Below are positions 1 to 64,000 of a stretch of DNA of 64,000 nucleotides, in pieces. Origin of the DNA: Salisapilia sapeloensis CBS 127946 (Eukaryota; Protista; Oomycota); assembly GCA_023334545.1 (NCBI GenBank), contig JAADVB010000020.1:62001-126000 (forward strand). The letters run 5' to 3'. Position 1 is the first letter of the stretch. Each line of letters begins with the position of its first letter. The notes under the pieces were generated by a model, which saw only the letters and a program-made list of their open reading frames with translations, searched no databases and was not told the DNA's origin. The position numbers and the translations under genes were made by a program.

Positions 1-1147
1 TGGCATTAAGTACGTTCTCCTAATCATCTTGGCCGACCTCGGTATGGTGGTAGCGATTGCCGCATCCGACGGTTTGGTCGTAGAGTTGGAGCAACGAGAA
101 ACAGAAGCTAATCGTGGCCGGGTCCTTTCATCTGTACAAGTTGCTAAACAGTTAATGGTGATCCTCGCTTCCGCCATGGTAGGCTTTGGTCTCAATGGTC
201 CGGATTATGGTGGCTCGTTCTCAGGGTCTATGGGATTTCCGGCTATCATGGGTGTCTGCGCGGCTTTCGCTATCCTTGCTGCTGCTTCCGCTTGGTTCTT
301 TGTAAAAGAAGGCGAAGGACAAAAGCAAAAGTTTCGAGACTACATGCACAGCATCTACGATCTATTGCAAGAACGCGTTGTGTATCAACTCATCGGATTC
401 AACTTCCTGTACTATCTCTTTAACCGCATGAGTGTTACAGCCGTCAGTCCCATTCAAAGTGTATGGGCAGGTGTCGAGCCTGTGAATGATGCGCTTTCAA
501 ACATCCTGTCGGCTCTCATCACATCCCTCACTCTTTACTCTGTGAAGAAATGGGGCCTCAGCTGGAGTTGGCAAGCTGTCATCGTCACATCTCAAGTCGC
601 TGTCGTTGTTATTGACTGCATTCCGACTTACCTAACGATCTGGAATGTGCTACGTAGCCAATGGTTCTGGCTCGGACCTCCATTGCTTGAAGACGTCCCA
701 GATTCCATCACTCGCCTCGTAGGTCAATTCGCAACTCTAGAGATCATTGAGCCTGGGAATGAAGGAGCGATCTTTGGACTGATGAGTTCGTGCACTAGCA
801 TCTCTGCTCCATTCGCGACGGTGATCTATAAGAACATTGACGCAAACTTTGACATCGCACTCACGGACCTCCAACGCGATGACACGGATGTTCGCAATCA
901 AGTGACCTACGTGTACATCATCGCTCATGCATTCCAACTCGCTTCTATCATTTGGGTTTTGATGCTATTGCCTCGTCAGAAGAATGAAACTCAGGAGCTT
1001 AAACGCTCTGGAGGGAAGAGCAATGTCATGGGAATCGCAACGATCATTATCTTCGCTTTCTGTCTTATCTGGGCAGTCATGACGAATCTCATGACGATTT
1101 TCCCATCAACTTCTTGTCTCAAACTGGCTGGAGGAACTGGCTGCTAA
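1..1147 (+). CDS. Folate-biopterin transporter (BT1/FBT family, MFS), 5'-truncated by the window edge
   Basis: Frame is open from position 2 to TAA at 1147. Many TM helices. Motifs SDGLVVELEQRE, GPDYGGSF, EPGNEGAIFGL and LLPRQK are typical of the oomycete BT1 family. Confidence 0.8.
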   Translation, partial: GIKYVLLIILADLGMVVAIAASDGLVVELEQRETEANRGRVLSSVQVAKQLMVILASAMVGFGLNGPDYGGSFSGSMGFPAIMGVCAAFAILAAASAWFFVKEGEGQKQKFRDYMHSIYDLLQERVVYQLIGFNFLYYLFNRMSVTAVSPIQSVWAGVEPVNDALSNILSALITSLTLYSVKKWGLSWSWQAVIVTSQVAVVVIDCIPTYLTIWNVLRSQWFWLGPPLLEDVPDSITRLVGQFATLEIIEPGNEGAIFGLMSSCTSISAPFATVIYKNIDANFDIALTDLQRDDTDVRNQVTYVYIIAHAFQLASIIWVLMLLPRQKNETQELKRSGGKSNVMGIATIIIFAFCLIWAVMTNLMTIFPSTSCLKLAGGTGC

Positions 1148-2066
1148 GGAGTGCTTTGGTAAGATTTGCTGTGAGTCGTCAGACAAACTAGTTGGAGCGT
1201 AGATAATGACTGAACACGTGGTAACTTTAATACAAAATTCTAGGTTACCACATTATGCCTTCAAGCTTTGACTTTTGTTTGCCATGATGCAATCAATATA
1301 CAGCAGCGGTGTACTCGTTCTTAACGACTCGTAGCAGATAGTCCTCCACTACATGACTTGCGTCGATGGCGTAGAAAGAATCTATTTGAATATTTTAGAA
1401 ATCCTCCTTTACCATGTAACTGTAGGTCAGAAGTCCCATAGTACCAACTCCATCTCACATCTCATCATGACAGTAAAGATAAAAGTTGTGAAGCTACGCT
1501 GAATGCATCCATTGGAAGGTACCACCTTCCTCTAGTAGATTGATCGATCAACTCATCGGATAGGCATTAGTTATCGCCAGCATTTCTAATGACTCTACAC
1601 AAACCACCAAGTACCGTTCGAATATGAACATGCGTCATAACCAACATTACCATTTCCCGTGCATCGCTATCGTGAAGCACACAAGTATTCTACTTTTTTT
1701 AATTCGAACTTGCAAGTAACATCCTCGTATTTTACAATGTCTGTTCGTGCCTATGTTCTGTAGAGCTATGGATCTTCCAGAGCTTTCCCTCTGCACCCTC
1801 TTTAACAACACGTCACCAACAGTCATGGCGACAAGTATGTGCAATGTTGCGTAGGCATGAAGTAGACGCGATGCAAGAGCGTTACATCTTTCTTTCGACC
1901 GTAGGAGGATAAGATGGAAAGTGGACGCAAGATCGAACACCTAGTCGAGCCTTCCTCTAGCAACTACCACACTCGATCCTCTTGACATCATGTACCAAAG
2001 CAAATCAATTAAAACCAAAGCGTATTCGTTGCTTTTCAACTTTCCAAAAACAATTTTTTGCCAACC

Positions 2067-3653
2067 TTATGCAGACACGTTTTTCGCTAATGAAGCGATC
2101 TTTTCATGCATCCTCGAATCGAGTTTCTGGAACATCGATTCGGCCTTTTCCAAGTCCGTCTCCACCTGCTTTCGCCATTTCTCCAACACTTCCAACTTCT
2201 CAATCACCGTCCGGTGCATGAGAATGATCACATACTCTGCCGTGTGCAATTTACGCATCCCTTCTATCGAGTGCTGCCCACGCATGTCGCCTGCCGCCGT
2301 CCCTTGTCTTCGCGCGAAATCCGTCACGGCCTGCGGGAACTTGGGCGGCCGGACGTTCATCACTTCCGGTGCGAACTCACCGTATCGACGTCGAGACTCT
2401 GGTTGGAAGAGGTGAGACGCCTGTTCAATCAATTGTCCTGCCTCCAGTGCCATCGGATACGCATCGACGACAAACTCCTTGACCGTGCCCGTGTATTCCG
2501 GTGACACTACGGTCGACATGGCTGTCCGCAAGAGCTGTAGCGCTTGGCGGTACATACTGGTCGCCTGATCCACTTGCCTTCGAATGGAATCACATGCTTT
2601 GGCTTCTGACGAGAACATACTCACGCGCGTGTGTAAGGCATGTACGTCCGGGAGACTCATGGCGTTGAACAAGGTAGTCAAGATATCCTGCTTTTCTTTT
2701 TCCAACCACGACAACTCTTCCGAGATTTCATCATTATTCCCACTAAGGCCTTGACGAATCGATATGCTCGATGTACTTGCTCCTAGATCAAACGACGTTC
2801 GAGATAGAGCATCCGACTTGCGCTCTAGACGCTCGAGCTCTTCGTCCATTCGAACGGACTGGGATAACTTATCACACAACTTGGACTTGAGCTTCTCCAT
2901 CTTGGTGTCTCGATTGATCGTGAACATCCGACGAAATTTGGAATGCTCGTGCTTTTCAATCTTCTTAAGTAAATCCTTTTGGGATTGGATCATCTGATTC
3001 GAGCTACGTCGAGCTTTATTCAGTTCCTGCTTCACTTGCTTTCGCGTCGAATCCACGACGGAAGGGTCTGAGTGGGAGGCTCGGACGAGTCGATCGATCT
3101 CACTGTTCACCTCCTCGAACTTGTGCAGCAACTCGGCGTCAGATGTCGCGGACGCGTTCGATCGCGTATCTCCGCTCGTGGTCCTATCGTGGCCGTTGCC
3201 AAACCCACGACTGCTAGTGTTATTCAGATAGGAAGAGGATAAGGACATTGGCATGGACACGCGAGCACTGTTTCCGAGCGATTGACGCCCGGGGCTCGAA
3301 TCTCGACGCGTACGGAAGGAAGCGGGTTTCGGACGAGAACGTAGGTCCGATGCGTGCTTTCGAAATGAATTCGATGCGTCAGCTGTATTTGCACTGTCGT
3401 TCGAGGTCGCTGCCATGGATGCTGAAGCTGGTGCGCGCGAATCAGTTCTCGCGGCATGGAACATGTTGCTATTACCGGACGCCGTGCGAGACTTCATCCG
3501 CGTGCGTGAGACTTCGTTCACCTGCGTCTGATAGCCTTGGCCGTGCGCCTTGGACTGGTGAGCTGCACGACTGGATGCGTCGCCTGGGACCGCCGTCATG
3601 GACTCTGGCATCAGCACTCGAACTTGTGAATGCGTCGACCTCGTTCTCTCCAA
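2067..3653 (-). CDS. Hypothetical protein, Ser/Arg-rich disordered N-terminus plus coiled-coil/helical C-terminal half
   Basis: Uninterrupted 528-aa ORF; no family recognised. Confidence 0.75.
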   Translation of the reverse strand: MERTRSTHSQVRVLMPESMTAVPGDASSRAAHQSKAHGQGYQTQVNEVSRTRMKSRTASGNSNMFHAARTDSRAPASASMAATSNDSANTADASNSFRKHASDLRSRPKPASFRTRRDSSPGRQSLGNSARVSMPMSLSSSYLNNTSSRGFGNGHDRTTSGDTRSNASATSDAELLHKFEEVNSEIDRLVRASHSDPSVVDSTRKQVKQELNKARRSSNQMIQSQKDLLKKIEKHEHSKFRRMFTINRDTKMEKLKSKLCDKLSQSVRMDEELERLERKSDALSRTSFDLGASTSSISIRQGLSGNNDEISEELSWLEKEKQDILTTLFNAMSLPDVHALHTRVSMFSSEAKACDSIRRQVDQATSMYRQALQLLRTAMSTVVSPEYTGTVKEFVVDAYPMALEAGQLIEQASHLFQPESRRRYGEFAPEVMNVRPPKFPQAVTDFARRQGTAAGDMRGQHSIEGMRKLHTAEYVIILMHRTVIEKLEVLEKWRKQVETDLEKAESMFQKLDSRMHEKIASLAKNVSA

Positions 3654-3985
3654 GACTCCTTGGCTCCAGGTATACTTTATGCAAGTGAACGATATTCAGT
3701 GGAAAATGCACCAATGACAGCTTCCAGCGCGAAGCTAATGGTCGTTCGAGGAAAGAGATACAGTCCCAGATGATGCGTCGAGTCCAAGTGGACTGCGCTC
3801 GGTACTTGGTAGATAGTAGCAGTCTAATTAGTCGGGTCGTTCAAGTAGCATCGCCAGTCAAAGAGAAATAATCGAGTTAAAGGACGCTTCATGAGTGAGA
3901 TATGAATCATTACGTTCGCCTGCCTTTAGTTCGTACGAGCAACAACAGTCAGCCAGGAAACTAGTATCGTCATGCGTTTAAGTTT

Positions 3986-4874
3986 CTACCTACTCGACTT
4001 GGTAACGATGCAGAAAAATCGCTTGTATGGCCAAACGGTGTTACCATCAACCGCTTTCGGATAAGCTTTCGACACAAGGTGCCGGTACTTGCGCTCAAAA
4101 GTCATGCCATCAGACGCATCCCGACCCCCCAGCGCCTCTATAAATGGACCTAAGGCAGTTGAACCCGTGAAGTCGGCTACCGGATTTTCCCCGGGTAGTA
4201 CCTGCGAATAGGTGGTGGACCACATGTCGATTGCCGCATTTGTATCCAACGATTGAAAGAGGTCGTAGTAGAACGAAGGATCGCGCTCACACCGGACGAG
4301 TCGAACGTCCGCTAGGCGGTCACTCCAGCCTAGAACCCTCGCCGTTTCCAGTATGAGATCGTGACTCGGTTGCCCTCGAGTGTCCGGGATCTGGAACGCG
4401 AGCGTGCCACCTGGATGTAAGAATCCAAAGAAGCGTCGTAATAGCGCTACTTGGGTGTCAACGTCGACCCAGTGCAACGCAGCGTTCGAATAGATAATAT
4501 CCACCGGCTCAGATGGCGTGTACTCTTCAAAGCTGCATTGTGTGTATTTAATGGCAGGAAGGTCTGCATGTGCCTCCTTGGCTTTTTGTAGCATTTCTGC
4601 TGACGAGTCTACCAACTCTACCTTGGCACTCGGCCAGCGTTGTCTGGTACTTGTAGACTTAACACATTACAAAAAACTATGCAAATATGAAATAAATGTA
4701 CAGGAAATGAGGAGCCATGCTGCCAGTGCCAGCGCCAATGTCTACCAAGCGTTTCGATCCATTTGCATTGCTAGATTCGACAGTCGGGACACGCGCTAGC
4801 AACTCGATGGCTGGGCGCAACCGCTGCTTCTGAAAAGCCAGGTACTTGCCTGGATTCCAAACTTGCGAGGCCAT
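3986..4874 (-). CDS. tam: Trans-aconitate 2-methyltransferase (bacterial Tam-type class I SAM methyltransferase), 2 exons
   Basis: ATG at 4874; GT-AG intron 4701-4644 (58 nt) joins ...APHFL|QRWPSAK. Motifs WNPGKYLAFQKQRLRPAIELLARV, VDIGAGTG, DIIYSNAALHWV and the C-terminal YPKAVDGNTVWPYKRFF match Tam. Confidence 0.85.
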
Positions 4875-5302
4875 TGTAGATAAAGCTGCTAATGCACGTT
4901 CCAGCACTGGTACGATGCAAATCCAAAGTACGTGTTTAGCCCCATATTGACTTGAAGAAAGTATGATAGGACTAGGTAGAAGAGAAGAACCGGAAAAGAA
5001 AGCATTTGCTTATAAACAAGGTGAGCAAAGATCAGAAAGAAAAGATACGATTCCTACATCCGAACATTTTACTGGAAACTTTACTTGGGTCTACGATAGA
5101 CATGCTTTTGCCTTTTTATGCCTTCGCACGAAGTGTCCGGACCGAGTACACCCCAAAATACCATTCCTTCTTGTGCACCATTTTGATTTGCTAATATAGA
5201 TCGAAATGCTTCTATGCTAGCGAATCAGCTTTCGGAATAGTTATTTTGATGAATGTATGGAATCCGCCACCAGTGCTACAACGAAAATAAGTTTGGATCG
5301 AG

Positions 5303-5972
5303 ATGGTGCGCATGCCGCATAATAACCGCATGCATAGCAGCTCTACGCTGCAGACGAATGGTATTTGGAAAAACACCATCGGCTACGACCCGTATGCTGC
5401 CGAGGTACGAGCAATTGATACTACAAACTCGATAAACATGATCCTTATAAATGAATATCAAGTAGAATGAAGAAAAGCAGTCGTATGCAGCTTCGCAAGA
5501 GCAGTCACAGGGTCTAATGGCGCTTGCCAAGCTGTCAAATATAAACAATGGGAGCCGTGGGGCGTGCAAAAAGTGTGGCATGATGGGCCATCTCACCTTT
5601 CAATGCCGTAATTTCCTCGATGACACCTCTACAAAGAAGGAGGTCGAGTCCTCAGACGATTCATCTAGCGACGACAACTCTTCCAGCTCAGATTCAGACT
5701 CAGATAATGGTGCATCAAAACGTAAAGACGAACTTAAGAAGCGTGATCGATCAAGAAGCAAAAGTCGATCTCCTAAACGCAGCGACAGAAAGAGGAAGAG
5801 CGTTGATGACTCGTCTAGGAAACGCCGTCGAGATGACAGTTCAGACGAAGAGAATAGTAAAAGTAAAAAGAGGCGGAAACACAAGTCCAAGCACTCGAAA
5901 AAGCATAAGAAGGAAAAGCATCGAAAGCATCGTAAAAGCTCCAAGAAGCATCGACGTAGATCATCCGAATAA
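5303..5972 (+). CDS. CAX-interacting protein 4 (CXIP4)-like zinc-knuckle, RS/Lys-rich protein, 2 exons
   Basis: Exon 1 (5303-5404) encodes MVRMPHNNRMHSSSTLQTNGIWKNTIGYDPYA, the CXIP4 N-terminal signature. Intron 5405-5465. CKKCGMMGHLTFQC knuckle, Ser/Asp tract and basic tail. Confidence 0.85.
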
Positions 5973-6159
5973 ATTCCTCTTCTGTTCTATCCATTCATGG
6001 CTATCCATATCACTTCCATCCTATCAATGCCACAAGACTAAAAATATCTAATAGAAAGACTCCAGTCGACACGCATCGACCCGTACCTCTTGTATCACCG
6101 AATGTTCCATCATTGTACCGGAAGACAGAATTAAATCTTGGGAAAAAGACAAGGTGGAC

Positions 6160-6972
6160 ATGGTGAAGACATCCGTCAAGCTTACCAAGGTAGATAATAG
6201 CGAAGGCAAAGTCGAGCGAGATGACGCTGACTACGTCCCAACTCACTTGCGTCCATACGTCTTCCACTCACAGGACGATTTCTACGTCTCTCGGTCCTTT
6301 GACGCGTTGCTCGTGGCACACCTCATGTACGAAGGTTTTTTGCCCATTGCGACCAAATACAGGTCTCAATACATCCTCCTCCCGAAACTCCATCGAGAGC
6401 GATGTATTCTACTCCTAGATGCTGCACCACATATCCCGAAATCCGTGAAAAAGAAGAGCAAAAAGTATATTTTATCCTTAAACCAGGATTTCGATGGCGT
6501 CGTCGCGGGCTGCCACGCTCAGCACGGCGAAGCATGGCTCTACCCTCCTATCGTCGATGCCTTTCGAAAGCTATCCGATGCCAAGATGAACGGGTATGAG
6601 CTCTACAAAGACTGTCGGATACGGTTCTTCACGATCGAAATTCGGGATGCAGCGTCCAATGCGCTCGTGGCCGGAGAGCTCGGGTACACTGCCGGTCAAG
6701 TCTACACGAGTCTCACGGGTTTCAGTAACGCCAGTGGTGCCGGCACGATCCAACTACATGCGCTCAGTCGACTCCTGTACCGCTGCGGGTTCAAAATGTG
6801 GGATCTAGGCATGAGCATGCCGTACAAGCAGAGTCTCGGTGCATCGGACGTCGAACGAGATGTGTTTCTCAGCCATTTACACGAACACCGGACGACTGAT
6901 TTATTACTAGATCTACCTACCACAAGTGGCACTTGCATGAATACGAAAACGTTGCTAGAACTGAACGAATAA
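6160..6972 (+). CDS. Leucyl/phenylalanyl-tRNA-protein transferase-like (Aat/ATEL1 family) aminoacyl transferase
   Basis: Motifs LLPKLHRERC, HGEAWL, LVAGELGY and YTSLTGF...GAGTIQL...GFKMWDLGM..YKQSLGA, recalled as typical of eukaryotic L/F-transferase homologues. Confidence 0.8.
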   Translation: MVKTSVKLTKVDNSEGKVERDDADYVPTHLRPYVFHSQDDFYVSRSFDALLVAHLMYEGFLPIATKYRSQYILLPKLHRERCILLLDAAPHIPKSVKKKSKKYILSLNQDFDGVVAGCHAQHGEAWLYPPIVDAFRKLSDAKMNGYELYKDCRIRFFTIEIRDAASNALVAGELGYTAGQVYTSLTGFSNASGAGTIQLHALSRLLYRCGFKMWDLGMSMPYKQSLGASDVERDVFLSHLHEHRTTDLLLDLPTTSGTCMNTKTLLELNE

Positions 6973-6998
6973 AAGGCATAATTCCGTACGTACTTGCA

Positions 6999-8795
6999 CT
7001 AGAGGAAGCCTGCTTCCGACAGACTATTCACGAACAGAATGCTTTCTTGCGTATTTGCATTCCGAGCAAGCTGTCGTAACACACTTGCGTCTTTCCGAAC
7101 GGTTTCAAATCGCTGACGCAACCGCATCTGGACATTCCGATCGTGGCGCAGTACACCTTTGCCGTTGCGTGCGATGCCAAAGAAGTTCGCACCAGTCGGT
7201 GGCAAGTACGCCAAGTTTCCACTCCCTAACGCATCATGAATGACTCGATAGATCTTTCGGAACTTGTGCCAATTCACCAGGCCATCGACATGTGTCTTGA
7301 TCCCTTCTTCCATCGCAAAGAGATCTTTTACTAGAAGGAAAGAGCACGGGAGCCTCGCGTGGCCTTGGCCAACACTAAACGCATGGCGGTAGTTCCGATA
7401 GTTATCCTCTGGACTACAAGCTTGCTGGAGGATCTCGTATTTTTCCTGGGAGGTGGCTGGGACGAGACCCCATGCAGTCGTCAGCTGCCGGATGCTCGGT
7501 GCTGTGATCCCTGTGGTCACTTGGAACATGGTGTTAAAGTTGCGCATCTCGAGACACGCGTCGGCGACGTCGATGAACAGGACGATGAGCTTAGCGCGCT
7601 CGGCTGGTTGCAGCTGAGGATGTAGGATTTCACTCGACACCCATTCGACTGTCGCGTCGAAGAGCTCGATCAGCTTGACAATGTGTGGTGCATCCTCCTG
7701 CTTCGTTTCTTTTGTCCATGCTTTTTGCGTCAGTTCTCGCCAATTGATCGGAGCAAAGTAACTCTCTACTTCCATGAGCGTCAATTGGTCGGCAATCTCC
7801 TGTGCTGAGAGACCGGAGAGAGGTTCAATACTATCGAAACTAGCTTTAGCCGTCGAGAGGATACGTTTCCGACGGTCCTCTCCTTCTGTATGTGATCTAT
7901 GCTTTCTACCGCTACTCAGCACTTCCTCTGGTGCTTCGTGATGTCTCAGCATTTCGTTCGCTCGAGACCGGACTTGATAGATATCGCCACTTCCCTGTCG
8001 TGTCTTGAGACGTACCATCGACCTCTCCTTCTTATGATCCGATGCAGACCTTTTGAGCGTTAATTTCGTCATAGCTTCTGGTAGCAACTTTTCTCTACTC
8101 GTAGCTTCCTTCTGTCGGTCTGGAGAAGTGTGGGTTGGAGACAGATGCAACGGTGGCGGACTATGAATGGGCGAAGGCGCACTTCGAGGACAGGAATTCG
8201 ATGATGGATTCGACTGGAGGAACTTTTTAACGACATATAACACGCTTTCTCCGTGCTTTTGGACGCATCGAATGGGACAAGTACGTTGGATGTCCGCTAG
8301 GAAACTCAATAGTTTCTTCTGAGCACGTCGATCTCGACGCAAGTCTCGTTCAATATACCCACTCTCTTTCACCCAGTATTTTATCACTGCAAGCAGTCGC
8401 ATGATAGCGACACTAGCTCCAGTTGCAGAGCGCATGTCGGAATGGGCAGAGATGTCAGATAGAGTCGTGGAAGAAGTGTCCGTTTGGTCATCTAGTGACA
8501 ACTCGGCTAGTAAACGATCGGTTCGACGCAAGTCGGAGGCGTCGCTCTTCGAATAAAGAGATAGGACAGCAGCGTACCGTTTCATGAGCTTCTTGATAAA
8601 GTCGTAAGTGGTACAGAAGGATGGGAATGTGAGTAGAAAGGCATCTCGGAACTCATTGTCCAACTCTCGTGCGTCCGTCAGGCGAGCGATGAGTTTGCCG
8701 AGAGACGCCTGTGAGATCTCGCGGCGAGTGTTCTGAGCTTTAGCATGATCACTTTCGTATCGAACGCGGTCACGTTGGTGTGCTGACCGCTGCAT
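6999..8795 (-). CDS. RasGEF (REM/RasGEF_N plus CDC25 domain)
   Basis: FRDAFLLTFPSF (REM), AQEIADQLTLME, WVSSEIL, RNFNTMFQVTTGI and SPEDNYRNYR (CDC25). First likely ATG at 8795 (MQRSAH). Confidence 0.85.
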   Translation of the reverse strand: MQRSAHQRDRVRYESDHAKAQNTRREISQASLGKLIARLTDARELDNEFRDAFLLTFPSFCTTYDFIKKLMKRYAAVLSLYSKSDASDLRRTDRLLAELSLDDQTDTSSTTLSDISAHSDMRSATGASVAIMRLLAVIKYWVKESGYIERDLRRDRRAQKKLLSFLADIQRTCPIRCVQKHGESVLYVVKKFLQSNPSSNSCPRSAPSPIHSPPPLHLSPTHTSPDRQKEATSREKLLPEAMTKLTLKRSASDHKKERSMVRLKTRQGSGDIYQVRSRANEMLRHHEAPEEVLSSGRKHRSHTEGEDRRKRILSTAKASFDSIEPLSGLSAQEIADQLTLMEVESYFAPINWRELTQKAWTKETKQEDAPHIVKLIELFDATVEWVSSEILHPQLQPAERAKLIVLFIDVADACLEMRNFNTMFQVTTGITAPSIRQLTTAWGLVPATSQEKYEILQQACSPEDNYRNYRHAFSVGQGHARLPCSFLLVKDLFAMEEGIKTHVDGLVNWHKFRKIYRVIHDALGSGNLAYLPPTGANFFGIARNGKGVLRHDRNVQMRLRQRFETVRKDASVLRQLARNANTQESILFVNSLSEAGFL

Positions 8796-10042
8796 GGAGG
8801 GCAGGAAGCAGAGTTCGGTGCACTTTTCACGTTTTGTCCTTGTTGGGGCTCGAATACCGTGCAATCGTATGTGCCTGTAGGAATACATATCTGAGAAAGT
8901 TGTTTAGACCATGCTACACTGATGGATGACCTTCGATATAGAATGTGAAGGTACCAGTCGATTTTCGTTCGGTTGTTGGGTTTATCCAGACGTTGGTGTA
9001 GGTTGTGGCAGGCCGTGACAGTAGCTAATGGCACGCGCGATATTTTCATTGACTTCAATTTCTTTGGATGCACGGATTAGATCAAGGATGCCTACATTCG
9101 AGCATAACGTAGATCGGAGATCAGTTTGATGTCAAAGACTCTTGTAGAAGGCATCGTTAACTTTGATACTAGCACCGCTACCCAGGAAACTTCAACTTTG
9201 TTCACATGCACAACACTGGACGGATAGTTCCTATTTTTCATGGCTTGACAAGCTGCCATAGTAGAGTCGGGGACGCTTAAACACTATTGTGAGCTAGAGT
9301 ATCCTAGTCGTATGGTAGCGAACGCATACGAAGCGATGCGTTTGCAACAAAGATACTTCTGTATATTTTCCATTTTCTATGCTTCACATTCGGCGCTAGA
9401 CCATGCTTGATCGTGAAGTAGGCTGGTACGACTCAAAGGTACGGAAGCGATCATGTTGGAAATAGAGTGTACATCCTTGGTCTTCACAAACTCTATAACA
9501 GCGTCCAAGGATTCATACCGCTTTTTTGGTTTATTTCGTAAATCGTATACTTCGATGATCGACGTGTGAACGTAAATGATATCTCGGATTCTACTGGGAA
9601 GGAATTATTTGGAAGCTATTTTAGAATTTATTCCAAATAGAATAAGACTAGCTTTCCTATTTAAAAGTAATTTCTATGACTACTTGATATCTCGTAGTTT
9701 GCAGCGCACTACCGAGGCGTACTAAAATGTATGGGTTTTTAAATGCATGTACGATGACAATCTACGATCCGGATTGCAACATTTCTATTTGCAAGCGCTA
9801 CACTTGGCCGAATGTGGTGAATCAGTTATTCGTGCGTTGTTGTAAAAGCAGTATATCCATTCGAAATCTACCTTAAGATACTTTACAGTAGCACGGCAAC
9901 AAGTAACATCCGAAGTATCACATCCTATTCACATGAATAGGAAACTACTATTAATTTCGAAATAAATCTTACACCGCACATATTCTTCTAAAAAAGAAAG
10001 CCGTTGCCAGTAGTAGCCATCCGAAAGAGCATCAAGTAAATC

Positions 10043-10053
10043 AAAAATAAAAA
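10043..10053 (-). terminator. Pol III terminator (T5-A-T5) of tRNA-Leu
   Basis: Two T5 runs start 5 nt downstream of the tRNA 3' end on the minus strand. Confidence 0.75.
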
Positions 10054-10058
10054 GGAAC

Positions 10059-10140
10059 TGTCAGCGGTGGGATTTGAACCCACGAGTGCGAACACAGTAG
10101 AACTTGAGTCTACCCCCTTGGACCGCTCGGGCACACTGAC
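10059..10140 (-). tRNA. trnL-CAA: tRNA-Leu(CAA), intronless, long variable arm
   Basis: Minus strand GTCAGTGTGCCCGAGCGGTCCAAGGGGGTAGACTCAAGTTCTACTGTGTTCGCACTCGTGGGTTCAAATCCCACCGCTGACA; anticodon stem GTAGA/TCTAC around CTCAAGT; A and B boxes intact. Confidence 0.97.
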
Positions 10141-10542
10141 AGTTGAAACTGTGTACTACTGTAACATATAAAAACAATATTAAAAGTAAACAACTAAACT
10201 TGGCAATAAATCGTGAAATAAATCGAAGTGTTTGCATTCCTACATTAGACTTGGATATCTTGCAATCATAGATCAACTTTGCGTTATGTAGGAAGCATTA
10301 GTGACCAAAAATGCCTCGCCGCTTCGTGGCGAAGCGTCGTTTCTATCTAGCTCCAGCAACCACATTTCTCATGTAGGAGCCGTTTCCAGATCCAAAACGG
10401 ACGAAAGAAAGCTCTTCCTCCGCCAATAAAGACTGCACAGACCAACGGACACCTTGGCTAACGCGCCTTTTCCAACTAACAGGAGCACTAGGAGTCGCCC
10501 ACCTTCCCATCGAGCTCGCGTAAAAATAAACAATCGTCCATT

Positions 10543-10552
10543 ATATAAATAG
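10543..10552. promoter_or_regulatory. MEF2-like/TATA-like element ATATAAATAG upstream of the MADS gene
   Basis: 9/10 match to YTA(W)4TAR; exact inverted copy at 10655-10664; also reads as a TATA box. Confidence 0.35.
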
Positions 10553-10614
10553 CCCCTCGGCAGCAGAGCCACCTCCTTCTTCTCTCGCTTCAGGCAGTCA
10601 CTCTCTTCATCCAC

Positions 10615-10786
10615 GTACGTCTTGCTTGCATTGTATTTTTATCAACCAAGCTCCCTATTTATATCGTGTCACAAATGGAAAACGAGTTTCTTTCCAGTAC
10701 TCTAGTACAGGACTCAAGCCAAACATTTCCATGGACGCACCATGTCACTCGACCTTCGCTGTACTAACAACCAAATGACTCTTTAG
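10615..10786 (+). other. Predicted 5'UTR intron of the MADS gene (172 nt) containing a 30-aa uORF and a second MEF2-like site
   Basis: Donor GTACGT at 10615, branch CTAAC at about 10764, acceptor CTTTAG at 10786, 13 nt before the ATG. Confidence 0.6.
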
Positions 10787-10799
10787 ATCACTTTTTACC

Positions 10800-12074
10800 A
10801 TGGGCCGTAAGAAGATTCAAATTCGACGAATTGAGGACGACCGAAATCGTCAGGTTCGTTGCTCGATCACATTATGACTTTACCAGCTTTGATCAGCCAT
10901 TCTGACGAATATGATGCATAGGTCACATTCTCCAAACGTAAGAATGGGATATTCAAGAAAGCGATGGAGTTGTCGAAATTATGCGACTGTGAGATTGCTC
11001 TTATCGTCTTTGACTCGAATGAAAAGTTGTATCAATACTCCAGCACGAGTGTCGACCAAATTTTGCTTAAGTACACTGAGTATGGCGAACCTCATGAGAT
11101 GAAAACCAACATCGATGTACAATCCTCAACTCGATACATCATGATAACATACTAACTACTTCGACTAGTACGAAGAAATGTTTGGTGACAAGAAGAAGAA
11201 CAATGCGGGGAATAACACTTCCAAAGCTGCTTCCTCTAACACATCCTCCGCAACTAGTCGTTCCAATGCGACACCAAGCAACACGCCAATGGCTATGGAA
11301 TCCGATCCATCGAATAACATGGACCGTAACCAACAGAAGAAACGCGTTCATCGAGGCTTCCAGCAACTGTTAAAAAAAGATCAAATGTACATGCCACCAG
11401 CCATGTACCAAACGTCCATGGGTATGATGAGCGTACCCACGCATTCCATGCTATCTGGACTATCTAGTCCGCCATCACTCTCTGGTATTCTCCCGTCTCC
11501 CACAAGTAATGTCTTTCATACCTCTTATTAAACGCTTTAACTCATTTTGCATTCAGCTAGCATGCTCATGCGCCACGATTTCAGTCCTCACGGATCGCAG
11601 AACTTGTTCAGTCATCAAGCCATGAACGAAGGACATGATCGAAGCGGAGGTATTGGACTTAATCTCATGCCGTCGGACTTTACGCAGGGATCTCGACCAC
11701 CGTTAAACCATTCCAAGTCGAATGGATACTACGACAGTTCTAAGCAAGGAGTTTCACCTCATAAGTCGAATCACGAACGACCGCCGTCGCCGACGAATGG
11801 TACGCCACGAGAGAGCATGGATAAAGAAGATAAGACGAATCAGAGTGAAGACGAGTCGATGGAAGAGAATGACGCAAGTCGAGAGCAAGTGAAAGCGACA
11901 GTCGATTATCGTGTGGATGACAATCAGTTGGATGAATCGTGTGAACGGAGACGTCCGATGATAGATAACCGACGATCGAGTGATGAGCGCTTTAATCAGG
12001 AAAAACGACCGAGTCTTTTGGATACGGAAGACGGAGTACGAAAGTCACCAAAGCGTCGAAAAGTGACGTTGTAG
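10800..12074 (+). CDS. MEF2-type (type II) MADS-box transcription factor, 4 coding exons
   Basis: Exons 10800-10853, 10922-11116, 11169-11505 and 11557-12074 give [18 protein letters not shown]|[30 protein letters not shown]...[25 protein letters not shown]|YEEM (MADS plus MEF2 domain). Confidence 0.95.
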
Positions 12075-12119
12075 ACGACCGAGTAGATTGGATTGCATTG
12101 AAATAAAGAAAAGTTTGGA

Positions 12120-12886
12120 TTAGAGACTGGCAGCAGCATCAGAAACATGCTTGTAGAGACCCTTGAGACAATCCCATTGCTCTTTAGGGAGAGAGATGCC
12201 TTTCTTCCCTGGTAACCACATCCCATTCTTCTCATAGTACTCTCGAATGTCGATCAGAATCTTGGACTTGAAGTCTTTCACTTGCACTCGACGTTTACCA
12301 GGTAGTTGGAACGTGATGGACGAAGCGTTTACGTCCACTTCCGTACGTTCCGTGACTTCAGAAAGACTGGTGTCTTCTAGTGACTTGGATTCAACAAGAT
12401 CAGCCGACTTGTCAATGGCCTTCGTCAGCTTCTTGAGTGCCTCCCATTGAGCCATGGACAGTGCCACTCCTTCTGGGTAGTGAATAACTCGTTCGTATAA
12501 ATATATCGTGCACACGTACCTTTGCGACCAGGCTTTTGCTCTCCATCCGCTTCATAGTACTCACGAATATGGATGAGGATGCTGCTCTTCCATCGTCGAG
12601 CTGCCACTCGGCGCATTTTGCTCAATTCAAAAGCAACGTTGTCCTCATCTTTCTCGAGAACCTTTGGCTCCTCCGTACTCTCGTCTAACCCCTCGCTACC
12701 TTCGTTACTCTTGACCTCGTCACTGTCCGCTGCTTGATCAGCAGACGCGTCTCGGCCATTGCCTTTCAAAATATCATGCAAAGACACCTTTCCTTCCTCC
12801 GTCTTCTGCTTCTTATTATCTACTTCATATTCCTCCTCTCCTCCTCTCTTTCTACTCGCACCTAGCTCCATCTGTGCTTGCATCAT
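12120..12886 (-). CDS. Transcriptional coactivator p15/PC4 (Sub1)-family protein with two tandem PC4 domains, 2 exons
   Basis: Two copies of the xFxLxxxRRVxVxxWK/FK-S-x-ILI(H/D)IREYYExxG...PG(R/K)KG(V/I)xL...QW motif; intron 12519 to 12470 (or 12473). Confidence 0.9.
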
Positions 12887-13095
12887 CTTCCTAGTTGCTA
12901 CGACTAAAATATCGAATGCTTTTGTTGCTTTTGAAGTGAAGCGTTAAACTTGGAAAATTAGCAACAATTTGGCAATTCGACTAATCACGAGCGACTTAAC
13001 ACGGCCAATTGATAGGCGACCAAAGGCACGCTTCGACTTGTCTTCTACCTGTCGACAATTGCCACCTTTATCCATCCATACGATCAGCTGTGAAG

Positions 13096-14472
13096 ATGGC
13101 ACACAATAGTGGCTTTGATGATGATTTAAATGACCTTCAGATTGAAGACATTGGCGACTTTTTCCCGCCAGAAAGTGGAGATGAGTGGAAGGGATTCCAG
13201 CTCGGATACATGGAAGAGCCTGCTCGTAGAGAACAGACACAGGCCAGGCAGATTGGAGATGCGAATGCCTACCCTTCCATGAATGCAGGAAGGCGGAAGA
13301 ATGATAATGCAGGAGACTCGAGTCTCCCGACGTCACCGACACTCGAAGCCATGCTGCGAGGCTCCAGTCAGACGTTCCGATCACCTTTGAATTTGCCGAA
13401 TTTGCCGAGTAGCTTCATGACATTCTCACCGACGATGCTGGAAGCTGCCAAGCATTCGGATTCATCTCTGTCGAATCAGGACGAACCCCCACAGTTCACT
13501 TTAGAGGCCAAAGCAGCGTCACATGACTCGACTCATGCCAAGTATTATTCCTACAGTACCATCAGGCACGAGAGACGTTTTAATAGATGTGGCGCAATAG
13601 ACAGCGCACCGTTGTTTGCCAGAGCATTGCTCCCCCCAATGCAACTTCCACGACAGCTTCAGCAGCTCCTATGAAGGCACCGACATTAGCTCCTGCAAGC
13701 GCCAAACGGTACATTCCGACTTGGTACTCTCTTTAGTAACCTGACTCATATATATGTGTATCTGGACTAGTCCTTTCGACGCGATGGAAAGCTGTAGCTT
13801 TGACAGCTGCTCCACGATTGCACCGACAGCTGAGGAAGACCGTGGCCTGCGTAAAAAGTCAAGAGAGAAGATGCGACGACAGGAAGTGAATGTCAAGGTA
13901 TTTATATCATAAATAGGGATTTTATCATATACTCCAACTCACTCTGTTCAAAGTTTGATGAACTCGTCGAACTGCTTAGCCTTTCCAGTCGCGTGCGTAA
14001 AAGTAATATCCTTCAAGAAGCGGTTACTGCCATCAAAGTACTTCTCTACTTGACTTCCATCTTCATATGTCCCTCACACATCGTATAGACACTTCGACGA
14101 GAGCGAGACGAAGCTGTTCGGGAACGTGATCGGACTCGACAGGAGATGGCGAATCTAACCGCTTGCCTCCAGTATACGCATCTCAATCCTTTTCATCCAA
14201 ATGCGATGGCAGTGAATCAGGGTGCATCGACACAGACGAACTCGACCGACCAGTTGACTCCAAACCAAACGATGCTACCCTTTTCCAATGCAGAGCTTCC
14301 GATCCAAAATGCACCTGGGTCCAGCAGCTTCCCATTGGCTTCCAATCTATCAGCTCCATCCGCTACTCCCGTCTCTACCAAGTCATCTATCGCGATTGCA
14401 CCGAAAGTCGACAGACGCTCGAGTAAACTTATGCCTGCGACATCGAGTCCAGGCGACCAGCGTATGGAATGA
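13096..14472 (+). CDS. bHLH transcription factor, 5 exons
   Basis: Predicted introns 13542-13600, 13709-13770, 13898-13953 and 14038-14088 assemble GLRKKSREKMRRQEVNVK|FDELVELLSLSSRVRKSNILQEAVTAIK|TLRRERDE (basic-HLH followed by a zipper-like helix). Confidence 0.88.
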
Positions 14473-14628
14473 AAAGCTGGTGTCATGTTAAAAGAATCTC
14501 AGACGATTTTGGACGGCAGTGATAGACTTGCGTCTCGAGTTATAGCTATAAAAGACTTAGTACGTGGACAGAAACGATCATGGCAAGAGGATCATCGATC
14601 TTCCACGATTGAATATATTTCTTTGGAG

Positions 14629-16896
14629 TCAAAAATAATGTGTGAAAGGAGCTGTCTCGCCATTTCGTCTTCCGTCCTTGGGTGCGTGCTGTAGATGAGC
14701 CTGAATCAAACGTCGAGCTGTCTGCTGAGCTTCTTTCAATTGGTTCCTAAATGCAGCATCCTTCCGATGTGTCTTGCTTGTACTATCTCTCGATGGTGTC
14801 TGTAAACGAGATGGATGCTTGCGAGGTGAAGCGAGCTCAAAGTCCGATTTGCCTGCATTCCAAATGATCTTTGTCTCTCGAAGTTGCTTTCGTAACCACC
14901 TGTCGTCTTGGTGCGGTCGTGTCGGCATCGATTTCATCTTTTGTTCTAGAGGCGAAGAAGGATCTGACATTGGCATTCTAGGTGACCAACCAGACATGAG
15001 ACTAACTTTTGGTGTCGACGAAGTGATCGATGGAGTTATGACTGGAAAGTTCATACTAATTCGATCGAGGTAATCGTCTTCTAGCGCGTCGCTATTTTCA
15101 AACATAAAGTTCTTCACGCAAGTTGACAGCATCTTTGGTGAGGCGAGTGATTGTATCTGTTCTGTGCTCTCTGTCGTGGAAACACGAGAAGTCATGGGAG
15201 AATGGATAGCACTAGCATATGAATGTAGCTTCTTCGTATCAAAGTCATGTATAAATGTAGATGCTGCGGCTCCTGGAAGTCGGCTCGATGTTGTTGGACT
15301 TGTTTCTGCGTTCTCATGTCCATTTTTTCGCGGACTAGTTTGCTCTTCTTCCACCCTGTTGACACCTCGACGTAAGACCTCTCGCTCGTAGAGAGCATTA
15401 TAAGCTGCCTGTGCTCGCTGGTTTCTTTGATTCGCCTCGCGCCTGCACAGCTCTTCGACATGAGCCGCAAATCCTGGCTGTGCATTCTTCATCAATACCT
15501 TCGCGTCTTTGTGTTGTAGCTCATACACCTCGACACACGCTGTTGCTGCCACTGCCGTGTACGGAGCTTTCCCCTTTTCACTTAATAACACTTCTAGGGC
15601 GACCACATTCTGGGGGAGCACGGCTTGCAATTCCGCCACCATCTGACCGCGTAGCCCTGGAAACTTTTGGTTCCGCAAGGTTACTCCATTGCCTGCTCCT
15701 TTCCGGCTTCCACTCACTTGGATCTGCGCTGTCACTTTGACTGTGCCGCTGAGGACAAGGTAGCAACTCGACATGGCTGAAATGTTGGCGGTGAACAAGT
15801 GGTCATTGTAATCATACACTCGTTTCGTCAGCGTATCTGCGAGTGCTTCGAGCCTTGGTCGAGGCCAGTCTCGAAAGAGTGACATGCGTTGCAGGAAATG
15901 AACCTTTTGCGTCCGATCAAAGAGTAGCTGGTGGTAAGTTCGCAATGTCCTGCGGTATGCATCCTTCGGAAGCTGGCATAGCTGGCAAGGTCCGGACGCG
16001 GCTGCTGATGCAGTACGAGCACTATCCATCGTAAACATTGCTGTTTCACCAAAGTAGTCGCCTTCGCGATACATGAACACTCGCTTGCCTAACGTTGCAA
16101 GCTCATCTGGTCCTTTAAGAACATTCGGACGGGTGGTTACAGCTCCCCGATTCTTCCCACCTCTAGAGTGTGATGGATGCAGACCGACGTAGACAGCGAC
16201 ATCCCCCTTTAAAAGCATATAAAACATATCTCCGATGTCTCCTTCGTAGAAGAGCACTTCTCCATCCACGCACTCTCGGAGACTCATATATCGCATGGCT
16301 TCTCGGACCGTAGCATCATCTACTCCAGAGAAAGCTTTCGGATGTCGTTGTCGAGCCCAAATGACCAGAATGTCCAGATCAAACGCGCCCAACGAGTCAC
16401 GTCGACTCATAGGCATGGCTTTAGGTAGGATGGAAATCTTCCGATCGCCGAGAAGTTTGCTTTCCGCCGCTGCCGACGACCTCACTACACCCTTCAAGCA
16501 TAAAATCCGCAGAGCTTCCGCATCCAGGTCAAAGTTTTCGTCCAGCGCCAATAGAGCTGGAGCTGCTTCCTCTTTCCACGCTCGGAAACCACGAGAAAGT
16601 TGACGATTGCGCCAAATTGCAAGCGAAGCGTGTAGGAACAAGGATCGACGGTCACTTAAAGACACCGCACCTTCCTCTTCCTCCTCCCCCACAGTCATGC
16701 CAACGATGGAAGAAGAGGAAGCTCGTCGTCCCCATGGCTTCGGTCCTTCCGTCGCACGTTTCTTGACTTCGAGATACTGTTCTACACTCCGTCCTCGATC
16801 TTCCAAAGCGACAGTCAGGCCATACATGGGCGCTCTCTTTGCCTGCTCCTGGGGCACATCTTGCTGTATTGACGTCCGTCTTCCCTGCTTCTTCAT
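14629..16896 (-). CDS. Tandem cyclic-nucleotide-binding domain protein with no catalytic domain
   Basis: CNB-A: LFYEGDIGDMFYMLLKGDV...GDYFGETAMFTMDSARTASA. CNB-B is degenerate (FLQRMSLFRDW...CYLVLSGTV). Intronless. Confidence 0.85.
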   Translation of the reverse strand: MKKQGRRTSIQQDVPQEQAKRAPMYGLTVALEDRGRSVEQYLEVKKRATEGPKPWGRRASSSSIVGMTVGEEEEEGAVSLSDRRSLFLHASLAIWRNRQLSRGFRAWKEEAAPALLALDENFDLDAEALRILCLKGVVRSSAAAESKLLGDRKISILPKAMPMSRRDSLGAFDLDILVIWARQRHPKAFSGVDDATVREAMRYMSLRECVDGEVLFYEGDIGDMFYMLLKGDVAVYVGLHPSHSRGGKNRGAVTTRPNVLKGPDELATLGKRVFMYREGDYFGETAMFTMDSARTASAAASGPCQLCQLPKDAYRRTLRTYHQLLFDRTQKVHFLQRMSLFRDWPRPRLEALADTLTKRVYDYNDHLFTANISAMSSCYLVLSGTVKVTAQIQVSGSRKGAGNGVTLRNQKFPGLRGQMVAELQAVLPQNVVALEVLLSEKGKAPYTAVAATACVEVYELQHKDAKVLMKNAQPGFAAHVEELCRREANQRNQRAQAAYNALYEREVLRRGVNRVEEEQTSPRKNGHENAETSPTTSSRLPGAAASTFIHDFDTKKLHSYASAIHSPMTSRVSTTESTEQIQSLASPKMLSTCVKNFMFENSDALEDDYLDRISMNFPVITPSITSSTPKVSLMSGWSPRMPMSDPSSPLEQKMKSMPTRPHQDDRWLRKQLRETKIIWNAGKSDFELASPRKHPSRLQTPSRDSTSKTHRKDAAFRNQLKEAQQTARRLIQAHLQHAPKDGRRNGETAPFTHYF

Positions 16897-16920
16897 ACCA
16901 GGTTGGATCAAAGCAGCAAA

Positions 16921-16930
16921 CTATTTATAA
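16921..16930. promoter_or_regulatory. Perfect MEF2 consensus CTATTTATAA in the short gap upstream of the cNMP-binding gene
   Basis: Matches YTA(W)4TAR; about 25 bp from the ATG at 16896; could alternatively be an AT-rich 3'-end signal of IDH. Confidence 0.3.
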
Positions 16931-16997
16931 CTCGAAATGGCGATGCGAAGGATCGTATATTTGTCCACTTGAAAGTTACTACTTCCAGCACGGCACT

Positions 16998-18468
16998 CTA
17001 CTGACGCATGCCATCGAACGTCTCCTTGACCTTGTCCATGAAGTCTTCCGTGTACAAGTAGTGGTCCGGCGTCACATTCGAGCCGTGGATGCAGATGGCG
17101 AGATCCTTGGTCATGTGACCGTTCTCGACCGTCTTCACGACAGCCTTCTCGAGGTCCGTCGAGAAGTCAATGAGTTCCGGCGTGTCGTCGAGACGGCCAC
17201 GCTGAGCGAGACCACGCGTCCAGGCGTACATGGAAGCGATCGGGTTTGTGCTCGTCTTCTTACCCTGCTGGAACTGACGCCAGTGACGCGTGACCGTGCC
17301 GTGCGCAGCCTCGGCCTCGACGGTCTTGCCGTCCGGGCACATGAGGACACTCGTCATGAGTCCAAGGGAGCCGTAGCCCTGAGCGACAATGTCGGACTGG
17401 ACGTCACCGTCGTAGTTCTTGCAAGCCCAGACAAAGCCACCTTCGGACTTGAGCGCCTGCGCGACCATGTCGTCAATGAGCCTGTGCTCGTACGAGATGC
17501 CGGCCGCGTCGAACTTGGCCTTGTACTCGTTCTGGAACACTTCCTCAAAGATGTCACGGAAGCGTCCGTCATACTTTTTCAAAATCGTGTTCTTGGTGCT
17601 CAAGAACAAGTCCTGCTGCTTGTCAAGAGCAAAGGCAAAGCAGCTGTGGGCAAAGCCGTAGATCGAGTCGTCCGTGTTGTACATGGCGAGACCGACACCG
17701 GCGCTCGGGTAGTTGAACACTTCGAACGTCTGCTTCTCGCTGCCGTCTTCTGGCGTGTAGACGACCTCAAACTTGCCGGGGCCAGGCGCGATGAAGTCCG
17801 TGCTCTTGTACTGGTCACCGTAGGCGTGACGACCGACGACGATGGGCTTCTTCCAGCCCGTCACAAGACGTGGGACGTTCGAGATGACGATCGGCTCACG
17901 GAAGACGGTTCCGTTCAAGATGTTACGGATCGTACCGTTGGGCGAACGCCACATCTTCTTCAGCTTGAACTCTATCCACACGCTTTCTTAGATACCTTTA
18001 TTCATGCAGAAGGAGAGAGATGGTACCTTCCATGCGAGCCTCATCAGGGGTGATCGTGGCACACTTGATACCGACGTTGTACTCGTTGATGGCGTGGGCG
18101 GCATCAATGGTAACCTGGTCATCCGTGGCATCACGGTGCTCCAGGCCAAGGTCAAAGTACTCGGTCTTGATGTCCAAGTACGGCTCAATGTACTGTTAAA
18201 CACCATGTTAAACACCCATTCAATCAACTACAAGTATACTAGACTAAAAATACCTTTTCCTTAATCTGGGACCAAATGACACGGGTCATTTCATCACCAT
18301 CGAGCTCGACAATCGGGTTCTTGACCTTGATCTTGGAGCCCGAGGAGACTACCCAAAGACACGAAAACGTCATTTACTTCATTCATACATTTGCTCATGC
18401 ACATAAAATAACGTACAGTTACGGCGGGAGCCAGTGGCAGCGAGGGAACGCACAGTCTTGGAGAACAT
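16998..18468 (-). CDS. IDH: NADP-dependent isocitrate dehydrogenase with mitochondrial presequence, 4 exons
   Basis: Exons 18468-18423, 18348-18254, 18192-18027 and 17971-16998. [16 protein letters not shown] presequence; [39 protein letters not shown]. Confidence 0.97.
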
Positions 18469-18746
18469 GATGAAGATAAGCTCTGCTTGGACGGGCGAAT
18501 CGGAAAATGAATGATTTTCAGCCGCTCGTGACAACCTACACTGTCCTGCAATATTGGTCTTGGAAAAGGATACTTTAAAGCATACACTGGTGTAGTATTT
18601 CAAGACGATGCAAGTAATTTACGATACACGAACCGAATGCATACAAATGCACCGTCGAATAACAGCGAGATTATCAGATACACTTTTAAATGACGAAGAT
18701 AAAACACGTAACTTGGACAAGAAACAAAAAGAGTGGACGCTGAAGG

Positions 18747-19169
18747 ATGCTCGGCTCTCGAGTCTTCGCCACGGCGGTGCGCAGCGCCATGAACCCTGCG
18801 ATGGCAAGCGCTACTACTCCCCACATCGGTAAGGCTAGTATGCATCCATATAAACTATCGATACACTCTCTAACATGCTACATGCTTGTACGAGTAGCTC
18901 GAGCGACGGCTGCCAACACCTGGCTGAGCTCTTCGTTCCAGTCGATGGAGCAATCATTTAACGTCCTGGCGATCGAAGACGCCTTCAACGCCACGGACAG
19001 CATGGAATGTGGTGCTCGCCCGAGCCGTCGTCCACGCAAAGTACACTATAAACTGCAAATTCAAGTGCACTGCTCTTATATATTGATACACCCTACTTAG
19101 GCCAACCGCGGCAAGCGCCCTTGCTCGCACCACCGTCGTCGTCTCAAGCGTCTTCGTCGTCGCCCATAG
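18747..19169 (+). CDS. Small (97-aa) mitochondrion-targeted basic protein, candidate mitoribosomal protein, 3 exons
   Basis: Exons 18747-18828, 18898-19040 and 19101-19169 with GT-AG introns and CTAAC branch in intron 1. Product MLGSRVFATAVRSAM...MECGARPSRRPRK|ANRGKRPCSHHRRRLKRLRRRP*. Confidence 0.75.
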
Positions 19170-19259
19170 ATCTCTTGGCCAGTGCGAACACCAGTACAGA
19201 AAGTAAAATTCGTACAAAAAGGAGAAAAAATACAAAGGGACCTCTCGTCTTCCCTTTCC

Positions 19260-22200
19260 TTAGACTGTGGAACTGTCTTCATCCGGCGTCTGCCCATTCT
19301 GTTTCTGTCGATAATGCTGCGTCACGGCCGCACGTCGACGGTCGTCCATCATCTGCTGCTGCAACTGAAGCTTACGAACATGCTCCCGTAGATCCTTGCA
19401 CCTCGGCACCTTGCAGTTACTCGCGCGACATTGTCTTGCGTGTAGTTGCAGCAACGCCCACACGCGTCTGCACACAGTGCATCCGCCATACGCTCGCAGC
19501 TTACATTGCGCACCATGCCGCATCAAGTCCTTCATCTTCGTACAATTGCTAGATGTACACGTGCCATCGACACAGTTGCTCGAGTGCACCAGCAGCTGCA
19601 TGTGCAAGTGGACATTCTGCGCCCGCTTTGCACGCACCTGCCTCTGCTCGTCCGTGAGCGCCGGTCCGCCCACTGCCGCTGCAGCAAGCGTGCTTCCAGA
19701 CGCACCCATACCAGCCCCAACACCGGCAATCCCGCTCGTCGGGACCATCTCCAACGGATGTTCGTGCTTGAGCTCCGCGTAGCACTCGTCACATACGTCA
19801 TAGTCCGGACAGACGTGGCAGTGCCATCGGTTCCCCGTCACGATATCACGCGTGCAATTGTTGCATTCGTAGACGTACGCATTTGGATTCGGGTTCCCCA
19901 AGTGGTACAAGGCCATCATGCTCGAGTGTTTCGCACGACGGAGCTCATCGAACTGATAGTGGTTGCCTTGGCATAGACTGAGGAATGCCTGGCGCGTATC
20001 AAAGAACTCGCTGTCATTCGCTTCATCCGGGTCGGAGCATGCAGTCGGTAGCGAGATAGAGCACTGCTGTAGGCGACTTAGATGGTCCTGGACGTTCGCA
20101 TTCGTAGATAGAGTGGTGTAGCAGTCTTCACACAAGACAGTCTGCGTCTGCTTGAGGGAAGGATTCACTTCCACCGGCGTCTTCATCGACGTGTCGGCGT
20201 AGTACTTGCCATTCACGATGGGCGTGCTGCAGATCTGACAGGATGGCGTGAGGTTTACGACGAGAAAGTCGTCCTTCATCGGCTCCAACACCTCCCCGAG
20301 CTTCTTCATCAACGGATCTGTCACCTTGCGCCAGATCTGGTTGAATCCGTCGCTCGTCAGAGACGACAGATCGCGCTTACTACCGTACACGCCCGCCGTC
20401 TCGACATCTCCCATCTCCTCTGTCACATCAGACGTATCGACACCTTGCAGCGTCTTGCGCTTCTTACTCTTCTTTCCCTTCTTCCCGACCTTCCTCTTCC
20501 CACCGACAGCCTTCTTCGGTTTCTCTGACTCGATCTTATCGATCAAATCTTCAGCAATACCGACCCAGTAGTCGCCTTCAAAGTACGGCAATCGGCACGC
20601 AGGCAAGTCATCTCGCCAGTACTCGTCATAAATGTTCGACACCTTGTTCACAATGCCTTCTCGCTGCGCTTGCAGCAACATATCGACGTACCACTGCCTC
20701 AATCGATCCGACTTGGGTGTCTTTTGCACTTCTGGGTGGCAGTACAAGATGTAGTCATCCCCTTTCAATGGCGGACAGGCCCATAGATGTGCCGTGTGGA
20801 AGCCTCGTTGCTTGGCAAAGTCCAAGTATGCGATCAAGAGCTCATGATACACTTTCGTGCGTAGATGCGGAGGTTCAAAGTAGTTGACACTATCAAGGTA
20901 CGAAATGTATACACGTCGAGCGTTCGAACGAGACTCGTGCTCGTCAAACTCATGCACGTACATGCCAAACAAGAGAACAGAGACGCCATGGATCTCCTGG
21001 AACATACAAATGCACTTGGACTTGAATCGATGCTCAGATGTGTAGTCGTGACTGTCCTTGTAGCGCTGGTACATCTTGTCACGTACCATGAGACTCTTCT
21101 CGATATTTGACACCAGTCGGACGGTCAGAGGTTTCGCCGTTTCCACCTGCTCGACGCTCTTATTCGTATGCTTCGCTTCATCCTTCCGCTCGTCTTCAAG
21201 CGACTGGTTGATCCGATGTTCGAGATAGTCCGACAGCTTCGTACGTTCCAAGTCCTTGGCATTAAAGGTCTGCTTGCCCACAGCATACTTGTCTGGATCC
21301 ACCTTGCGTTTCGCCAAGAGACACTCTGGGCAAAGGAATTCACTTCCGCTCGTAGTCGAGATCGAGTGCACTGACGTCGGAGCTCTCGACACTTGACTCT
21401 TCTCTGCTGCTTCCGTCGATACTTGTACCGGCTTCTTCTCGGCATCAATCTTCCCATTGAACAAAGCACAGATCTGGTGCACCCAGCTATTGCAGTCGTC
21501 GCACTGAACCCACGGCTCTTCATGCACCTCATCGTTCTTCCTCTTCGTCAACTCGCTCTTCTTGTACACTCGTCCATCCACTTGCTTTACCGTCTCGGGC
21601 AACGCACCATGACATTGATGGCAGCAGTGGAACTTATTATCCGGAGAGCAGTAGTAAAAGCAGTTGCGTCGAATGCGTCCGTTGCATTCACCACCACAGT
21701 AGAGCACTGGCGGCTCAAAGAGCATCCGTTCGACACCACACAATCGACAGGTATTCTCCTGCTTTCTCGCAGCGGCTTCAGCTGCATCAATCTCCTGCTC
21801 GAGCTTTCGATACTCCGCATTGAAGTCGCGCAGCATATCTTTCGCCAAGTTATACACATCCTGCTCTTCACTATTGTACGTCATGGCGTTATGAAACGTC
21901 AGGCGAACGTCGTGGGCAAACTGAGCCATGTGCTTATACACGCCAGCATCGAGTTTCTTCTTCACGGTACCTAAATCCATCGGTCGACGGATGACTTTGA
22001 AGTAGTTTGGAATACCTAACGCCTCTGGATCCACTGGACTATTGAACACCCAGCCAAACTTGTGCTCCATCATTCCTCGTAGCAACGCTTCTAGACGTTT
22101 CTTCAGCTGTGCCTGAGGCATCGTCGCGTTATACAGCTTCGTTAAGCTCTCGATATGCGCAGACAGGTCTTCGTCGCTCAGTTCATTCAGCATAGACGTC

Positions 22201-25154
22201 GGTGTCTCGGTTGCCGCAGCCGTCGCGTTCGATGTAGACGCTTGGAGAGCGACACTAGACGTGTCCGAAGGGTTCTCCACCTTAATATCAGAGTCCATGC
22301 GCTGATGTTTCTTCACCATCGCATTCAGCTTCGAGTTGTCCATCGTCAGAGGGTCCTGCGTCGGTGGTTTCGGTGGATCCTTCAGGTCGTTCGGCATCTC
22401 TAGTGGCTTGGGCGGGTCGTTCGACACGCTGCGTTGCGTTGGAGCAAGCGGCTCGTCCATCACCGAGCTAGACGAACCAGATGACGGCGGTTGCGACGGG
22501 GCTTCCTGCTTCACGGCAGGAGGCGCCTGTGCTCGACGTTCAATGACTTGCTTGACGACCTTATGTTGGTAGTTGAGCTTCATGTAATGCTGCTTGAGTG
22601 TCTGCAGCATCCCTCGCTTCTCGCGTACTTTCCCTTCGTACTCCCGCCGGACATTTATGTCCTGCGTCGCATTCGCATAGTGCAGCAGCTGACGGCATTC
22701 GTTTAGCACGTCCTCAATACGCGTATGCGATTCTTCAATCGTCTGGTCGAGCTTAGTCACGTACCCCTTGAGCTTTTCCGTCGACAAGTTCGCCAGCTTC
22801 TTCTCCAGTTCACGCAATTGCTCAGGAGACATGTGCGACGTCGTCTTGTTCTGACCTCCAGGACGCTGCGCTGCAGTCGAAGCAGCAGGAGAAGGATTCG
22901 GCTGAGCAACTGGCCTCGGAGCCTGTTGTTGTTGTTGCTGCACCTGTTGCTGCTGCATCTGAGGCTGCATCTGCTGCTGCTGAGGCTGTTGCTGCTGTTG
23001 TACTTGAGGCTGCTGTTGCACTTGCTGCTGTTGTACTTGAGGCTGCTGCTGTTGCTGTGGCTGGTTTGGGGTCGTAGAAGGCCGTCCACGCATGCTTTCA
23101 TCCTGCCTACGCTTCTGTGTGGCAGCAATGATCTGCTGCAAGGCTTTATCAGCGTCAAGCATGAGTGATCCGTCCTTCTCCTTGACTTCCACAGGGTAGC
23201 TAACGACCTGACAGACCGGACACGAGCTCTTGCCGCACTGTTGAAAGTGGGAGAGCATGAATTTCGATGACGTACAGTGGCTATATGGACAGTTGTACGT
23301 CTTCGGACAGCTACCCATGTGTTTCCATAAGGCCTTCATCTCGTCACACTGCGGCGTCGCCGTGCACGCGCCTTCCGGTTGCTTGCACCACATGGCATGC
23401 CGGAGGAGAAGCAGTCGCTCCTGCTGTCGCTGAAGCACTCGCTTGCTCTCTTCCTGCCCACCTTCACGCGTCATCTCGTGCACGCGCTTGTTGTAGTTGG
23501 ATCGACGCCCTTCATCCAGCGTCGACGTCACGGCCTGGGCCTTGTGCTTGAACTGATTGATGATCTGCATCGAGCTACTACGACTAGCTTGCGGCACCTG
23601 CGCCGTCCGATTGTTTCCGTTGCTACTGGCATTAGACGGAGGATCCTGCAGCTCCGGAGGCATCTGCAGTGGCTGCATCTGCATATTCGCGCTCTGCCTC
23701 GGCTCCGACTTGAGTGCCGGTTCGCCTGGGAACGGAATTGGCTGGGATGCACTTGATGGCGCAGCAGACGTAGCTGTTGCCGTCGAGTTGCCGTGCTGCT
23801 CCGATGCGCTCGACATCTGGCGTGGATGGGCTGCACGAAGGACCTGCTTGAGGCGTGCTTGCAACGTGTCTTTATTAATGTACTCGTCCCGAGAGCTCGC
23901 GCTACGATAAAGACTCAATTCCAGCCGCGTGGCCATGCTCGGCATTCGATTAATCCATTCCATCGGAGGATTCGTCCGCTGCATCTTCAACAGCCTCACA
24001 ATGTGCTGAAACATCTCCTGTCGCAACGGCTTGTCTGCTGTAGGATTATGCCACGGCAACAGCTTTCCGTTCGAGTTGTCTTGTGGCACACTCCTTGCGT
24101 GATTCGTACCATTGTTCCTTGCAGCCTGAGGGTTCATACCCGCTTGATTCGGTGCATTCCCGTTCGCAGGCCGATTCGACGATGCGTTCATCATGTTCGT
24201 ATTGGAAGCAGGAGACCGCTGTGGCGTCGACTGGGAGCTATTGGAGGCCGATGATGGACGATTCGACTGCTGCATACGCTGCATCTGCTGCTGCTGGAGC
24301 ATGCGCATGTACATTTGCTGCTGCTGTTGTTGCTGTTGCTGATAATAGTACGGGTTCATCATCATATTCTGCTGCTGCTGCATGTTGTAATTGTTCATGT
24401 ACATGTTCGAACTATCCATGCCAAAGCCCATCATTGGATTCATCCCCATGCTCGTAGCATTCATCCCCATGCTCGTAGCATTCATCCCCATGCTCGTGGG
24501 GTTCATCCCCATGCTCGTGGGGTTCATGCCCATGCTCGTGGGATTCATATTCATCCCCATACTCATATTCGTTGGATTCATATTCACGCCCATGTTCATG
24601 TTGCTCATGTCCATTCCCATGGACGTCATGTTATTCCGATTCTCCATCGTCATCGTCGGCATGCCCATGCTCGCACTGTTCTGCAGTCCTTGGAACGAAT
24701 CGTCAATGAGCGAGTCGGGAAACGGGATCTCTCCACCGACGGAAGAACTGTTGGAAGACGGAGGACGACTGGAGTTCATGTTGTGTGTGTTGGACACTGG
24801 CGCACTCGACATGGGATCCAGCATATTTACATTCGCGCTACTGTTCGTAGGCGTCGGATTGCCTTGTCCTGCACTCGAGACGTTAATCGAGATCGACGGG
24901 TCGTTCTTGGGCGACTTGAGTTCATCGGGGAAGTCGATCATATCGGCTTCCGTCGACGTATTGCCGCCCATGGAGCCGCCCATGAAGACCATGGGGTCCA
25001 TATCACCATTTCCGAAATCAATGCCGCCGTTCCCATTGGAGAAATCGAGACCGTTGTTGTTCGTATTGCCGTTGGACATGTTGTACGGATTGAAGAACTG
25101 GTTGTCATTCGGCATGCCCATATTCATTTCGTTCACAAACGAGTGTGGATCCAT
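19260..25154 (-). CDS. CBP/p300: CBP/p300-type histone acetyltransferase (KIX-like, TAZ, bromodomain, RING/PHD, KAT11 HAT, ZZ, TAZ)
   Basis: QQERLLLLRHAMWC (TAZ1), HKFGWVFNSPVD..YFKVIRRPMDLGT (bromodomain), VYISYLDSVNYF and HLWACPP..GDDYI (HAT), CNNC..WHCHVCPDYDVC (ZZ), HMQLLVHSSNC (TAZ2). Single 5.9-kb exon. Confidence 0.97.
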   Translation of the reverse strand: MDPHSFVNEMNMGMPNDNQFFNPYNMSNGNTNNNGLDFSNGNGGIDFGNGDMDPMVFMGGSMGGNTSTEADMIDFPDELKSPKNDPSISINVSSAGQGNPTPTNSSANVNMLDPMSSAPVSNTHNMNSSRPPSSNSSSVGGEIPFPDSLIDDSFQGLQNSASMGMPTMTMENRNNMTSMGMDMSNMNMGVNMNPTNMSMGMNMNPTSMGMNPTSMGMNPTSMGMNATSMGMNATSMGMNPMMGFGMDSSNMYMNNYNMQQQQNMMMNPYYYQQQQQQQQQMYMRMLQQQQMQRMQQSNRPSSASNSSQSTPQRSPASNTNMMNASSNRPANGNAPNQAGMNPQAARNNGTNHARSVPQDNSNGKLLPWHNPTADKPLRQEMFQHIVRLLKMQRTNPPMEWINRMPSMATRLELSLYRSASSRDEYINKDTLQARLKQVLRAAHPRQMSSASEQHGNSTATATSAAPSSASQPIPFPGEPALKSEPRQSANMQMQPLQMPPELQDPPSNASSNGNNRTAQVPQASRSSSMQIINQFKHKAQAVTSTLDEGRRSNYNKRVHEMTREGGQEESKRVLQRQQERLLLLRHAMWCKQPEGACTATPQCDEMKALWKHMGSCPKTYNCPYSHCTSSKFMLSHFQQCGKSSCPVCQVVSYPVEVKEKDGSLMLDADKALQQIIAATQKRRQDESMRGRPSTTPNQPQQQQQPQVQQQQVQQQPQVQQQQQPQQQQMQPQMQQQQVQQQQQQAPRPVAQPNPSPAASTAAQRPGGQNKTTSHMSPEQLRELEKKLANLSTEKLKGYVTKLDQTIEESHTRIEDVLNECRQLLHYANATQDINVRREYEGKVREKRGMLQTLKQHYMKLNYQHKVVKQVIERRAQAPPAVKQEAPSQPPSSGSSSSVMDEPLAPTQRSVSNDPPKPLEMPNDLKDPPKPPTQDPLTMDNSKLNAMVKKHQRMDSDIKVENPSDTSSVALQASTSNATAAATETPTSMLNELSDEDLSAHIESLTKLYNATMPQAQLKKRLEALLRGMMEHKFGWVFNSPVDPEALGIPNYFKVIRRPMDLGTVKKKLDAGVYKHMAQFAHDVRLTFHNAMTYNSEEQDVYNLAKDMLRDFNAEYRKLEQEIDAAEAAARKQENTCRLCGVERMLFEPPVLYCGGECNGRIRRNCFYYCSPDNKFHCCHQCHGALPETVKQVDGRVYKKSELTKRKNDEVHEEPWVQCDDCNSWVHQICALFNGKIDAEKKPVQVSTEAAEKSQVSRAPTSVHSISTTSGSEFLCPECLLAKRKVDPDKYAVGKQTFNAKDLERTKLSDYLEHRINQSLEDERKDEAKHTNKSVEQVETAKPLTVRLVSNIEKSLMVRDKMYQRYKDSHDYTSEHRFKSKCICMFQEIHGVSVLLFGMYVHEFDEHESRSNARRVYISYLDSVNYFEPPHLRTKVYHELLIAYLDFAKQRGFHTAHLWACPPLKGDDYILYCHPEVQKTPKSDRLRQWYVDMLLQAQREGIVNKVSNIYDEYWRDDLPACRLPYFEGDYWVGIAEDLIDKIESEKPKKAVGGKRKVGKKGKKSKKRKTLQGVDTSDVTEEMGDVETAGVYGSKRDLSSLTSDGFNQIWRKVTDPLMKKLGEVLEPMKDDFLVVNLTPSCQICSTPIVNGKYYADTSMKTPVEVNPSLKQTQTVLCEDCYTTLSTNANVQDHLSRLQQCSISLPTACSDPDEANDSEFFDTRQAFLSLCQGNHYQFDELRRAKHSSMMALYHLGNPNPNAYVYECNNCTRDIVTGNRWHCHVCPDYDVCDECYAELKHEHPLEMVPTSGIAGVGAGMGASGSTLAAAAVGGPALTDEQRQVRAKRAQNVHLHMQLLVHSSNCVDGTCTSSNCTKMKDLMRHGAQCKLRAYGGCTVCRRVWALLQLHARQCRASNCKVPRCKDLREHVRKLQLQQQMMDDRRRAAVTQHYRQKQNGQTPDEDSSTV
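22923..23057 (-). repeat. Poly-Gln/QPQ coding low-complexity repeat in CBP
   Basis: Mixed CAG/CAA tract encoding QQQQQPQVQQQQVQQQ... Confidence 0.9.
24439..24543. repeat. Five tandem 21-nt coding minisatellite units ((P/A)TSMGMN) in the CBP N-terminus
   Basis: Unit TTCATCCCCATGCTCGT(AGCA/GGGG) repeated at 24439, 24460, 24481, 24502 and (slightly diverged) 24523. Confidence 0.95.
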
Positions 25155-26831
25155 CGTTTCGTGCTTGATATATCTATACAACATGGTAAGTTAATATAAG
25201 AGTACTAGGTGGCGTAAGATCCCTCCAACAGCCTTCGTCCGCGGACACCACAAGGATGCTTGTCGACCTCTAGCTAGATGCGTACAGGACTCAAAACAAA
25301 ATTGTATTCTTTGTACAATAGGTACACCCTCCATAAGCACATTCTACTAGACACTAGACCATGTAGACACAAGTGTATCCTCTACGTCTCCAACGAACGT
25401 ACAACCAAACTGTGGATACAGGAACGCCCGAGGACCGTGACATGGATCGGTCCCAGTCGTCCGGGATGACAAGTGGACTTGAGAGGGCTGTTGGATGGGG
25501 GAACAAGCAAAGGCTATCGCGAAAGACATACCTGATCCACGCCGTTCGCACAGTTGTACTATACTTCGAGAATACCAGTCGCAAGTCGTAGCCCGTTCTG
25601 CGGGACGACCGATGAATGTACAAGTAAGGCGCAAAGTCCACGTCCTGTCGAGACAAACGTGAATGTCGGTTACAATGACACTTGATGCGCGCGAAAGTGA
25701 GAGCGTGGCGATGAGCCTTGCGGACGCACTTGTCGAGCTAGCGCTTCGCGAGCACAGGCCTAGTGAGAAAACTGGAGTGAGGAAGAGCGCCCAAGTTTAG
25801 CGCGATTTCGTACTTAAACGAGATTTCTGTGGCATTTTAAAGAGAACGGCCGGTACCTTACCGGCTCTCGCTTGACACGAGGTCGAGCACATGTCGACGG
25901 AAAAGCAGCAAGGTGGGCTGTTGGAGTACTACCAAGATGGAATTTGTGAAAATGTTCAGATAGTGGATGGGAGAGCCACAAGTTAGGGACGGAACAAGGA
26001 GAAGAGGAGGAAGGGATGGAAGTAAGGGATGTAGCCACGTTAGCATTTAGATAAGATATCATGAAGGGCTGGAGATGCCGAACCGTACCACACTATCGAA
26101 ACAACCCAACCGACTTGCTACAAGTACTTGTAGATTATACACGTGCGTTTTTTACATTGCAATCTGCCCCGTGTACTTGTCGGAAGCGCAATGGTAACCT
26201 AGAATCTCACGACAATGTTGCATCGATCCACCTTAGACATGGAAGCGTATAAATGACTTGTAAATACATTCACAAAATGTCCTAGGATATACATTGCTCA
26301 GGAGAGCTGATTGAGACTTATGTGCAGGTACCTTGAGACAAGGCACCTTCCATTTCGACTGGTCCATCATCTTTGAATAAAGTTCGATATAAACGGTTGC
26401 GAACACCCAATATTCAATGTAAATTCGACCACTAAGTTCAGTCCTACGCTGATATGCACTTGAGTATCCTAGCACCTGCCCAGTCAAAGCAAATAGTTGA
26501 AGTCGATCGTCAAGCCCATTCTTACTTTACATGCCGATCTAGAACGCTCCGTTTTATGCATGCCATACTGAAATCCACTTTGATTTTGCCTGCACTGACT
26601 CTCATCAAACCAGCTGGTGGAGCTCGACATGGCTACATTGGTACCATAAGATACATCGAATGAAGCTCTCTATGGCAAGCTTTCAAGGTGAATACGATGT
26701 AGAGTTTACAGTTATATTATGGCGAACGACTACCTATGGTAGTGGATGCAATCACGAGCACAAGATACGATATATTGGCTTGGACATGGGTATCTTTCGT
26801 AACAAATGCACCGGCATACTTAGCATTACAT

Positions 26832-29800
26832 TCATTTGCCCACGTTAGCTTTCTTGACTGCGTCGGGAAGCTGACGCAACTGAAGTAATACCCTTTTGAA
26901 GTATGCAATCCGTTGTTCTCGAGCAGCTATCTCTTCTGTAGTGTCAGATGGAAGCTTTGGAGAAAGCCCAAACACCTTTCGGACGCGATATGGAATTGAA
27001 TTTCGGGTTCGATCGTCTTTCGTGCGTTGGCCGAGCGCAGCACGAGTCTTGCGGATGAGTTGAACGTAGCGCTTTGCTTCTTTTCTAGAAACGTACGATC
27101 GAAAAGTGGCTTGGATTCGCGTCGTCATTTCTTGTCGAAGCGCTTCCTCACGCTGGATTGCTGCTTCCTCTTCCTTCAATTTCCTCTGTCGGTCTTCCTC
27201 AGCCTTTTGCAATAATTCTCGAGCCTTTTTATTTGCTTCATACTTGATTATCGAATAATAGTTTAGTCGGTAGCATTGATGACGAACTCGATGCCCTCTC
27301 GCGTGGGTACTTGCAAGACATCTCTTGCACAACTCTTCTTCACAACCTTCACAATACCACTGACCAACACGCAAGTCACAAGTGGCACACATGACCACAA
27401 GTGGTTCGTATTTATGTCTATACATAGGCAGAGTCGTGGTCGGCTCATCGTTCTCTGCATCATCTTGATCTTCTTCCTCTGGACTTTTGTGCACGTGTAC
27501 ATAGCATGTATCGCAATAAGGTACTTGACCACGACCGCATTGTAAGCAAACTCTCGTAGAAGTGCTCATCCGGCAATGGACACATGATAATATATCACGT
27601 TTCTTATGTCCATTTAAAGGACTTGTGTCATGATCACGAACAAAGCATTCCTTACACATTGCTGCGTCGCATTCGATGCAATAGACCTTAGCAATGGGTA
27701 CACTAGAAGCAGAGTTACCATCCTCGATAGAATGACGCATGCACATGGCTTGGAACTCGTCTCCCGGAAACGGGATCGGTATACTCTTATGGCATGTGAC
27801 ATTATGCAGCATTCGGGGCATATAATTTACATATTTTCCAGTTCGGACGTGCCGATACTTGACTGTACGACCTCGATGATTCACATACTCGTCAAATGTT
27901 CGTGGTAGTTGGGCCCAGTACTTTGTACGAAATCGAAAGTGGCGAAACTTTCTTTTGATAGCATCAGCTGCATGCACGCGTGCTAGATGCTCCATTTCAG
28001 CTTTCGCGAGCGGAAGTAGTCTAGCTTTATCTTTTCGCTGTTGGATGCGTTTTGCTAACCGCTGCAATATACGAACTGCCCAGCTGAGACGATCAGTACA
28101 GTGAGTGTCAAGTGCAGCCTTGTACTTTTTGCCTCTAGGCTCAGAAGGCAGCACAAACTCTTGTATGAACTTGATAAAGTATTGATCTTCGTTTTGGTCC
28201 TCGTCTTCTGATATTTTAGATTTGGATACTCCAAACTTTTCCCGAAGAAGTAGCTGCAGCATAGCTTTAAACTTTTGAAATGGAATAGTTCGGACATTAG
28301 GTTCTTTAAACTTGGCAAACGCGACGTCTACGGATTGAACAGTTAATCCTTTCCGACCAACAAAGTTACGTGGTAAAGACTTGAGAAAGCGAGCTGTTCG
28401 AGTGCCGTCGACAATGGCTACTCCACCAGATATATCAAGAAATACTTGCTGCCAAATTCCATGGTAACCAACGCGTTTCCACTTTCTATCGCTCAGTGAT
28501 TCATCTCGATCATACAGCTTTCTATCCACATGGAAGAAATGATCAGGGCGAGCCTTTTTAGGTGACTTTCTTCCTCTATCTTTCATCTTGTGTTTATTTG
28601 GAGACCCACTAGTGGCATCCTCATCCACAAATACGTCTGGAAATATCCAGCTTTGTAGCAATAGCTCTCTTGCCAATCGTTGCTGTGATTGTATGAATAG
28701 AGCTTGACCTATGGCGTGCTGTTCTGAAAGTAGATGATGTCTTTGAACAAGACGTCGTCGGATTTTTCTTGATATGTATCTACGAGCTAGCTTCTGAAGC
28801 ATTTTCGCCGCATCCCCTTGGAGTCGTATAATAGCTTGATCGCATTGTTGCTTCCACATGCCAATCAATTTCCGGAAAGCCCGTGCAACAAACTTCATTT
28901 GATGCTGACGCTTCCGGGAATGGAAACCTCGCCAATGCTTCTGTATTTGAATAGCATGTTTATGTCTTACACGATCCCAAGCACGGCGCCTACCTTGCAC
29001 CCCTCTCACGTACCTTTGGATACAAAGCGCGGATGCTTTTCGCTTTCGATTGTTCGCACGACGTAGCAACTCCTTCTCGCGTGCTCTTCGCCGACGAAGT
29101 CGTCGCCGCTCTTGATACCCTCGCCATGCAGACTGAATTCTGACGGCACATCGATAGACAACGGACTTGGATCCACTATTTCCTATCGCTTTGTCTTTCA
29201 TGACCATCATCTTGTTCCACTTAGTTTTCAGTTCTTTCGAAGCAGTTTGCTTCAAAGATGATGAAGCTAGTGTTTTAGCAGTAGTTTGACGCAAATACCT
29301 TTTCTGCTTTTTCCACTCTCGACGTTGATTCAACTCTTTCTTTGCTCGATGCATTCTCCATACCTGCTGGAGAGTACAAACTGCCCAGTACACTTGCTGC
29401 CTGTGAATCAAAGCATATTTTCTAGCCTTTTGACCTCGGAAGAGTGCTTGGACTATAGTCACTCGTCGTTTATCCTTCTCAAACAAAGCTCGACGTCGTT
29501 TCAAGGCTCTTATCTTTCGCATTCGCCACTGCTGGAAGCATCTTTGTGCCTTCGTTACCATCTTTACGTAAAACATGCGCTTCTTCCACTTTGTCATAGT
29601 AGCTTCCAAAACAGCTATCCGTTGTTTCTCTCTTCGTATATCTCTAAGTACTCTAAGCTTATGCTGAGCTTGTCGTATGCGCACATGCGTCTGAATAAGC
29701 ATTGCAGCATTATATAGCTTTTTCTTGTACAAGTATGATCTCAGTTGAGCTATAAACTCCTGTCGACATCTCCAGCACCGTTGCAATCGAGTTGCAGCAT

Positions 29801-31118
29801 GAATGCGCTCATTTTCACGCTCCTGCTTACGGCGTATGCCATAGTGCCGTAAGGAGCGTGTTATAATAATCGCTCCTTCATGCCTTCGAGCTTGCAGCAT
29901 TAGCAGCATCTTTTCTTGTTGCCGTCTCTGCTGAAGTCGAAATCTTCTTCTCATTTTCACCTCCTGGATAGCAAGACAACGCCGCCACCAGCATTGCAAG
30001 CATAATACACTGTTCGCGACCGCTAGAGCCCGCAGATCATCGATCCTGTGCTTCCATATATCCCAAGCTTGTATAAGAAACCGAAATCTTAGCTTTGTAC
30101 CGACTTCTCGAAGTCGTTCAGATGCTCTTTGTTGAGCCACAGAAGCACAATTCCCGAGACCAAAAGCATACACTACGTCCAATGGCAACCACTTTCGAAT
30201 GTCTTCTGTTACATGCTTGAGCTCCACGTTCGCTTTCTTCTCATAATCTTTAGCTTGCAACAACTTTCGCTCTAACTTATCACGAGCTCGTGCAATATTG
30301 CCATCAACTCCTGCTCTTCTTCTCTTGCAGGTAAGGTGTCCGTTAAGACCTTCCAACTGGCCATATGATGTAAATCTTATATTTCTATCTTCTATACTCA
30401 TCTGGATCCTTTCTGAACTCTGTTGCTTTCTGCTTATCCTCATAGACTCCATCTTCGTATTATTCACAAGGTCCTTTTCAGGGAGTTTTGGTTGCTTTGA
30501 AACTTCTGCCGTCCTCAGCAACGCTGTATTCATCGGCATATCAACTGCTTTCGATCCTGCTCTAATTGGTGATTGCTTACGCTGACGTCGTTTAAGTTTC
30601 CGATAGAATAGCTCCGTATCAAGTGTTGGATCATTTACGAGGTCTTCAATAGACTGTACTCTCTCTAGTTCCTCTTGTGATAATGTCGGTAGCTGAGCTA
30701 ACTTTCTCCTCGTTCGAGGTGTTACCATTTGCAGCAATGGATATGATGTTCGTGTGGCGGCTGGATGGTAGCTTTGGTCGTCATATTCTGTAGCTACTTG
30801 TTCTACGTCTTTAATAGCCCCCTCATCCATATTGTTTAAGCTTGGAGTTGGAGACTGTTGTTCAGGTTTTATCATAGCATCCAAAGACGAAGTTACCGCT
30901 ACATCTGAAGTATCTTCATCTTCTTCAAGTAACTGCTTGATAAAGAATGGTTTGTTTAGATACTGCTCTAGTGTCAGTCGCGTTGTACTTGGACCGTGGG
31001 TTCCTTCTCGACGTCTTTTGTGTCTGCTGTAATTGCCATTCATCTTATGCATCTTCTCGTTCGTTCCAAACGGATGAGGTTGGTGACAATAGGTATTTTC
31101 TTTCCGAAGCCTTGTCAT
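26832..31118 (-). CDS. Large IQ-motif repeat protein with p25alpha/TPPP-like segment, WW-like motif and three B-box zinc fingers
   Basis: Many IQxxWRG-type motifs; LTVQSVDVAFAKFKEPNVRTIPFQKFKAML (p25alpha-like); EYVNHRGRTVKYRHVRTGK (WW-like); three CxxC...CxxC...H..H B-boxes near the C-terminus. Confidence 0.85.
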   Translation of the reverse strand: MTRLRKENTYCHQPHPFGTNEKMHKMNGNYSRHKRRREGTHGPSTTRLTLEQYLNKPFFIKQLLEEDEDTSDVAVTSSLDAMIKPEQQSPTPSLNNMDEGAIKDVEQVATEYDDQSYHPAATRTSYPLLQMVTPRTRRKLAQLPTLSQEELERVQSIEDLVNDPTLDTELFYRKLKRRQRKQSPIRAGSKAVDMPMNTALLRTAEVSKQPKLPEKDLVNNTKMESMRISRKQQSSERIQMSIEDRNIRFTSYGQLEGLNGHLTCKRRRAGVDGNIARARDKLERKLLQAKDYEKKANVELKHVTEDIRKWLPLDVVYAFGLGNCASVAQQRASERLREVGTKLRFRFLIQAWDIWKHRIDDLRALAVANSVLCLQCWWRRCLAIQEVKMRRRFRLQQRRQQEKMLLMLQARRHEGAIIITRSLRHYGIRRKQERENERIHAATRLQRCWRCRQEFIAQLRSYLYKKKLYNAAMLIQTHVRIRQAQHKLRVLRDIRREKQRIAVLEATMTKWKKRMFYVKMVTKAQRCFQQWRMRKIRALKRRRALFEKDKRRVTIVQALFRGQKARKYALIHRQQVYWAVCTLQQVWRMHRAKKELNQRREWKKQKRYLRQTTAKTLASSSLKQTASKELKTKWNKMMVMKDKAIGNSGSKSVVYRCAVRIQSAWRGYQERRRLRRRRAREKELLRRANNRKRKASALCIQRYVRGVQGRRRAWDRVRHKHAIQIQKHWRGFHSRKRQHQMKFVARAFRKLIGMWKQQCDQAIIRLQGDAAKMLQKLARRYISRKIRRRLVQRHHLLSEQHAIGQALFIQSQQRLARELLLQSWIFPDVFVDEDATSGSPNKHKMKDRGRKSPKKARPDHFFHVDRKLYDRDESLSDRKWKRVGYHGIWQQVFLDISGGVAIVDGTRTARFLKSLPRNFVGRKGLTVQSVDVAFAKFKEPNVRTIPFQKFKAMLQLLLREKFGVSKSKISEDEDQNEDQYFIKFIQEFVLPSEPRGKKYKAALDTHCTDRLSWAVRILQRLAKRIQQRKDKARLLPLAKAEMEHLARVHAADAIKRKFRHFRFRTKYWAQLPRTFDEYVNHRGRTVKYRHVRTGKYVNYMPRMLHNVTCHKSIPIPFPGDEFQAMCMRHSIEDGNSASSVPIAKVYCIECDAAMCKECFVRDHDTSPLNGHKKRDILSCVHCRMSTSTRVCLQCGRGQVPYCDTCYVHVHKSPEEEDQDDAENDEPTTTLPMYRHKYEPLVVMCATCDLRVGQWYCEGCEEELCKRCLASTHARGHRVRHQCYRLNYYSIIKYEANKKARELLQKAEEDRQRKLKEEEAAIQREEALRQEMTTRIQATFRSYVSRKEAKRYVQLIRKTRAALGQRTKDDRTRNSIPYRVRKVFGLSPKLPSDTTEEIAAREQRIAYFKRVLLQLRQLPDAVKKANVGK

Positions 31119-31209
31119 CGTCGTGCAGTATGCTCGATCGGGTATCGAGGAAAAGTGCTACGGCATGAATGAGTGCGCTGGGTGTCTTTCAACATGTCTG
31201 GACAAAAAG

Positions 31210-31219
31210 CTATTTTTGG
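31210..31219. promoter_or_regulatory. CArG-like element CTATTTTTGG (reverse complement CCAAAAATAG) about 90 bp upstream of the IQ/B-box gene
   Basis: Matches the MADS-binding variant CC(A/T)7G. Confidence 0.25.
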
Positions 31220-32066
31220 ATAAATACAGAGATGACACAAGTTTGATGTTAAAATGACTACTTTAGCTGATGACAGTGGATAGAATCAAGCACTCTCCTA
31301 GCTCAATCCTCTTTTAGACTCGTGTACTGCTTTCAAATGCGAATGTGCTCGCTGCATTTACAATTAAATGGTAACGTATCGATGCTCTTTGTACTAGACT
31401 TGCAAGATACCTTGAAAGCATGGCCCACGCCACATCTAGCGAATAGAAATGGAGTTCCAATCAGGGGAAACTAGGCTACATCCATCTCTTTCTAAAAGAG
31501 CTTTGAACGCTTCTTGACGTAGTGATCCAGCTGCAATGGATCCTTTAATTAGTTCAATCAGATTCTTCTCGACTTTGCTTTTCTTGCGTAAGAATAACGA
31601 AATATTTTTGTAGGAATCTCAACCAACTTGTCCTTCGTAGCCTACTAGCATGCGCTGCATACGCTACACAAGTACCGTCAACGAATGAAGATTTAAGCTA
31701 GAAGAGCTGCTCATTAGATCAAGCTGCACATACCCCGATACAAAGTCTTCTGCAAGCGCAATCGGTGTCAAAGCAACTAGTACGATCTTCGTTGCTCAAT
31801 CAGAAATAAAAGTATTCTCAATCTACTTCATATGCTCATACAGTAGTACACCAGTAGTTGGATACAGATGCCTGAAATTTTAAAACAAAGATGCTTCCTC
31901 GACACACAGCGTCTACGACAATAAACGCACATGACATGGTAATACAGACTCATCCTACGACTAGTATATGCAGCAAAGGAATTTTATTGCCAATATACTG
32001 CATCTTCATCATTGCAAAGAAAATGATTTTTTCGTCTACGACCGATCCGTAGACACTTCGTACGTC

Positions 32067-32330
32067 TTAAGCGTGCGACTTGATCGGCTCGTACTCTTGG
32101 CGTCTTTGCGCGATCTTCCACGCCACCGCAGCAAGCACAACGACGGTGTCAACGGCGATGAAGCCCGCGAGGAGGTAAAGCCACAAGAACGGAATTGTCG
32201 TCGATTCTTCCTCATTGTCTTCCGCAGGAGAAGCAGTCTCATCCGCTTGTTCAGGAACAGCTTCTTGGCCCATCACCATCGCGATGAAAAGCATACTGAA
32301 TAAAGCGAAACGTAGCATCATTTTCTCCAT
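32067..32330 (-). CDS. Small type I single-pass membrane protein (signal peptide, acidic ectodomain, TM with Asp, YEPI tail)
   Basis: 87-aa ORF with hydrophobic signal (RFALFSMLFIAMVMG), TM LWLYLLAGFIAVDTVVVLAAVAW and a basic stop-transfer KIAQRR. Confidence 0.65.
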   Translation of the reverse strand: MEKMMLRFALFSMLFIAMVMGQEAVPEQADETASPAEDNEEESTTIPFLWLYLLAGFIAVDTVVVLAAVAWKIAQRRQEYEPIKSHA

Positions 32331-32406
32331 GTCTACTCGGATCTAATCTTCAAATGATTCCGATCAGGTACGGATCGAAAAATCTCAACTTCAAAAATCG
32401 GGATCA

Positions 32407-34041
32407 ATGCTCCAACGATTGCTACAGACCGAGGCACTTGAGGATCGGCATCGACAGCTCTTTCAGTATCGTGGGCTGACTACTTTACATCATGTAGTCC
32501 AGCGAACGAATTGGGAAGTTGCTCAAGCTGTCGATCTATCAGTGCCTGAACTCGAGGTACTGGAGTAGCTTTCGTGCGGATGGACGTTTTGTTAATACCG
32601 AAATGATAGCATTTGCTAGAGAAGCTTTCGATCCGATGCTCGCCCAAACCACAAAATGTTCATTTGCCTAGTTTATCCCTTTGTAGGCCATCCGAGACCA
32701 ATTGCATTTATATCATAGGCATTAGAACTCTATCTTGAGCGAGCGAATAACCCGACGTTTCTCCGTACTGGTCTCTCTGACCTAGACAAAGCTCTGTTTG
32801 GTGGAATCCAATGCGGACTATTGACAGAGGTCCCTGATAGCTCTGCCACTAGACGGCATGATCTAACGTCACTTTATAGATCGTTGGCGTCTCAGCTATG
32901 GGCAAAACGCAATGGGCACTAACACTCGTCGTGCTATGTGCACTCGAATATCCCCAGAAGACCATCCTGTATGTTGACACTGGCCATAACTTCCACGCAC
33001 AAAGGTATTCAATGCTCTTTAGCCACTTTAACATGACGTCTCATGCAGTTCAAAGACTGTACCAGATTGCATTGAGTCGAATCCGCCAGCGTAATGGTGA
33101 CGACTCGATCGAATCGGAACGAAAGGCGAGAGAGCTATGCAAACGTGTTCACGTCGTCCACATCACATCACTTCCACAGCTCCTTCGATTGTACATTCTG
33201 CTCTCCTATCATGCTGCTTTATAGCTTAATCACAGGAATAGATTGAAATCGCTAGAGGAGACGGTAAGGAAACTCGAGACGCAAGCAGTCGTCATTGACT
33301 CCTTTGCAAGTCTCTTCATGAAGGTAGAAGCAATCAACACCACGTATATACAAGTACTTATGGTCGCTCTTATAGTCGGATCAGACGCTCCAGCAGAGAG
33401 ACCAACTACTCCAGCGCGTTGGACACGATCTAAAGTACTACTTTCCATCCAAATAAAAACACTCGGCTAAGTCGTCTTTAGGTCCATCGCAGACACGTAC
33501 AAAAACTTTATAATCGTCACGAACCTAGCATCGACCGTCGATGATGAACGTACAAATGCCTATGCTTCCATCCTTACCTGGAGCTAAACGAAGTGTAGGA
33601 GGAATCTACACTCGACCATCACTTGGTGACGTCTGGACGAAGTGCATTAACACTCGAGTATCTCTCTTTCCACTCTTTATTCACACACATCTCACCTCCA
33701 AGTAGATCATTCTAGAGCGATACGTCTCCCATCGAGTCCTCACTATCGCCACTACCTTTGCCCCCATCACACAACCGTTCACTATCGAGGTAACCATCTA
33801 TCTCCCACGTCCTAACTCCCACTCACACCTACTCAAGGATAGTGGCATCATCCCCATGGACCATACAGAAAACCCGAGTAGTCAATTCAGTATCCCCGAC
33901 GAACTCCTCGAAAACCATCTCCTAGCACTCGACGGCCTTCCATCCGTCGACCCAGGCTGCACGCTTCGTTCAACGCAACAGAGCTCAACGCCTGCTTCCC
34001 CACTTTTTGACCTCGTAGCCGAGTCGGAGGAAGACGAGTAA
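32407..34041 (+). CDS. RAD51B: RAD51 paralogue, most like RAD51B; about 9 short introns
   Basis: Spliced product includes HLLEKLSIRCSPKPQN|ALEL..FLRTGLSDLDKALFGGIQCGLLTE|IVGVSAMGKT (Walker A), VVIDSFA (Walker B) and LGDVWTKCINTR|IILE...FTIE|DSGI. Confidence 0.8.
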
Positions 34042-34113
34042 GATGAACAAAATAAAGTCACCGGGAAAGATGTTTCTCATGTTTAACCGCCGTGTCTACT
34101 AAAGACATTCAAC

Positions 34114-34606
34114 TTAAGCCTTGAGGGAGTACCGGCGCTTGGGGAAGTTGGCCTCCTTCTTCTGCTGGCGGAGCGTCTTGATCGAACGCTCGTGGGCAGT
34201 GAGCTGACGACGCATGGCACGCGTCTTCTTGCGGCGCAAGTCCAACGGGACGTGCTTCTTGCTGCCGTAAAGCTCACGGAGCTCGGCCTTGTGGTTCTGG
34301 TTGTACACCGTCAAGACACGAGCGATCTGCTTGCGCACGATGCTGATCTTGGCAAGCTTGGAGGCAGCGCCACCAATCACCTTGGCCACGCGGAGCTACA
34401 TAGACTTATTAATATACTACATAGACAAGTTTGCAAGGCTAGGCTCGTACCTGAGCAAGCTCCTGCTGGTAGTCATCGAGGATGCGAAGGAGTTCTTCCT
34501 TGTCCTTGGAACGGAGCTCGTGGGCTTTCATGTGCTGGGCTGCATATGTACGTTAGAATACCGTCATTTGGATGAGAAGGGGATGCAATACAAAGGACAT
34601 ACACAT
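34114..34606 (-). CDS. RPL35: 60S ribosomal protein L35 (uL29), 3 exons, first coding exon only ATGT
   Basis: Exons 34606-34603, 34539-34451 and 34395-34114 give [18 protein letters not shown]...ELAQ|LRVAKV...IARVLTV...[14 protein letters not shown]. Confidence 0.97.
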
Positions 34607-34685
34607 CGTTCTTGTCTACTAGCGGCTTCCTTCCCGACGTTTGATTGCTATGTAGAGCTGTTGGCTGGGACTGATTCGAGTTGAA

Positions 34686-34759
34686 CGACCTTCGGGCGAC
34701 CTCCCGAGAGTGTTGGAGATGGCAAAGCCAATCAATTCCAAGCGACCTTCGAGCGACCT
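34686..34759. promoter_or_regulatory. Duplicated 17-bp element (CGACCTTCG(G/A)GCGACCT) flanking a CCAAT box upstream of RPL35
   Basis: Copies at 34686-34702 and 34743-34759, each with two CGACCT hexamers 11 bp apart; CCAAT at 34728-34732. Confidence 0.5.
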
Positions 34760-34906
34760 TAGAACCGATAATAGCTCTACGTAGGGTTTCCATGTCGGAT
34801 ACAGGTGGAGCATTAGGTTGGATGTTGATGCAGCATAAGACACGAGAGTGGTGCATAAGTTTGTATTAAAGTAGTTTAGTTCGAATGGAAGGTTGGAATA
34901 TGAATG

Positions 34907-35870
34907 CTAAGCAACGGCAGTGACTGTGGCATCACTTGTCTGGAGGATGTCCAAGCCAGAGTTGTCGAAAGCTACTGCTGGACACTCGATGGACATTTTA
35001 TTCGTGGTAGACTCTGTTTCAACTGGGACGATGATACTGGGAGCGATCATACTCACAAGAAGTTCGCCTTGTTTTAGTGGATTCACTGCTTCCAATGCTT
35101 CTCCACTGACGCTGTTGATCGCTTCCAACGTCACAGTATTAAAGTTCTGGAAACCGTTGCGAGCAGCTTGGATGCGTGGGTGGTACAGTATATACAATGC
35201 AACTTGTATAATACCGAGTGATAGGTTCACTGTCCCCGGCACTACCAGCATCAAGTCATCTACCAAGAGTCCATAGATTGCCCACAAAGCGTTATTTACG
35301 GTGCCGACCATGCACATTAGAATAGGAATGGACTCGGACGACTTTGATTTGAGGACTTCCGACATTTGCGCGAATGGGGATGCGTACATGATCAAACTGG
35401 ATGCAATGGACACGTATCCAAGCGTGGAGCCAACGAATTCGACGGTTGTACCAAGTAAAAGCGACTTGCCGAGTACTCCAAAGGCCGTAGCAAGAAGAAC
35501 ACACATGAGAGCAGCTGAACAATAGTACTTTGCTGTTCTCTTCTCCGTCGTATACCGATAGTAGATCACCAGGAAGAAAATACTAAATACGTTTCCAACA
35601 GCATTGGTCGTAAAGAGAGGGAAATATGCATCAGTTACGTATCCATACGTCATCCTGCAGCACTCCCATTAGACTACATTCGGTACTTTATCAGACACAA
35701 TGAGCTTACCACATATGACTGCAAACCCATAACGAAGCAAGTGGAGCAATGGAAGCTTGTCCAACTTGCTTGTGTTTGTGGATTTTGTACACTGCTGTGG
35801 TAGGACTCAAGCTCATGTAGGTGGATGAGATTGCGACGATCACGCGTAGTATGTCCGTAAAGAGCTCCAT
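34907..35870 (-). CDS. SWEET: SWEET/MtN3 sugar transporter, 2 exons
   Basis: ATG at 35870, intron 35709-35655. MSLSPTTAVYKIHKHKQVG, TNAVG, MYASPFAQMSEVLKSKSSESIP and LVVPGTVN; seven TM segments plus tail. Confidence 0.92.
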
Positions 35871-36556
35871 CCTAGATTCGCGTATAAGGGTAGCTTGAAT
35901 GACGCGATGACAGGCGATGCAGCACACACGGGTCTTCTCAGCCGGTACGTCCGACTGCTGTGGGTCGTTTATAAATGGAAACTTGATCAGAAAGACCAAC
36001 CGTCAAGGTGCGAGTGGCCAAAGCCTACGTTGCTAAATTTGTCTTCTCGGCATAAGTACAGTCAAAGATAAAACTGAACGGCTCGTCAAAGCACCAAAAA
36101 TAGATATATGTATTCAGCCATCACTAGCTTCTAATGCTTGGAGGTAGCAAGTCTTCAAGAGACATCTAGTGCCAAAGATCAGATTCATCGCCTACAGCGT
36201 ATCCGTTCGAGACTTGGCATCACGCTCGATAAGATCAGAAATACCACTAGATGAGCGATTCACAAGGATTACACACCACGTATACCACCAAGTCGACCTC
36301 GCAACAAGTATCATATACAGTTTTCTTTTAAAATTTCTAAATGAACTGATCGAGGATGCATCTAATCGGCCACTGAAGACACTCAAGTTGAGATTTCCGA
36401 TTGCGTCAACTTCAGTTTCCATAACTTTTATTGGCTGTAATTTCTTTTTACTCTCACGGATTGGACAAAATTTCGTTGGACCAGCGAGTTTTATCACGTT
36501 TCGAGTCCATTCCGACTTTTACTAGCAGGTGGCTACAGCTTCGGGAAGTACTTGAA

Positions 36557-38071
36557 ATGTCGACTGATGAAGATTTACGCGACGGTCACTCGGCCAAAGA
36601 GCTCTTTGTGAAAAGCAACAAAGGATCTGGATACACGTACGATGACATGATCCTCCTCCCAGGTCACATCGACTTTGGTGTCGATGCTGTCAAGCTCGAG
36701 ACGAAAATCTCGCGTAACATTTCGCTACGTCTGCCTCTTGTCAGTTCGCCCATGGACACGGTGACGGAGCACCAGATGGCCATTGGCATGGCTTTGCACG
36801 GTGGCATTGGTGTCATCCACTACAACATGACTATCGAGGAACAAGCCAAGGAAGTGGAGCTCGTCAAGAAATTCAAGAACGGGTTCATCACCAACCCGAA
36901 GGTCCTGTCGCCAGAGTCCACGCTCGAAGACGTCGACCGTATTAAGGAAGAGTTTGGCTTTGCCGGTATCCCCATCACCGAGTCCGGTAAGGTCGGCAGC
37001 AAGCTTGTCGGCATCGTTAGCAACCGTGACATTGATTTCATCGAGGACCGTTCGACTATGCTCAAGGAAGTCATGTCGACCGACTTGATCACTGCTCCGG
37101 AAGGCGTGTCGCTCACGGAAGCCAACAAGATTCTGAAGGAGAGCAAGAAGGGAAAGCTTCCGATCGTGAACAAGGACGGCTGCTTCGTCTCGCTTATCTC
37201 TCGTCGCGATTTAGTTAAGAACCGTGACTTCCCCAACGCCTCTAAGGATGCCAACAAGCAGCTCTTGGTCGGTGCTGCCATCGGCACGAGGCTTAAGGAC
37301 CGCGATCGCTGCACTCGTCTCGTCGAAGCTGGTGTCAACCTCATCGTCATTGACTCGTCCCAAGGCAACTCGGTCTTCCAGATCGACTTGATCAAATGGA
37401 TCAAGGAAAACCACCCGCAAGTGGACGTCGTCGGCGGCAACGTCGTCACGCGTGCGCAGTGCAAGGCCCTGATTGACGCTGGTGCTGACGGCCTCAAGGT
37501 CGGTATGGGTGTCGGATCGATCTGTACCACACAGGAGGTCTGTGCCGTCGGCCGTGCCCAAGCGTCTGCCGTCTACAACACGTCTCGTTACGCTCGTCAG
37601 TTCGGTGTACCAGTGATTGCGGACGGTGGCATCGGTAGCTCTGGCCACATCATCAAGGCTCTGTGCGTTGGTGCGTCCATGGTCATGTGCGGATCGCTTC
37701 TTGCCGGTACGGAGGAAGCTCCTGGCCAATACTTCTTCCAGGACGGCATGCGTCTGAAGAAGTACCGTGGCATGGGCTCTTTGGAAGCCATGGACCACGG
37801 TTCTTCCAAGCGTTACTTTGCCCACGCCGCTAGCGTCAAGGTCGCACAGGGTGTGAGCGGCTCGGTCGTGGACAAAGGATCGCTCAAGAAGTACCTTCCG
37901 TACTTGCAACAGAGTGTCATGCACGGTCTCCAGGACCTTGGTCGACAGAGCCTCGCCTTAGTGCACGAAGCATTGGAGAACGAGGAACTTCGCTTTGAAG
38001 TCCGTACGCCAGCCGCCCAGCGCGAGGGCAGCGTCCACGGTCTGTACTCGTATGAGAAACGTCTGTACTAA
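36557..38071 (+). CDS. IMPDH: Inosine-5'-monophosphate dehydrogenase with CBS subdomain
   Basis: [26 protein letters not shown], catalytic [18 protein letters not shown] and KYRGMGS. ATG at 36557. Confidence 0.98.
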
Positions 38072-38192
38072 GGACATGAAGTAGGAAACATGGCCACACG
38101 TCACTCTTAGAATGTTTTTCTTTGTTTTGTAACATGACTTTTTGAACTCTTGCTTTGCTTCTTGTCTTGCGTGATGCTGCCAAATTCTTGCG

Positions 38193-39200
38193 TTATAAAG
38201 CACTTAGTGGAAACTTGTTCTGGAACGGCTCGAAGCGGGAGACAGTCGATACGATGCAGTTCGAGACAGCATCCGGGTCTTCCAACACGCTCAGATGACC
38301 GACGTTCGGAATACGGTCCATGGCGTCGTAGATGTGAGGGAACTTGTTCTTGATCGGATCAAAGATCGTCCGTTTCTGGTAGATCGGAGAGTTGGCACCG
38401 CCGTAGAAGATGATGGGGCATTGCGGCCGAGCAAAGTCATCGGGTGTCATCATGAGATGTTTGCTCGAGTAGAAACCACACTCCTGCTCTGGGGTACATG
38501 CAAGCACGACGGTTTGATCGTTCGGATCGTCATTCTTTTTCACGACAGCTCCCTTGACGTATCCTGCCAAGGCTTCTGGATGCCACTTGGAAAAGTACTT
38601 GTATGAAGCAAAGTACTTCTGTGCAGCTTCTCTTGATTCCCTGTATTGATGTCAGATATGATAAGTATATGATGTACATGTGGATTGTACGCACCATTCA
38701 CGACGACGTTGCAATGTGACTTGGATGTACATGTCTTTAACGGCATTGGTCTTTTCCTCCACTTTGTGGTGACTCATAGGCTCGAAAAGGACAAGTCCAT
38801 CGAACGTGCCGGGATGATTGACTTCAGTTTGCCACAAGGAAGCAGCACCGAGCGAGTGCCCGATCCCAATAAAGGATCGACGTAGACATCCTTGGTTGTC
38901 ATCTTCCGCCCACATTTCACAGATCTTGTCGTACAGCTCGACAGGGCCCCACTGAGGATAGTTATTCGCTGGGTGCTTGATACGCAGGTGCTTTCCATTC
39001 TCATAGTACTTTTCGCTCGGCGTCGAATTGTCACGGCGGTCTCCATGATACGAAAAAGTGAATGCCATGAACTCGACAGAGGATGCATCGGACAGTTCCG
39101 GAGATTCTTGCAGCCTGCGAATAACAGGCTCCCAGACTTCTGCACACAGACCAGCTGCATGGCAGAATAGGAACACGACAGACCGCGGCTGAGAGACCAT
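38193..39200 (-). CDS. Alpha/beta-hydrolase (Abhydrolase_6/S33-like), 2 exons
   Basis: FCHAAG oxyanion, GHSLG nucleophile elbow, GHL His; intron 38694-38641. Confidence 0.88.
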
Positions 39201-39699
39201 ACTTCGGAGGTACGAGGGGAAATGATGTGTTCACGCATACCAACAGCTTCAAGTTCATCTACAACCTGATTGGCCAAACGGTGACATGGCTACATTACGT
39301 ACTATCTTGCACCTGTGCCACGAAAGGTCGTACGTGTCCTCTCGCCCCAATCCTGTTTTGCCTGCCCCATGTCCGTTTCATTCGCAATTGATACGGACAA
39401 CGGTGAAATTTCTCTTGTATGTGGGTGTGCAGCAAGTCTGGCGACAAGGAGGTGACTTGTAGGAGCAAAGAGACGGGGCCGCTGGCGAGCTGGGCGCTGA
39501 CGCTAGTTATAGCGCACCTTTGTAGCAGTACAATAGCCTCCTAGAAGGTAGTAGGCGGCAAATAGTCATCCTGGAAGCATTCAGAACCTTTCTTGTATCT
39601 CTGATAAGCCTAGAATCGACGAAGTCGTTCTGTCATAAGCGCTTTTCTATCTCCGGCGCCATTCGGACAAACCGACTATTACCTGACCGCACACCTACA

Positions 39700-40422
39700 A
39701 TGCAAAGCCTCTCTCATCTTTTTGAACTACCAACGGCAGCACGATCGCAGATGCGATTGAGACAACCCCAACGACTTAAAGAGGGGCACGAGCACACTTT
39801 GGACTCGATGGAGCGACTTTCCGGTGCAACCATATTGCTACAGAGGGACGAGTCCTCTTTGAGTCAGCTACAGGACGATACCGAGTATTCAGATTATTTA
39901 TGTGCATCTTTAAGCAGCCATCAGATTTGCGAAGACAATGTCGTGTACTACGAAATGGAAATGCGTCTAAACCAGAGTTCTTGGAAAATATACCGTCGCT
40001 ATTCCGAGTTCCGAGCCATACGACGTCAGCTTCTGCATCTACTACAAAAGTCTCCGAAGGATGCACTCCAGTGCTCTATATGCGCGCACATTTTCGACTC
40101 CCTGCGCTCAATACCATTTCCTTCTCGAAGTGACACTTGGGTTTGGCCGAAACTCTGTTTATTTCAAACTTACACATCTAAACGGACATCCAAGCAACGA
40201 GCGATCATCCTCAATCGACAAGAGAAGCTTCAGAAATTTGCAAACTTGGCACTTTGTGTTGTCCGGGAGCTTCGACAACATCAACGCATCCTACAAAGCA
40301 GCTCAGACTGCCAAGTTATTCGGTGTCTCATGTCATTGGAAGAATTTTTCGGCATCACCTACGACAGATACTCGATGTTCCTGCATGAACGAGGGCTGAC
40401 ACCCACCACTCAAGCAGCATGA
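39700..40422 (+). CDS. PX (Phox) domain protein
   Basis: VVYYEMEMRLNQSSWKIYRRYSEFRAIR ... FPSR ... ILNRQEKLQKF. Confidence 0.8.
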   Translation: MQSLSHLFELPTAARSQMRLRQPQRLKEGHEHTLDSMERLSGATILLQRDESSLSQLQDDTEYSDYLCASLSSHQICEDNVVYYEMEMRLNQSSWKIYRRYSEFRAIRRQLLHLLQKSPKDALQCSICAHIFDSLRSIPFPSRSDTWVWPKLCLFQTYTSKRTSKQRAIILNRQEKLQKFANLALCVVRELRQHQRILQSSSDCQVIRCLMSLEEFFGITYDRYSMFLHERGLTPTTQAA

Positions 40423-40515
40423 TACCCTAGAAAGTATATCTGTTACCATAGAAACTACACTTCAAATAGATGTGTATCCAACCACTGCTTTGTTTCCACC
40501 TTTATTCGTTCATGT

Positions 40516-41844
40516 CTAGTTCTTTTCATGCTTTTGGAAATGGTGCTTGAGGGACGGGAGGTTGGCATACTGTGCCATCAATCGTTCAAAAACTGCTTGT
40601 CCATCCGACTGGATGAACACGCGATAGAACCAAGGTACGCCCCGGATCATCAGCCGATTATCATGTCGGAATGGGTTCGAAGGCTCTTTCCATTCAGGAT
40701 ACGAGCTCGATGTCTCAACCAGCACCAAGTGCGCATTCGCCGGTGCGTAGGCATAGAACCCATACTCCATCGGTAATTCAGATGACCGACAGTAAGGACA
40801 CCACGGTCGTTCGTTCTGAGGCATTTTACCAGAAACGAAATACATAAAGAGAGGCGGCGCAGCTGTGCCCATATTCTGATACTCGCTCGTGATTTCCATG
40901 TACCCGTCGTATCCGACAACCTTTCGGATCTTCTTTCCTTCGATCTTTTCTGGTTTGATCAACGGATCGACCATATCTTCATTGTGGAAAAGGTATCGAA
41001 GTAGACGTTCTTGAAGAATGTCTTCTTGGATAAGCATGTTCGTCGTCACTCCTTTTCCTTCCCACTTTAGAAACGACGGAACGGACTTTAAACGAAGATC
41101 CCAATCGGCATGGAAAGGATTTTCAAAATTCCAAAAGTGTTCTGATCCAGTGCGTACAATCACCAGACGATTGTACGTCGGAGATTTATCTAATGTGTTC
41201 GTGACGATCGAGTTTGCAAAAGCACAGGCTGGATTCCAACTGTCATCTTCGTATTTCTCATTGCAGCAAGTGAATAGAAGGAATAAGCGTTCATTCGGAC
41301 TTGCGTTCGCGTCATACTTTCGAAGGAACTTAAGGAGTTCAGCATGACCATTGATCGTCTGGTGTCGAGGAGCAAAGTATGACTCAGGTTCAGCTGGAGT
41401 CTCTGTTGTGTTTGCAACTGGCTTTCGAGTCGTCTTATTCACTTGTGGAGCAGGAGATGATGACACTGGTTGCTCCGTCAAAACTACTGCAGACTCCGTC
41501 GCGTTGTAGTCAGAGCTCTCCATGGAGCTGCCGACCTCTGCTGCTGGAAGAGGTGTAGGATCAAGTGACATTGGCATCGAAGGCACAATAGTATTAGCCT
41601 TTTGGTCTGCTTCCATGCCTCTCAATCGCTGGGCATCCTGCGCTAGCTCTGCATTGGCCAGAGCGTCTGGATCGGCAGGAGCGCCAGCCCCGACGGCATT
41701 CGCACCATTGTCCATGGCACCTGACCACAAATTATATTGGACAAGGAGAAGCATGGACAATAGGAACCCAACAGCGACAAAGGTGAGTCTCCACTGCGTC
41801 CATAACCCGGAGCTAGGTCGATTCCGAGGACGTCTGCTCCCCAT
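40516..41844 (-). CDS. Type II membrane protein with two TRP14/TXNDC17 (DUF953) thioredoxin-like domains (sites WNPAC and WCPYC)
   Basis: N-terminal TM helix, Pro/Thr/Ser stalk, two repeats of the F..F......W(C)PxC...W....NPF......+..VP pattern. Confidence 0.85.
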   Translation of the reverse strand: MGSRRPRNRPSSGLWTQWRLTFVAVGFLLSMLLLVQYNLWSGAMDNGANAVGAGAPADPDALANAELAQDAQRLRGMEADQKANTIVPSMPMSLDPTPLPAAEVGSSMESSDYNATESAVVLTEQPVSSSPAPQVNKTTRKPVANTTETPAEPESYFAPRHQTINGHAELLKFLRKYDANASPNERLFLLFTCCNEKYEDDSWNPACAFANSIVTNTLDKSPTYNRLVIVRTGSEHFWNFENPFHADWDLRLKSVPSFLKWEGKGVTTNMLIQEDILQERLLRYLFHNEDMVDPLIKPEKIEGKKIRKVVGYDGYMEITSEYQNMGTAAPPLFMYFVSGKMPQNERPWCPYCRSSELPMEYGFYAYAPANAHLVLVETSSSYPEWKEPSNPFRHDNRLMIRGVPWFYRVFIQSDGQAVFERLMAQYANLPSLKHHFQKHEKN

Positions 41845-41914
41845 TCTGACGAAGTGATTTCAAAAGTGACACGGATTACGTAATCGAAGATGACAACGAA
41901 GCGAGTACATTTTT

Positions 41915-42919
41915 CTAGTTCTGTGGGTATCCAGGTCCGCCGGCAAAATATGCTCGCATGAATGCATGATCTGCAAAGTCTGGCAGGAACTCTTCCCACG
42001 TAAGTCTACTATCCTTGCTGTCCTTGCTAATTCGTCCGAGCCACGGGACACCTTTGAATTGAATGTAATTGTCTTGGAAGGCCGGTTGCTTAAGAGGATG
42101 TTTCTTCTTCTTCCACTTTTTGTATGTCGGTGCTACAACACCATGCAAGAGGACGGCGTTGTCCGGTGCAGAAGTATTGAAAAAGTGGTCGATGGCAATA
42201 TGTGCCTGGTCACAATAGCGGCACCATAGTCGGCCATTGAATTTGTGATGGCCGGAAATGAAAAACATATACAGAGGATAGGAGCCATCGTAGTTGTCCA
42301 AGTACGCCATGATTTCCTCTGGTGTATGCAGTTCCACGATCTGATTATTTTTTGCAGGTGGACCGGATGGATTCGGCACACGGAAGACATAGTCCAGCAG
42401 CTCGTCATTCAGCGTGTACTTCTCCGAGAGCATTTCACTGGTATTTCCGCCACCATCGTAGCGCATCAAGGATGGAATATTGTCAATGTAGAAGAGTTGG
42501 TTCTGACGGAAGCTATTCTGCATATTCGCCCACTCTCGTTCTGGACCAATACGGATTTCAACGATGTGAGAACCATTTGGAGCTCGAGCAAAGCCATCGT
42601 AGATCGGCTTTTTCGCACGCTCACAGTCGCGACACCAATATTTATGATTCTCATTGGCGTCACTCATGAAAAGAATGTACAGAGGACCATTCCTCTTCAC
42701 ATCATACTCCTTCACAAAGTCATAGCCTTCCTGAAAGCCCTGTACTACGACTCTCTCCTGCATAAGCTGTTGCTGAACTCGAGATTTAAAAGCCGAGTGC
42801 TCCACCTCATTCGACTCCATGCTCACTTCAAAGAACTGATACATGTAGACAAGAGAGAACAAGATAGTTGCAGCCAATGCAAGTTGCATCACGCGCGTCG
42901 AGCTCACACTTCCCTCCAT
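41915..42919 (-). CDS. Paralogous type II membrane protein with two TRP14/TXNDC17 domains (WCRDC, WCRYC)
   Basis: ATG at 42919, signal-anchor LALAATILFSLVYMYQFF, two DUF953-like repeats. Confidence 0.85.
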   Translation of the reverse strand: MEGSVSSTRVMQLALAATILFSLVYMYQFFEVSMESNEVEHSAFKSRVQQQLMQERVVVQGFQEGYDFVKEYDVKRNGPLYILFMSDANENHKYWCRDCERAKKPIYDGFARAPNGSHIVEIRIGPEREWANMQNSFRQNQLFYIDNIPSLMRYDGGGNTSEMLSEKYTLNDELLDYVFRVPNPSGPPAKNNQIVELHTPEEIMAYLDNYDGSYPLYMFFISGHHKFNGRLWCRYCDQAHIAIDHFFNTSAPDNAVLLHGVVAPTYKKWKKKKHPLKQPAFQDNYIQFKGVPWLGRISKDSKDSRLTWEEFLPDFADHAFMRAYFAGGPGYPQN

Positions 42920-43076
42920 CCTCGTCCGAGCTGCTTGACTATGATGTGCTTTTGGATCGACTAAAGCTTTTGATTGGCTGCGTCTGATCTCTATCTGACG
43001 TGATTTCCATATAAAATGCCACAACAAGCAAAGAAAAGAATTTGGAAATAAAGAATTGGTATGCAAGCGTCTGTAT

Positions 43077-44114
43077 TTATTCGTCGCCCCCGGCAAAGAC
43101 GTCCGCGAACTGGTCTTCCGGCATCACCCGCTCCTCCTTTCGCTCTTCACGTTCCACTTCTGCGGACTTGCGAGCGACATATCGCTGACGCTTACCTAGT
43201 TTGGCATTCCGTCGAACTTCATTCGGCGATTCGTACTGCGGGTTCTGATACAACGTCTGTCCTCCAAAGCTACCGTCAAAGATCCGAATAGGCGACAGGA
43301 CGAATCGTGGTCCGATTTCAATCAGCTGGACCGGGTCCTCTCCTTTATGCAGCGCCGCTTTCTCCACCTTCTTGGACTCGGCTGCGTCCGCCAATTGGTA
43401 GTTGCGGACCCAAATCTTGTTGTCAGCATAGTAGAAGCTCATGACACGGTCGATGAAAGGCTTGCTTTTCGGATGGCCTTTCGGTGTGCCCCAGACCTGG
43501 ATGAAGAGCTGTTTGAGCAACTGGAGGTGAGGCTTGTTGTCGAAAGCGTTGTCGAATGTGAGAAGTGGACGAGAGCCATGCAATGCGTTACCAGTAAGCT
43601 TGAGCTCATCCATCGTGTGGACTAGATAGAAAGTGTTTAGTACTATTGCTTGTAGGAAATTGGAATATAGATGGACATACCGTTTTGCACAAGGAATTTC
43701 ACGGATGGACCTGTACCAACGCGACTGATCCACATGTATAAGTCCTGTCGACGACGAGCCTCGAGAAAGATGGCCGTGTTACAGCCCTTCACTTCTGCGA
43801 TTTCATTCACGACATGCAGCGTATCCTTCGCATCCAACTATACGAAAACCATCAGCACAATTGCAATTTACTTCGTTGAATAGATGCAATACCTTGACAT
43901 CACGTTTGTGGTGCGGCAAAAGCTTTCGCAAGTCGTCCATCAAGTGACGATAGCGCGTCGTAATACCTCGAGACGAAAACACAAGCACACGCTGCTTGTT
44001 CACGTAGCCTTTCATCGGCTCAGCTCCATCAAAGGTGAGTGCCGACTCGGTCACCTTGGCCTTCTTCTCCTGCCCTTGCTCCTCTTGCTCCCGACGTCGC
44101 TTCACTACGGCCAT
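43077..44114 (-). CDS. BRX1: Ribosome biogenesis protein BRX1 (Brix domain), 3 exons
   Basis: KQRVLVFSSRGIT...LLPHHKRDVK|LD...GPSVKFLVQN|VHTMDELKLTGN...EIGPRFVL; introns 43892-43838 and 43680-43622. Confidence 0.95.
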
Positions 44115-44273
44115 CTCGACTTAATGTGAGAATCGTTGGTTGGCTGGCGAGGCTATGCTGGTGTTCGTAACGGTTATTCTTAACATTTTCAAACGGCCAA
44201 CTGGTCATCGTCAGCCACGTCGTATGTTACATCAGACGCTGGCTAGTGCACCGAGTAAGACAAACGAACGAGA

Positions 44274-46022
44274 ATGTGGACGCCAGAGGTACTGAAGAAG
44301 AGGAGTGCATCGAATACGGACTCGCCTCGTAAGAAAATGGATGTGAAAGGATGGTGGAAACGATCCATGTCTGTTCAGTCGGCGCCGATGAGCCCACCTG
44401 CATCAACCACACCGCAGCCTAAAGCCAAAACTTATAGAAACACAGCAGACGGTCGTGGATGCTTGCCAGACTACTCACATGTGAGTGTGGAAGATGACAA
44501 GTCCCTCGAATATGCGTGGAAGCACGTACAATTGCTCGCCACGGAGGAGCGAGTGTTCTCCGCTGCGATCCTTTTGGACCGTATCGAAAGCTATGTCGAG
44601 CAGACACAGTCTACGACCGCTCAAGACACGGTATCGATACGCACTGTCGAGGCAGAAATGAGCCAAAAGGAAGAAACGCTAATAAATATAAAGAAAAGAA
44701 GAGATGCTGGTGTGGTCGCTATGGAGGATTTTAATGGTGACGACACCGAAGCTGGTTGGCAACTTGGACAAACCTACGCTGGCGTATCCACCTACTGGAA
44801 ACCTGGTGACAGTGGTACAGTATGGCTAAAGCTTGACGGGATGGTGGAAGGAGTAGATATCTTCAATACCCTCGCTGTTGTCCGAGAAACTGATCTCTTT
44901 CATCTCTGGGTACCTCTGTGCAGTACCGCACAGCTGCTTCAACTGCGTAGCTACGTCGAAGTTATCACATACATCGGTCTGTCCCTACCGATGATGCCTC
45001 GAGACGCACTGATCCATGCGTACGGTATTAACGCATGCTTTGAATGTGGATGCATCCTGCTACTAGGTGGATCAGTTGATGACTCCAAACTAGATGATCA
45101 TATCAAGGTACCAAAGATGAAAGGCTGGGGTGGAGACCGTGCTGAGATTCGTGGCTTCCGAGCACTCATTGAGCCAATGACACGCACGTCGTCTCGAACA
45201 TGCATCGTGACGAACTTGGATTTGAAATGTGCTATCCCCAAGTCGATGATTAACTATGGTATCAAGAAAGTCGCTGGCATCCTGTTGTATCTACTACGCC
45301 GAGAAGCCGAGAAGATTGAAAAGGCGCAGCAGGATCAATCGCGTAACGAGCATTTACGGCGTATTGAATCCGATCCGAGCGGATTCTACTCGTGGATCCG
45401 ACCATTGCTCGATGTGTGGTTCGTAGCAAAGAACAATGGGATGTCACCTCCTCAGCTATCGATCGATACGCTACGAGGTAACAGTTCTTCCTACATCCAG
45501 TCTAGTGATGAACGAGATTCGATCTCTCTTCGTGAAGCAAAGATCAAGACAGAGGAGGAAGAGATCCAGCAACTTGGATTGTTGTATCGATGGACACAGA
45601 GGCTCCAGTCGACGATACTCTGGCCATACCTCTTGCTACTCGTGTTCATTGGTGTAGATGAACATACCTGGGTCTGGGATATATGTATTCGTAAACTATT
45701 TTTCACATGCGCATGCACGTGGCTAGCAGTCCCTCCCGTCCTCGCTCATGATCAACATCATACGTACGCTGACTTTGTCTCCATCCGAAGAAAAGCTCTC
45801 GTCTTCGCTGCTGTATGGGACATTCTAACGTCTTGGTTTGCTCGAATGTGGGCGCACTACCTCGTCTGCTTTGCTCGGAATTTTTTCCAAGGAGTAACTA
45901 CTTGTTGGCAACGAACGAATGCCGAAGTCACCGATACCGAACAGTTCACTCTCCTCACAGGAGCTGTCCTATATGCCAGTGTCGTCGTCGCTGTGCTCAT
46001 CGCCACAAAGCCTCGCAAGTAG
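44274..46022 (+). CDS. START/SRPBCC-like lipid-binding domain protein with C-terminal TM segments
   Basis: WQLGQTYAGVSTYWK...LAVVRETDLFHLWVPLC...PRDALIHAYG...IPKSMINYGIKK; hydrophobic helices in the last about 130 aa. Confidence 0.65.
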   Translation: MWTPEVLKKRSASNTDSPRKKMDVKGWWKRSMSVQSAPMSPPASTTPQPKAKTYRNTADGRGCLPDYSHVSVEDDKSLEYAWKHVQLLATEERVFSAAILLDRIESYVEQTQSTTAQDTVSIRTVEAEMSQKEETLINIKKRRDAGVVAMEDFNGDDTEAGWQLGQTYAGVSTYWKPGDSGTVWLKLDGMVEGVDIFNTLAVVRETDLFHLWVPLCSTAQLLQLRSYVEVITYIGLSLPMMPRDALIHAYGINACFECGCILLLGGSVDDSKLDDHIKVPKMKGWGGDRAEIRGFRALIEPMTRTSSRTCIVTNLDLKCAIPKSMINYGIKKVAGILLYLLRREAEKIEKAQQDQSRNEHLRRIESDPSGFYSWIRPLLDVWFVAKNNGMSPPQLSIDTLRGNSSSYIQSSDERDSISLREAKIKTEEEEIQQLGLLYRWTQRLQSTILWPYLLLLVFIGVDEHTWVWDICIRKLFFTCACTWLAVPPVLAHDQHHTYADFVSIRRKALVFAAVWDILTSWFARMWAHYLVCFARNFFQGVTTCWQRTNAEVTDTEQFTLLTGAVLYASVVVAVLIATKPRK

Positions 46023-46126
46023 AGCTACTCGATCCTTTCTAGATAAACTATAGGAAGACTATAGTTTGCAGAAAGATGTAAATTACATTAACACGTACCC
46101 ATTTGACACTCTCGTCGAGTCCAAGC

Positions 46127-48520
46127 ATGGCGCCACGGACGACAGATCTGCAGCAAGTCATTTTGAAGAAAGATGAGATGATTATGCAGCTTCAGACGCA
46201 ATTATCTGCATATGAACGACGATATGGACCTCTCCCGGACGGATGGGACGCACCATCGCCCACTAAAGACAGGAAAAAGCCGTCTGATCCGGATAAAACC
46301 AAGACAAAGTGGGGGAAGATGGGTAGACGGTCTTCTAAATCCTCTCGTGAAGCTAGTAAAGACAAAGAGGAAGGTTCTAGGTCTTTACCACGGCAGAATG
46401 CGTTCACACCAGCACCGGAGCGACCTTCTAGTGGTTCTATAACGAGCAATCGGGAAACTCGTGCTAGTAGCAGTGACAAGAAAGAGGAGATGACTTCTCC
46501 TACGAATGTCGTTTATGGGAAGACCGTCGTACTAGACTTTACCGAGGACTCTCCTATGTTTAGACAACAGATTGATGCGTTCGAAGAATCGATCGGAGGT
46601 CTTCGTACGATGCTCAAGGAGCTTTTAGGTCGTACGAAAGAATACGTCACTGCCGGATCGAAATACGCAGAGGAAGAGGCATCCTTTGCGAATGAGCTTA
46701 CCGATCACAAGTACGCTCGTGCGCTTTTCACCACCACTTGTCCTGAACTCGATAGCCTTGCATCTTTATTCAAACATACGCATGACTTGTTAAAGCAGTT
46801 GGAAGGTTCACGAGAGAGTTTATTCCTCAGTATGGACAGCTCGATCCAGCATTCCATTGGAAAGCTTTCGGAAGACGACATTCGAGACATTAGCGACTTT
46901 CGCAGTCGAGTATCCAAGCTCTCGGACGACTATGAAGCTGGATTAGGCAAGTTGCTAGGTAAAGTCCGTACAACAAGTGGCAGTGGAGGGAACGGCCTGT
47001 CAAATACTACACCTCAGGATCAACAGAAGAGAGGTCCGATGTCCGACACGTTCTCTCCGTCGAATGGGAGTCCAGCGCATCACTCGTCAGACGACATCAC
47101 GTCTATCGCAACGTCATCATCTACGAAAGCGTTAGAAAAGGAAGTTTTGCAACTACGAAGACGCTTTGAAATGGCTCGATTCGACCTCGTTCGATACTTA
47201 AATCGAGTCGAATGTCAGAAGAAACTGAAACTAGTGGAAGGCATCGACTCTGTTCTACATGCCTACTTGACACACTTCCACGTATGTTACGATCTACTGA
47301 AAAAGGCAGAACCAGCATTGAATGAACGACAGCAGATACTTCAAAAGTGTCGACAAGACTTTGAATTAGATGAAAAGATGTGGGAGCAGCAAAGAGCGCT
47401 TTTAGATGATAAATTACAGAGAGATGTAGATACAAGCACTAGTGCAAGCACACTGCCCGAGACTTTCCGTCTACCGATTCATATCGTCGCACATGATTCG
47501 CGACAGTCTCATCATAATGCATCAGGAAGTGTGTCCAAGCAAGGCTACTTGTTCGTTCGTAATACCATGTTTCCAGCACGAAGTTGGAAGCGTCGGTGGT
47601 GTCAGATCCATGCTGGAAAGTTGTATCAGAACCGTGGAAAGCATTTAGAGCTGACGCTCATGTGTGACCTCATGCTATCTCGAGTACGTGAAACGTCCTC
47701 TTCCAACCTACCTTTTTGCTTCGAGGTCATTGATCCGAATAAATCCAAATACTTGCTTCAAGCCACAAGTGATAGGGACAGAGCTGAATGGATTGATGCT
47801 GCTCGTCGCAGCACGGAGAGCATGCTCGAGCAGCAGTCTCTTCGGAAGATGGTACACCCCGACCAGCGTCAGGTGGTACAGGAGCTATTAGATGCAAATC
47901 CTGAATGTGCAGATTGTGGTAACACACCTGCTGAGTGGGTTTCCACCAACATCGGATGTCTTCTTTGTATCGAATGCTCTGGTATTCATCGCAGTCTTGG
48001 TGTCCAAGTGTCGAAAGTGAGGTCATTGACACTCGATTCGTGGGACATGTCACTCCTTGTACTCTTAAAAGACCATCTTGGCAACAAGGTTGTGAATGAA
48101 GTGTGGGAGCAGACGGTACCAAAGGATGCTGTGAAACCAACTCCAGAGTCTTCTAGACAAGAGAAGACCAAATGGATTACAGACAAGTATCACATTCAAG
48201 GGTTCTCGACGGAGTCTCAGTCGACGCAATCGGATGCCACGTCTGAATTGCTACAAGCCGTGGAAGAGGGAAGTGTAAAGCAGATTATGTGGGCAGTCGC
48301 GCATGGTGTTGATGTGAATGCACGCAATGACCGGTTGGAAACAGCGCTGCATATTGCTGCTCGACACGGAAAGAATGCCTGTTGCGAATATCTTCTAGCG
48401 AATGGTGCAGATTCACATGCTGCTGATATCCGTGGGAAGTTTCCATCGAATGCAGCGAAAGAAGGTGGATTTGATGACTTGAGTCTTCTGCTACGACAAC
48501 ATGGCGAGCAACAGACATAA
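46127..48520 (+). CDS. ArfGAP with BAR, PH and ankyrin domains (ACAP/centaurin-beta-like)
   Basis: EDSPMFR (BAR start), SKQGYLF...WKRRW (PH), CADC...WVSTNIGCLLCIECSGIHRSLG..SKVRSLTLD (ArfGAP), ETALHIAA (ankyrin). Confidence 0.93.
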   Translation: MAPRTTDLQQVILKKDEMIMQLQTQLSAYERRYGPLPDGWDAPSPTKDRKKPSDPDKTKTKWGKMGRRSSKSSREASKDKEEGSRSLPRQNAFTPAPERPSSGSITSNRETRASSSDKKEEMTSPTNVVYGKTVVLDFTEDSPMFRQQIDAFEESIGGLRTMLKELLGRTKEYVTAGSKYAEEEASFANELTDHKYARALFTTTCPELDSLASLFKHTHDLLKQLEGSRESLFLSMDSSIQHSIGKLSEDDIRDISDFRSRVSKLSDDYEAGLGKLLGKVRTTSGSGGNGLSNTTPQDQQKRGPMSDTFSPSNGSPAHHSSDDITSIATSSSTKALEKEVLQLRRRFEMARFDLVRYLNRVECQKKLKLVEGIDSVLHAYLTHFHVCYDLLKKAEPALNERQQILQKCRQDFELDEKMWEQQRALLDDKLQRDVDTSTSASTLPETFRLPIHIVAHDSRQSHHNASGSVSKQGYLFVRNTMFPARSWKRRWCQIHAGKLYQNRGKHLELTLMCDLMLSRVRETSSSNLPFCFEVIDPNKSKYLLQATSDRDRAEWIDAARRSTESMLEQQSLRKMVHPDQRQVVQELLDANPECADCGNTPAEWVSTNIGCLLCIECSGIHRSLGVQVSKVRSLTLDSWDMSLLVLLKDHLGNKVVNEVWEQTVPKDAVKPTPESSRQEKTKWITDKYHIQGFSTESQSTQSDATSELLQAVEEGSVKQIMWAVAHGVDVNARNDRLETALHIAARHGKNACCEYLLANGADSHAADIRGKFPSNAAKEGGFDDLSLLLRQHGEQQT

Positions 48521-48597
48521 ACAATTGAATGCAAATTTCATGCAAGTACTGATTCAAGGAGTTAATATAGTTTATCGCTAGTGACACAAAGATTAGA

Positions 48598-51500
48598 TTA
48601 GCCCGATGGAAGGACTTTGCTGTTTGTAGCTTTTCCGGCACGAGGTGTTGAAACCTGCTGTGGTGTCGGTGGCATCTCGGCGGAAGAAATGGGTTGTCGT
48701 GATCGTGGGGTTTCATCCCGATTTGAAGGTAATGCCTCATCATCGACATTTGGCACAATACAAACATCCTTCGTGTTGTCTTCATGAAAACTGACGACAC
48801 TACTCCCTCGCTCTCTGGAAGCGAGTGGAGGCAAAGTTAAAGGTACTTCTAGTAAAAAGCTTTTCATTGGTGCTTTCTCAGGCGCTTGAGAGCTTTGAGC
48901 CGCTTTTTCATTCGAAGTATCGATGCCTATATCGGGTCGAGCAGGCATGACACGAAAGACATCATCATCATTTCTAACCGCGTAGACTTCATCCTCCTCT
49001 AAGTTCTCCAAGTCACTGGTTTTACCTCGCTCTACGGTATTGTCATCCGTCTCCTCGAGTATCTTGGCATCACTATCATTAAGATCTGTACTCGAGAAAA
49101 CACCATCCGCTTCAGCCTTTTGCTTCTTTGCTTTCTCTCGTACATTAATCATAAATTCAACAAACTCCACGACATCAATCTGCCCACTGCCATCCTCATC
49201 CACAACGTCCATCATCTCTCGAAGCTCTGCATGCGTAGGGTGCTTTCCAATTGCAGCCAAACCAATACGAAGCTCTGCTTCCTCGACCGATCCACTGTTA
49301 TCCAGATCAAGTAATCGAAAGACCTTCATAAAGGATGCAACGACCTCTGGATCGATATTCTTACGCTCACGAAGGTCTTCCACACGTTGTATCAACCGTT
49401 TCTCGGCTTCCATCTCTTGCGTTGCTTCCTCCATACTTGTGGTGACCACACCAATGAAGAGCGTGATGAGTACCATACCACCTAAGACGATGAAGGCAAG
49501 AAAGTAGACGATCGCCAGCCAGGTGCCTCCGTCTTTTCCGCAATCGTAACCAAGATCCCGGTACTTTTGATACCCGACGTAATTTTCGCATCCGTAGAAG
49601 TTGATATAAAGCGTATCTGTCCAGCTATCCATTGTCGAGAGTTGGAACAGTGTGATCATAGCATAGTGTAGATATTTAAAGTGGAAAGGATCATTGTCGG
49701 CGAAAAGCATATTGCCAATGATGCCAAACACGTAGAAACACAGCAAGAGAATGAGTCCAATGTAACCAATAGAGCTGACACCTTTCATCAGAGCTGAGAC
49801 AATCACCTGGAGTTGTGGAAATGCTCTCACAAGCTTCAAGACTCGAAGTAGTCGAAGCAGTCGAAGCATCGTGAGCATACCTCCAGATCCTTTTGTAAAA
49901 CTACCAATGACGATGATAAAGTCGAATGTGTTCCATCCTGAGCGAAAGAATGTCCATGGGGCGACACCTTCGGCAACAAGCTTTAGCACTACTTCAGTTG
50001 TGAACACGACCAAAATCGCTGTGTCAATCACATTCAATACGACTGCCACAGCCTCACTAGTGGTTTCAATTGTCTGCAGTCCGACCATAATACCTGCGAG
50101 GACAATGACGCCAGTGATAAACATAGAAAAATGTGGATTCTCTACTAGCTTTCCAGCAGCATTCGACACTAACAAGTACCGGCCTCTTAAGGACGAGTGA
50201 TCTCCCTTCTCCTGTATCAATAAGTCATTCAAGTCGTAGTCTCCCCACGTTTGTCTCAACACTTCCTGCATCTTCATCTGATCTCTCTTCTCCGCAGCCG
50301 ACATATTCTTTGGCTTTAGTTCCTGTTCTTCTTTCTTCATAGTATGACCACCTGACCGCTTTGCTGCGGCTGCCTCTTTCTTCTGGGCTTCAATTGCTCG
50401 TCGTTTGACCTTATCGAGACGTGCTTTTCGTTCCACTTCTTCCTGATTCACCTTCATTTGTTCCATGCTTTGAGTCATACTCATCGTGATAGCACCAATG
50501 AAGAGAGAGAGCATGACGAAGGCCGAGATGAGTACAAAGGTAATGAAAAAGAGCACAGCAAGGACACTGTTCATGACGCGTTGAGTTTCGATACTGGAGA
50601 TAGGGGTATCAGCACCGTAGACGGCAGTGACGTTGCAATATTGATTGTAAATGGCATCGTCCGGGTTGCTCGTGTAGAAACCACCGTTAAAGCGGTCACA
50701 TCCAAAGTAGTTGATATTCATGATCTACACATCCATTAATTTACATGAGTATCCGTACGACAAGTATAGCACATGGATAGGAAGACGTACGTTGGACCAG
50801 TTCTCAAGTGTAGACATGCGAAAGAGTGTGATCATAGCGATGGGGACGTTTCGAAAATGGAACGGATCATTGTCCTGCCACGCATACATGCCAGAGACTG
50901 CATATAAATAAAAAACGAGGAAGAGGAGCAAAAGGATGTATCCGATGGACTTGACGCCTCCAATGAGACCCATAATGATCATGTAGAGCTGCGGCACTCG
51001 TTTGACCAATTTCATTATTCGCAGTAATCGAAAGAGCCGAAGGATGGCAATGTTTCCACCGCCAAGGGCGGATCCCCACATCGGTAGGCTCATGATAATG
51101 ATGGCAAAGTCAAAATTGTTCCAGTGCATCTCTGGACCGATGAAATATCGGAACGGAACCAGACCTTCTGCAAGGATTTTTAAGAGGCATTCAAGGATGA
51201 AGACTGTCAGCACGATATAATCCAAGACATTGAGCACGACATTGTCAGAAAGCTCTGGATACGTTTGTAGACCAACGGAGATACTGGCCCAACAAATACT
51301 AAGCATGACGCTTGAGTTAAACCATTGAGCATTAAGTGCATTGATGGCGAGATTGCAGAGCTGAATATACCGCCGTGCAGTTCCTTGTAGCCCTTTCGTA
51401 CTGAATTTATAGATCCGGTCACTATCCTCATCCTCATCGCCTTCGCCAACGTTGCCAATTTCCTTCGGAACTTGCATCTGCGCTACCGACATCGACATTC

Positions 51501-51672
51501 TCGCACCAATGCCGCGCATTTGACTACTTAATTGCGATACCGAAGATTGCTTGGACAAGGTAGAAGCTACCGGCATGCTCGGAGCACTTACCCCATGCCC
51601 CTCATGGGCAGTAACTTGGGCATCATGGAGCCTCCGCTGCACGGCTCCTCGAGCAGCGATCATCCCAGCCAT
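48598..51672 (-). CDS. Two-repeat (2x6TM) voltage-gated cation channel with C-terminal EF-hand pair, 2 exons
   Basis: Intron 50790-50725 joins ..TLENWSN|IMNINYFGC... S4-I ILRLFRLLRIMKLVKR, S4-II MLRLLRLLRVLKLVRA; pores STLENW and STMDSW; EF-hands DLDNSGSVEEAE and DEDGSGQIDVVE. Confidence 0.9.
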
Positions 51673-51776
51673 GTTGCAAAATCAAGTAGCAATAGGAGCG
51701 GCGAAACAATTAGGAGACGAGAGAACTAGGGCAGCACACCAAGCTGATAGTTACAGATGAAAATATTCGTCCTCAC

Positions 51777-51786
51777 CTATAAATAA
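51777..51786. promoter_or_regulatory. Perfect MEF2 consensus CTATAAATAA (also a TATA box) in the channel/kinase bidirectional promoter
   Basis: Matches YTA(W)4TAR; about 105 bp from the channel ATG and about 145 bp from the kinase ATG. Confidence 0.35.
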
Positions 51787-51929
51787 CTTGGATAAGGCTT
51801 CTACCTGTCTAGCTACGTGCTGTGCTTCCTCTACGTGCAGACCTGACGTACTTTCAATCGGTCAGCATGCTCATCAGATCGAAGAATTGACCGGCTGCAC
51901 AGTTTCTTGGCCATTACCAAATATCGAAG

Positions 51930-54215
51930 ATGGTCCGACATGGTTCGTCGAAGCGAGAGCGGTCTCGCATAGAGCGCGTCTTTCGCGCGCTGTCACAGCC
52001 TTCGGACACCGTCTTCTCTGACCGTGCAAATTCTTCCCCCATGTCGACGCGAACGAGCCTCGACTACGATGGTACTAACAGCCGGCAGACACAATCACCG
52101 TCGCTCGAACGAGTCGACTGGCATGATACGCAAAGGGGAAATGGCGGAGAAGCGGAGGAACATATCTCCTTGGAGCGAATGCGTTCACAGAGGTCTGTTC
52201 GTTTCCTAAGACCAGGCAGGAATACCGTCCAACAGCTTCTGAATCAGAGGTCCAGTAGTGACGATGAGGAGGATGGACATGAAAGCAGTTCACCGTCAGG
52301 AAGGACGATGGAGTCGATTAGTGCGACACTGATGAAACCAGACAAGGAAATCTTCTCGCTCTGGACGGCATACTTTCTAGATAACCATCTCGAAGGCCAG
52401 TATCAGGACTACACGACAGTCCACTGGTTCCCTCGCGCTCGGTGGTACGTTCTATTACTCGTCACGCTGCATTTTTGTGCTTGCGTCTTGCTCTATGCAC
52501 TACCAACAGCTCGGTACGCTGGACTTGTGCTCATCATTCTGTCTCATGACTCCGTCTGGACATGGTGCATGGGCATCTACATGCTCTTTGCATTACCATT
52601 TTCATTACTTCCACGAGCTTTAAACCCATTCCAGTACCGCTGGAGGTCGTGGATCTGCGTCATGCTCATTCTTTTCGTCACCTTCTTCCAGATTTGGCTC
52701 GCGGATGCCAACAAACGAGCATTCGACGTGTATAAAGCTGTCGTAAATCTCATGCTCACATGCAAAGTAGAGGACTGGGCATCTCTCGTGAATGGGGATA
52801 TGACAGGTTTAGGCAATGTGCCTGCGAATATGTCCATTGATATCTCTGGTAGCTTATTGACAGATCTCATCGACGCAGAAGCAAAGCTAGAACAATTATC
52901 CGCGACGCGAGCGGTCCAATTTTTCTCAGATGCATTAGTCAAACTCCTAGCTACCTACACGTCTCTCTTCTCTCTCGTCTTTGCAGCGTCCATCCGACTC
53001 GAGTTCGTCCAAATGACGTTGCTAGGTGTCACATCTCTCACTGCTTACATCGTTATAATGTTCGCATATTCTTTCGAAGTAGAGTACATGTCGACCACAG
53101 CGTTCGTCTTTGGTGTCGTCGCGTCCTGCACTTGGAGTCATGCTTCTGGACGTATCAATCGTCGTTCCTATCTCTCCCATTTTGTTGTCGAAAGAGAGAA
53201 CCTCATGCTACAGTCTATCCTTAGTCAAGCAGAAGCTGAGCTACGGAACGGAGACGCATGTGAAGAAGAACGACAGGTAGTACAGCACGTTTTGAATACG
53301 AGCGACATGCAGCACTTGGCGCTTGTCCACATCGCTTTCTCCGATCTGACGTTCCTCCAAGCTGTTGGAAAAGGGTCCGTGGGAGACGTGATTAAAGCCA
53401 AGTACTTTGGCACAGTCGTCGTCTGCAAACGAATGCGTCGGGAGATGATTACACCAGACGCATTAGCATCCTTCCGTGACGAAATTGAACTCATGGCTTG
53501 TCTCCGTCATCCGAATATCGTCCAGTTCATCGGTGCGAGCTGGGATAACTGTTCTAATCTTTGTATCGTGATGGAGTACTTGGAGAATGGAGACATGCAC
53601 TCGGTACTTCACTCTAGCATCGGTGGTGGATTCACCTGGTCCGACCCGTTGCTAAAAATGGCCATCGATGTCGTTCAAGGCATGCTGTACTTACACTCGC
53701 AAGAAGCTTCGATCGTCCATCGGGACTTGAAATCTGTCAATGTCCTTTGCTCTGCTACCTACGGTTGTAAAGTGGGTGACTTTGGTCTCAGTCGGCGATA
53801 CAGAAAGGATGTCGATGCTCTGAAGACACAAGTCGGAACGCCGTTTTGGCTCGCACCGGAGATTATTCGGAACGAAAACTACGGTTGTTCAGCAGACGTC
53901 TACTCGTTCGGGATCGTCCTGACCGAGTTGGAAACGAGGCAAACGCCGTATCATGATGTCGATGACTCGAGGATGCGAGTGTTGTCAAGAGTCTCGAATG
54001 ACCAACTACGACCTTCGTTGCCGCCAAACACTCCACACGAGCGTCGACAACTAATTAAAGACTGCCTGAAGAATAATCCAGCGGACCGTCCAACCTTTTC
54101 ACAAGTGCTAGCAAGGCTACAAGGTCCGATTTATCGTGAAATCGAAATCCACACAGAACAGGATATGCTCGACCCTCGATTACATCTGCGATCTTCCCAA
54201 GCTCCTGGCAGGTAG
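51930..54215 (+). CDS. Multi-pass membrane TKL-family protein kinase
   Basis: Several TM helices, then VGKGSVG, CK, HPNIVQFIGA, HRDLKSVN, DFGLSR, GTPFWLAPE and DVYSFG. Confidence 0.92.
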   Translation: MVRHGSSKRERSRIERVFRALSQPSDTVFSDRANSSPMSTRTSLDYDGTNSRQTQSPSLERVDWHDTQRGNGGEAEEHISLERMRSQRSVRFLRPGRNTVQQLLNQRSSSDDEEDGHESSSPSGRTMESISATLMKPDKEIFSLWTAYFLDNHLEGQYQDYTTVHWFPRARWYVLLLVTLHFCACVLLYALPTARYAGLVLIILSHDSVWTWCMGIYMLFALPFSLLPRALNPFQYRWRSWICVMLILFVTFFQIWLADANKRAFDVYKAVVNLMLTCKVEDWASLVNGDMTGLGNVPANMSIDISGSLLTDLIDAEAKLEQLSATRAVQFFSDALVKLLATYTSLFSLVFAASIRLEFVQMTLLGVTSLTAYIVIMFAYSFEVEYMSTTAFVFGVVASCTWSHASGRINRRSYLSHFVVERENLMLQSILSQAEAELRNGDACEEERQVVQHVLNTSDMQHLALVHIAFSDLTFLQAVGKGSVGDVIKAKYFGTVVVCKRMRREMITPDALASFRDEIELMACLRHPNIVQFIGASWDNCSNLCIVMEYLENGDMHSVLHSSIGGGFTWSDPLLKMAIDVVQGMLYLHSQEASIVHRDLKSVNVLCSATYGCKVGDFGLSRRYRKDVDALKTQVGTPFWLAPEIIRNENYGCSADVYSFGIVLTELETRQTPYHDVDDSRMRVLSRVSNDQLRPSLPPNTPHERRQLIKDCLKNNPADRPTFSQVLARLQGPIYREIEIHTEQDMLDPRLHLRSSQAPGR

Positions 54216-54443
54216 ATCATCTAGTAAGATTTCTATTCGATATAAAGATAAAAGTGAAGTTGTCGTACCACTTCAAGCTGTCCATACCGCATATTGGCTT
54301 GTTTGATTGATTTGTATCATCAACACGCAGTTTTTAGTGCATGTAAACTTTTAAGCCAATCCGATCGCTCGAAAGAGGGTCGAAATATTCGATTTTCATT
54401 TGAAAGGTCTAGAATTCAAATCGCAATAAATCCAATCGCAAGT

Positions 54444-55603
54444 ATGTTCGGTCGCTTCCTCCGTCGCCATGGCCAAGTCGGTGCGCTCGCAGTGGGCGCC
54501 CCCATCGCAATGCTCACCTCCTCCACTGCCCATGCAGACTCCCACGTGTACACTAGCGGGTAATGCCTATGTCGCCTCTAATCTGAGCAGCGATCACACG
54601 CTGCTTAGCGACGTCTAAGATGATGCGTTAACATGGTCGAAAACAGAGAAGTGCTGGGACGAGGTGTTCGATTGGAGTACTGGAAGGCCAAGGTAAGCTT
54701 TTATTCCGTACACACGTCTAGGAGTATGATTCTTATCTAGTTGCAAATAGCATGAAAACGTGGCCGTTTTGGACTTTGAGAACGAGTTCATCCAATTGGG
54801 CATGACACGCATCCGCGATCACCGAAACGAAGGTCCACATCAATTCATACGCATCTGATCCCATCCCTGATAACAATCTGATCATTCGAATAGGCGACAG
54901 CTTTACGCGTGATGCTAACGCTGTCCTTCGTGCCTCGATTGGCATGGCCCTGGCTCAGCTTCCCAACGATGAAGAGGTATGCTCCACCTTTTAATTGTCT
55001 CTTCAACCTATATTCATCCATCTATAGGCTGTCGTGAAGACGCCTGCAGGGTACAAGGCCCAAGGTTTGATGCTCGAAGATGGCGTAAAGGTCTGTGCTA
55101 TCAGCATCGTGGCGAATCCGGAGCTCGAGGAAGACCTGTACAAGGTGATGGAAGAGTCACTTCCGTTCGAGTCTAAGGTTGGCAACATCATGGTGAACAA
55201 GCTGGGCACAGGAGATGGACGTATCGTCAAGGACAACATTCCGGACGACGTCGCGAGCTACCAAGTCCTTCTTGTCTGCCCTGACTTCCCGTCCTTTGAG
55301 CATATCAACTCCAGTATGGAAGCACTGACTGCGCGTGGTGTCAAGCAAGAAGACATTACGGTCGTCACCCTAGTCACGTGCCCAGAGGCAGCGGACAAGT
55401 TCTGTGAAACGTACGCCGATGCGCATCTTGTCACTGCTTCGTACGATCACTCTCGCGATAAAAAGGGTCGTATCATCCCTGGCATTGGTCAGTTTGAAGA
55501 CCGATACTTGGGTGCCCAAAGTGGCATCGTCCAAGACGCGACGTTGGAAAAGCCGTCAGAAGAATCGTCTTCTTCTTGGTGGCCGTTTGGTGGGTCCAAG
55601 TGA
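54444..55603 (+). CDS. Uracil phosphoribosyltransferase-like protein with degenerate PRPP motif and presequence-like N-terminus, 5 exons
   Basis: Predicted introns 54560-54646, 54693-54750, 54833-54893 and 54977-55027. UPRT fold cues VVKTPAG, VCAISI and C-terminal GRIIPGIGQFEDRY. Confidence 0.75.
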
Positions 55604-55728
55604 AGCGAAAGAGGAATACAACAATCTCTTTAGAAAAAAATCTTTTCTTAGATACTTGTACCGACGATGTACCAACTCATAACAACAAAACGATCCAGAA
55701 CGAAAGAATCGCATCTACCTCGACGACG

Positions 55729-56944
55729 ATGCCTCTGAATTATAAAGTACAGTTTGCTGATGGAGCTACGATAAAGCTCATGGGATTGCCGGATGCAACG
55801 ACATTGGATGAACTTCGAGCGAAATTGTATGAAAAGTCTGGTGTCCAGCCAGAGGCGCAGCATCGTACGTACCATGCCGACGCTTGAGCTTCCAAGTCAC
55901 ACATGACATCTTACTCATCACGTAGTGCTTACTGGTTTCCCGCCGAAACCTGTTGAAGGCGATGGGGTATGACGATGCTCATAATTAGAATGGATTGACG
56001 TCATGAATGACATGTATGCATAGTCGAGTAAATTATCTGACCTCGGCATCACGTCTGGCGCCGTCCTCATTGTGAAAGAGCGTATGGAAATCTCAACTTC
56101 GACGAATGCAAGCAAGAAAATCTTCATGCGTCGGGTCGTTCCAGCAGACAATAGCTGTCTTTTCAATTCCATTGGGTATCATTCGCTTAATAATCGTCTC
56201 TGCTACGCTTCTAATGCACATTAAGCTATGCATTGGGAAAAGGCAAGCAGGGAAACGGTGCTGAAATGCGCAAGTTGATCATTGATACCATCAAACGTCA
56301 TCCGGATCGATATACCGAAGTTTTCCTCGGTCGACCGGTAGAAGAGTACTGCACGTGGATCCAGAACGACGCGTCGTGGGGAGGTGAGATCGAGCTCGAG
56401 ATCTTGTGCAAGTTCTACAAGGTCGAGATCGTGGTCTTTGACGTCACCAGCATGAGTCGTCTGTGCTACGGTGAAGACCAAGGCTTCACGCAGCGCATGT
56501 TCCTTCTCTACGACGGCGTCCACTACGACATCGTCGTCGAGACACCTTCTAAATCAGCTTCTGAAAGCCAAGACACGACGCTCTTTTCTATCAATGACTT
56601 TGCCAAGGTACTTGCATCTGATACAATAACAACAAATGTACAGCAAGTGATGTGGTTGGTACTAGGTGGAGAAAGCGAGTGAAGTAGCGATCGAAGCACA
56701 TCAGGTATCTTGCATACATACCATCTCCTATGCATCTCCTCTAAGCATACCTGATAGAACCATGAATACACCGACCTTAATCGCTTTAACATCCAATGCA
56801 TGGATTGCCGTCAACCTTTTGTCGGAGAGGTAGCTTTCATCGTCTCCTACCATACTCGCAATCGACTAACACTCTTCGTAGAAAGAAGCACAGGAGCATG
56901 CGATGCAGACCGGACACCAGCGTTTTGGCGAAGTCAAGCATTAA
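55729..56944 (+). CDS. OTU1: OTU1/YOD1 deubiquitinase (ubiquitin-like, OTU and C2H2 domains), multi-exon
   Basis: LLTGFPPK, catalytic VPADNSCLFNSIG, WGGEIEL, LLYDGVHYD and C-terminal CMDC...HAMQTGHQRFGEV. Confidence 0.92.
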
Positions 56945-57003
56945 TAGACAAGACACTTGTTTCGTACTTGTATCAATTCTTATTAGTTAAAGCAAAGAGC
57001 TAC

Positions 57004-58491
57004 TTAGGAAGTAAATTCAGCTGACGTCGAGTGCAATGGACTGCGGATGCTTACAGGCGCAGGCTGTGTCATCCTCGCTGCCTCTTCATCCTCCTCCATC
57101 TCTTTCTTCGCTTTGTCCACAACCTTGGTGTACCAGACTAAGCTCCCGATGCTGACGACACTGAGCAAGATGTCGATGATAAATACGGGCGTCAACGTCG
57201 AGATGGCTGCTGGGACGAGCGGCAAGACGATCCGAGAGACAGATGCAGCTGAACCCAAGAGTCCCATCAACGTTCCTTGCGGCCTGCCTCCGAGCAATTT
57301 AGAGAAAGCTGCAACGACGACAGCAGTCGTAATGGGGCAACCGATGCTCCAGACGAACAGTTCACTGATAATTAGACGAGGGAAGGACAGGCTGTCGGGC
57401 GCGATGACCAAGAGCAGATTTCCAATGGTCAGCATACCGAAACCAGTGAGAACCCACGACACATCCGAGATGGAGTGACGGAAGTACTCGATGGAAAAGT
57501 ATGTTAACAAACCAAGGAGACCGAGGTAGAATTGGAAGTTGGATGCCGTGACGACTGCCGAGATACTATCCGGATCACTTCCGGTAACTTGGAGGAAGAG
57601 TGGTATGTTGACTGTCTCAAAGACAGACAAGATACCGCGAGCGTTAAAGTTCAAAAGGATGAAGACACCAGCACCAATCTTGACGATTCGATCCGGCAAG
57701 GACGTGTGACTATCCGTGGAACCGGCACCGGACGTTGGGCTGCTCGGAGGACCATCCTCTTTCCTCACGGACTCGTCAAACACAGTTAGCATGAGCATAA
57801 TCGTGAGCGCGTTAAGAGAGATGAGGATGACACCAGGGGATGTGAAGCGGTTGAAGTGGATACCGAGCAAAAAGGCATCGGCTTCCGCCACCAGGCTACC
57901 TAGTCCAGGAGTCAAGGCATATCCGAGGAAGACGACCGTTGCAAGGATCGTCAAGTACTTTAGTCGCTGGTGGACGTGCGTCATGGCAGCAACATTGGCT
58001 CGACAGACGCTTCGATTGCCAGCACCAAAGCCAACGAGAAAGCGACTGATTGCCAAGAGGTAGAGACTGTCCGTCACATGAGCATCTGCGATGAGATAGA
58101 GAAGATTGCCTAGGAGGCAGATGGCGGAGGATACGATGTACACGAAACGGAACGAGTACTTGTCACACATCCAGCCAAAGACTGTGGAGGATATGAGTCG
58201 ACCGACGGAGAAGACGGACGTGAGGAGACCCATGAAGGCCAAATCACCACCTAGAGACTTGTTGTAAAGGAAGAGCGTGGCGAGCACGATACCTCTCGAG
58301 GACTCGGCTGAGAACTCGACAAAGTTGATGAGAAACATGTTGAGCAGCCATCGCATGCGCCGACTGGTTGGTGAAGGCAGGACGGATTTGTCCGCATTGG
58401 TTGTATCATCCGTGGATACCGTGATGGAGCCGTAAGACTGCACCGGCGTCCTGGGCGTTCCAGCAGCAGAAACTGGTGTCGTCTGAGTCAT
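57004..58491 (-). CDS. MFS transporter (MFSD8-like)
   Basis: About 12 TM helices; GRLISSTVFGWMCDK, SRFLVGFGAG and QGTLMGLLGSAASVSRIVLP. Confidence 0.88.
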   Translation of the reverse strand: MTQTTPVSAAGTPRTPVQSYGSITVSTDDTTNADKSVLPSPTSRRMRWLLNMFLINFVEFSAESSRGIVLATLFLYNKSLGGDLAFMGLLTSVFSVGRLISSTVFGWMCDKYSFRFVYIVSSAICLLGNLLYLIADAHVTDSLYLLAISRFLVGFGAGNRSVCRANVAAMTHVHQRLKYLTILATVVFLGYALTPGLGSLVAEADAFLLGIHFNRFTSPGVILISLNALTIMLMLTVFDESVRKEDGPPSSPTSGAGSTDSHTSLPDRIVKIGAGVFILLNFNARGILSVFETVNIPLFLQVTGSDPDSISAVVTASNFQFYLGLLGLLTYFSIEYFRHSISDVSWVLTGFGMLTIGNLLLVIAPDSLSFPRLIISELFVWSIGCPITTAVVVAAFSKLLGGRPQGTLMGLLGSAASVSRIVLPLVPAAISTLTPVFIIDILLSVVSIGSLVWYTKVVDKAKKEMEEDEEAARMTQPAPVSIRSPLHSTSAEFTS

Positions 58492-58685
58492 CTGCAGGTG
58501 GAGGAAAGATGGAAAATAACGTTGTGGCTAGCATCCTACAAGGTCAGCCCTCAGTCGTGTGCCATCGAATCTCTTGCTTATTTTTGTATCATGAAAAGAC
58601 ACCAAACTGATATTTTGGTCTTAGCCACTTTGTATGACGCCGGATTTTTATGAGACATGTCCTGACGATCCAGCGTGCGTCATCG

Positions 58686-58710
58686 CCAATCCAGGCACGC
58701 GTACGCCAAT
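58686..58710. promoter_or_regulatory. Paired CCAAT boxes in the MFS/RRP42 bidirectional promoter
   Basis: GCCAAT at 58685 and 58705, 20 bp apart; CCAAT is an established oomycete promoter element. Confidence 0.4.
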
Positions 58711-58882
58711 TAGTACGTTTTAGAGAGCAAAGCTGAAAATTAGCTGGATTTTATACGTATGAGTTAACATGACGAAAAACGGAAACATCGATTGAAGATA
58801 CTGAATTTTAAATTCGAAAGATTTGGTACGTATCAGGTACGGAGGTGGTACGATTCGAACACCAACCGATCAGCGTTGAAAA

Positions 58883-59824
58883 ATGCTGGCGATCAGTGCG
58901 TCGGAGCGCCAATTTATTGCCGAAGGTGTCGCTGCTGGCGTCCGTGCAGATGGACGAGGACGGTTACAGTTTCGAGATGCAGTCGTCGAGACTTCCTTGC
59001 TCCCACAGTCCAATGGGTCGGCACGCATCTTCTTAGCAAACGGAGCAGCAAGCGACCTCTTGGCATCCGTGAAATTAGAAGTCGCGAAACCACCGACATC
59101 GAGACCTTCGGAGGGGATCTTCGAAGTAGCTGTCACATGCAGTCCGTCCGTCTCACGCAAGCTATCCGGAAGAGCTGCTGATGACTTAAATGCGGAGTTG
59201 TCTCAGCGAATGACTAGATTGATCACTTCTTCCATATCTCCGGAATGCAAGCAGAGACTATGTCTTGTTAAAGGCCAAAGCGTCTGGGCCGTTCGTGTGG
59301 ATGTCACTGTTTTCGAAGCTGGAGGCAATTTAGATGACCTCATCGCTCTAACGACGTACGCTGCCATTTCCGACACCGTTGTTCCAAAGATTGATGTTTT
59401 GTCTGGTGTTGAACCTGAAGGTGAGACCAGCTCTGGTCCCGTATTGGAAGTCGAAGCAGATCCAGCAGTCGGATCGTCCCTGCTTACCTACGACGTCGCA
59501 AACAGTGAATCGACCGATGCCATGAATTGGCCAATATGCGTTACATTGGCCAAGATCGGCCATGCATTTGTCCTTGACACAACCTTGGAGGAAGAACAAT
59601 GTGCTGATGGTCGGATAACGGTGGCAGTTGATAGAAATGGTCAGATTGGAGGCATCCAAAAGACAGGAAGTGCAGCATTAGATCCGAAAGAATGCCAGCA
59701 AATGGTGGACGAAGCATGTGATCGTGCCAAACTACTTTTCCAGCGAATGGAAGGTGCCATCCAGAAACAGCAACAGGAACAGTCGCAGGGTAGCCGACAA
59801 GAAAGATTAGGCTTTCTTCGTTAA
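58883..59824 (+). CDS. RRP42: Exosome complex component RRP42 (EXOSC7)
   Basis: SASERQFIAEGV..GVRADGRGRLQFR, NGSARI, WAVRVDVTV..AGGNL, PICVTL, GIQKTG. Confidence 0.92.
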   Translation: MLAISASERQFIAEGVAAGVRADGRGRLQFRDAVVETSLLPQSNGSARIFLANGAASDLLASVKLEVAKPPTSRPSEGIFEVAVTCSPSVSRKLSGRAADDLNAELSQRMTRLITSSISPECKQRLCLVKGQSVWAVRVDVTVFEAGGNLDDLIALTTYAAISDTVVPKIDVLSGVEPEGETSSGPVLEVEADPAVGSSLLTYDVANSESTDAMNWPICVTLAKIGHAFVLDTTLEEEQCADGRITVAVDRNGQIGGIQKTGSAALDPKECQQMVDEACDRAKLLFQRMEGAIQKQQQEQSQGSRQERLGFLR

Positions 59825-59978
59825 GGAATAAGAATTTCTTTTCTTTTATGCATTTAACTTTATATCAGGTTCGGCCAATCGTTGTTCTCTCCACTTGGTA
59901 TCGCAATCTAAAGAAAAAGAAAAGAGAGCGCAAAGTCTGAAACTCGTGGTAGACAGACTTTTAGACAATTGAGCAGCT

Positions 59979-62288
59979 ATGACCGCCGTCTCGATTTTCT
60001 ATGGTTCCCAGACAGGCGCTGCCGAGTCCATTGCGCAACGTATATACGAAGAAGCGAATGACAAAGAGCTGGATGCCTCGCTACATCCTCTCAACGACTT
60101 TCAAAAAGTAGAGTATCTCTTGTTAAACCATTGGAGCTGCATGCTAAATGTGATATTATCTTGGAATAGTCAAAAGTACTGGAGACGGAAGGGCATCATG
60201 TTATCATCGTGACTTCGACGACAGGGAATGGAGACCCACCAGATAATGCAGACCGCTTCTGGCGTTTTGCCAAGCGACGGTCTCAACCAAAGGATCTCTT
60301 TGCCAATCTCCATTTCACCGTCCTAGGTCTTGGAGATACCAATTACGACCGATTTTGGTATGCACCACCAACGATGAAAGTACCATGATGCTGTTGATAC
60401 TGATAATGGATCATAGCCATATGGGCAAAAGCATTAACCGGCGCATAGCGGAATTGGGCGGGCATCGTTTCTACGACATGGGTGCTTTGAATGCTTATAA
60501 TACAGTTTCATTACTCTGTTATTAATGACGAAATGTAGCCGCTGCAGATGAAGCGATGGGGTTGGAGGAGACGGTCGAACCTTGGCTGGACGGTCTCTGG
60601 GATGCCTTTGACAAGTCCATTGGAACCGTCAAAGCTACTTCTGACGCAGCAGGTAACGATGACGCAACGTCGGATGATATCTCATCGTCAGACGCGACGA
60701 CTAACAATACGACGACTGCTTCGTCGATGGCTACCTTGCCACCGAATCTTCAGACGTATGATATGCTCTTTGGTGCTTCCACTTCCACGGAAGCTCCAAC
60801 GGATGTACCACGCTTACAGAAACCTCTTGTAACAGTCCGCTTCTCTGAAAAATCGACTGAAGCAGAAACACCTGGAAACACGTCCGAGATTCAGGAATAC
60901 AGTCTAGAACACCCATACACAGCTCGTATCACCAACGCAGAGTACTTGACGACTGAGACGAGCTCCAGAAAGGTTCTAGGTGTGGAAATCGATGTTTCTG
61001 GCTCCGAAATGGCGTACAAGCCAGGTGACGCGATTGCAATCAAGTGCCCCAATCGATCGGATGAAGTCGACGGACTCCTTCATCGGCTTGGACTTAAAGG
61101 ACAGACGTGGTGTGGAGTGGAAGGCACCAAGAGTTCTAGTCGGAAAGCAAGCCCGGCAGACAGATTCCCATCCCATTGCTCCCTTCGCGATCTTTTCTTG
61201 CATCATGTCGACATTCGTAGTAGTCCTAAGAAGGGTGCTTTGAGAACTTTAGCAACGTTTTGCTTGAATGAAGAGGAGAAAGCAAGACTGCTATTACTCA
61301 GCAGCAAAGCCGGTGCAGACAAGTACAAGGTACATATATCATAAAAGACGATACGAACGATGACTCATAGCGTTTGATGTAGACAATGGTGACGGATCAA
61401 CAGCTCACGTTCCTCGAGGTGTTGCTTCTCTTCCGATCTTGCTCCCCGCCGTTGGACACGGTCCTAAGCCTACTTCCACAACTCATGCCTCGATACTACT
61501 CGGTCGCATCCTCTCCGCTTGGACCAAGAGGCTCCGACCGTATGTACATTGCACTGACTATCGTCAAGGAAGAGATCAATGACAAAGGACTCGTACGTCA
61601 TGGACTCTGCACCAACTGGCTGCATGACCTCTGTCAGCCTCTACTGACCGGATCTACCGTACCCTCGCCACTGGAAGTCCAGGTCTTCATGCGTCCTAGT
61701 CATGACTTTAGTCTCCCAGCTAGCCACAAGTGGCCTTTGATCTTGATTGGACCTGGCACCGGCGTCGCTCCTTTCATCGGCTTCCTCGAACATCGCTACT
61801 ACGAATTACAGAGGCATAACGAAGAACCGTCGGAAGTGTCGACTGGCTTCTGGCGAGGCGGCTTTGAAGTCCAGTTGCAAGACGATCCAGAGTACCGTTA
61901 TGCTCCTGCTTTGGAAAAGTCCAAAGACGGCAACTTGCTCTTCTTTGGCTGTCGCCATAAAGACGAGGACTGGATCTTCAAGCCACAGATGCACCAAGCG
62001 ATGGAGAATGGTACGCTTAGCAGTCTCTTCACAGCATTCTCAAGAGATCAAGAGGAGAAACATTACGTCCAGCATGATCTACGTACGAACGGGAAGCTCG
62101 TGTGCGACTTGTTACTCGAGTCGAATGGATATGTCTTTGTGTGTGGAGACGGCATGGATATGGCAAAGGATGTGCATGAAGCATTGGCTGATGTTTTGGA
62201 GACTCATGGGCACATGACAAAGGAAGAGGCAAAGGAAAAGCTGACGGAACTCATGACACGACAGCGTTATGTCCGAGATATTTGGTAG
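59979..62288 (+). CDS. MTRR: Methionine synthase reductase (diflavin flavodoxin/FAD/NADPH reductase), multi-exon
   Basis: IFYGSQTGAAESIA, STTGNGDPPDNA, LGLGDTNYDRF, PRYYSVASS, GLCTNWL, LIGPGTGVAPF, FFGCRH, FVCGDG and C-terminal YVRDIW. Confidence 0.9.
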
Positions 62289-62374
62289 ATTTATTCTTAT
62301 TCGCTTCGAATTCACGATCTCCCCGCTCCAAGGCGCAGAGATGGAAGACGAACCGAATCAATATATTCTCGCAC

Positions 62375-64000
62375 TTACGTTCGACGCATGTGCACTTGCC
62401 CATCTTGTACATTCGCTTCCACACCGTTTCGTTCTAGCACGTCTTCAGACGTTGAATCCATGCCTTGGGGCTTCAGTGCGCTAATGTACGCTTGATTCTC
62501 TTCATTCCCTTCGCACAAGTGACGCAAGGCAACGAGCGACCACTCTCGAATGAGCGGATTGTTATCATCGATATTGCAGTGGTTTAGGAAAAGAGGCAGA
62601 TAGCCTTCGTCTCGTACGAGATCTTGGTGATCGCGGTGACGAAAGACCAAGTTTCCACATGCGCGGATGATGGACGATCGATACCCTTGTGGCTCATGCT
62701 TGCTCAAGACAGTCATACCAGCTCGTAAGGTTGATCCAGTTGATGCTTCGTCCCGACCTTCCAGCCACACACGTTGTAGCTCCTGTAGAAGCGATCGCAA
62801 TGCTTCAGTTCCGATGGATGAAAGAACAAAGTGAGAGTCGAGAGAGAAGTCTCCGATGCAATCTAAAAGCAGAAGCTTGGCAGCGTTTTCCAACTGCTGC
62901 CACATCTCTTTCCGACCTTCTTCCACATCATCCGGACGATCTTCATTGTCTGCAATTGTAATCGCTTTCCATGTTTTCAAGACAAATTCGATATTAGTGT
63001 CTGATCGTCCTTTAGATCCAGACGATGTGATGTACGTGGTGAAAATACGAAGTAGAATGAGCTGTTCAGGTGTCACACGACTCCAGAGGCGACTTAGTAG
63101 ATGCGCTCCAACAGCGTTAAACATCTTGTCGATATGTTCGCTGTGAAATAAGCAATGGAAAAGTGCTGATAGCCATTCGAATGCCGGATCGTCCTCATCG
63201 ATCTCAGATGAAGACGGCATTTGTGAATGCTGCGTATTCGATTGCACGAGGAAGCGTTGGAGAAGTGTGACGACAATGTTACGATGGCAAACCTGTCACC
63301 ACATATGGTAAGTCTAGGAGAGTACATGGAGAAGATGATGGTTGTACTAGTTCAAGGCATCGTTCACTCGCTTCATCCGTATTACTACTGACGCAATTGA
63401 GCAATAGAGCGGCTGTAAAGGCAATGACTTTGCGTTGTTCATGGCATTCTACCAGTAGTTTCTAAACATACTGTCAGGGCATGTTAATAAGGCCGGTAAG
63501 AGGTAGCATACTTCACAATCGTTTGGAAAGAACAAGCGCCATACGACTTTCTGATTCTCCTCGCATCCTGTGATCATGTTGACTCCACTTTGGAGTGCGA
63601 CTTGACCTAATAGAACGACAGAACTGCTTCTCATAAGTCAACGACGGACTTATACAATAAGTATTGACATACCTCTTTATGCTATTCTCTTCCACGTCCA
63701 TCCAAAGGCACACTTTGGTAATCATAGCATGGATCTAGACACGAGTGATAAGTACATTTATCTATAACAAAAGTGTACATGTAGGTATCTACCTTTGGTA
63801 ACAGGTCATGCGATCGACATAGCTGTTGGTTTCGTGGACATGCAGCACAGGCATTCCGAAGAAATCGAAACGCACTTGTAGCAGCACTTGCATACGCTTT
63901 CACTAGCTCTTCGCTACCTTCTTCGATCGTAGGACGTGGAATATCGCTCTGCTCGACGGTCAGAGCCTCAGATTCATTCGCATTTTTGGCTACATTGAAC
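62375..64000 (-). CDS. ATXN10: Ataxin-10 homologue, 5' end beyond the window, multi-exon
   Basis: FLNHCNIDDNNPLIREWSLVALRHLCEGNEENQ (ataxin-10 domain); upstream exons near 63506-63610 and 63795-64000 (FRFLRNACA). Confidence 0.88.

What the first reader, a model, noticed from the sequence alone, without database searches (positions are those of the whole stretch)
48598..51672. Two-repeat voltage-gated channel with bacterial-Nav/EukCat-like pores and C-terminal EF-hands: candidate 1x to 2x to 4x intermediate
Seen in sequence: splicing out 50790-50725 gives one polypeptide with two 6TM repeats. Both S4 helices keep regularly spaced Arg/Lys. The filters are TLENW and TMDSW, and two canonical EF-hands follow repeat II. 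Established: single-repeat prokaryotic Nav channels use TLESW-type filters; canonical TPCs have different filters and, in plants, EF-hands in the inter-repeat linker; four-repeat Cav/Nav channels are thought to derive from a two-repeat ancestor. Inference: a dimer would present an E/D/E/D ring (Ca2+-permeable) with Ca2+ feedback through the EF-hands. It may be a TPC-independent two-repeat channel class, possibly used in zoospore swimming or encystment.
Basis: partly seen in the sequence, partly recalled or inferred. Interest (0 to 1): 0.8.

Follow-up and report, generated by a model that had tools for sequence, protein, structure and literature searches.

The report
Two-repeat bacterial-type voltage-gated channel gene
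This oomycete gene really does encode one protein with two voltage-gated channel units and a calcium-sensing tail, but it is neither a two-pore channel nor a forerunner of animal calcium/sodium channels: it belongs to a separate, undescribed lineage close to bacterial channels that also includes its own four-unit channels.

Summary
Observation confirmed. On the minus strand, exon 1 (51672-50791), a 66-nt GT..AG intron (50790-50725) and exon 2 (50724-48598) give a 1002-aa protein. RNA-derived contigs from three runs skip exactly those 66 bases, and one 3.3-kb contig carries both repeats. Both repeats have complete S4 charge ladders. The filters are TLENWSN and TMDSWTD, and two canonical EF-hands follow repeat II.

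Interpretation partly supported. The protein belongs to a large two-repeat + EF-hand family found in oomycetes, ochrophytes and labyrinthulids, and in dinoflagellate and picozoan data. I found no paper describing it. Its repeats are 31-45% identical to bacterial 'ancestor-like' BacNav channels (NavPp-type TLEDWTD filter) but only distantly similar to Cav/Nav domains. TPCs never appear among the nearest structures.

In repeat trees, canonical four-domain channels form their own clade (100/100). The two-repeat family forms another (100/100), together with a set of four-repeat relatives that carry the EF-hands after repeat 2. Grouping repeat I with Cav/Nav domains I/III is rejected (AU p 6e-5). 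So this is a parallel 1x-2x-4x series, not the ancestor of Cav/Nav.

Not settled: whether 2x gave 4x (favoured, AU borderline), ion selectivity, and any zoospore role. TPC and EukCat sequences could not be retrieved for the trees. The scan's other note on this gene is the same stretch, not other DNA.

The parts
50791..51672 (-). Exon 1: start codon, N-terminal cytoplasmic region, repeat I from S1 to the selectivity filter (aa 1-294)
   Evidence: ORF; Ion_trans 1.4e-34; covered by RNA contigs
50725..50790 (-). 66-nt intron (GTACGT...TAG), directly after the repeat I filter codons
   Evidence: Sequence; skipped exactly in RNA contigs of X2, X3 and X4; same break implied in 15 other oomycete assemblies
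48598..50724 (-). Exon 2: post-filter turret and S6 of repeat I, I-II linker, repeat II, EF-hand pair, C-terminal tail, stop codon (aa 295-1002)
   Evidence: ORF; Ion_trans 2.3e-51 and EF-hand families; RNA contigs
50461..51324 (-). Repeat I (S1-S6, aa 117-382; spans the intron)
   Evidence: HMM and alignment boundaries
50998..51051 (-). S4 of repeat I, RxxRxxRxxKxxKR
   Evidence: Sequence; R/K positions invariant in 44 family members
50791..50811 (-). Selectivity filter I, TLENWSN
50134..50460 (-). I-II linker: long helical extension of S6-I followed by a low-confidence stretch
   Evidence: AlphaFold model of the orthologue P0007, helix 325-403; alignment
49417..50133 (-). Repeat II (S1-S6, aa 492-730)
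   Evidence: 31-45% identical to bacterial single-domain channels over the whole repeat
49825..49875 (-). S4 of repeat II, RxxRxxRxxKxxR
49615..49635 (-). Selectivity filter II, TMDSWTD
49141..49341 (-). EF-hand pair (aa 756-822); Ca2+ loops at 49273-49308 and 49165-49200
   Evidence: Pfam EF-hand_7, EF-hand_1, EF-hand_6; canonical 12-residue loops, conserved in the family
48601..49140 (-). Poorly conserved, probably disordered C-terminal tail ending in the oomycete-conserved K-[IV]-[LIV]-P-S-G
   Evidence: Alignment; pLDDT about 30 in the orthologue model
51673..51907 (-). 5' untranslated region, with an optional 79-nt (or 61-nt) GT..AG intron at 51726-51804
   Evidence: RNA contigs and low-depth joints

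Best explanation
The gene encodes a 1002-aa subunit made of two tandem BacNav-like 6TM units (voltage sensor plus pore). An EF-hand pair sits on the cytoplasmic helix that continues S6 of the second unit.

Inferred mechanism: two subunits pair to form a pseudo-tetrameric cation channel that opens on depolarisation. Both voltage sensors look working, because the gating charges and the charge-transfer-centre residues are invariant across the family. The pore ring is E/D/E/D with no acidic residue at the next position. I therefore expect a Na+/Ca2+-permeable or Ca2+-modulated pore rather than a proven Ca2+-selective one. Ca2+ binding to the EF-hands just below the gate would feed back on gating.

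Evolution: the protein belongs to a large two-repeat + EF-hand family, mostly in stramenopiles. The family arose by tandem duplication of a single-domain channel of the bacterial 'ancestor-like BacNav' (NavPp, TLEDWTD) type. This happened independently of the duplications that produced TPCs and canonical four-domain Cav/Nav channels. The same lineage contains four-repeat channels whose halves are each other's nearest relatives and which keep the EF-hands after repeat 2. Most likely these arose by doubling of the two-repeat unit.

Shown here: gene model, transcript, domain anatomy, family, and tree topology with tests. Inferred: dimer assembly, voltage gating, Ca2+ feedback, selectivity, and the direction 2x to 4x.
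For: Gene and transcript.

Domains and motifs.

Family: about 170 listed relatives (the searches found several hundred), almost all with two repeats and most with EF-hands after repeat II. They come from oomycetes, Triparma/Bolidomonas, Phaeomonas, Paraphysomonas, Hondaea, Ectocarpus, Durusdinium and Picozoa.

Nearness to bacterial channels:
- Repeat II is 31-45% identical over its whole length to single-domain channels on contigs of Planctomycetota (928 kb), Nitrospinota (two independent genomes), Polyangiaceae and Gammaproteobacteria.
- Against an HMM of the window's own two repeats, bacterial channels score 90-240 bits and Cav3 domains 40-84 bits.
- They share the pore LFR..TLEDWTDIMY, an indel-free 28-aa stretch from the end of S5 through the pore helix, and the post-filter turret YGC..YGY..C.
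- TLEDWTD is the filter of NavPp and of the predicted ancestral BacNav (PMC7041947).

Trees:
- Canonical domains I-IV form a clade, 100/100.
- The eukaryotic 2x+4x clade has 100/100, with a repeat-I type group at 100/99 and a repeat-II type group at 96/82. The bacterial sequence L003 is sister at 99/88.
- Larger quick trees give the same groups, as do trees from the voltage sensor alone and the pore alone.

AU tests: repeat I held with domains I/III is rejected (p 5.8e-5). All four-repeat proteins held together are rejected (p 0.002).

Four-repeat relatives:
- Two are single uninterrupted ORFs on metagenome contigs, and one has a TSP1-repeat neighbour, which is eukaryotic.
- The EF-hands lie in the II-III linker.
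- Concatenated halves are sisters, 100/99.

Structure: the TM core of the orthologue model has pLDDT above 85, and both S6 helices continue as long cytoplasmic helices as in BacNavs. The nearest shapes in the ESM Atlas are bacterial one-domain channels and one-domain + EF-hand proteins, not TPCs.
Against: - No TPC, EukCat or CatSper sequences could be retrieved, so they are absent from the trees. Exclusion of TPC rests on motifs, EF-hand position and rankings of structures and sequences.
- Canonical domains sit on long branches, so long-branch attraction could exaggerate their separation, even though a site-heterogeneous model was used and two independent modules agree.
- Monophyly of the bacterial sequences is not rejected (AU p 0.19). 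Nesting inside bacteria, and hence gene transfer, is therefore not shown.
- The direction 2x to 4x is only favoured. Single-repeat AU tests do not reject the alternatives (p 0.43 and 0.50). With concatenated halves they are borderline (p 0.065 and 0.058).
- There are no functional data. NavPp, which has the family's consensus filter, is Na+-permeable and blocked by Ca2+, and the oomycete filters differ from that consensus.
- The structure model is of a 64-77% identical orthologue, as a monomer.
Confidence: 0.68

Rival explanations
1. It is a surviving two-repeat intermediate on the direct line from single-domain channels to canonical four-domain Cav/Nav channels.
For: It has two repeats and T-x-[ED]-x-W filters. 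An EF-hand pair follows the last S6, as in the C-terminal domain of Cav/Nav. Foldseek aligns the model preferentially with the second half (domains III-IV plus C-terminus) of Cav/Nav. PDB sequence searches put four-domain channels on top because four domain scores add up.
Against: Canonical domains I-IV form one clade that excludes both repeats (100/100). Holding repeat I with domains I/III costs 87 log-likelihood units, AU p 5.8e-5. Neither repeat has the glycine signature of domains I/III or the long S5-P turrets. The two repeats are 40% identical to each other, far closer than either is to any Cav/Nav domain.
Confidence: 0.1
2. It is a divergent two-pore channel (TPC).
For: It has the same gross architecture, two 6TM repeats in one chain with a presumed dimer. 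EF-hands occur in plant and diatom TPC1. Feature-based Atlas look-alikes include TPC1 clusters at 0.91-0.92. Earlier surveys listed 'TPCN homologues' in some Phytophthora species (PMC4820453), and these may include this family.
Against: The filters carry E/D in T-x-[ED]-x-W, whereas TPC second-repeat filters are VNN, MGN or VND (PMC11085791). The EF-hands lie after repeat II and not between the repeats. No TPC appears in the top 60 PDB sequence hits, where BacNavs reach 1e-38. None appears in the top 50 Foldseek or VIA-align PDB hits, the top 30 Swiss-Prot models or the Atlas shape neighbours. Both voltage sensors are fully charged.
Confidence: 0.04
3. The two-repeat genes are fission or truncation products of the four-repeat relatives (as in the aphid two-subunit sodium channel), so 4x came first in this lineage.
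For: The four-repeat relatives carry the EF-hands after repeat 2, so cutting there would give exactly repeat I-repeat II-EF. AU tests do not firmly reject two-repeat + first half (p 0.43 with single repeats, 0.065 concatenated) or two-repeat + second half (p 0.50 and 0.058). Fission of a four-domain channel is documented in aphids (PMC4332693).
Against: The best trees make the two halves of the four-repeat proteins sisters: 99/91 and 85/80 per repeat, 100/99 concatenated. The alternatives are about 21 log-likelihood units worse. Two-repeat forms are much more numerous and more widely spread across taxa than four-repeat forms.
Confidence: 0.15

Closest known systems
Ancestor-like prokaryotic BacNavs (AnclNav: NavPp of Plesiocystis pacifica, CavMr of Meiothermus ruber; PMC7041947)
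   Same: Closest in sequence: 31-45% identity over a whole repeat. They share the same S1-S6 plan, an indel-free stretch from S5 through the pore helix, the family consensus filter TLEDWTD (identical to NavPp), the SM[ED]EA motif and a long helix after S6, and in some bacterial members the same Cys-containing post-filter turret.
   Different: The bacterial proteins are single 6TM subunits that form homotetramers and end in a coiled coil. Here two units are fused in one chain, an EF-hand pair has been added, and in the oomycete protein the filters have diverged to TLENWSN and TMDSWTD.
Two-pore channels (TPC1-3, diatom TPCL)
   Same: Two 6TM repeats in one chain, presumably working as a dimer. 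Ca2+ regulation through EF-hands occurs in plant and diatom TPC1.
   Different: The filter chemistry differs (an acidic T-x-[ED]-x-W against Asn-based filters). The EF-hands are C-terminal, not in the inter-repeat linker. Both S4 segments are fully charged. TPCs are not among the nearest sequences or structures.
[quoted passage not shown]
   Same: Same superfamily and the same T-x-[ED]-x-W pore. The internal history has the same (I,III)(II,IV) pattern as the four-repeat relatives of this family. In both, an EF-hand module follows the last S6.
   Different: They form a separate clade (100/100; AU p 5.8e-5 against union). Canonical channels have long S5-P turrets and asymmetric filters. Per-domain similarity to the window's repeats is 40-84 bits, against 90-240 bits for bacterial channels.
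EukCat single-domain channels of diatoms, haptophytes and dinoflagellates (PMC6509283)
   Same: Eukaryotic BacNav-like voltage-gated Na+/Ca2+ channels in the same broad groups of protists.
   Different: EukCats are single-domain. According to PMC10120453, EukCatA lacks the residue after the high-field-strength site. The relationship was not tested because no EukCat sequence could be retrieved.
Two-repeat tandem Kv-like and CNBD channels of oomycetes, dinoflagellates and chlorarachniophytes (PMC7576140)
   Same: The same phenomenon, tandem fusion of two 6TM channel units in one chain, in the same organisms. In both cases first and second repeats form separate clades.
   Different: Those are K+-channel and cyclic-nucleotide-gated families. 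That paper does not report a Nav/Cav-type (BacNav-like) tandem.
Aphid heterodimeric sodium channel (H1/H2; PMC4332693)
   Same: Two-repeat subunits that together make a four-repeat pore.
   Different: The aphid subunits are recent fission products of a canonical Nav. The present family is ancient, widespread and not nested in canonical channels.

Membership tests
Two-pore channels (TPC) | Two 6TM repeats in one polypeptide | tested here: met
   Two Ion_trans domains on one spliced mRNA
Two-pore channels (TPC) | Asn-based selectivity filters without an acidic ring (second-repeat motif VNN, MGN or VND) | tested here: not met
   The filters are TLENWSN and TMDSWTD. TPC motifs are taken from PMC11085791.
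Two-pore channels (TPC) | EF-hands, where present, lie in the linker between repeats I and II | tested here: not met
   The EF-hand pair is at aa 756-822, after S6 of repeat II
Two-pore channels (TPC) | Repeats I and II group with TPC repeats I and II in a phylogeny | not testable with these tools
   No tool returned a TPC sequence. Indirect evidence only: TPCs are absent from the nearest PDB, Swiss-Prot and Atlas hits.
Canonical four-domain Cav/Nav (FVCC), or a half of one | Repeat I groups with domains I/III and repeat II with domains II/IV | tested here: not met
   Canonical domains form their own clade, 100/100. The constrained tree is rejected, dlnL 87, AU p 5.8e-5.
Canonical four-domain Cav/Nav (FVCC), or a half of one | Long extracellular S5-P turrets and asymmetric filters (Gly after E/D in domains I/III) | tested here: not met
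   The stretch from S5 through the pore helix is 28 aa in both repeats, as in bacterial channels, against 36-76 aa in a Cav. Neither repeat has the glycine.
BacNav / ancestor-like BacNav (AnclNav) | Whole-length similarity of a repeat to prokaryotic single-domain voltage-gated channels, with a T-L-E-x-W type filter | tested here: met
   31-45% identity over aa 6-253 of repeat II; 90-240 bits. The family consensus TLEDWTD equals the NavPp filter.
BacNav / ancestor-like BacNav (AnclNav) | Single 6TM subunit forming a homotetramer | tested here: not met
   Two repeats in one chain. It works like a concatenated BacNav dimer but is not a member in the strict sense.
BacNav / ancestor-like BacNav (AnclNav) | C-terminal neck and coiled coil after S6 | tested here: inconclusive
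   Both S6 helices continue as long helices (79 and 54 residues in the orthologue model), and the SM[ED]EA motif is shared with bacterial tails. No bundle could be modelled.
EukCat single-domain channels | Single-domain eukaryotic BacNav-like channel; clade membership | not testable with these tools
   The architecture differs (two repeats). No EukCat sequences could be retrieved for a tree.
Unnamed two-repeat + C-terminal EF-hand family (stramenopile-centred) | Repeat I-repeat II-EF-hand pair; repeats fall in the repeat-I type and repeat-II type clades; Cys-containing post-filter turret in both repeats | tested here: met
   (C292/C313 and C666/C681 invariant)

The most novel reading that the evidence does not exclude
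Eukaryotes built multi-repeat voltage-gated cation channels twice. Besides the TPC and Cav/Nav line, a second line started from an ancestor-like BacNav-type single-domain channel, possibly acquired from bacteria. It fused to a two-repeat, EF-hand-bearing channel (this gene's family) and then doubled again to a four-repeat channel that still keeps the EF-hands in its II-III linker. All three stages survive today and remain 35-45% identical to one another.
Probability: 0.5. Interest if true: 0.85.

Novelty: new variant of a known kind. Interest (0 to 1): 0.74.

Why it matters
How four-domain Cav/Nav channels arose from single-domain ancestors is an old question, argued mostly from TPCs as the only two-repeat stage. 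TPC repeats are only distantly similar to Cav/Nav domains.

Here the one-, two- and four-repeat stages all exist today and are still close in sequence. Questions that have been out of reach become experimentally testable in a natural series:
- what fusion does to assembly;
- how the repeats specialise;
- how selectivity changes when a homotetrameric ring becomes E/D/E/D;
- how a C-terminal Ca2+ sensor ends up as an inter-domain linker.

The result also cautions that surveys counting every four-repeat channel as one family, or every two-repeat channel as a TPC, may be mixing independent inventions.

For oomycete biology it adds a conserved, expressed, probably Ca2+-regulated excitability channel with no close relative found among animal or plant sequences in these searches.

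Tried and rejected
1. P0042, an MMETSP transcript with three repeats, first looked like a 2x-to-4x link. Its repeats match two different Triparma-type paralogues (82% to P0045 repeat I, 73% to P0069 repeat II, with a hybrid middle repeat). I treat it as an assembly chimera and dropped it as evidence.

2. TPC, EukCat and CatSper sequences could not be obtained. Every search returns only its best 120-150 hits and these are filled by the family itself or by four-domain channels. Sequences printed in papers or PDB alignments were not retyped.

3. Global superposition of the monomer model on solved channels is poor (TM 0.22-0.25, rmsd about 27 A), because the relative placement of the two repeats in a monomer prediction is arbitrary. 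I used only the ranking, together with the VIA-align Z-scores.

4. Nesting of the eukaryotic clade inside bacterial diversity (gene transfer from bacteria) appears in every tree, but AU does not reject bacterial monophyly (p 0.19). I do not claim it.

5. The direction 2x to 4x is not resolved by AU tests on single repeats and is borderline on concatenated halves.

6. One scan of viral contigs for relatives found none.

7. The first representatives job was lost on the remote machine and was run again.

8. Seven full-text searches and eleven papers searched for key terms gave no description of this family. The library lacks most subscription journals.
Full report
GENE MODEL. Two adjacent minus-strand ORFs, 51672..50725 (315 aa) and 50721..48598 (707 aa), are separated only by a stop-containing stretch. 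That stretch begins GTACGT and ends TGTAG. Removing 50790..50725 (66 nt, a multiple of three) joins them into a 3009-nt reading frame for 1002 residues.

The splice is not just plausible. Four small RNA-type runs hold 96-98% of the sampled words of this stretch. When their contigs are laid on 48200-52000, three runs each have a contig with the joint 50724|50791, 'skips 66, CT..AC' on the + strand. The X2 contig is 3308 nt and covers 48534-51907, so both repeats lie on one mRNA. The fourth run has an unspliced fragment that ends inside the intron. Contigs stop where the neighbouring genes stop, which shows transcripts rather than genomic DNA.

The spliced protein aligns without a gap through the junction with full-length orthologues of Phytophthora, Pythium and Plasmopara, and shares their start (M..AAR.A) and their last residues (K-[IV]-[LIV]-P-S-G). 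Fifteen ORF-called proteins from other oomycete assemblies begin at MNINYFGCD, exactly where exon 2 begins here. The intron just after the repeat I filter is therefore probably shared by other oomycetes.

ANATOMY. Pfam finds Ion_trans in exon 1 (aa 116-293, cut at the filter by the intron) and in exon 2. It also finds an EF-hand pair 26-92 residues after S6 of repeat II.
- S4-I has RxxRxxRxxKxxKR and S4-II has RxxRxxRxxKxxR.
- The filters are TLENWSN and TMDSWTD.
- The EF loops DLDNSGSVEEAE and DEDGSGQIDVVE are canonical.
- In an alignment of 44 family members, the S4 charges of both repeats are invariant. So are the S2 F..E...K and S3 WN.FD residues of the charge-transfer centre, the filter T and W, and two cysteines in each post-filter loop.
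- An AlphaFold model of the Pythium orthologue (64% identical overall, 74-77% in the repeats) has pLDDT above 85 throughout both 6TM units. Both S6 helices continue as long cytoplasmic helices (79 and 54 residues), the second running into the EF-hand pair. The N-terminus, the middle of the linker and the last 160 residues are disordered.

THE FAMILY. The first search returned 400 proteins at E <= 1e-10. The window protein is 54-68% identical to oomycete orthologues and 35-50% identical to proteins of Triparma/Bolidomonas, Phaeomonas, Paraphysomonas, chrysophytes, Ectocarpus and Hondaea. A protein filed under the dinoflagellate Durusdinium and one under Picozoa also belong. Counting repeats with an HMM of the window's own repeats shows two repeats in practically all of them, and most carry the EF-hand pair. 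Sources name them 'voltage-gated sodium channel', 'EF-hand domain-containing protein' or 'hypothetical'. I found no paper that describes the family. Earlier surveys of oomycete Ca2+ channels count 'VGCC', 'TPCN' and 'CatSper' homologues by BLAST and may have included it. Studies of four-domain channels, EukCats and diatom channels do not mention it. Two-repeat tandem channels have been reported in oomycetes and dinoflagellates, but for Kv-like and CNBD channels.

WHAT IT RESEMBLES. The two repeats are 40% identical to each other (152 bits). Against solved structures, four-domain Cav/Nav chains rank first only because four domain scores add up. Single domains give 33-66 bits, whereas one BacNav chain gives 133 bits with repeat II. 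TPCs are not among the 60 best.

A scan of bacterial and archaeal genomes found 14 single-domain channels that are 31-45% identical to repeat II over essentially its whole length. They lie on contigs of Planctomycetota (928 kb), two independent Nitrospinota genomes, Polyangiaceae, Gammaproteobacteria and others. They are 270-310 aa long and have the usual BacNav helical tail without EF-hands. Against the window's repeat HMM they score 90-240 bits, while Cav3 domains score 40-84.

The pore stretch LFR..TLEDWTDIMY is shared by most family members and by these bacterial proteins. TLEDWTD is exactly the filter of NavPp from the myxobacterium Plesiocystis pacifica, a member of the 'ancestor-like BacNav' group, and of the predicted ancestral BacNav (PMC7041947). 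The 28-residue stretch from the end of S5 through the pore helix has no indels among the two-repeat proteins, their four-repeat relatives and the bacterial channels, whereas it is 36-76 residues in a Cav. The cysteine-containing post-filter turret YGC..YGY..C occurs in both repeats and also in the Nitrospinota and Polyangiaceae proteins.

FOUR-REPEAT RELATIVES. Searching with longer family members brought up proteins of 1500-2080 aa with four repeats, each scoring 130-234 bits against the window's repeat HMM. Two of them are single uninterrupted ORFs on metagenome contigs (5253 and 5004 nt). A third sits beside a TSP1-repeat protein, so the owner is a eukaryote. Their organisms are not named. 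In three of them the EF-hands lie after repeat 2, in the II-III linker, the same position relative to repeat II as in the two-repeat proteins. One has in addition a cyclic-nucleotide-binding domain there, and another a C-terminal PH domain.

PHYLOGENY. To sample canonical four-domain channels widely, I searched the 1.84-billion-protein library with a protist four-domain channel. Of the best 150 hits, 124 had four complete repeats, and I picked 11 from different clusters (Cav1/2-like, Cav3-like and nine protist types).

Repeat trees (LG+C20 PMSF) of 121, 118 and 71 rows agree. In the careful 71-row tree:
- canonical domains I-IV form a clade (100/100), with (I,III) at 98/94 and (II,IV) at 100/95;
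- all repeats of the two- and four-repeat relatives form another clade (100/100);
- that clade splits into a repeat-I type group (two-repeat RI with four-repeat R1 and R3; 100/99) and a repeat-II type group (RII with R2 and R4; 96/82);
- bacterial sequences lie between the two eukaryotic clades, with the Polyangiaceae protein sister to the 2x+4x clade (99/88).

The voltage-sensor half (111 columns) and the pore half (123 columns) each recover these groups on their own.

AU tests:
- holding repeat-I type sequences together with canonical domains I/III costs 87 log-likelihood units, p 5.8e-5;
- holding all repeats of all four-repeat proteins together costs 72 units, p 0.002;
- bacterial monophyly is not rejected, p 0.19.

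The two-repeat family is therefore not on the line to Cav/Nav and arose by its own duplication. Whether its single-domain ancestor came from bacteria by transfer or was an old eukaryotic gene is open.

DIRECTION WITHIN THE LINEAGE. In the repeat trees R1 is sister to R3 (99/91) and R2 to R4 (85/80). When repeats are concatenated into half-units (474 columns, rooted on bacteria), the two halves of the four-repeat proteins are sisters (100/99) within or beside the two-repeat proteins. This favours doubling of a two-repeat + EF-hand unit followed by loss of the second EF-hand pair. The AU tests are weaker. On single repeats the alternatives are not rejected (p 0.43 and 0.50). On concatenated halves they are about 21 units worse, with p 0.065 and 0.058. 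I put 2x to 4x at about three in four, and fission of a four-repeat gene at about one in six.

TPC. I could not place TPC repeats in the trees. What was tested:
- the filters are of the acidic T-x-[ED]-x-W kind, not the Asn-based TPC kind;
- the EF-hands are C-terminal, not in the inter-repeat linker;
- both S4 segments are fully charged;
- no TPC appears among the 60 best PDB sequence matches, the 50 best Foldseek or VIA-align PDB matches, the 30 best Swiss-Prot models or the shape neighbours in the ESM Atlas. The Atlas shape neighbours are instead bacterial one-domain channels and one-domain + EF-hand proteins.

Feature-based Atlas look-alikes do include plant TPC1 clusters at 0.91-0.92, which I read as shared architecture.

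FUNCTION (inferred). The anatomy is that of a depolarisation-activated cation channel formed by two subunits.

Selectivity cannot be read off the sequence. The family consensus filter is that of NavPp, which conducts Na+ and is blocked by external Ca2+ rather than selecting Ca2+. In one-domain channels without an acidic residue after the high-field-strength site, glutamate goes with Na+ selectivity and aspartate with non-selective Na+/Ca2+ permeation (PMC10120453).

The EF-hand pair on the helix that continues S6-II is well placed to couple internal Ca2+ to the gate.

The gene is transcribed in all four runs. In Phytophthora infestans, calcium-channel transcripts as a class rise strongly in spores, but nothing gene-specific was available.

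SURROUNDINGS. The neighbours are an ordinary BAR-PH-ArfGAP-ankyrin gene, convergent with the channel gene, and a membrane-anchored Ser/Thr kinase gene, head-to-head with it. I see no functional link.

VERDICT. It is wrong that this is a stage on the road to Cav/Nav. The more interesting reading, that it belongs to a second, parallel 1x-2x-4x lineage, is well supported for its independence from Cav/Nav and moderately supported for the direction of change. It still needs TPC, EukCat and CatSper in the tree.

Noticed in passing
window 51726-51804 (minus strand): Low-depth RNA contigs in runs X1 and X3 skip 79 nt (or 61 nt, 51744-51804) with GT..AG ends in the channel's 5' untranslated region. This looks like an optional 5'UTR intron. 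The X2 contig keeps these bases.
   Followed up: partly
window 51901-51930: The channel mRNA contig ends at 51907, and contigs of the head-to-head kinase gene (ATG at 51930, + strand) begin at 51901-51928. The two divergent transcripts therefore abut or overlap by a few bases, which leaves almost no intergenic promoter.
   Followed up: partly
window 48534-48547: The 3' ends of the channel mRNA and of the convergent BAR-PH-ArfGAP-ankyrin gene (46103-48520, +) meet within about 10 nt. Contigs end at 48536-48542 on one side and begin at 48534-48597 on the other.
   Followed up: partly
window 51930-54215 (+): A 761-aa protein with a multi-pass membrane N-terminal half and a Ser/Thr (TKL-like) kinase domain (Pkinase 6e-55). 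It is the head-to-head neighbour of the channel gene.
   Followed up: partly
P0172, P0171 (four-repeat relatives, metagenome / EukProt): One four-repeat relative has a cyclic-nucleotide-binding domain as well as EF-hands in its II-III linker. Another has a C-terminal PH domain. The four-repeat branch has picked up further regulatory modules.
   Followed up: no
L002, L003, L004 (Nitrospinota and Polyangiaceae contigs): These bacterial single-domain channels carry the same cysteine-containing post-filter turret (MYxxxYGCxxYGY...C) as the eukaryotic repeats. Other bacterial relatives (L005, L009) have a short loop. This marks a specific bacterial subgroup as nearest kin, or a gene transfer in one direction or the other.
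   Followed up: partly
ESM Atlas clusters: Clusters of 348-387-aa eukaryotic proteins (ciliates named) combine one Ion_trans unit with EF-hands. They could be single-repeat members of the same lineage, or fragments. Their sequences could not be retrieved.
   Followed up: no
P0042 (MMETSP transcript, 1000 aa): This three-repeat 'protein' is best explained as a transcriptome-assembly chimera of two bolidophyte paralogues joined in the conserved pore region.
   Followed up: yes
window 48601-48618 (last six codons): The otherwise unconserved C-terminal tail ends in K-[IV]-[LIV]-P-S-G in all oomycete orthologues compared, preceded by a basic R-x-R-S-G-R-like patch. It may be a targeting or binding motif.
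   Followed up: no
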